A stretch of DNA of 15,669 nucleotides from Candidatus Thorarchaeota archaeon (GTDB taxonomy: Archaea; Asgardarchaeota; Thorarchaeia; Thorarchaeales; Thorarchaeaceae), in NCBI GenBank assembly GCA_016839445.1, contig JAEOUG010000062.1:1-15669 (forward strand), in the 5' to 3' direction. Shown piece after piece: positions 1 to 15,669 of the stretch. How positions within the stretch are numbered: position 1 is the first letter of the stretch; each line of letters begins with the position of its first letter. The position numbers and the translations under genes were made by a program. The notes under the pieces are model-generated. The model saw only the letters and a list, made by a program, of their open reading frames with translations. It ran no database searches and had not been told where the DNA came from.

Positions 1-120
1 CTGTATATGGAGTCCTCCGCAAAGACTGGCGAAGGTGTGGCTGACATGTTCACAGTGCTGGCTGAAGTGATGTGGCGGGAAGCCCGCCGGCACATGGAAC
101 AGAAGAAGAGCGAGATGTAG
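1..120 (+). CDS. C-terminal fragment of a Ras-superfamily (Rab-like) small GTPase, 5' truncated by the window
   Basis: Not in the ORF track. Frame 1 translates LYMESSAKTGEGVADMFTVLAEVMWREARRHMEQKKSEM* (TAG 118-120). ESSAKTGEGV..MF..LA matches the G5 box (ETSAK) plus helix alpha5 of Rab/Ras GTPases. Confidence 0.85.
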   Translation: MYMESSAKTGEGVADMFTVLAEVMWREARRHMEQKKSEM

Positions 121-121
121 A

Positions 122-529
122 CTAGCTCGCCCGCCAGCATGGAAGTCCTATTCTTCCCTTGACCCAGTTGTGCCCGCTGGATTCTACCTGCCCCGAACGA
201 CCAGGATTCGTGCAGTGGCACCACCACGATCCTCCAACCTTCCTTATGGCGGAGCAGTAGTAGCAGTCCTGGCATGCCTTGACCTTCTGCATCTTCTCTG
301 ACCTGACAGGCTTCTCTCTGACTTCCGAGGGTGTATCAGGCGGCGAGTCCTTTCTGTATCTGTTTATTGTCTTACGCGCCTCTTTCTTCATGAGCTTTGC
401 CTGGTACTCCTCTGTCCATGGATCTTCCGCAGGTCGGGTCTCCACTTCTGAAGATGGGTCCAGCAATGCATCAAGCAATTCCTCAACCGTCGTCTCTCTA
501 AGTGTGTCTCTCTTCTCTGACTTGCCCAA
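122..529 (-). CDS. Hypothetical protein with a charged N-terminus and a C-terminal Cys-rich putative metal-binding domain
   Basis: 135-aa ORF with a TTG start. It fills the gap between the GTPase stop and iorB. It carries CQDCYYC...WWCHC...LPCW, and a TATA-like TATATA lies upstream at 576-581. Confidence 0.7.
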   Translation of the reverse strand: MGKSEKRDTLRETTVEELLDALLDPSSEVETRPAEDPWTEEYQAKLMKKEARKTINRYRKDSPPDTPSEVREKPVRSEKMQKVKACQDCYYCSAIRKVGGSWWCHCTNPGRSGQVESSGHNWVKGRIGLPCWRAS

Positions 530-575
530 ATGAGCGACGCCCCTTTACCCTCTGGGCGATTCTGAGCTTATCCCC

Positions 576-581
576 TATATA
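576..581 (-). promoter_or_regulatory. Candidate archaeal TATA box for the 122..529 gene
   Basis: TATATA in the 530-605 intergenic gap, about 47 nt upstream of the TTG start. Confidence 0.35.
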
Positions 582-605
582 GCGTTTCTGGGGCACGGCA
601 TGCAT

Positions 606-1235
606 CTATATCGTGAAGGGGCCGACGGGAGTGACCTTCTTGGCGTCTCGCAATCCCATCTCGAAAGCGTCGATATTCACCTGACCACCTACAACCCTCG
701 CTACAGCCGTGCGAAGTGAATCGACTTGGAAGGGCTCTTGGACTATCCCGGACATCACCCCAACCATGTATACGTTGAGTGCACGACTTGACTGAAGCTC
801 TTGGAGCGCCTCGCCTGTCTGGACTGGATACACCAAGGCTGATTCATGCCTGCACAGTAGAGACAGGTGCCTGACATACACATCGAAAGAGGAATACTTG
901 TGTCGTCCCTCGTTGATCTCTTGTGTGGGCACAGCGATGTCTGCCACGACGACGGTCGTCTTCTCAGATGCCAGTCTGGCCGCTGCCCGGTACGTCTCCA
1001 TGGTCTCCAGTCCAAGGAGGATGTCTGTATCATGTGCAGGGATCAGAGGCCCCCAATCCTTTGACCCTATCCTGATGTGAGTTGTGACGCTTCCTCCCCT
1101 GCGTGATGCTCCGAAGGTATCACCCACCACAGGTCGTAGTCCGTCGAGAGCGGCCGCTTCTGCAAGAATGCGACCGCAGACGATATTGCCCTGTCCCCCC
1201 ACTCCTGCGACAAGGATGTTCAGCGGGTCTCTCAC
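606..1235 (-). CDS. iorB: Indolepyruvate:ferredoxin oxidoreductase beta subunit
   Basis: ILVAGVGGQG and FGASRRGGSVTTHIRIG motifs, plus N..MVG and N..AFEMG near the C-terminus. The GTG start overlaps the iorA stop (GTGA). Confidence 0.9.
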   Translation of the reverse strand: MRDPLNILVAGVGGQGNIVCGRILAEAAALDGLRPVVGDTFGASRRGGSVTTHIRIGSKDWGPLIPAHDTDILLGLETMETYRAAARLASEKTTVVVADIAVPTQEINEGRHKYSSFDVYVRHLSLLCRHESALVYPVQTGEALQELQSSRALNVYMVGVMSGIVQEPFQVDSLRTAVARVVGGQVNIDAFEMGLRDAKKVTPVGPFTI

Positions 1236-3160
1236 CTGTAATCACCTTTGATTGCGCCATGTGGACAGACAGCGATGCACGCCCCGCATAGAACGCATTG
1301 ATGTTCAAGAATCACTGGTCGTTTGCTGACGTAGTCCCACGATATAGCAGGACATCCGAACTCCCTCACGCAAATCTGACATGAATCCCCTCTGCACTTC
1401 TCTTCATCAACAGTGACCTCCATGTGCTTTGCTGTTGGCGTTCGTTTCTTCTCTTCAAGCCGGCAAACGCTGTCCAGAATCAGCACCTTCAGGCCCTTCT
1501 TATTCACCACTGAATCCAACAGATTCACCAGGTCTCCAAGGTCCCCTGCATCTCCTCTCTCAAAGTGGTCCGGGCCAATCGCCCTGATTATCTCGGCGAT
1601 GTCGACGGAAGTGTGATCTTGATGTTGTGTCCTGGAGCCAGGATGCGCTTGGAAGCCAGTCATGGCAGTAGTGGCGTTGTCTAGGATGACGAATGTCACC
1701 TTCGCGTTCTTGTGTCGGCAGTTGACAAGGGCTGGAATGCAGGCATGGAAGAAAGTTGAGTCGCCGGCAACTGCTAGAACCTTCTGCTCGAAGCCGAATC
1801 TTTCAAGCTGCCCAAGGCCGCTGGCCACACCAAGCCCTGACCCCATTGCCTGCATGGTCTCCATCGACTCGTCGTAGAAGACTCCCAGACTATAGCATCC
1901 GATGTCTCCTACCACAGTTAGAGCCCCCTTGAGTCGCCGCTTCAGCAGCTTGATGGCGTAGTAGAAGTTCCTGTGTGTACATCCGGCACAGAAGGTGAGG
2001 CTCCTCTCGCTCAGGAGGAAGGGCTTCGGCGCAGGTCGTACGATGAGGGTCTTGTTTGCCTTCAGTACGTTCTCGTGCTCTAGGATTGCCTTGGCCCTGT
2101 CCGTATTCATCTCGCCTCCGGGCCTACTCTCTCCGCTTCGAACACCATACATCCTCGCACTCCCGCTAATCGTGCTGCTCAGGGCTCTGATCTCATCCTC
2201 AATGAAGGGTTCGCTCTCTTCAACAAAGACGACCTTCTTGTATGTCGCGAGAGCCTTTGATACCGTGTTCCTGGGAAGGGGATATGTGGTGACTACGCCC
2301 AGTATGGCTGCCTTCCAGTGCTTCAGTCGGACCAGTGCCTCTCCCACGTATCTTGTGGACACTCCACTAGAGATAACGAGGGTGTCCGCTAGTTCATCTC
2401 CCCCCATCTTGTTCCAATCTGATTCATCAAAGACCTTGGCCACTTCCTCCATCTTGGCCAGCAAATCTCGGTGCTTTCCTGTTGGATTCGGGACATTGTA
2501 GAGACCCTTGGGTATTGCTTCAGCTTTCTTCTTCCCGACTTGTATCGTTCCGATGCGGACTAGGCCCCTAGAGTGGCTCAGTCTGGTTGTGCTTCGAACC
2601 ATCACCGGTATCTCGAACCGCTTTGAGATCTCGAATGCGAAGACAACGACGTCCTTGGCCTCCTGATATGTTGAGGGTTCAAGCAGTGGAATCTGTGCTG
2701 CCTTGGCATAGAAACGAGAGTCCTGTTCGTTGCTGGAGCTGTGTCCCATCGGATCGTCACACACTACAATGACAAGCCCTCCAGGTCCACTTCCTGTGAG
2801 ATTCAGGTTCAGCAGAAAGTCTGAAGCAACATTGAGTCCGAGTGACTTCATTGGACAGATGGCTGGGATTCCGGCCCAGCTGGCTCCTGCTGACGCCTCA
2901 AGGGCAACCTTTTCGTTTGTGGACCACTCAACATAGATATCCCCTCTCTCCGTGGCCCTCTCCATTAGAGCCTCGGTTATCTCAGTTGAGGGTGTGCCTG
3001 GATACGATGCACAGTACCTCACGCCTGCCTCAAGAGCTCCTCTGGCGATGGCTTCGTTGCCACTCATGAGGACTTCCGGACTGTCTTCCATGTGATGCTC
3101 GTGTATCTCCACTAGTTCCATCACAAAACCCTTTCGACTCGATGTCCGCATTTCAGACAC
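1232..3160 (-). CDS. iorA: Indolepyruvate:ferredoxin oxidoreductase alpha subunit (true start may be ATG 3151 or 3121)
   Basis: MSGNEAIARGA, YPGTPSTEI, EWSTNEKVA, SSNEQDSR, FCAGCTHR, GDIGC, the TPP motif GDSTFFH...LDN, and a C-terminal ferredoxin domain (CxxxxCxxC...CP and CVLCGACIAVCP). Confidence 0.95.
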   Translation of the reverse strand: MSEMRTSSRKGFVMELVEIHEHHMEDSPEVLMSGNEAIARGALEAGVRYCASYPGTPSTEITEALMERATERGDIYVEWSTNEKVALEASAGASWAGIPAICPMKSLGLNVASDFLLNLNLTGSGPGGLVIVVCDDPMGHSSSNEQDSRFYAKAAQIPLLEPSTYQEAKDVVVFAFEISKRFEIPVMVRSTTRLSHSRGLVRIGTIQVGKKKAEAIPKGLYNVPNPTGKHRDLLAKMEEVAKVFDESDWNKMGGDELADTLVISSGVSTRYVGEALVRLKHWKAAILGVVTTYPLPRNTVSKALATYKKVVFVEESEPFIEDEIRALSSTISGSARMYGVRSGESRPGGEMNTDRAKAILEHENVLKANKTLIVRPAPKPFLLSERSLTFCAGCTHRNFYYAIKLLKRRLKGALTVVGDIGCYSLGVFYDESMETMQAMGSGLGVASGLGQLERFGFEQKVLAVAGDSTFFHACIPALVNCRHKNAKVTFVILDNATTAMTGFQAHPGSRTQHQDHTSVDIAEIIRAIGPDHFERGDAGDLGDLVNLLDSVVNKKGLKVLILDSVCRLEEKKRTPTAKHMEVTVDEEKCRGDSCQICVREFGCPAISWDYVSKRPVILEHQCVLCGACIAVCPHGAIKGDYR

Positions 3161-3163
3161 TAC

Positions 3164-3180
3164 GAATAAGAAAATTAAGG
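3164..3180. promoter_or_regulatory. Candidate divergent BRE/TATA promoter region for iorA and the DHH gene
   Basis: AT-rich gaataagaaaattaagg in the 40-bp divergent gap. TTAA (3175-3178) lies about 25 nt from both GTG 3201 and ATG 3151. Confidence 0.4.
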
Positions 3181-3200
3181 GGTATCGCTATCGAAATCAA

Positions 3201-4277
3201 GTGGGCAACATGCCTGAGACCGGTGAAGAGAAAGCTAAGAGAGTGACCTCAGTCCTATCGATATCACACGACAAGGACGTCGACGGTCTTGCATCAGCTG
3301 CCATCGTTTGGAGGTATGCCAATTCTAAGGGCCTCGACTACAACTCACTGCTGACTGATTACGGTGCATTTGAGCCCGCCTTCGGAAGCGCTGCGACGCG
3401 CCGTGATACGTTGATTATCATCACTGATCTCGGGATGGACGAGACTGTTCTGGATGTGGTCACTGCCGGCCTCGACCGCGCAGTCAAGCAGGGATGCAGA
3501 GTTGTCTGGCTTGATCATCACCACTGGTCAAAGAGGTCTATTGACGCAATACGGAATCTAGGAAACAACCCTGTTCTGAAAGTCAACCACGACTACTGCG
3601 CCGCAGAGATTACCCAGAAGGTTCTGATGCCGCGTGACGAGATAAGCAGAGAACTAGCGGAGATAGCGCATGACACCGACTTCAATCTCAGAGAGATCCA
3701 GGCAGCGAGCGCACTCACCGATGCAGTGTCTGTGATTCGGTTCAACGCAATTGACAGAAAGGAGGACGTCACCGAGGCACTCCGTCCAATGGTAGAACAT
3801 CTTGCCAAGGAGGGAGTCCCCGGAGTCTATGACCGAAACGCGGGTCGGTTCAAAGATGCACTGATTCAGAAGCGAGTGGAACACTACCGAAAGGAGAAGA
3901 TCAAGAAGATGAGAAAGGCCCTCTCTGGACACTGTGACCAAGAGATTCACGGTCGGCTCGTACGAGTGGTTGAGATACCAAGCGGCTTGACATCCACGGA
4001 CATGGGTACCTTCGCTGCAAAACAGGAGAACTTGCGTATTGAAGATGCGCAGATTCCGGTCGCAGATCTTCTCTTGATGCTGAGTCCCGGAGGCATGCTT
4101 GGAATACGGAGAGGTTCTGAACGTGTCCTGTGCAACTCTGTGGCCAAGCTCTTCAACGGAGGAGGACATCCCTATGCGGCAGGTGGGGAGTACGGGCTCT
4201 ACGAGGACTTCAGTGCAGTCTGCGACGACATCTTCCTTACTCTTTCGAAGGACATGTCCTGGCTAGCAGACTCCTAG
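3201..4277 (+). CDS. DHH/DHHA1-family phosphoesterase (NrnA/RecJ-like); start GTG 3201 or ATG 3210
   Basis: HDKDVDG (motif I), IITDLG (motif II), WLDHHH (DHH), D in HDTD (motif IV), and the C-terminal DHHA1 motif GGGHPYAAG. Confidence 0.9.
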   Translation: MGNMPETGEEKAKRVTSVLSISHDKDVDGLASAAIVWRYANSKGLDYNSLLTDYGAFEPAFGSAATRRDTLIIITDLGMDETVLDVVTAGLDRAVKQGCRVVWLDHHHWSKRSIDAIRNLGNNPVLKVNHDYCAAEITQKVLMPRDEISRELAEIAHDTDFNLREIQAASALTDAVSVIRFNAIDRKEDVTEALRPMVEHLAKEGVPGVYDRNAGRFKDALIQKRVEHYRKEKIKKMRKALSGHCDQEIHGRLVRVVEIPSGLTSTDMGTFAAKQENLRIEDAQIPVADLLLMLSPGGMLGIRRGSERVLCNSVAKLFNGGGHPYAAGGEYGLYEDFSAVCDDIFLTLSKDMSWLADS

Positions 4278-5236
4278 ACTGGCTCCTGTTTACTTACCAT
4301 GCTGGCGACCATCTCAATGACATCAGTGCCTGTTTCATAGAGCCTGTCAAAGGTCCTTATCGCGTCGTCAATCAGGCCTGGGTTGTCTTTTCTGTATACT
4401 AGGGCCGCCACATCCGATGACATTGCATGAGTCAGATACAACAACATCTTCTCGTCGTTCAGACTGACCATTCTGTACGTCTTGACTGGTTGGGAACCGA
4501 GTCTGAGCCCTAGATTCCCGGTTGCAAGTCCCTTGATGAAGTCCTTGCCTACAGTACTCACATGGTTCGCCATTAGCTTCAGGTCGGGAGCAGACCTCGA
4601 TTGAGGAATCAGCAGCCCAAGCACTTTGGTCCCATTGAAGGCAACCTGCATTATGGTATCTTCTGTGATTCCACTTGGTCCCAGTCCCTCCGCGATTGTG
4701 CTGAGGAATGCCAACACTCTGACAGTATCACCGGGTTTGGCGCAGTCTGCAATCTCACGAATAAGCGTCTGGCGCACGTTCTGAATTCCCTCAATCATAA
4801 TGGAGCTGTCCGATGTTCTTGTTCCACTCAGTTCGTTCGCCAGCATAATCGCCGTCTCTGAGCTATTGACACTCTTGAGACTCTCAAGATTCTGTCTGAC
4901 ATTTTCCTTCTCCTTCTTCAGACTCACCAGTTTCTCTTCGATCATTCGCTCCATGGTCTTTGCTAGTTCGCCCTCATTCAGGCTGAAGCGTTTCGGATGG
5001 TGGATCGCATCGACCTGAATTAGACCATCGCTCTCCAAGGCCTTAAGGCACCGGTAAATGTAGGCCTTTGTGAACGAGCTGTCCGCAAGCTCATTGATGT
5101 GCGACCTGAGATCACTGTAGATGGTATGAGTTCTGCCACCTTCTGTGGCCTGCACTACTGCTTGGAAGACCAAGAACTCATTCGACCCGGTGTCGAGACC
5201 TATAATCTCCAGAAGCCTCCGCTCGTTCTCCTTCAC
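4274..5236 (-). CDS. TrmB-like transcriptional regulator, paralog 3 (wHTH, coiled coil, PLD-like effector domain)
   Basis: wHTH TKAYIYRCLKALESDGLI followed by a coiled coil. The C-terminal TYRMVSLNDEKMLL...RKDNPGLIDDAIRTFD is shared with both upstream genes. GTG start overlaps the previous stop, with GGAGG upstream. Confidence 0.75.
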   Translation of the reverse strand: MKENERRLLEIIGLDTGSNEFLVFQAVVQATEGGRTHTIYSDLRSHINELADSSFTKAYIYRCLKALESDGLIQVDAIHHPKRFSLNEGELAKTMERMIEEKLVSLKKEKENVRQNLESLKSVNSSETAIMLANELSGTRTSDSSIMIEGIQNVRQTLIREIADCAKPGDTVRVLAFLSTIAEGLGPSGITEDTIMQVAFNGTKVLGLLIPQSRSAPDLKLMANHVSTVGKDFIKGLATGNLGLRLGSQPVKTYRMVSLNDEKMLLYLTHAMSSDVAALVYRKDNPGLIDDAIRTFDRLYETGTDVIEMVASMVSKQEPV

Positions 5237-6165
5237 TTGAACTTCCCTCCGTACTCATTGATGTCAACGCCCTCTTGGAAGTCCGCATCGAAGGTTTCTA
5301 TGGCGTTGTCTACGAGTTCCGGGTTCACTGATCTAGGGACCCATGTCGCAGAGAGGGGGTTCTCAGACAGGATGAGCACAATGCCTTCGTCATTCCGCCC
5401 CACGAACTGGTACGTGTTGTCTTTCCTATGCCTAACTCTGAATTCCGGATTGAATCCCGCTTCGAGGTAGGAGTTCGTTATTCTCTGGTATCCGGAGATT
5501 TTCGTCTTGGTCAGCTTCCGGTGCTCCAGAGCTCTGAACCTGACTCCCTTCTCCATTAGATGTCCAATCCTGTCAAGTCTCCTAGCTCTCACACCGTCAG
5601 GATGATCAATCCACTCAAGCGTGTATCTGACTGTGTCATTCCTCTTCAGGTTCCAGTATATTGTCTCGTCTATGAGTCGTAGGACATCCTCCAGCCCCTG
5701 TGCGAACCTTGGCTTCTCCGCTTGCCTCCCCCCAACTGCCATCGCTAGCAGAGCGCGGGCTAGGGCAGTTGCCTCAACTGAGCCTATGGCTGCAATGAAT
5801 CGATTCGTTTCCTCATCCCTAGCAAGGAGTTCTTTCACCTTCTCTTCGATACTCCTCTCTATTCCCACCTGAATCTGCTGAGGGTTGGAGCGATAGCGAT
5901 GACGTCTGCCATCCTCTTCTATCTCGATGAATCCTCTACTCTCAAGGTTGGAGAGACTCCTATAGATGAGGGGATCCTTTCCCTTTCGTCCTCCTTCCTC
6001 TATGGCCAGCTGCCCTCGTATGGTTTCGAAATCCACGAAGTCGTTTGGTTCTCTCTGGGCTTTCAACAACGCCGCGAGAACCGTCATATCCTTACTGCTT
6101 GCATCCAGACCTATGGCCTGGATGGTCTTCTCATATCTTGCACGCCTCAATGCCCTTCTCCCCAT
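5233..6165 (-). CDS. TrmB-like transcriptional regulator, paralog 2
   Basis: wHTH PLIYRSLSNLESRGFI and wing GRRHRY. C-terminal TYQFVGRNDEGIVLILSENPLSATW.PRSVNPELVDNAIETFD. Confidence 0.75.
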   Translation of the reverse strand: MGRRALRRARYEKTIQAIGLDASSKDMTVLAALLKAQREPNDFVDFETIRGQLAIEEGGRKGKDPLIYRSLSNLESRGFIEIEEDGRRHRYRSNPQQIQVGIERSIEEKVKELLARDEETNRFIAAIGSVEATALARALLAMAVGGRQAEKPRFAQGLEDVLRLIDETIYWNLKRNDTVRYTLEWIDHPDGVRARRLDRIGHLMEKGVRFRALEHRKLTKTKISGYQRITNSYLEAGFNPEFRVRHRKDNTYQFVGRNDEGIVLILSENPLSATWVPRSVNPELVDNAIETFDADFQEGVDINEYGGKFK

Positions 6166-6184
6166 CTTCCTTCATTCTGCCCAC

Positions 6185-7207
6185 TCACTCTCTGTCAAAG
6201 AGCCTGCTAATAGGTCCTCCGGGTTCACTTCCCAGTGCTGGCAGGTCCTCGGGTGTCAGTTCTAGGAATGATCTTGCTGAGTCCCATGACTTGTCAAATG
6301 ACGCGACTGCATTATCAATCAGGTCCGGATTGAAATCCCGAGTAATCCACGTAGCAGTAACAGGATCTTCTGCGATAATGAGAACCATGTTTTCGCGATT
6401 GAAGCTTACCTGATTGTAGGTCTTCTCTCCTGAGTAGAGCCTAACATCGAACCGCACACCCTCTTGCTTCAGCTTCACAATGCTCTGAAACAAGCCCTTC
6501 AGGGCATCAATGTTGAGGCGCGTGTCCATTGTATCCTCCATGCCGAACACATCGGTACTTACGAGATACCGGACATCAGCCCCTCTCTGCGCCGCTCTGA
6601 CGAATCTAATGGTTCTATCCTTGGTGAGTTCGTCAATGAATGGCCCCACCCACAGCACGGTTGCCCTGATCATGTCTCCCTCTTCAGCCACATCCAGCAT
6701 GTTGTAACGGAGCACGCGATGCAGTTCTTCCTTCCCTCGAATCACTCTTGAGCTAATCCTCTGTTCCTTACCCTGAACTTCCTCCGCAAGCTCCTGAGCC
6801 ATCTGGCCGCAGTCTATTCCTCCTATCATCTCCGCCGCTCTTCTCTGAGCCTCCCGCTCTTGCTCGATCTCTTTCATCTTCTGAGCCTTTGCTCTCTCGA
6901 ACCCCGCCATCAGGGTGTTGACATCTGCAATGTAGCGCTTCCTTCGACCATCAGGGTTCTCAAGCCGCACTAGCTGTGACTCGACCAGGTTCTTGAGCAC
7001 TCGATGAACCCACGCCTTCGTGATCTTGGTAGTTGGGTCTTCCTTCACGACCTGCTCGTAGATTTCGCCAAACTCTAACGCAATAGGCGGGTCCTTCTGA
7101 AGCCTCAGGATTGATTTGAGAACACTAAACAGGCGTGACTGCTGTCGCCCTGCTGTAGTCAAGCCGAATATCTCCAGTGCGGTCTTGAGGTCAATCTTCT
7201 TGCTCAA
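6185..7207 (-). CDS. TrmB-like transcriptional regulator, paralog 1
   Basis: wHTH TKAWVHRVLKNLVESQLV and wing GRRKRY, a coiled coil, then A..RGADVRYL and TYNQVSFNRENMVLIIAEDPVTATWITRDFNPDLIDNAVASFD. TTG start with a GGAGG SD-like motif upstream. Confidence 0.78.
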   Translation of the reverse strand: MSKKIDLKTALEIFGLTTAGRQQSRLFSVLKSILRLQKDPPIALEFGEIYEQVVKEDPTTKITKAWVHRVLKNLVESQLVRLENPDGRRKRYIADVNTLMAGFERAKAQKMKEIEQEREAQRRAAEMIGGIDCGQMAQELAEEVQGKEQRISSRVIRGKEELHRVLRYNMLDVAEEGDMIRATVLWVGPFIDELTKDRTIRFVRAAQRGADVRYLVSTDVFGMEDTMDTRLNIDALKGLFQSIVKLKQEGVRFDVRLYSGEKTYNQVSFNRENMVLIIAEDPVTATWITRDFNPDLIDNAVASFDKSWDSARSFLELTPEDLPALGSEPGGPISRLFDRE

Positions 7208-7272
7208 ATGCAGTCCTCCAGAGAGTCATCATGCAGTTTACTAACTTCATGACTGGTTACTATCTTGCTGAC

Positions 7273-7279
7273 TTATATA
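7273..7279. promoter_or_regulatory. Candidate TATA box (TTATATA on +, TATATAA on -) upstream of the regulator triplet
   Basis: Best TATA-like element in the 7208-7442 gap. It is about 65 nt upstream of the 7207 start on the - strand and about 23 nt upstream of the hairpin array on the + strand. Confidence 0.5.
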
Positions 7280-7301
7280 GAGTGTTAATCACTAGTACTT
7301 C

Positions 7302-7439
7302 TAGCAATGGTCAAGAACCGTTGCTACTCCGTGTGGATGCACTTAGGATCCACTGGGGCATGTTATGGGCATGCTGGTGGTTCTCCACCGCTACGAAGCA
7401 GGTGGGTGCGGGGGGGCGTCCCCCTGCTTCAAATCCTGC
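7302..7439 (+). other. Run of five consecutive stem-loops; candidate structured RNA or terminator region
   Basis: Stems at 7302-7311/7317-7326, 7333-7338/7348-7353, 7358-7362/7370-7374, 7376-7380/7385-7389 and 7408-7415/7420-7427. An alternative stem pairs 7395-7402 with 7423-7430. Confidence 0.4.
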
Positions 7440-7442
7440 ATT

Positions 7443-8672
7443 CTAGAGACCATTTACTGCCAGTGACTTGAGGTACCCTATCCCTATCCGGGCCACCATC
7501 GGAAGGAAGTCTGTGAGCAGAGTCATGTATGTGGCGACACTTGCGTGGCCCTGGATCAGCTCGTTAAGAGTCTGAGCGTCCAGGTTTTCTAGTACAACCT
7601 CTGCTGCAGCCATTGGGTCGTTGAGCATGGCGTACTTGGATACGGCCCACATTCCTTTACCCGTGTTCTGGATGTTGGATGCGAGTTTGGTCTTCATGTA
7701 CTCCTTCTGGTACTGCTGCACGCTCTTCGCGGAGAAGTCATTAGAGTCGGTCATCCGTTTCGCATGCTGAGCCAAGACCTTGCCGGCATGAAGGCATGTG
7801 GTCACGCCGCCGCCAACAATGGAAGAGACCTGTCCGGCTGCGTTTCCAACCAAGGCGACTCCTGCGCCCGTGAACTTAGGGATGATTCCTGCACAAGGGA
7901 CAACTCCGCCGTTGACCGACGCAATCCTTGCGTTCTTGAGTTCATCTCTTGACTTCATGTACTTCTTCATCACATCTCGCATTGGGGGAAGGTTATCCCA
8001 GTTATCCTGTGATGATGGGACTCTCCCTATGCCTAGATTCACTTCGCTCTCTGACCTTGGATAGAGCCACATGTAGCCAAGCCCAACGTCCTTTCCTACT
8101 AGGAAATATGCCACTTTCGGATCAATGTCCTTGCACCCTTCGAGCTTGAATCTGTAACCATAGCTGAGAAGCCACTTGGGTTTCTTGAAACCAGATGTTT
8201 CAGACACCCTGCTGAATGAGCCGTCTGCGCCTGCTGTCAGAGGTGCACGGGCGACTTCAGACTGGTTGTAGGTGACTCCGACAACCTGCGCTCCCTCTTT
8301 CACTACAGAGTCCACGCGTGACTTGTATCTGAACTCCGCACCATTAGAGACTGCTCTGTCCCGCATTAGATTCTGGCACTTGTCCTCGTCAAGGAGGTAT
8401 GAGTTGCCAAGTAGAGTCCTGTCCACCACGATGTTGGCTCCCGTATCGATACTTTCTCCTACGATCGACGTGTACTTGTTCCCAACATACTCAGATGTCG
8501 GCTTGACGCGTAGGAACCTGAGGGCCTTGTCGGTCACAAGCTCGCCCATCAGACTGTCCGTCACGCTCGCTCTTCTCTCAAGAACAAGGGTCTTCAGTCC
8601 GTGCTCCGATGCTCTCTCTGCGGTTGATAGTCCTGCAGGTCCTGTACCTGCAACAATGATGTCGAAGGGCAA
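7443..8672 (-). CDS. Geranylgeranyl reductase family FAD-dependent oxidoreductase (DGGGPL reductase-like)
   Basis: DIIVAGTGPAG (Rossmann), GADG..S.V, GYMWLYP (YxWxFP), VGNAAGQV....GGG. TTG start with GGAG upstream. Confidence 0.85.
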   Translation of the reverse strand: MPFDIIVAGTGPAGLSTAERASEHGLKTLVLERRASVTDSLMGELVTDKALRFLRVKPTSEYVGNKYTSIVGESIDTGANIVVDRTLLGNSYLLDEDKCQNLMRDRAVSNGAEFRYKSRVDSVVKEGAQVVGVTYNQSEVARAPLTAGADGSFSRVSETSGFKKPKWLLSYGYRFKLEGCKDIDPKVAYFLVGKDVGLGYMWLYPRSESEVNLGIGRVPSSQDNWDNLPPMRDVMKKYMKSRDELKNARIASVNGGVVPCAGIIPKFTGAGVALVGNAAGQVSSIVGGGVTTCLHAGKVLAQHAKRMTDSNDFSAKSVQQYQKEYMKTKLASNIQNTGKGMWAVSKYAMLNDPMAAAEVVLENLDAQTLNELIQGHASVATYMTLLTDFLPMVARIGIGYLKSLAVNGL

Positions 8673-8709
8673 TTATCTAGCTCCAGCAAGGCCGAGTCGA
8701 GGTTTTGGC

Positions 8710-8770
8710 ATCTATATCTCTTTCTAAGGGGTGCTTTCGAGAGAATGTGCATCGAGCATAACTATAATAC
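8710..8770. promoter_or_regulatory. Divergent promoter region for the GGR-like gene and the LbH gene
   Basis: The minus strand reads agaaagagATATAG (about 8712-8725), which is purine-rich plus TATA-like. The plus strand has aacTATAATa (8760-8769). Confidence 0.35.
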
Positions 8771-8817
8771 TCAGGCCCTTTAGGAACTCCTGACAGCTCC
8801 TATTAGAGGACTCCACC

Positions 8818-9681
8818 ATGAGAGCAAGAACTATTGGCTACTCCGCATATATGATGCTTTCAATTATGCTGAGTCTGACCATTGCCGCGATTCCAGCAAT
8901 CCTTCTCTTTGGCTTCGTCATCGAGAACTTCGACAACTTCCTCAATGGGCTCCCCTTCCTCGGTGACTTCAGTCTCGCGGCGACCACGTTCTTGTCTCAG
9001 TGGTTCCCTACCTGGCTGCTTCAGTACTTCTGGGTCATTGTGCTGTTTGTGCCTCTCGGTCTCACATGCTATGCGGTGTTCCTCGGCTTCCTCTTGGGCA
9101 TGTTCAAGCTCTCGCGAAGAGGTATCCCATTCCTCGAAGATGGCTACTACGATCAAGAAACGGAGGCTTGGCTGCTGTACGAGTACTACGAGGTCTACTA
9201 CAACCTCTTCCCGTACTTCGCTGGCTTCTTCTCAATCTTCCTAGACACGAAACCTCGGCATCAGGCCTTTGGAGCCAAGATCGGCAGGAACACCATTGTT
9301 GGAAACGGTCGGCTGTTCAATCCGGAGCGTACCATTATCGGTGACAACTGCTTCTTCGGATATGACGCTATCCTGAGTGGCCATGTCTATGAGGGCGACC
9401 GGCTGTATTTGAAGACGGTCAAGCTTGGGAACAATGTGACAATCGGGGCCAACGCGGTCGTTCTTCCGGGTGTCGATATAGGAGACAACGTTCTGATTGG
9501 TGCCAATACAGTAGTGCCGAAGGACAAGGTAATCCCGGCGAACACAATCTGGGTCCACGGAAAGGCAGTACCAAGAAGAGTGGCCTCGCGTGAAGAGGAG
9601 CTGCATCAGCCCATCGGAGGTCCACAGTCCATGAATGAGAAGGACGAAGCGGACACTCCGAGCAATGGCGAAAGAATTTGA
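8818..9681 (+). CDS. Membrane-anchored hexapeptide-repeat (left-handed beta-helix) acyltransferase
   Basis: N-terminal hydrophobic segments (at least two probable TM helices), then FGAKIGRNTIVG, IIGDNCFFG, SGHVYEG and VKLGNNVTIGANAVVLPGVDIGDNVLIGANTVV. GAGGA lies upstream of the ATG. Confidence 0.85.
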   Translation: MRARTIGYSAYMMLSIMLSLTIAAIPAILLFGFVIENFDNFLNGLPFLGDFSLAATTFLSQWFPTWLLQYFWVIVLFVPLGLTCYAVFLGFLLGMFKLSRRGIPFLEDGYYDQETEAWLLYEYYEVYYNLFPYFAGFFSIFLDTKPRHQAFGAKIGRNTIVGNGRLFNPERTIIGDNCFFGYDAILSGHVYEGDRLYLKTVKLGNNVTIGANAVVLPGVDIGDNVLIGANTVVPKDKVIPANTIWVHGKAVPRRVASREEELHQPIGGPQSMNEKDEADTPSNGERI

Positions 9682-9717
9682 GTGGTGAGACCCCTCAGCT
9701 CTGAGTGAGGACTTCAC

Positions 9718-10113
9718 TTGCGTCTGCTGATGTTCCATGTAGAGAGCTTCTGGTTTCGCTTAGATGAGCTCGACGATGACTCCGGAAGCAGGCTGTCTGA
9801 TTCCATTCTTGTATGGATTCACTCCGAGTCGGAGGATGAGAAGAATGAATCAAACATCCTGAGAAAGATGGTGAAGAACATAAGGTGGCTAGCGAACAAG
9901 GTGGGCTGCACATCCATCATTCTGCACCCCTTCGCACATCTTGATGATGACAAGGCCGATCCCGAGTTCGCTTCTGGTCTAATCACTGAGACCGCCAAGC
10001 GGCTTATAGATAGAGAATACGCGGTGACGGTCGTTCCCTTTGGGCACTTCACCGAGTTCGAACTCCACGCAAAGGGTCCATCCTTGGGCAAGGTGTTCAA
10101 ACACATAACCTAG
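9718..10113 (+). CDS. Stand-alone archaeal-type threonyl-tRNA synthetase editing domain protein (Ser-tRNA(Thr) hydrolase-like, DTD-like fold)
   Basis: MRLLMFH, IILHPFAHL (cf. VYPYAHL), PFG.F.EF and AKGPSL (cf. CKGHPL). 131 aa, TTG start with GAGG upstream. Confidence 0.85.
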   Translation: MRLLMFHVESFWFRLDELDDDSGSRLSDSILVWIHSESEDEKNESNILRKMVKNIRWLANKVGCTSIILHPFAHLDDDKADPEFASGLITETAKRLIDREYAVTVVPFGHFTEFELHAKGPSLGKVFKHIT

Positions 10114-10163
10114 GGGCGCTCTTCAGATGGGTTCATAACGCTGGCCATAGATGAGGTTCTGAG

Positions 10164-11600
10164 ATGGCGACGTCCAAGCCCAAGTACACACCACGAGGCT
10201 ATCAGACATTCATCCTTGAGCGGATTCGCCAGTTACGTGACTCTCCGATTCTTGTAGAGCTGGATTGCGGATTGGGCAAGAGATTCATCACGCATCAGCT
10301 GGTCGCAGAGATGCTGCCTGAACTACGGTTCATCATTGTTGTCCACTCCTCTTCTTCATTGGCCGAGACTGTTGACTATCTACGCTCCGAGTATGGTGGT
10401 CTTGAAGATGACTTGGGCGAGATTTCTTCTCGTGTGAGGTCCGGGCTGCGGAGGCTCGTAATGCGTGAGTCCCGAGTCGTGGTAGCAACCCCTCAGGTTC
10501 TGGCTGGGCTACTGAAGAAGGAACCCGAGTTGATAGAAGGTTTTGATGTAATCCTGATCAATGAGGTGGACACCCTGATCCGTCGTTCAGGTGGCCGAAC
10601 CGCTCTTGTCTTCCCCTGGCCATCCCTCCTCACGTATCTGGAGGAGAAGTGGATTATCGGCATGAGCGGCACACTGCGAGATGACCATGCAGTGTTTGGC
10701 AAGGAGCAGGTAGAGATTCGCGATGAGCTCTCCACCTTGAGGGAGCATATTCCTGGAGCAGAGCTGATCACTATGGAGGACCTGTATGGCACTGACGTAG
10801 AGGACCACTTGGAGCCCACGTTTCTCTCCATGAGAAGGGTCATTGACACGCGAATCCGCTCTATTTCGAGAGTTCTTGATGAATTGATACGCAGCACAAG
10901 AACAGAGATCATGAACGAGCTTGCCGAGGATGACAACCTCGATTTGGTTGCGGGTGACTCGCGAAGAGTACACCTCCTGTTGGAGCGGCTCCCGGTTCGA
11001 GAGGAACTCAAGTCCCAGTACTCGGGCCTCCTTATGCTTCGCAAGTATGTCTATGCAATGCCCCCGAAGCAGTTCATCCGCATGTTCTACGCCGACTATC
11101 TGAAGCACTACTTCAATGTGAAGGAACTCAGGAAGGTCCTACCAGAGGTGTCCTCAAAGGTCACGAAGGTCCTTGAGATCTGCATGGACTACAACAAGGT
11201 GCTAGTTCTCACGTCCTATCTCGAGATGGTTGCCCAAGTCGAGAATGTTCTTCAGAAGGCAGGAGTCGCTGTTTTGAAGATAACCGGGGAGACGCGAGAC
11301 AAGGGGGCAGTGCTGCGCGACTTCAAAGGCGGAGACGAGCGGATGGTGCTTGTGATGTCTCCCGTCGGAGAACGAGACCTCGATATCCCTCAGGCCGAGG
11401 TCATGATTGTCTGTGACACCATCAACACGACGAAGACAATGTATCAGAAGGTCAAGCGAACCCGGGGCGGACTTGTGGCACTACTTGCATACTCCGGCAC
11501 GTCAGAAGAGGGGAAGGTGATGAGGCTCATTCATCGAATCCTCGATCGGTACCCTTGGTCGACCGTGCTCCTAGACTCGGACTCTCAGGAGCTGGCTTGA
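10164..11600 (+). CDS. SF2 (Hef/ERCC4-like) helicase-domain protein with degenerate motifs
   Basis: Q motif PRGYQ, motif I LDCGLGKR, Ib VATPQ, II INEVD, III SGT, V SPVGERDLDIP and VI YQKVKRTR. No C-terminal nuclease domain. Confidence 0.8.
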   Translation: MATSKPKYTPRGYQTFILERIRQLRDSPILVELDCGLGKRFITHQLVAEMLPELRFIIVVHSSSSLAETVDYLRSEYGGLEDDLGEISSRVRSGLRRLVMRESRVVVATPQVLAGLLKKEPELIEGFDVILINEVDTLIRRSGGRTALVFPWPSLLTYLEEKWIIGMSGTLRDDHAVFGKEQVEIRDELSTLREHIPGAELITMEDLYGTDVEDHLEPTFLSMRRVIDTRIRSISRVLDELIRSTRTEIMNELAEDDNLDLVAGDSRRVHLLLERLPVREELKSQYSGLLMLRKYVYAMPPKQFIRMFYADYLKHYFNVKELRKVLPEVSSKVTKVLEICMDYNKVLVLTSYLEMVAQVENVLQKAGVAVLKITGETRDKGAVLRDFKGGDERMVLVMSPVGERDLDIPQAEVMIVCDTINTTKTMYQKVKRTRGGLVALLAYSGTSEEGKVMRLIHRILDRYPWSTVLLDSDSQELA

Positions 11601-11632
11601 CAGGTCACTACGATTATAAGAACTCCATCCCG

Positions 11633-12076
11633 ATGAGCGATGATGTAGACTTGACCGACTTCAAGCGACTTGGCCTCGGTACAGACCTGGTGGAGATAGA
11701 ACGTTTCAGAAGCCTTGCTCCTGATGCGCCGTTCTACCAGAGAGTCTTCACTGAGTCAGAACGGCAGTACTGCATGGGGTTCCCAGATTCCGCCATTCAC
11801 TACGCTTCAACGTTTGCAGCCAAGGAGGCTGTACTCAAGTCACTCCCATCCACCGAACCCATCAGTCTGCGAAGCATCGAGATACTGAGAGACCAGCATG
11901 GGTCTCCCAAGGTGCGTCTGGCCTTCGATCATCGCTTTCGTTCTTTGGTGAGTATCACTCACACTGGCCACCATGCAGCAGCCGTCGCCATATCGCATCC
12001 TATCTCTGAATCTTCTGACACAGACCAGATGCGCAAACTACTAAACGGAGCGTTGTCCGAAATCCTTCCTGAGTGA
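11633..12076 (+). CDS. acpS: Holo-[acyl-carrier-protein] synthase (AcpS-type 4'-phosphopantetheinyl transferase)
   Basis: GLGTDLVEIERF, FTESE, FAAKEAVLKS, G.P and VSITH motifs. Start moved from 11555 to ATG 11633 to avoid the helicase overlap; TTG 11651 is also possible. TTATAA lies at 11614-11619. Confidence 0.9.
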   Translation: MSDDVDLTDFKRLGLGTDLVEIERFRSLAPDAPFYQRVFTESERQYCMGFPDSAIHYASTFAAKEAVLKSLPSTEPISLRSIEILRDQHGSPKVRLAFDHRFRSLVSITHTGHHAAAVAISHPISESSDTDQMRKLLNGALSEILPE

Positions 12077-12082
12077 GCCCCC

Positions 12083-13909
12083 ATGAGTCAACCGGGTGAA
12101 CAGTTAGAGCAGGTACTCAGCGGCGCCAGAGCGGATCCTAGCTATCTTAGTCTCTGGAGCGCCTACAAGAAGATCCAGTCACTTGGGCTCAAGTCACCGC
12201 GCGGAGAGGCGCTAAGGATTGCAGTCATCGGTTCCTCAACCCTCGAACCGCTTGCAGCATGCTTGGATGTCAAATGCCGGCTGGAAGGCCTAGCGGTAGA
12301 AACATTCGTAGGAGGCTTCAACACCTACAGACAGGAATCACTCGACACCAAGTCTGCGCTCTATTCTCACAAGCCCGACCTCGTCCTCCTCTCGGTCGAC
12401 GCTTGGTCTGTTCTGGACAAGCAGTTCATCGCAACCTTCGTCCGGATGACCCCAGAGGAGAAGGAGGCTGCTGTTCAACAGCTCGTGAACGATGTAGCGA
12501 CCATTGCTGAAGTCCTAGCCAATAACTCAACTGCCCTTGTCCTCGTAAACAACTTCATTGTACCGTTCTTCAGTCCCCTGGGCATCGTCGATAACAAGCA
12601 GGAGACTGGCCTGCGTCGCTTCTTCTCGGAAGCCAACTCTAGACTGATCAAGGGATTTACGGATAGCAACAGGGTGTTTGTTGTTGACTTGGAGGCCGTT
12701 GCTGGTGACTTCGGTAAATCGAGGACAGTGAACTGGAATACTTGGTATCGCGGCTCCGTGCCCTTTGGAGAGGAGTTCACCGTACGGGTTGCTGACGAGT
12801 ATCTTCGATATGTTCGCGCGCTGAAGGGGAAGTCAAAGAAGTGCATTGTCCTAGACCTTGACAACACCCTATGGGGTGGTATCATCGGTGAGGACGGTCT
12901 CGAAGGCATCAAGCTAGGGAACGCCTCGCCTGGAATTGAGTATGTTGACTTTCAACGCTATCTCCTGAGTCTATACAACCGTGGAGTCATCCTCGCTGTC
13001 TGCAGCAAGAACAACTACGACGACGCTATCAAGGTGTTCCGAGAGCACCCCTTCCAGGTGCTCAGAGAGGAACACTTCGCGGCTATGCGGATCAACTGGC
13101 AGAACAAAGTGGCGAATATTGCTGAGCTAGCTAAGGAGATTAACATCGGCACAGATAGTCTCGTCTTCATTGATGACAATCCCGTTGAGAGAGCGCAGGT
13201 TGCTCAGGCCTTTCCCGAAGTGCTTGTTCTAGACACACCAAAGAACCCACGGCTATATCGAGAAGCTCTGGAGGCGCTCAGCGTGTTTGATGTTCTTTCT
13301 CTCACAAAGGAAGATATGGCCCGGGGAGAGATGTACGCTGGCAAGAGGAAACGCGCTCAGTTGGAACAGAGTGCAACCTCAATTGAGGACTTCCTCAAGA
13401 CTCTTGATTTGAGGATTCAGGTCCGAGAGGTGAGCGACTTCGACACACCCCGTGTTGTCCAACTCATCGGCAAGACGAATCAGTTCAATCTCACAACGAG
13501 AAGATACACCGAGGCAGAGGTGGAGCATTTCCGCGAAAGCCCGGGCTCTGCCGTGTATAGCATGGCTGTTGCTGACAAGTTCGGCGATGAGGGAGTCGTC
13601 GGAGTTGCCATTGTGAAGAAGGAAAGTGAGGCTTGGCTCATTGACTCATTCCTGATGAGCTGCAGAGTCATAGGTCGCTCCGCAGAAACAGCACTTCTGG
13701 CGAAGATCGTTTCGGATGCTAGGCGGGAGAATGCCAAGCGCATCATCGGCGAGTACATCCCAACCAAGAAGAACCCCCCCGCTGAGGACCTCTATCAACG
13801 TCATGACTTCGCGGAGGCTTCTGGTGAGGGTAATGTCAAGTTATGGGAGCTCGACCTGCAAAAGAAGACGGTTGAAGTTCCTGAATGGATCGATCTGACA
13901 GAGGAATGA
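12083..13909 (+). CDS. fkbH: FkbH-family HAD-IIIC glyceryl transferase/phosphatase (long form with N-terminal extension)
   Basis: KCIVLDLDNTLWGG, CSKN, INWQNK, FIDDNPVER, KTNQFNLT, DKFGDEG and FLMSCRV (acyl-carrier Cys). Confidence 0.95.
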   Translation: MSQPGEQLEQVLSGARADPSYLSLWSAYKKIQSLGLKSPRGEALRIAVIGSSTLEPLAACLDVKCRLEGLAVETFVGGFNTYRQESLDTKSALYSHKPDLVLLSVDAWSVLDKQFIATFVRMTPEEKEAAVQQLVNDVATIAEVLANNSTALVLVNNFIVPFFSPLGIVDNKQETGLRRFFSEANSRLIKGFTDSNRVFVVDLEAVAGDFGKSRTVNWNTWYRGSVPFGEEFTVRVADEYLRYVRALKGKSKKCIVLDLDNTLWGGIIGEDGLEGIKLGNASPGIEYVDFQRYLLSLYNRGVILAVCSKNNYDDAIKVFREHPFQVLREEHFAAMRINWQNKVANIAELAKEINIGTDSLVFIDDNPVERAQVAQAFPEVLVLDTPKNPRLYREALEALSVFDVLSLTKEDMARGEMYAGKRKRAQLEQSATSIEDFLKTLDLRIQVREVSDFDTPRVVQLIGKTNQFNLTTRRYTEAEVEHFRESPGSAVYSMAVADKFGDEGVVGVAIVKKESEAWLIDSFLMSCRVIGRSAETALLAKIVSDARRENAKRIIGEYIPTKKNPPAEDLYQRHDFAEASGEGNVKLWELDLQKKTVEVPEWIDLTEE

Positions 13910-13913
13910 ACAC

Positions 13914-14153
13914 ATGAATGACATGGACGACAAGTTGCTGGATATTCTCTCCAAGGTTCTTCTTGTGGACAAGGAGGATATCACAGACGACATCAGACGA
14001 AAAGACCACGAGGCGTGGGATTCGATGGCTCATCTGATAATCATCAGTGAAATCGAGAATGCATTTGGCGTCTTCTTTGAGGATGAGGAAGTCGTTGATG
14101 TCTGGACTGTCGGTGACCTGAAGAGGGTTCTAGCAGAGAAGCACAGCGACTAG
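13914..14153 (+). CDS. Acyl carrier protein
   Basis: 79 aa and very acidic. WDSMAHL contains the phosphopantetheine Ser37 (14022-14024), followed by IENAFGV.F and TVGDL. Starts 4 nt after the fkbH stop. Confidence 0.92.
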   Translation: MNDMDDKLLDILSKVLLVDKEDITDDIRRKDHEAWDSMAHLIIISEIENAFGVFFEDEEVVDVWTVGDLKRVLAEKHSD

Positions 14154-14596
14154 ACATTCTTTGGTTCCAGCTTCTGAAGTACGCGTGCAGGGTTTCCGGC
14201 CACTAAGGTCAGGGGTGGCACGTCTTTACTGACAACAGAACCCGCTGCCACAATCGCTCCCTCTCCTATGGTGACTCCCGGCAGGATGATTGCTCCTGCG
14301 GCTAGCCAGGCTCCCTTACCAATCACCACTTTCTTTGGTCCCTCGTGGAATATCTGCCGCTTCTGGTGGTAGGGGCTGGCCCCTGAGTGTGCCATGATCT
14401 TGACACCCGGCCCTATGCTCGCCCAATCGTGTATCTCGATGAATTCTGGATACTCTCCGTCAATCAGCACTTGGAATCCCATGTAGACGCCCTTTCCTAT
14501 CTTGACTCCGCATCGTCTGTACACGCTAGCCCTAAACTGGTATCCGGGTGCAGACCAAGCCAGAACGCGCAAGAATCTGCCAAGCATCTTTCCCAT
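14150..14596 (-). CDS. Hexapeptide-repeat acyltransferase (maltose O-acetyltransferase-like)
   Basis: GVKIGKGVYMG, IMAH, VVIGKGAWLAAGAIILPGVTIGEGAIVAAGSVVSKDVP and AGNPAR. AAGGAGG SD-like motif upstream. Confidence 0.9.
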   Translation of the reverse strand: MGKMLGRFLRVLAWSAPGYQFRASVYRRCGVKIGKGVYMGFQVLIDGEYPEFIEIHDWASIGPGVKIMAHSGASPYHQKRQIFHEGPKKVVIGKGAWLAAGAIILPGVTIGEGAIVAAGSVVSKDVPPLTLVAGNPARVLQKLEPKNV

Positions 14597-14618
14597 TCAC
14601 TATGTCCTCCTTGAGTTA

Positions 14619-15527
14619 CTATCCACGGCGCCATATCATTCTTCTCAGGTAGTCAGAGAATACCCAATTGTCGATGTCACCAGTCAGCAGGAGACAGAAT
14701 CCGTGGTCTGACTTCCAGCGCTTGTGTTTGCTCCAGTAGGTCACAGCCTCTCTGGGAGTGGGTATCCATCCGCCCATCTCCTGAGCATACTCTGCAAGCT
14801 CCCCAAGGCATGGCGCATACTCCTTCTGTCCCATCCTTATAGGGTGCAAGTCAAACATCACCACGCCTCCCGAGCTTGCGGTCTTCTTGACCTGTGTCTT
14901 CAGCGCGGCAGTCACTTCTTTTCGCCCCCAGCCTCTGCCATCGATCATTAGGTCGTCACTGAGTATGTTGAGCGGGATGAAGGTGGTGTCAAGACTACCA
15001 CTCTCCGACTCGACCCTGAAGAAGTGAGTCTTCTCTCGGTGTTCTTCCTGGTACCCGAAACCACCATCCCATAGGAGGCCGTTCTTGTCAATAATGCGGG
15101 GCATATCCTCAGTGTAGCGGTCGTAGGGTGCCCGAAAGCCGGATATGTCTATTCCAAGTTTCCGGTAGGTCTGGAGGCTGAGTGCAAGATCCCTCTCGCG
15201 TCCGGCTTCGCTCAGCATGGGGTATCTTACGTGGTTGTACCCGTGGCTGGCCACTTCGTGCCCTTCTCTTTCGATAGATCGAGCCAACTCAGGTTTCATC
15301 CGAGCGACGCTTGCCACTGTCGGAAACGCGAATTTGGCGTCCGAGGGTTCAAGTGCTGCAAAGACGTTCTCCAGGATTTCGTCAAATGATGTCCTGTGAA
15401 GTCTCCACATCCTGTACATCTGCCTCGGCGCTCTCGTCCCCCACCGCCGCTGTAGTTGACTGATGTACCTTAGGCCTGACATGAACCACCCACTCGGTTG
15501 AACCCGAATCTCGCCCATGGAGGTCAT
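14619..15527 (-). CDS. Polysaccharide deacetylase (CE4/NodB) family protein, apparently circularly permuted
   Basis: GHEVASHGYNH, GFRAPY and FDLHP. The motif-1-like LLLTGDID is at the C-terminus. Start may be 15527 or 15518. Confidence 0.85.
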   Translation of the reverse strand: MTSMGEIRVQPSGWFMSGLRYISQLQRRWGTRAPRQMYRMWRLHRTSFDEILENVFAALEPSDAKFAFPTVASVARMKPELARSIEREGHEVASHGYNHVRYPMLSEAGRERDLALSLQTYRKLGIDISGFRAPYDRYTEDMPRIIDKNGLLWDGGFGYQEEHREKTHFFRVESESGSLDTTFIPLNILSDDLMIDGRGWGRKEVTAALKTQVKKTASSGGVVMFDLHPIRMGQKEYAPCLGELAEYAQEMGGWIPTPREAVTYWSKHKRWKSDHGFCLLLTGDIDNWVFSDYLRRMIWRRG

Positions 15528-15589
15528 AAGAGTTGCGCCTGTTCAAAGACAAGACTTATGCCCGATTCGGGCATGACGCAGCTGGAACT

Positions 15590-15669
15590 ATGATGAAGCT
15601 GAGCCACGTTGGTATCATCGTGAAGGACATTGAGAAGGGCATCAAGAACCATGAGGCCCTCTTTGGCTA
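15590..15669 (+). CDS. N-terminus of a VOC/glyoxalase family protein (methylmalonyl-CoA epimerase-like), 3' truncated by the window
   Basis: Not in the ORF track. Translates MMKLSHVGIIVKDIEKGIKNHEALFG, matching the VOC N-terminal pattern H(I/V)GI.V.D.E......LG. Confidence 0.8.
   Translation, partial: MMKLSHVGIIVKDIEKGIKNHEALFG

Follow-up and report, generated by a model that had tools for sequence, protein, structure and literature searches.

A removable six-gene cassette of Thorarchaeota combines an acyl carrier protein and its predicted activating and loading enzymes with a candidate sugar acyltransferase

One end of a Thorarchaeota contig (GenBank assembly GCA_016839445.1, contig JAEOUG010000062.1), the whole analyzed stretch of which (15,669 nucleotides) is referred to here as the window, carries a cassette of six genes. 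These encode an AcpS-type 4′-phosphopantetheinyl transferase (PPTase), an FkbH-like loader, a stand-alone acyl carrier protein (ACP), a short left-handed beta-helix (LbH; hexapeptide) acyltransferase, a divergent CE4 (NodB-fold) polysaccharide-deacetylase-like protein, and a VOC/glyoxalase-fold protein, and together they form an accessory unit which is gained and lost among related genomes. An earlier note on this DNA had described the first three genes as a self-contained operon; their tight array stands, but they are only part of a unit that extends to the LbH, CE4-like, and VOC genes. On balance, we favor a reading in which these three genes represent the donor half of the cassette, where glyceryl-S-ACP would be made and its acyl group passed to the sugar of a glycan.

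The AcpS gene (positions 11633 to 12076, with its ATG at 11633 and its stop at 12076; 147 amino acids [aa]), the FkbH gene (12083 to 13909, ATG at 12083; 608 aa), and the ACP gene (13914 to 14153, ATG at 13914; 79 aa) are co-oriented on the plus strand with gaps of 6 nucleotides (nt) between AcpS and FkbH and 4 nt between FkbH and ACP, and the positions, orientation, gaps, and intact key motifs of all three products are as the earlier note had claimed. The ACP gene is convergent with, and overlaps by 4 nt, the LbH gene (14150 to 14596, minus strand, 148 aa; PF00132, 54.7 bits), next to which lies the CE4-like gene (14619 to 15527, minus strand, 302 aa); because both are on the opposite strand, neither is co-transcribed with the AcpS-FkbH-ACP operon. 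The methylmalonyl-CoA-epimerase-like VOC gene (15590 to 15669, plus strand) is cut by the contig end after its first ~26 codons, this 3′-open frame matching the N terminus of a 160-aa VOC protein at locus L032, a full-length orthologue which scores 78.7 bits with PF13669 and whose best NCBIfam match, TIGR03081, is at 71.6 bits, under the cut-off of 114.95. Family-profile searches found no polyketide synthase (PKS), NRPS, or FAS gene in the window, bearing out an absence that had been claimed from the open reading frames, and likewise no glycosyltransferase gene.

By its family scores, the first product is a divergent AcpS, matching PF01648 (ACPS; 56.9 bits, cut-off 25, E = 2.6e-15) and TIGR00556 (56.8 bits, cut-off 45.35), lying below the housekeeping equivalog level (TIGR00516, 46.8 bits against a cut-off of 59.8) and far under the cut-offs of all PRK AcpS models, and retaining the GTD (residues 16 to 18) and FAAKEA (residues 61 to 66; FxxKE type) motifs with the metal-binding Asp. 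The loader matches the TIGR01686 FkbH domain over residues 252 to 577 (317.5 bits, cut-off 146.65, E = 9e-95), PF21211 FkbH_N (31.8 bits, cut-off 27), and TIGR01681 (76.2 bits), and it comprises an FkbH_N domain (~aa 45 to 238), a HAD-IIIC phosphatase domain (~252 to 400), and a C-terminal acyl-transfer domain containing Cys527, with aa 43 to 408 matching PDB 3slr (E = 1.1e-47). Its DLDNT and SCR motifs are found at residues 258 to 262 and 526 to 528, respectively. The catalytic motifs of HAD phosphatases are DxDxT, a Ser/Thr, a Lys, and DD, and in an alignment of 28 diverse homologues D258, D260, T262, S308, K342, D364, and D365 are invariant (28/28), as are S526, C527, and R528; in work on OzmB, a conserved cysteine of the C-terminal domain reportedly holds the acyl intermediate. 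The ACP passes the PF00550 PP-binding cut-off marginally (22.2 against 20.8 bits) and falls under the cut-offs of all NCBIfam ACP equivalogs, its attachment residue Ser37 being located within a W-D-S motif (residues 35 to 37) in which W35 is invariant and D36 and S37 are each kept in at least 90% of 20 aligned ACPs. The FkbH branch as a whole numbers 15,202 cluster representatives at E-values up to 0.001, from both bacteria and archaea. A second group of FkbH paralogues, of 30 to 35% identity, is present at loci L021 to L024, beside which tblastn found no ACP; the neighbors at L021 yielded no informative Pfam match. A 1.5-kb spacer at locus L015 gave no Pfam match in the one frame searched, with stops read as X.

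The unity of the cassette was assessed across 151 Asgard genomes, where all 18 holders of this FkbH also possess AcpS, an LbH orthologue (57 to 90% identity), and the CE4-like gene beside it. Conversely, FkbH, AcpS, LbH, and the CE4-like gene are all absent from 10 genomes of the same family (85 to 99% complete), and in each of the four cassette-free genomes examined (4/4) the site is empty, the helicase gene directly adjoining the 306-aa gene that in cassette holders comes after VOC, so that the VOC gene is missing along with the other five. Congener G015 bears a deletion scar, in which AcpS and CE4 persist as fragments and the VOC gene is intact. In G004, one contig stops after AcpS and the first 254 residues of FkbH, and the LbH, CE4, and VOC genes lie on another behind an unrelated gene, which represents either a contig break or a rearrangement; this genome was counted as ambiguous and not as a cassette holder. 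As the six genes are adjacent and one deletion suffices to remove them, their joint loss would be expected even without a shared function.

Within this genome (89.8% complete), the AcpS is the only match to PF01648 and the ACP the only match to PF00550, and PPTase presence tracks FkbH across the 151 Asgard genomes. The suggestion of a dedicated PPTase is thereby upheld: with no other PPTase in the host, the cassette supplies its own. Less of the premise that ACP systems are rare in archaea survives for the Asgard group, in which 41 of the 151 genomes encode a PPTase domain, many of them inside open frames of 3,200 to 3,660 aa, one of which was checked by Pfam and proved to be a megasynthase.

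Orthology of the LbH protein rests on pairwise identities of 81 to 89% among congeners, 66% in Bathyarchaeia, and 38 to 43% in Nitrososphaeria, with FkbH adjoining each time, and not on profile E-values; the LbH profile drew on both of the LbH genes present at the Thorarchaeota loci, and its E-values mix the two. With 31.2 bits to the LpxA model, against a cut-off of 226, the protein is not an LpxA/LpxD orthologue. Its nearest solved relatives are maltose/galactoside O-acetyltransferases (best E = 8e-19), which are acetyl-CoA-dependent sugar O-acetyltransferases and not acyl-ACP enzymes, an observation that stands against the proposed transfer from acyl-ACP. The predicted complex of an LbH trimer with the ACP scored 0.57 (best control, 0.00), a result classed as weak support, with contact agreement of at least 92% among runs and a partner pLDDT of at least 82. 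Among 80 solved complexes, 58 reached the mark for such a complex, as did 2 of 110 mismatched pairs; those that did so with scores of 0.60 or below were only 7 of the 80 solved complexes and both of the passing mismatches. Since structures of LpxA-ACP and LpxD-ACP complexes have been solved, the predicted pass may reflect memorization of known complexes by the predictor.

The CE4-like protein scores 45.2 bits with PF01522 (cut-off 23.1) and 26.8 with DUF2334. Canonical CE4 motifs include the Asp-Asp of motif 1, HxxxH, and RxPY. In the alignment H95, H99, R132, P134, and H228 are invariant, and the Asgard form has neither an alignable motif 1 acidic pair nor a counterpart of the N-terminal acidic motif seen in Nitrososphaeria and bacterial forms.

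Family scores and motifs make the formation of glyceryl-S-ACP the parsimonious chemistry for the donor half. From its family membership, AcpS would convert apo-ACP and CoA to holo-ACP. FkbH, as homology and motifs suggest, would take 1,3-bisphosphoglycerate (1,3-BPG), remove the 3-phosphate through its HAD domain, and carry the glycerate as a thioester on Cys527 before transferring it to holo-ACP. Two papers (PMC7489565, PMC3679948) describe this conversion of 1,3-BPG to glyceryl-S-ACP for FkbH with a stand-alone ACP. 1,3-BPG should be available, given that phosphoglycerate kinase is present in the genome; no such kinase was found near FkbH in the 80 related loci by blastp with this genome's enzyme as the query. 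Speculatively, the VOC protein may then invert or isomerize C2 of the thioester. The conserved linkage and the weak docking result suggest that LbH would take the C3 hydroxyacyl group from ACP and place it on a sugar of a surface or N-linked glycan, at a hydroxyl or amino group. Before this, the CE4-like protein may free the acceptor position of an acetyl group, a speculative role for a protein whose catalytic motif 1 is not recognizable. The only STT3 gene of this genome is located on another contig, away from the cassette.

Of the competing explanations, the one that survives best, while still unlikely in our estimation, holds that LbH and the CE4-like protein form an independent acetyl-CoA-based acetylation/deacetylation pair and that an enzyme encoded elsewhere passes the cargo of glyceryl-S-ACP to some other acceptor or small molecule. 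It draws on the closeness of LbH to the maltose/galactoside O-acetyltransferases, on the placement of its gene on the strand opposite the donor genes, and on genomes G082 and G130, which encode more distant LbH (46% identity) and CE4 (24 to 26%) proteins, adjacent in G082, but no FkbH or small AcpS, so that the pair can exist without the donor half; moreover, an MBOAT gene directly upstream of FkbH-ACP at the Nitrosopelagicus locus L064 indicates that other transferases can be the user. Against such independence, LbH, CE4, and the donor genes have stayed together through three gene orders (those of Asgard, Bathyarchaeia, and Nitrososphaeria) and share the same presence and absence in the 151 Asgard genomes, the LbH-ACP complex passes, albeit weakly, and in bacteria, too, 16 of 63 loci have an LbH gene no farther than 3.5 kb from FkbH.

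An acceptor of a different kind, in which a glycerol-ether lipid or a polyprenyl phosphate-linked intermediate would be O-acylated with the glycerate-derived group, is a still less probable alternative. The top NCBIfam match of both LbH proteins of the window is indeed heptaprenylglyceryl phosphate O-acetyltransferase, but at 77.5 and 60.3 bits these scores are far under the cut-off of 300. Similarly, all eight congeners examined (8/8) have a geranylgeranyl reductase gene 3 kb upstream, but none occurs around the cassette in Bathyarchaeia, Promethearchaeota, or Nitrososphaeria, and its linkage is consequently one of genus-level synteny only; the contexts outside Thorarchaeota are instead glycan loci or AglB.

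It is highly improbable that the three genes, as a minimal glyceryl-S-ACP module, supply a polyketide, tetronate, or nonribosomal peptide line encoded elsewhere. Published FkbH systems, as far as the accessible parts of the literature describe them, were all found in PKS/NRPS pathways, but the genome yielded no PP-binding domain besides that of this ACP, and its ketosynthase-model matches amount to four short, weak, thiolase-like ones within frames of 405 to 415 aa, matches of the same kind being present in 4/4 archaeal control genomes. Moreover, the window and the syntenic loci contain no FkbG/I/K-type dehydrogenase, methyltransferase, or FabH-like gene, and this FkbH bears an extra 240-aa N-terminal domain relative to the PKS-type BafAIV, of 367 aa.

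The notion that an archaeal bin has taken in a bacterial contaminant contig or a chimeric assembly, to which a bin contamination estimate of 6.45% and a contig of only 15.7 kb might lend color, has a negligible probability and is already refuted by a 20-kb gene order, from DHH to CE4 and including such archaeal markers as a free-standing archaeal ThrRS editing domain and the geranylgeranyl reductase, that is kept in all eight congeners fetched (8/8; contigs of up to 121 kb). The contig is native Thorarchaeota DNA and is not chimeric: its GC content (52.8%) fits the genome mean (52.7%), and public contigs from two studies, short and shallow as they are (depth, 3 to 6), bridge the AcpS-FkbH, FkbH-ACP, and ACP-LbH junctions, the helicase-AcpS junction also being bridged by one public contig from a run that may be the source sample. 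The best 120 FkbH homologues are at least 64% identical, are found on contigs of up to 3.16 Mb, including some labeled Thorarchaeota, and, where named, belong to Thorarchaeota, Promethearchaeota, or Odinarchaeota; the named loci at 67 to 68% FkbH identity are titled Thorarchaeota and Promethearchaeota. The Asgard host that had been suspected from the letters alone is thus corroborated.

The same gene set recurs in other gene orders in Promethearchaeota (L035), Bathyarchaeia (L034), and Nitrososphaeria (L039, L042, L064, and L069). STT3/AglB adjoins the cassette in both L034 and L035, and at L039 it is surrounded by a flippase-like gene and genes for GT2 and GT4 glycosyltransferases, a DegT aminotransferase, NDP-sugar dehydratases, and a nucleotidyltransferase. 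A survey of 80 related FkbH loci (15 archaeal, 2 CPR, and 63 other bacterial) placed an ACP no more than 1 kb away from FkbH in 74/80 loci, including 58/63 bacterial ones, and an AcpS within 1.5 kb in 10/15 archaeal and 2/2 CPR loci but only 2/63 other bacterial loci; in the Asgard holders, AcpS stands beside FkbH in 18/18. Recurrent bacterial neighbors of FkbH include glycosyltransferases, sulfotransferases, a MaoC dehydratase with an SDR, and LbH transferases. In the FkbH tree (LG+G4, with SH-aLRT as its only branch support), from which 3 of the 80 rows with called ORFs of less than 480 aa were omitted, all 15 named archaeal rows, the CPR rows, and some other bacteria fall on one side of a supported split; the tree is rootless, its midpoint root gives no direction, and the earlier proposal of a probable acquisition from bacteria therefore does not follow from it. 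We tentatively envisage, as a possibility that falls somewhat short of probable, a portable ACP acylation system common to Asgard, Bathyarchaeia, Nitrososphaeria, DPANN, and CPR, equipped with its own PPTase and placing a glyceroyl group that derives from glycolysis, possibly epimerized, on AglB-dependent N-glycans or other surface glycans.

Among characterized systems, the FkbH/OzmB/Mad7 synthases of methoxymalonyl-ACP (FK520 and bafilomycin) and of the tetronate glycerate operons resemble the cassette in TIGR01686 score, the HAD DxDxT motif, the C-terminal Cys, and a dedicated small ACP immediately downstream, and the expected chemistry would be the one that the cited papers (PMC7489565, PMC3679948) describe. 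In contrast to them, the cassette has its own AcpS, an archaeal host, and LbH, CE4-like, and VOC partners, and PKS genes, FkbI/FkbK-type dehydrogenases, an O-methyltransferase, and a FabH-like enzyme are absent from the window and the syntenic loci; its 608-aa FkbH also exceeds BafAIV (367 aa) by the ~240-aa FkbH_N domain.

A second parallel is the LpxC/LpxD logic of lipid A, in which a deacetylase acts before an acyl-ACP-dependent LbH N-acyltransferase. The cassette similarly pairs deacetylase-like and LbH genes with an ACP-borne donor, the LbH-ACP docking being of the weak grade given above, but its deacetylase is CE4-like and not LpxC, and the acyl group would be a C3 hydroxy acid and not a fatty acid. 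As regards the maltose/galactoside O-acetyltransferases (PDB 2ic7, 1kqa, and 3hjj; E = 8e-19 to 1e-16 over residues 30 to 144), LbH is ~35 to 60 residues shorter than these chains of 182 to 207 aa, its residue 30 aligning to their residues ~74 to 78 and leaving their N-terminal region without a counterpart; it scores far under the NCBIfam cut-offs (66 against 314) and is encoded beside an ACP system, not alone. The bacterial glycan-locus FkbH-ACP-LbH modules, whose only solved relative is PDB 3slr (BF1531 of Bacteroides fragilis), have the same three-domain loader and recurrent LbH, VOC, MaoC/SDR, and glycosyltransferase neighbors. Archaeal and CPR versions differ from them in adding AcpS, and the Thorarchaeota cassette lies outside any glycan locus, flanked by the helicase gene and the 306-aa gene noted above.

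To our knowledge, acyl carrier proteins are usually said to be missing from archaea, and FkbH enzymes are known only from antibiotic pathways; a literature search of limited coverage yielded no paper that connects FkbH with archaea or with glycans. In the present case, an ACP, the enzyme predicted to activate it, and a loader constitute what looks like a working unit in the Asgard group, to which the closest known relatives of eukaryotes belong, and an FkbH branch of thousands of sequences is placed in glycan-type contexts. If the proposed glycan acylation is correct, the cassette would represent the first archaeal pathway to depend on an ACP and have a defined physiological role, as well as a previously undescribed route to glyceroyl sugars, and possession of its own PPTase would let it work in hosts without ACP machinery. 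Being small and self-sufficient, and carried by some close relatives but not by others, the cassette comes with natural controls.

The donor half of the cassette comprises three forward-strand genes, namely those for the 4'-phosphopantetheinyl transferase (PPTase) AcpS (from the ATG at 11633 to 12076; 147 amino acids [aa]; PF01648, 56.9 bits, cutoff 25; TIGR00556, 56.8 bits, cutoff 45.35), the FkbH-like loader (12083 to 13909; 608 aa; TIGR01686, 317.5 bits, cutoff 146.65, E value 9e-95), in which family models also recognized a core of the HAD-IIIC type and an FkbH_N domain, and the ACP (13914 to 14153; 79 aa; PF00550 PP-binding, 22.2 bits, cutoff 20.8). Spacers of 6 nt (AcpS-FkbH) and 4 nt (FkbH-ACP) separate these genes. 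In an alignment of 28 diverse homologues, the HAD residues D258, D260, T262, S308, K342, D364, and D365 and the C-terminal Cys527 of FkbH were invariant, as was W35 among 20 ACPs, in which D36 and S37 were nearly so. Open reading frames, family scores, and sequence reading are thus in agreement with the earlier note, which had described three co-oriented genes with 6- and 4-nt gaps and intact key motifs. A TTATAA box (11614 to 11619), located 14 nt 5' of the AcpS start codon within the 32-nt spacer behind the helicase gene, is a possible candidate for an archaeal TATA element. The ACP of an otherwise intact cassette in a Promethearchaeota MAG (locus L033, 9822 to 10058) harbors W-D-A in place of W-D-S, by which the attachment serine is replaced; the change could stem from faulty sequencing or mark a nonfunctional carrier.

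Convergent with the ACP gene, and overlapping it by 4 nt, is the gene for a left-handed beta-helix (LbH; hexapeptide-repeat) acyltransferase (14150 to 14596, reverse strand; 148 aa), directly beyond which lies that of a CE4-like deacetylase (14619 to 15527, reverse strand), while the final 80 nt before the contig end hold the first approximately 26 codons of a VOC (glyoxalase-fold) gene, matching the N terminus of the 160-aa VOC protein encoded at the same position in relatives. FkbH, AcpS, LbH, and CE4 were sought in 151 Asgard genomes, including that of the window. Main-type FkbH was present in 18, representing 15 genomes of the window's family (its own included) and 3 of the 7 genomes from another family, and all 18 possessed a small AcpS gene on the same contig within about 1 kb of FkbH, together with an LbH orthologue (57 to 90% identity) and a CE4-like gene (40 to 63% identity). 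Ten genomes of the window's family, which are 85 to 99% complete, yielded no match for FkbH, AcpS, LbH, or CE4; in all four of these that were inspected, immediately after the helicase gene comes a 306-aa gene which normally lies behind VOC, indicating that all six genes are gone as a single block. A deletion scar was evident in the congener G015 (locus L119, 1588 to 2089; contig C7), in which an AcpS fragment (residues 13 to 68) abuts a CE4 fragment (residues 21 to 146), the latter with an in-frame TAG within the genome-search match, followed by an intact VOC gene. In genome G004, one contig (L123, 1 to 1451) ends with AcpS and the codons for FkbH residues 1 to 254, and LbH, CE4, and VOC are encoded on another (L124, 2394 to 3586), behind an unrelated 302-aa amidohydrolase-like gene where the ACP would be expected, an ambiguous arrangement explained either by a break in the assembly or by rearrangement. 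The unit is a real, conserved accessory cassette of six genes, VOC included. The three genes formerly viewed as a self-contained operon are indeed adjacent, but the empty sites and the G015 scar define a larger unit which also takes in LbH, CE4, and VOC.

The window constitutes the entire contig C22 of a 2.91-Mb bin (190 contigs, 89.8% complete, 6.45% contamination), and its GC content is 52.8%, against a genome mean of 52.7% (standard deviation, 0.8). It also encodes geranylgeranyl reductase, pyruvate:ferredoxin oxidoreductase subunits, and, as a separate 131-aa gene (9718 to 10113, forward strand; PF08915, 113.5 bits), a free-standing archaeal-type threonyl-tRNA-synthetase editing domain. 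The best 120 FkbH homologues listed share at least 64% identity and lie on contigs of up to 3.16 Mb, those with names being labeled Thorarchaeota or, in a few cases, Promethearchaeota or Odinarchaeota. The order DHH, three paralogues, reductase, LbH-287, editing domain, helicase, AcpS, FkbH, ACP, LbH-148, CE4 is the same in eight of eight congener loci (all of the same-genus loci taken with long flanks), and an FkbH domain scored above the cutoff in 16 of 24 same-genus genomes. The AcpS-FkbH, FkbH-ACP, and ACP-LbH junctions are spanned by public contigs from two studies, and the helicase-AcpS junction is spanned in one run, which may be the source sample. Chimeric assembly or bacterial contamination is, for practical purposes, ruled out by GC content, archaeal genes, homologues, congener synteny, and bridging contigs, and the Asgard host previously presumed is confirmed by the archaeal genes of the window, the labels of the best-listed homologues, and the uniform synteny. 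Elsewhere in the window (4274 to 7207, reverse strand) are three paralogous genes in tandem (320, 310, and 340 aa; mutual tblastn identity, 21 to 28%), which are kept in congeners and of which only the 310-aa gene gave Pfam matches (TrmB helix-turn-helix and DUF6293_C, both below cutoff). The interval between the editing domain and the helicase, 50 nt in the window, measures 1.5 to 1.9 kb in six of the eight congeners (L014 to L017, L019, and L020); the L015 stretch, scanned in one frame read through with X at stops, returned no Pfam match.

The PP-binding and PPTase models each had one match in the window's genome, both inside the cassette, and the ketosynthase model returned only four short, weak matches in frames of 405 to 415 aa, comparable matches being present in all four archaeal control genomes. 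Linkage was tabulated with our own profiles for 80 related loci from named genomes. An ACP gene lay within 1 kb of FkbH in 74 of these (14 of 15 archaeal, both CPR bacterial, and 58 of 63 other bacterial loci), whereas AcpS lay within 1.5 kb in 10 archaeal loci, in both CPR loci, and in 2 of the other bacterial loci; several of the archaeal loci lacking AcpS end at contig ends. Fatty acid synthesis is commonly missing from CPR bacteria. The difference in AcpS linkage between archaea and CPR on the one hand and other bacteria on the other fits a PPTase which accompanies the module in hosts that have no other. The proposal that the cassette carries a dedicated PPTase was, accordingly, upheld, both by this linkage and by the location of the genome's sole PPTase and PP-binding matches. 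In many Asgard genomes of other families, open frames of 3,200 to 3,660 aa end in a PPTase domain; the one scanned (L112, 3390 to 13937; G099, contig C1; 3,515 aa) harbors NMO-like, KS, AT, two PP-binding, KR, and C-terminal Sfp-type PPTase domains, from which it appears that ACP-based megasynthases are not rare in Asgard archaea. Some Asgard genomes also encode a second FkbH-like paralogue of about 610 aa (30 to 35% identity; loci L021 to L024 on G028:C38, G006:C47, G002:C10, and G014:C32), which has no adjoining ACP gene and is surrounded by housekeeping genes.

The earlier note had called for a survey and trees; linkage of AcpS and ACP was surveyed across the 80 loci, and an FkbH tree was built. 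The tree (quick maximum likelihood, LG+G4, SH-aLRT only, 81 rows, with rows below 480 aa left out) was drawn from the 80 top-scoring matches of a profile led by Thorarchaeota, a biased set, and its root is not fixed. A supported split (97) places all 15 archaeal rows from named genomes and the 4 further Thorarchaeota rows on one side, together with 14 bacterial rows, and leaves 48 bacterial rows on the other; Asgard archaea and Bathyarchaeia form one clade (99), and the AcpS-linked form occurs only on the archaea-containing side. Given this biased row set and the lack of a root, the tree lends no support to the suggestion that the module was probably acquired from bacteria. Locus L057, on a contig titled Acidiferrobacteraceae, is one of the two non-CPR bacterial loci with AcpS linkage; its FkbH nests in the marine Nitrososphaeria clade (support, 97) and its genes are arranged as in thaumarchaea (FkbH-ACP-MaoC-AcpS), the contig being either misbinned or the product of a recent transfer.

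The PPTase, loader, and carrier are, as read from sequence, intact, and the phosphoglycerate kinase encoded in the window's genome is the predicted source of 1,3-bisphosphoglycerate. By homology with the FkbH systems with ACP loading described in PMC7489565 and PMC3679948, AcpS would convert apo-ACP to holo-ACP, and FkbH would dephosphorylate its substrate and load glycerate, generating glyceryl-S-ACP. The chemistry originally put forward, glyceryl-S-ACP formation, is thus probably right, as predicted by homology and intact motifs. Linkage suggests that the LbH enzyme would transfer the acyl group from the ACP to a sugar residue of an N-linked or surface glycan; more speculatively, the VOC protein may epimerize the thioester and the CE4-like protein may free the acceptor position. 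The VOC protein matches glyoxalase I structures and, among NCBIfam models, scores best against methylmalonyl-CoA epimerase, with 71.6 bits, which falls short of the cutoff (114.95). The CE4-like protein retains two histidines, the RxP motif, and the late histidine; nothing in it corresponds to the acidic N-terminal motif of Nitrososphaeria and bacterial CE4 forms. A predicted complex of three LbH chains with the ACP scored 0.57 (best control, 0.00) and was graded as weak support. Of 80 solved complexes, 58 attained the mark, as did 2 of 110 mismatches; at scores of 0.60 or lower, it was attained by only 7 of the 80 solved complexes and by both passing mismatches. At least 92% of contacts agreed between runs, with a partner pLDDT of at least 82, and the passing score could reflect prior exposure of the predictor to known LbH-ACP structures.

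Against glycan acylation stand the closest solved relatives of the 148-aa LbH protein, maltose and galactoside O-acetyltransferases (E value, 8e-19), which use acetyl-CoA, the location of the LbH gene on the opposite strand, and the presence of distant LbH (46% identity) and CE4-like (24 to 26%) genes in two genomes of another Asgard family without FkbH or small AcpS, adjacent in one (G082, contig C55, 15121 to 16456) and on separate contigs in the other (G130). No glycosyltransferase was seen near the cassette in the window's genome, whose sole STT3 gene is on another contig. In favor of a glycan acceptor, an STT3/AglB oligosaccharyltransferase gene adjoins the cassette in the Bathyarchaeia locus, whose gene order equals that of Thorarchaeota, and in the Promethearchaeota locus, in which CE4, AcpS, FkbH, and ACP are codirectional and VOC and LbH then convergent. 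In four Nitrososphaeria loci, CE4 and LbH are divergent from FkbH-ACP; the ACP is visible in three (L039, L042, and L064), the fourth (L069) ending at a contig end, and is followed by MaoC in L039 and L064 and by AcpS in L039 and L042. The locus from Nitrosopumilales amounts to a full glycan locus, comprising a flippase-like gene, GT2, GT4, a DegT aminotransferase, an FkbM-type methyltransferase, two NDP-sugar dehydratase/epimerases, and a nucleotidyltransferase. Directly upstream of FkbH-ACP-MaoC in Nitrosopelagicus lies an MBOAT membrane O-acyltransferase gene (L064, 6448 to 7923), which suggests a Dlt-like route in that lineage. Among bacterial loci, an LbH transferase gene lies within 3.5 kb of FkbH in 16 of 63, further recurrent neighbors being a MaoC dehydratase with an SDR, VOC, glycosyltransferases, and sulfotransferases.

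A polyketide synthase partner was not found in any Pfam-scanned neighbor family or protein, and identity with a methoxymalonyl or tetronate cassette was rejected because the partner enzymes which define those are absent. Among the matches listed, literature on "FkbH-like" proteins concerned PKS/NRPS products throughout, and searches tying FkbH to archaea, polysaccharide, or glyceroyl, or ACP to Asgard archaea or Thorarchaeota, found nothing describing this cassette in the literature covered. Every available sequence test places the donor half among FkbH/ACP systems, and the cassette is predicted to represent FkbH-type loading by an archaeal system that has its own PPTase and operates outside polyketide synthesis.

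What the first reader, a model, noticed from the sequence alone, without database searches (positions are those of the whole stretch)
11633..15669. Putative deacetylate-then-glyceroylate glycan modification system
Seen: the ACP stop overlaps the stop of a convergent two-gene unit (CE4 deacetylase then LbH acyltransferase, 22-nt gap), and a VOC gene starts divergently just beyond. Known: CE4 enzymes expose amines or hydroxyls on sugars, LbH enzymes acylate sugars from thioester donors, and glyceroyl substituents occur on bacterial polysaccharides such as gellan. VOC enzymes include acyl-thioester epimerases. Inference: glyceryl-ACP, perhaps epimerised D to L by the VOC protein, is the donor for acylating a surface glycan, nucleotide sugar or glycolipid. 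This would be an undescribed archaeal envelope modification. The cluster probably continues to the right.
Basis: inference. Interest (0 to 1): 0.72.

Follow-up and report, generated by a model that had tools for sequence, protein, structure and literature searches.

The report
Asgard carrier-protein acyl-swap gene cassette
A Thorarchaeota (Asgard archaeon) contig carries a compact gene cassette, holding the genome's only detected acyl carrier protein, that probably loads a three-carbon glyceryl group from glycolysis and puts it on a deacetylated acceptor, most likely an amino sugar; the chemistry is untested.

Summary
AcpS-type PPTase, FkbH-like loader and ACP (+ strand) meet a convergent CE4 then LbH pair with a CTAG stop overlap and a 22-nt gap. 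A VOC gene starts 62 nt beyond CE4.

The genes form one unit. Three same-genus genomes have an empty site (helicase directly beside a 300-aa ORF). A fourth has an internal deletion scar. The five core genes (CE4, PPTase, FkbH, ACP, LbH) are adjacent in 19 of 19 loci from three Asgard families, in different orders.

- The cluster does not continue to the right; no glycosyltransferase, MBOAT or flippase follows VOC in relatives.
- VOC is accessory: 7 of 8 loci in this genus, 0 of 10 in sister genera, 4 of 6 and 3 of 3 in two other families.

New here: the CE4 is circularly permuted, with its Asp motif at the C-terminus, and looks catalytically complete.

Best reading (about 0.45): glyceryl-ACP is the donor, CE4 frees an amine, and LbH re-acylates it. 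The acceptor is unknown.

This scan reported the same five-gene cassette at least nine times in other Thorarchaeota genomes. I reached the reading before seeing those notes. No searched paper links FkbH to glycans.

The parts
11633..12076 (+). AcpS-type 4'-phosphopantetheinyl transferase (147 aa from ATG 11633; the longest ORF starts at TTG 11555)
   Evidence: Pfam ACPS 56.2 bits (cut-off 25) and TIGR00556 56.1 bits. It is the only ACPS match in the own genome at E<=0.01. Relatives align from about residue 14-27 of the long ORF.
12083..13909 (+). FkbH-like loader, 608 aa: FkbH_N domain, HAD-IIIC phosphatase domain and a C-terminal transferase domain
   Evidence: TIGR01686 317.5 bits (cut-off 146.65) and TIGR01681 76.2 bits. 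PDB 3SLR (BF1531) matches at E 1.1e-47 over residues 43-408. Invariant in 30 diverse homologues: D258, D260, S308, K342, D364, D365, T465-F468, S526-C527-R528.
13914..14153 (+). Acyl carrier protein, 79 aa, attachment Ser37 in a WDSM motif
   Evidence: Pfam PP-binding 22.2 bits (cut-off 20.8). D36 and S37 are invariant in 17 of 17 Asgard orthologues. It is the only PP-binding match in the own genome at E<=0.01.
14150..14596 (-). Small left-handed beta-helix (hexapeptide) acyltransferase, 148 aa, 'LbH148'
   Evidence: Pfam Hexapep 54.7 bits. Best solved relatives are maltose and galactoside O-acetyltransferases at 60-71 bits. It is below every NCBIfam equivalog cut-off. H70 and W97 are invariant in 16 orthologues. 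It is 81-90% identical within the genus, the best-conserved gene of the cassette.
14619..15527 (-). CE4-fold deacetylase-like enzyme, 302 aa, circularly permuted (Asp motif at the C-terminus)
   Evidence: Pfam Polysacc_deac_1 45.2 bits, matching profile positions 20-121 only. The AlphaFold2 model has pLDDT 87.1 and pTM 0.84. VIA-align gives Z 23.2 to 3RXZ and 21.9 to HP0310, with model range 31-270. Invariant: H95, H99, R132-A-P-Y135, D226-L-H228-P, T282-G-D284-I-D286-N.
15528..15589 (.). 62-nt divergent intergenic region between CE4 and VOC
   Evidence: Read directly. Relatives share short conserved blocks here. The 17-nt palindrome at 15558-15574 is not conserved.
15590..15669 (+). 5' end (26 codons) of a VOC / Glyoxalase_4 gene, an accessory member of the cassette
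   Evidence: The translation is 72-92% identical to the starts of full-length 134-aa VOC genes at the same place in 7 of 8 same-genus loci. Those full-length genes score Glyoxalase_4 77.7-80.9 bits.

Best explanation
The six genes form a self-contained cytoplasmic module with five core genes and one accessory gene.

Proposed steps:
1. The AcpS-type PPTase converts the cassette's own ACP to the holo form (inferred from family).
2. The FkbH-like enzyme takes 1,3-bisphosphoglycerate, removes the phosphate with its HAD domain, and passes the glyceryl group through its conserved C-terminal cysteine to the ACP thiol, giving glyceryl-S-ACP. This is inferred from family membership and conserved residues; the chemistry is established for FkbH homologues in polyketide pathways.
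3. The CE4 enzyme removes an acetyl group from an acceptor, most likely the N-acetyl of an amino sugar on a nucleotide- or lipid-linked glycan precursor (inferred).
4. LbH148 transfers the ACP-borne C3 hydroxyacyl group to the freed position (inferred).
5. Where present, the VOC protein acts on the 2-hydroxyacyl thioester, by epimerisation or isomerisation through an enediolate. This step is optional.

Shown here: the genes are one conserved, jointly gained and lost unit; the catalytic residues are intact; the cassette ends at VOC. Not shown: the acyl group, the donor used by LbH148, and the acceptor.

My odds by layer: functional unit about 0.9; glyceryl-ACP formation about 0.75; LbH transfer to a CE4-deacetylated acceptor about 0.45; the acceptor being a glycan amino sugar about 0.35.
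For: Block gain and loss:
- G001 (97% complete), G013 and G012 read helicase directly beside the 300-aa ORF, with syntenic flanks. PPTase, FkbH, ACP, LbH148, CE4 and VOC are not found in these genomes.
- G003, G008 and G042 also lack CE4, LbH148 and an FkbH orthologue.
- G015 has a deletion running from mid-PPTase to mid-CE4.

Conserved adjacency with rearrangement:
- All five core genes are adjacent in 19 of 19 loci with flank.
- Family f1 has PPT-FkbH-ACP convergent with CE4-LbH. Families f18 and f20 have CE4-PPT-FkbH-ACP co-directional, with LbH(-VOC) beside them.
- FkbH is only 45-49% identical between these families.
- The pattern also appears on named Hodarchaeota and Promethearchaeota contigs.

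Intact enzymes:
- FkbH scores above the TIGR01686 cut-off and keeps its HAD motifs and SCR cysteine.
- ACP Ser37 is invariant.
- CE4 keeps the His-His and Asp motifs, RAPY and LHP in a confident CE4 fold.
- LbH148 H70 is invariant.

Dedicated carrier system: the own genome (89.8% complete) has a single PP-binding match and a single ACPS match.

Wider family context (80 loci of FkbH homologues, 75 with an intact ORF):
- ACP is detected in 47 loci and sits directly downstream of FkbH in 46.
- Neighbours include GT4 (22 loci), LbH (20), AsnB-like (18), UDP-glucose dehydrogenase (14), GT2 (13) and a second CE4 group (11).
- LbH (20 loci) and an unnamed 376-aa family (19 loci) never co-occur, as expected for alternative off-loading transferases.
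- A Nitrosopelagicus locus joins FkbH-ACP with an LbH (91 bits to LbH148) and a non-permuted CE4 of the same subtype.

Complex prediction, LbH148 trimer with ACP: weak support.
- Score 0.55, best of 3 controls 0.00.
- The mark was reached by 116 of 157 solved complexes and 2 of 215 mismatched pairs.
- At 0.60 or under it was reached by only 18 of those 157 and by both mismatches that passed.
- The runs agree in at least 93% of contacts; partner pLDDT is at least 81.
- Solved LbH-ACP complexes (LpxA and LpxD, recalled) could give a pass from memory.

Literature passages read:
- N-glyceroyl sugars exist, and in 2017 their genetic basis was called a major challenge (PMC5378307).
Against: - LbH148's nearest solved and curated relatives are acetyl-CoA-dependent O-acetyltransferases: Maa, LacA and WcaF at 60-78 bits. 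The acyl-ACP-using LpxA model scores only 31 bits.
- LbH148 is a minimal 148-aa LbH without the extra domain that I recall LpxA and LpxD using to bind ACP.
- An O-acyltransferase would not need a deacetylase to expose an amine.
- There is no glycosyltransferase, flippase or sugar-nucleotide gene in or beside the Asgard cassette in f1 and f20, so the link to glycans rests on analogy with bacterial loci and on AglB adjacency in one genus.
- The bacterial FkbH-adjacent LbH proteins are a mixed set (34-64 bits to LbH148), not orthologues.
- Relatives are not independent: most counts come from one family of Thorarchaeota.
- The complex prediction is only weak support.
- No expression data exist.
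Confidence: 0.45

Rival explanations
1. LbH148 is an ordinary acetyl-CoA-dependent O-acetyltransferase and CE4 is its opposing or editing esterase. Examples would be transient O-acetylation of the glyceryl unit or of the same acceptor. The glyceryl group would leave the ACP by another route, such as the FkbH C-terminal domain, CE4 acting as a transacylase or thioesterase, or an enzyme encoded elsewhere.
For: The best solved and curated relatives of LbH148 are Maa, LacA, WcaF and Vat O-acetyltransferases. It is only 148 aa long. Acetylation followed by elimination on glycerate-derived units is known in tetronate pathways (Mad17/Mad18; passage in PMC7489565).
Against: LbH148 orthologues were not found in any genus genome that lacks the cassette, so it is not a general acetyltransferase. 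LbH and the 376-aa family are mutually exclusive beside FkbH-ACP, which suits an off-loading role. The trimer-ACP prediction gave a weak pass of 0.55 against 0.00.
Confidence: 0.2
2. The cassette makes or modifies something other than a glycan: a polar-lipid head group, a small soluble metabolite or a protein side chain carrying a glyceryl (or derived C3) acyl group.
For: No glycosyltransferase or flippase lies in or beside the cassette in f1 and f20. All six proteins look cytoplasmic: I saw no signal peptide or membrane span by eye, and no predictor was run. The top NCBIfam hit of LbH148 is a lipid O-acetyltransferase (heptaprenylglyceryl phosphate O-acetyltransferase), though at 77.5 bits against a cut-off of 300. 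ArnD, which acts on a lipid-linked sugar, is among the CE4 fold matches at Z 18.4.
Against: The nearby lipid-type genes (GGR, LbH287) stay in place in cassette-free genomes. FkbH-ACP homologues in 80 loci sit mainly among sugar genes. In genus g43 an STT3/AglB gene lies two genes from the cassette in 6 of 6 loci.
Confidence: 0.2
3. One reading: VOC obligatorily epimerises D- to L-glyceryl-ACP before transfer, and the cluster extends to the right into glycosyltransferase, MBOAT or flippase genes.
For: VOC genes lie directly upstream of FkbH in 8 bacterial loci and within six genes of it in 14 loci. The Asgard cassette VOCs group together at 90/88 support in a 19-row tree. The H-E-H-E metal ligands are conserved. 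The best solved relative is a glyoxalase I (2QH0 and 3HDP, 76 and 75 bits), an enzyme that makes 2-hydroxyacyl thioesters; methylmalonyl-CoA epimerases score up to 35.5 bits.
Against: VOC is absent from 10 of 10 loci of sister genera, from 1 of 8 loci of this genus and from 2 of 6 f18 loci. It is intact at 91% identity in G015, which deleted FkbH, ACP and LbH. To the right of VOC there is only a 300-aa ORF that is also present without the cassette.
Confidence: 0.07
4. The CE4-LbH pair and VOC are chance neighbours of the PPTase-FkbH-ACP operon, with no shared function.
For: Within the genus the whole region, including unrelated genes (helicase, GGR), is syntenic. Synteny within the genus alone therefore proves little.
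Against: Adjacency survives rearrangement across three families in 19 of 19 loci. The genes are absent as a block with clean empty sites.
Confidence: 0.03

Closest known systems
FkbH-type glyceryl-ACP loaders with stand-alone ACPs in methoxymalonyl-ACP and tetronate pathways (for example Mad14/Mad12 and Mad7/Mad8 of tetromadurin; FK520 FkbH). Passages read in PMC7489565 and PMC8949500.
   Same: An FkbH domain above the curated cut-off, HAD motifs, a conserved C-terminal Cys, and an adjacent small ACP with the attachment Ser. The predicted chemistry is 1,3-bisphosphoglycerate to glyceryl-S-ACP.
   Different: There is no PKS, NRPS, FabH-like, FkbI/FkbK dehydrogenase or FkbG methyltransferase partner. 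The host is archaeal. The protein has a ~250-aa N-terminal extension containing the FkbH_N domain (PF21211). The partners are a CE4 enzyme, an LbH acyltransferase and sometimes a VOC protein.
Nod-factor tailoring: NodB (CE4 de-N-acetylase) followed by NodA N-acylation from a dedicated acyl-ACP, NodF (recalled, not from a call)
   Same: The logic is the same: a cytoplasmic CE4 enzyme removes an N-acetyl group, then an acyl group from a dedicated ACP is put on the amine.
   Different: The NodB equivalog model scores 29.3 bits against a cut-off of 240. The transferase here is an LbH protein, not a NodA homologue. The acyl group is C3 from glycolysis, not a fatty acid. No chitin-oligosaccharide synthase gene is nearby.
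LpxA and LpxD, LbH acyltransferases that use acyl-ACP (recalled)
   Same: Trimeric LbH fold, with an ACP-borne acyl donor proposed.
   Different: The LpxA model scores 31.2 bits against 226. LbH148 is much smaller and sits nearer to Maa, LacA and WcaF O-acetyltransferases.
N-glyceroyl (Gra) sugars, for example Pse5Am7Gra on the Tannerella forsythia S-layer O-glycan (passages read in PMC5378307)
   Same: This is the product class the cassette would make: a 2,3-dihydroxypropanoyl group on a sugar amine.
   Different: No such sugar is known from Asgard archaea. That paper names no gene for the Gra group and does not mention FkbH (0 occurrences).
Circularly permuted CE4 deacetylases such as PgaB and IcaB (recalled, not from a call)
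   Same: The CE4 motifs occur in a non-canonical order along the chain.
   Different: Here only the first strand with the Asp motif has moved, to the extreme C-terminus. The closest folds are the ~300-aa PuuE, HP0310 and 3RXZ group. The enzyme is cytoplasmic.

Membership tests
FkbH family (TIGR01686 / HAD-IIIC) | Score above the curated cut-off of the FkbH domain model | tested here: met
   TIGR01686 scores 317.5 bits against 146.65 over residues 252-577. TIGR01681 scores 76.2 against 35.75.
FkbH family (TIGR01686 / HAD-IIIC) | HAD catalytic motifs (DxDxT, Ser/Thr, Lys, DD) | tested here: met
   D258, D260, S308, K342, D364 and D365 are invariant in 30 sequences at 35-45% identity.
FkbH family (TIGR01686 / HAD-IIIC) | Conserved cysteine in the C-terminal transferase domain (its role as glyceryl-S-enzyme carrier is recalled from OzmB work, not from a call) | tested here: met
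   S526-C527-R528 are invariant in 30 of 30 sequences.
FkbH family (TIGR01686 / HAD-IIIC) | Loads glyceryl from 1,3-bisphosphoglycerate onto a cognate ACP | not testable with these tools
   Needs an enzyme assay. The adjacent ACP with Ser37 is present.
Acyl carrier protein (PF00550) and AcpS PPTase (PF01648) | Family score above cut-off and a conserved attachment serine | tested here: met
   PP-binding scores 22.2 against 20.8 and ACPS 56.2 against 25. D36-S37 are invariant in 17 of 17.
Carbohydrate esterase family 4 (Polysacc_deac_1) | CE4 fold and family score | tested here: met
   Pfam scores 45.2 against 23.1. Foldseek E 3.8e-10 to 3CL6. VIA-align Z 23.2, rmsd 3.2 over 231 residues to 3RXZ, and Z 21.9 to 3QBU.
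Carbohydrate esterase family 4 (Polysacc_deac_1) | Canonical order of motifs (Asp-Asp motif on the first strand, before the His-x-x-x-His motif) | tested here: not met
   The Pfam and TIGR03006 alignments lack the first 19-24 profile positions. All structural alignments start just after the targets' Asp motif (for example SpPgdA from 279, SlCE4 from 16) and end at model residue 265-271. An invariant T-G-D-I-D-N motif follows a confident C-terminal strand at 277-282. A non-permuted relative carries the matching G-I-D-F-E-D-W at its N-terminus. That the C-terminal Asp residues sit at the metal site is inferred; coordinates could not be read.
Carbohydrate esterase family 4 (Polysacc_deac_1) | Metal-binding and catalytic residues present (Asp, His, His; Arg; catalytic His) | tested here: met
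   H95, H99, R132, H228, D284 and D286 are invariant in 15 orthologues at 38-64% identity. Activity is not testable.
Hexapeptide (LbH) acyltransferases of the Maa/LacA/WcaF type | Hexapeptide repeats and similarity to the sugar O-acetyltransferase group | tested here: met
   Hexapep scores 54.7 bits. Maltose transacetylase 2IC7 matches at 71.1 bits over residues 30-142.
Hexapeptide (LbH) acyltransferases of the Maa/LacA/WcaF type | Membership of any named equivalog (Maa, LacA, WcaF, heptaprenylglyceryl-P O-acetyltransferase, LpxA) | tested here: not met
   Scores against cut-offs: 66.1 of 314, 59.8 of 347, 56.7 of 326.3, 77.5 of 300, 31.2 of 226.
Methylmalonyl-CoA epimerase (TIGR03081) within the VOC superfamily | Score above the equivalog cut-off | tested here: not met
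   The full-length orthologue from L022 scores 66.5 bits against 114.95. Its Glyoxalase_4 Pfam score of 77.7 against 27 is met. The best solved relative is glyoxalase I 2QH0 at 76 bits; MCE structures score up to 35.5.

The most novel reading that the evidence does not exclude
Asgard archaea use their only acyl-carrier-protein system to swap the N-acetyl group of an amino sugar in their protein-linked (AglB-dependent) glycans for an N-glyceroyl group. The same FkbH-ACP-plus-transferase logic would be the long-missing general route to glyceroyl- and lactyl-type sugar decorations across bacteria and archaea. The VOC protein would set the C2 configuration of the hydroxyacyl thioester.
Probability: 0.3. 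Interest if true: 0.75.

Novelty: new variant of a known kind. Interest (0 to 1): 0.6.

Why it matters
ACP and its synthase are described as absent from nearly all Archaea (passage read in bioRxiv 10.1101/2024.07.05.601840). Here the genome's only ACP system sits in a small cassette of sugar-tailoring-type enzymes rather than with lipid or polyketide genes. The cassette is present in some genomes of the genus and cleanly absent from others. That warns against reading Asgard ACP genes as evidence for bacterial-type fatty-acid or lipid synthesis.

If the mechanism holds, it would be the first carrier-protein-dependent glycan tailoring in Archaea. It would also give a testable gene set for N-glyceroyl sugars, whose genetic basis was called a major challenge in 2017 (PMC5378307).

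Cassette-bearing and cassette-free genomes within one genus, plus a deletion-scar genome, offer natural comparisons for glycan or lipid mass spectrometry. The permuted CE4 is a small structural novelty in its own right.

Tried and rejected
- Reading to the right in the own genome was impossible. The window is the whole contig C22. A Glyoxalase_4 search of the genome found only a paralogue on C12, not the rest of this VOC gene.
- Expression: no RNA holder was listed for 11633-15669. All four runs laid were DNA contigs.
- Lipid link: GGR and the 287-aa LbH gene upstream stay in place in cassette-free genomes, so they are not part of the unit.
- An apparent truncation of CE4 in G002 is a run of N in the record, not a deletion.
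- Partial or missing matches in G041, G043 and G011 lie at contig ends. They were not counted as losses.
- The 17-nt palindrome at 15558-15574 is not conserved in eight relatives.
- Bacterial FkbH-adjacent LbH proteins are not orthologues of LbH148, at 34-64 bits. I therefore dropped the idea of one universal FkbH-linked LbH subfamily.
- Literature searches:
  - 'FkbH' + 'acyl carrier protein' + 'polysaccharide': 2 papers, both on secondary metabolism.
  - 'FkbH' + 'glyceroyl': 2 papers, both on polyketides.
  - 'FkbH' + 'O-antigen': 0 papers.
  - 'FkbH-like': 21 papers, 19 listed, 18 of them on secondary-metabolite pathways judged by title and abstract, and none on glycans or archaea.
  - One search was badly designed (generic terms, 2,990 hits) and gave nothing.
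  - Subscription journals are not covered by these searches.
- The model's coordinates could not be read, so the distance of D284 and D286 to H95 and H99 was not measured.
- The VOC tree has only 19 rows and one non-FkbH-linked VOC. Its long branches make deeper nodes unsafe.

Full report
OBSERVATION

The window is the whole of contig C22 of a 2.9-Mb, 89.8%-complete genome. Sources name its FkbH-like protein's closest relatives as Thorarchaeota / Promethearchaeota, that is Asgard archaea.

The ORF map and family scans give, from 11.6 kb onward:
- an AcpS-type PPTase (ATG 11633 to 12076, +);
- a 608-aa FkbH-like protein (12083-13909, +);
- a 79-aa ACP (13914-14153, +);
- a 148-aa hexapeptide acyltransferase, LbH148 (14150-14596, -);
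- a 302-aa CE4 protein (14619-15527, -);
- the first 26 codons of a VOC gene (15590-15669, +).

Read directly, the ACP and LbH ORFs share the four bases CTAG at 14150-14153, with their stop codons overlapping. CE4 and LbH are 22 nt apart. VOC starts 62 nt from the CE4 start. A 2322-base contig of a public run bridges 13958-15669 and continues beyond it, though that run may be the window's own sample.

ONE UNIT, WITH DEFINED EDGES

Orthologues of the FkbH-like gene (about 70% identity) occur in 17 of 24 same-genus genomes first searched. Eight fetched loci all show PPT-FkbH-ACP facing LbH-CE4. Within the genus the whole region, including an unrelated helicase and a geranylgeranyl reductase, is syntenic, so that alone says little.

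The informative cases are the genomes without the genes.
- CE4 and LbH148 searches of 27 other genus genomes gave no match in G001, G003, G008, G012, G013 and G042. The same six have no FkbH orthologue; G042 has only a 32%-identical paralogue.
- In G001 (97% complete), G013 and G012 the fetched locus reads helicase, then 130-290 nt, then a 300-aa ORF of no family. Both flanks are syntenic, and none of the six genes is present.
- G015 keeps a scar: the N-terminal part of the PPTase abuts the N-terminal part of CE4 (with an in-frame TAG), while VOC is intact at 91% identity.
- Apparent partial losses in G011, G041 and G043 lie at contig ends, and one in G002 is a run of N. I did not count these.

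The six genes are therefore one insertion/deletion unit, bounded by the helicase and the 300-aa ORF.

DOES IT CONTINUE TO THE RIGHT?

No. In relatives, VOC is followed by the convergent 300-aa ORF, an HMG-CoA-reductase N-terminal domain gene, small unknown ORFs, an alcohol dehydrogenase, a lipoate ligase and 2-oxoacid dehydrogenase genes. There is no glycosyltransferase, MBOAT, flippase or further ACP. These genes are equally present where the cassette is missing.

CONSERVATION BEYOND THE GENUS

A search of 400 genomes of the phylum found FkbH orthologues (44-72% identity over the full length) in four anonymised families: f1 (40 of 85), f18 (11 of 22), f20 (6 of 12) and f14 (2 of 12, one an orthologue). 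It found none in, for example, f9 (0 of 135).

I fetched twenty loci; one was too short to judge. In the other 19, CE4, PPTase, FkbH, ACP and LbH148 are all adjacent, but the order differs:
- f1 has PPT-FkbH-ACP convergent with CE4-LbH.
- f18 and f20 have CE4-PPT-FkbH-ACP as one co-directional run, with LbH (and VOC) beside it on the other strand.

Contigs labelled Hodarchaeota and Promethearchaeota show the same pattern. Two of the named loci are the same contigs as two anonymous ones, judged by length. Adjacency that survives rearrangement at 45-49% FkbH identity is good evidence of a shared function for the five core genes.

VOC IS ACCESSORY

Full-length VOC lies beside the cassette in:
- 7 of 8 loci of this genus (not in G018, where the 300-aa ORF abuts CE4);
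- 0 of 10 loci from eight sister genera of f1;
- 4 of 6 f18 loci;
- 3 of 3 f20 loci.

In a 19-row tree the Asgard cassette VOCs group together (support 90/88), apart from bacterial FkbH-adjacent VOCs and from the genome's own second Glyoxalase_4 gene. This suggests an old cassette member that is often lost. The sample is small and the branches are long.

VOC is also linked to FkbH-ACP outside archaea. Among 80 loci of FkbH homologues it lies within six genes in 14 loci and directly upstream in 8, mostly Acidobacteriota. Its H-E-H-E metal ligands are conserved. Its best solved relatives are Clostridium acetobutylicum glyoxalase I entries (2QH0 and 3HDP, 76 and 75 bits), ahead of methylmalonyl-CoA epimerases (up to 35.5 bits). 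It falls below the MCE equivalog cut-off, at 66.5 against 114.95.

Glyoxalase I makes a 2-hydroxyacyl thioester through an enediolate, and glyceryl-S-ACP is such a thioester. A role on the ACP-bound acyl group (epimerisation or isomerisation) is therefore chemically sensible, but it is optional and untested.

THE ENZYMES LOOK ACTIVE

- FkbH-like protein. It scores 317.5 bits on TIGR01686 (cut-off 146.65). It matches the solved N-terminal and HAD part of Bacteroides fragilis BF1531 (3SLR, E 1.1e-47). In an alignment with 29 homologues at 35-45% identity, the HAD residues (D258, D260, S308, K342, D364, D365) and a C-terminal S526-C527-R528 are invariant. The family is very large: 15,202 cluster representatives at E<=0.001.
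- ACP. It keeps D36-S37 in 17 of 17 orthologues.
- Carrier system. The own genome has only this one PP-binding match and only this one ACPS match.
- LbH148. It is the most conserved gene of the cassette: 81-90% identical within the genus, against about 70% for FkbH, about 61% for CE4 and about 43% for PPTase. It has an invariant His70. Its nearest solved relatives are maltose and galactoside O-acetyltransferases. It reaches no curated equivalog cut-off.

A PERMUTED CE4

The Pfam and TIGR03006 alignments of the CE4 protein start after the profile's first 19-24 positions, which carry the Asp motif. Fifteen orthologues share invariant H95 and H99 (His motif), R132-A-P-Y135, D226-L-H228-P, and a C-terminal block ending in T282-G-D284-I-D286-N.

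An AlphaFold2 model (pLDDT 87.1, pTM 0.84) places a confident strand at 277-282. The fold matches the ~300-aa CE4 group: 3RXZ at Z 23.2, HP0310 at Z 21.9 and PuuE at Z 21.1. ArnD matches at Z 18.4.

All alignments cover model residues about 31/48 to 265/271. In the targets they begin just after the first strand and its Asp motif, for example at residue 279 in SpPgdA, where the D275N mutant entry marks the catalytic Asp. A Nitrosopelagicus CE4 next to another FkbH-ACP pair carries the matching motif (G-I-D-F-E-D-W) at its N-terminus.

I conclude that the first strand of the barrel, with the catalytic and metal-binding Asp residues, has moved to the C-terminus. The enzyme appears to have a full catalytic set. 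The placement of D284 and D286 at the metal site is an inference, because I could not read the coordinates.

WIDER CONTEXT OF THE FKBH-ACP PAIR

In 80 loci from many bacterial and archaeal phyla (75 with an intact FkbH ORF under my ORF caller):
- An ACP was detected in 47 loci and follows FkbH directly in 46.
- The commonest neighbours are GT4 (22 loci), LbH (20), asparagine-synthase-like amidotransferases (18), SDR (16), VOC (14), UDP-glucose dehydrogenase (14), GT2 (13), methyltransferases (12), PPTase (11), sulfotransferases (11), another CE4 group (11), sugar epimerases (11) and FemAB-like GNATs (10).

This full-length FkbH family therefore lives mainly in glycan loci. LbH (20 loci) and an unnamed 376-aa family (19 loci) never co-occur, as expected if they are alternative enzymes that take the acyl group off the ACP. 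In Thaumarchaeota, Patescibacteria and Nitrospinota the pair comes with a MaoC dehydratase and SDRs. That would turn glyceryl-ACP into a lactyl-type unit, by analogy with DH-KR-FkbH-ACP loading modules (recalled).

MECHANISM

The best-supported reading has four steps:
1. The PPTase activates the ACP.
2. FkbH loads glyceryl from 1,3-bisphosphoglycerate. Passages read in PMC7489565 and PMC8949500 establish this chemistry for homologues.
3. CE4 removes an acetyl group from an acceptor.
4. LbH148 transfers the C3 hydroxyacyl group to that acceptor.

VOC optionally reshapes the thioester. The closest logic known to me is Nod-factor tailoring (NodB, then NodA with NodF-ACP; recalled). LpxA and LpxD show that LbH enzymes can use acyl-ACP (recalled).

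A prediction of the LbH148 trimer with the ACP gave weak support only:
- score 0.55, best of three controls 0.00;
- the mark was reached by 116 of 157 solved complexes and 2 of 215 mismatched pairs;
- at 0.60 or under it was reached by only 18 of those 157 and by both mismatches that passed;
- the runs agree in at least 93% of contacts, and partner pLDDT is at least 81.
A pass from memory of solved LbH-ACP complexes cannot be excluded.

AGAINST THE MODEL

- LbH148 resembles acetyl-CoA O-acetyltransferases, and an O-acyltransferase would not need a deacetylase.
- No sugar gene sits in or next to the cassette in f1 and f20.
- The only direct glycan hint in Asgard is an STT3/AglB gene two genes from the cassette in 6 of 6 loci, all of one genus, g43.
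- The acceptor is unknown.

PRIOR WORK

Searches of the held library found no paper linking FkbH to polysaccharides, O-antigens or glyceroyl sugars. Of the 19 'FkbH-like' papers listed, 18 concern secondary-metabolite pathways by title and abstract, and none concerns glycans or archaea. Subscription journals are not covered.

N-glyceroyl sugars are known (Pse5Am7Gra). A 2017 paper called their genetic basis a major challenge, and it does not mention FkbH (PMC5378307). ACP and its synthase are described as absent from nearly all Archaea (bioRxiv 10.1101/2024.07.05.601840).

This scan had already reported the same five-gene cassette in at least nine other Thorarchaeota windows, and FkbH-ACP-LbH/VOC modules in bacterial glycan loci. 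I saw those notes after reaching the same reading, and they agree. What this window adds:
- the VOC gene and its accessory status;
- the empty-site and scar genomes;
- the mutual exclusivity of LbH and the 376-aa family;
- the permuted CE4.

VERDICT

This is a new variant of known kinds (FkbH-ACP loading; deacetylate-then-reacylate tailoring) in an unexpected host. Interest 0.6.

Noticed in passing
window 14619-15527 (-): The CE4 enzyme is circularly permuted. The strand carrying the Asp motif (T282-G-D-I-D-N) sits at the C-terminus instead of before the His motif. Among 80 FkbH loci this motif at a C-terminus occurs only in the four Asgard CE4 proteins.
   Followed up: yes
L114 (G015:C7) 4607-5745: A natural deletion scar. 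PPTase residues about 14-94 abut CE4 residues about 21-146 (with an in-frame TAG). FkbH, ACP and LbH are gone, while VOC stays intact at 91% identity.
   Followed up: partly
window 4274-7207 (-): Three tandem paralogous ORFs of 320, 310 and 340 aa have no confident family (a weak TrmB winged-helix hit in one). They are 23-29% identical to each other's orthologues and are syntenic across the family.
   Followed up: no
window 8818-9681 (+): A 287-aa hexapeptide protein has a hydrophobic N-terminal half and weak similarity to the terminal domain of Pls/PosA-type synthetases. It stays in place in cassette-free genomes, so it is not part of the cassette.
   Followed up: partly
L030 (G006:C47) 8837-10663 and L031 (G028:C38) 8835-10667: A second, 32-36% identical FkbH-like paralogue occurs in several Asgard genomes without an adjacent ACP detected. 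In L030 it sits among three FkbM-type methyltransferases and GT4 glycosyltransferases.
   Followed up: partly
L126-L130, L135 (genus g43): An STT3/AglB oligosaccharyltransferase gene lies two genes from the cassette in 6 of 6 loci of one genus. It is the only direct hint of a link to N-glycosylation.
   Followed up: partly
L038-L111 (bacterial and archaeal FkbH loci): Beside FkbH-ACP, an LbH acyltransferase (20 loci) and an unnamed 376-aa protein family without Pfam hits (19 loci) never co-occur. The 376-aa family travels with sulfotransferase, FemAB-like GNAT and UDP-glucose dehydrogenase genes, mostly in Acidobacteriota.
   Followed up: partly
L035, L036, L040, L049, L052, L057, L058, L085: In Thaumarchaeota, Patescibacteria/DPANN and Nitrospinota the FkbH-ACP pair is joined by a MaoC dehydratase. 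SDR reductases were confirmed by Pfam in one representative. Together these would convert glyceryl-ACP to a lactyl-type unit.
   Followed up: no
window 9718-10113 (+): A stand-alone archaeal ThrRS editing-domain gene (131 aa) is present here but missing from the syntenic locus in several relatives, for example L112, L113, L119 and L122.
   Followed up: no
window 15558-15574: A perfect 17-nt palindrome lies in the CE4-VOC intergenic region. It is not conserved in eight relatives, which instead share two other short blocks there.
   Followed up: yes
L115 (G011:C240) 164-1829: About 1.6 kb lies between the ACP end and LbH148 in one relative, where other genomes have an overlap or a few bases. The content was not examined.
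   Followed up: no
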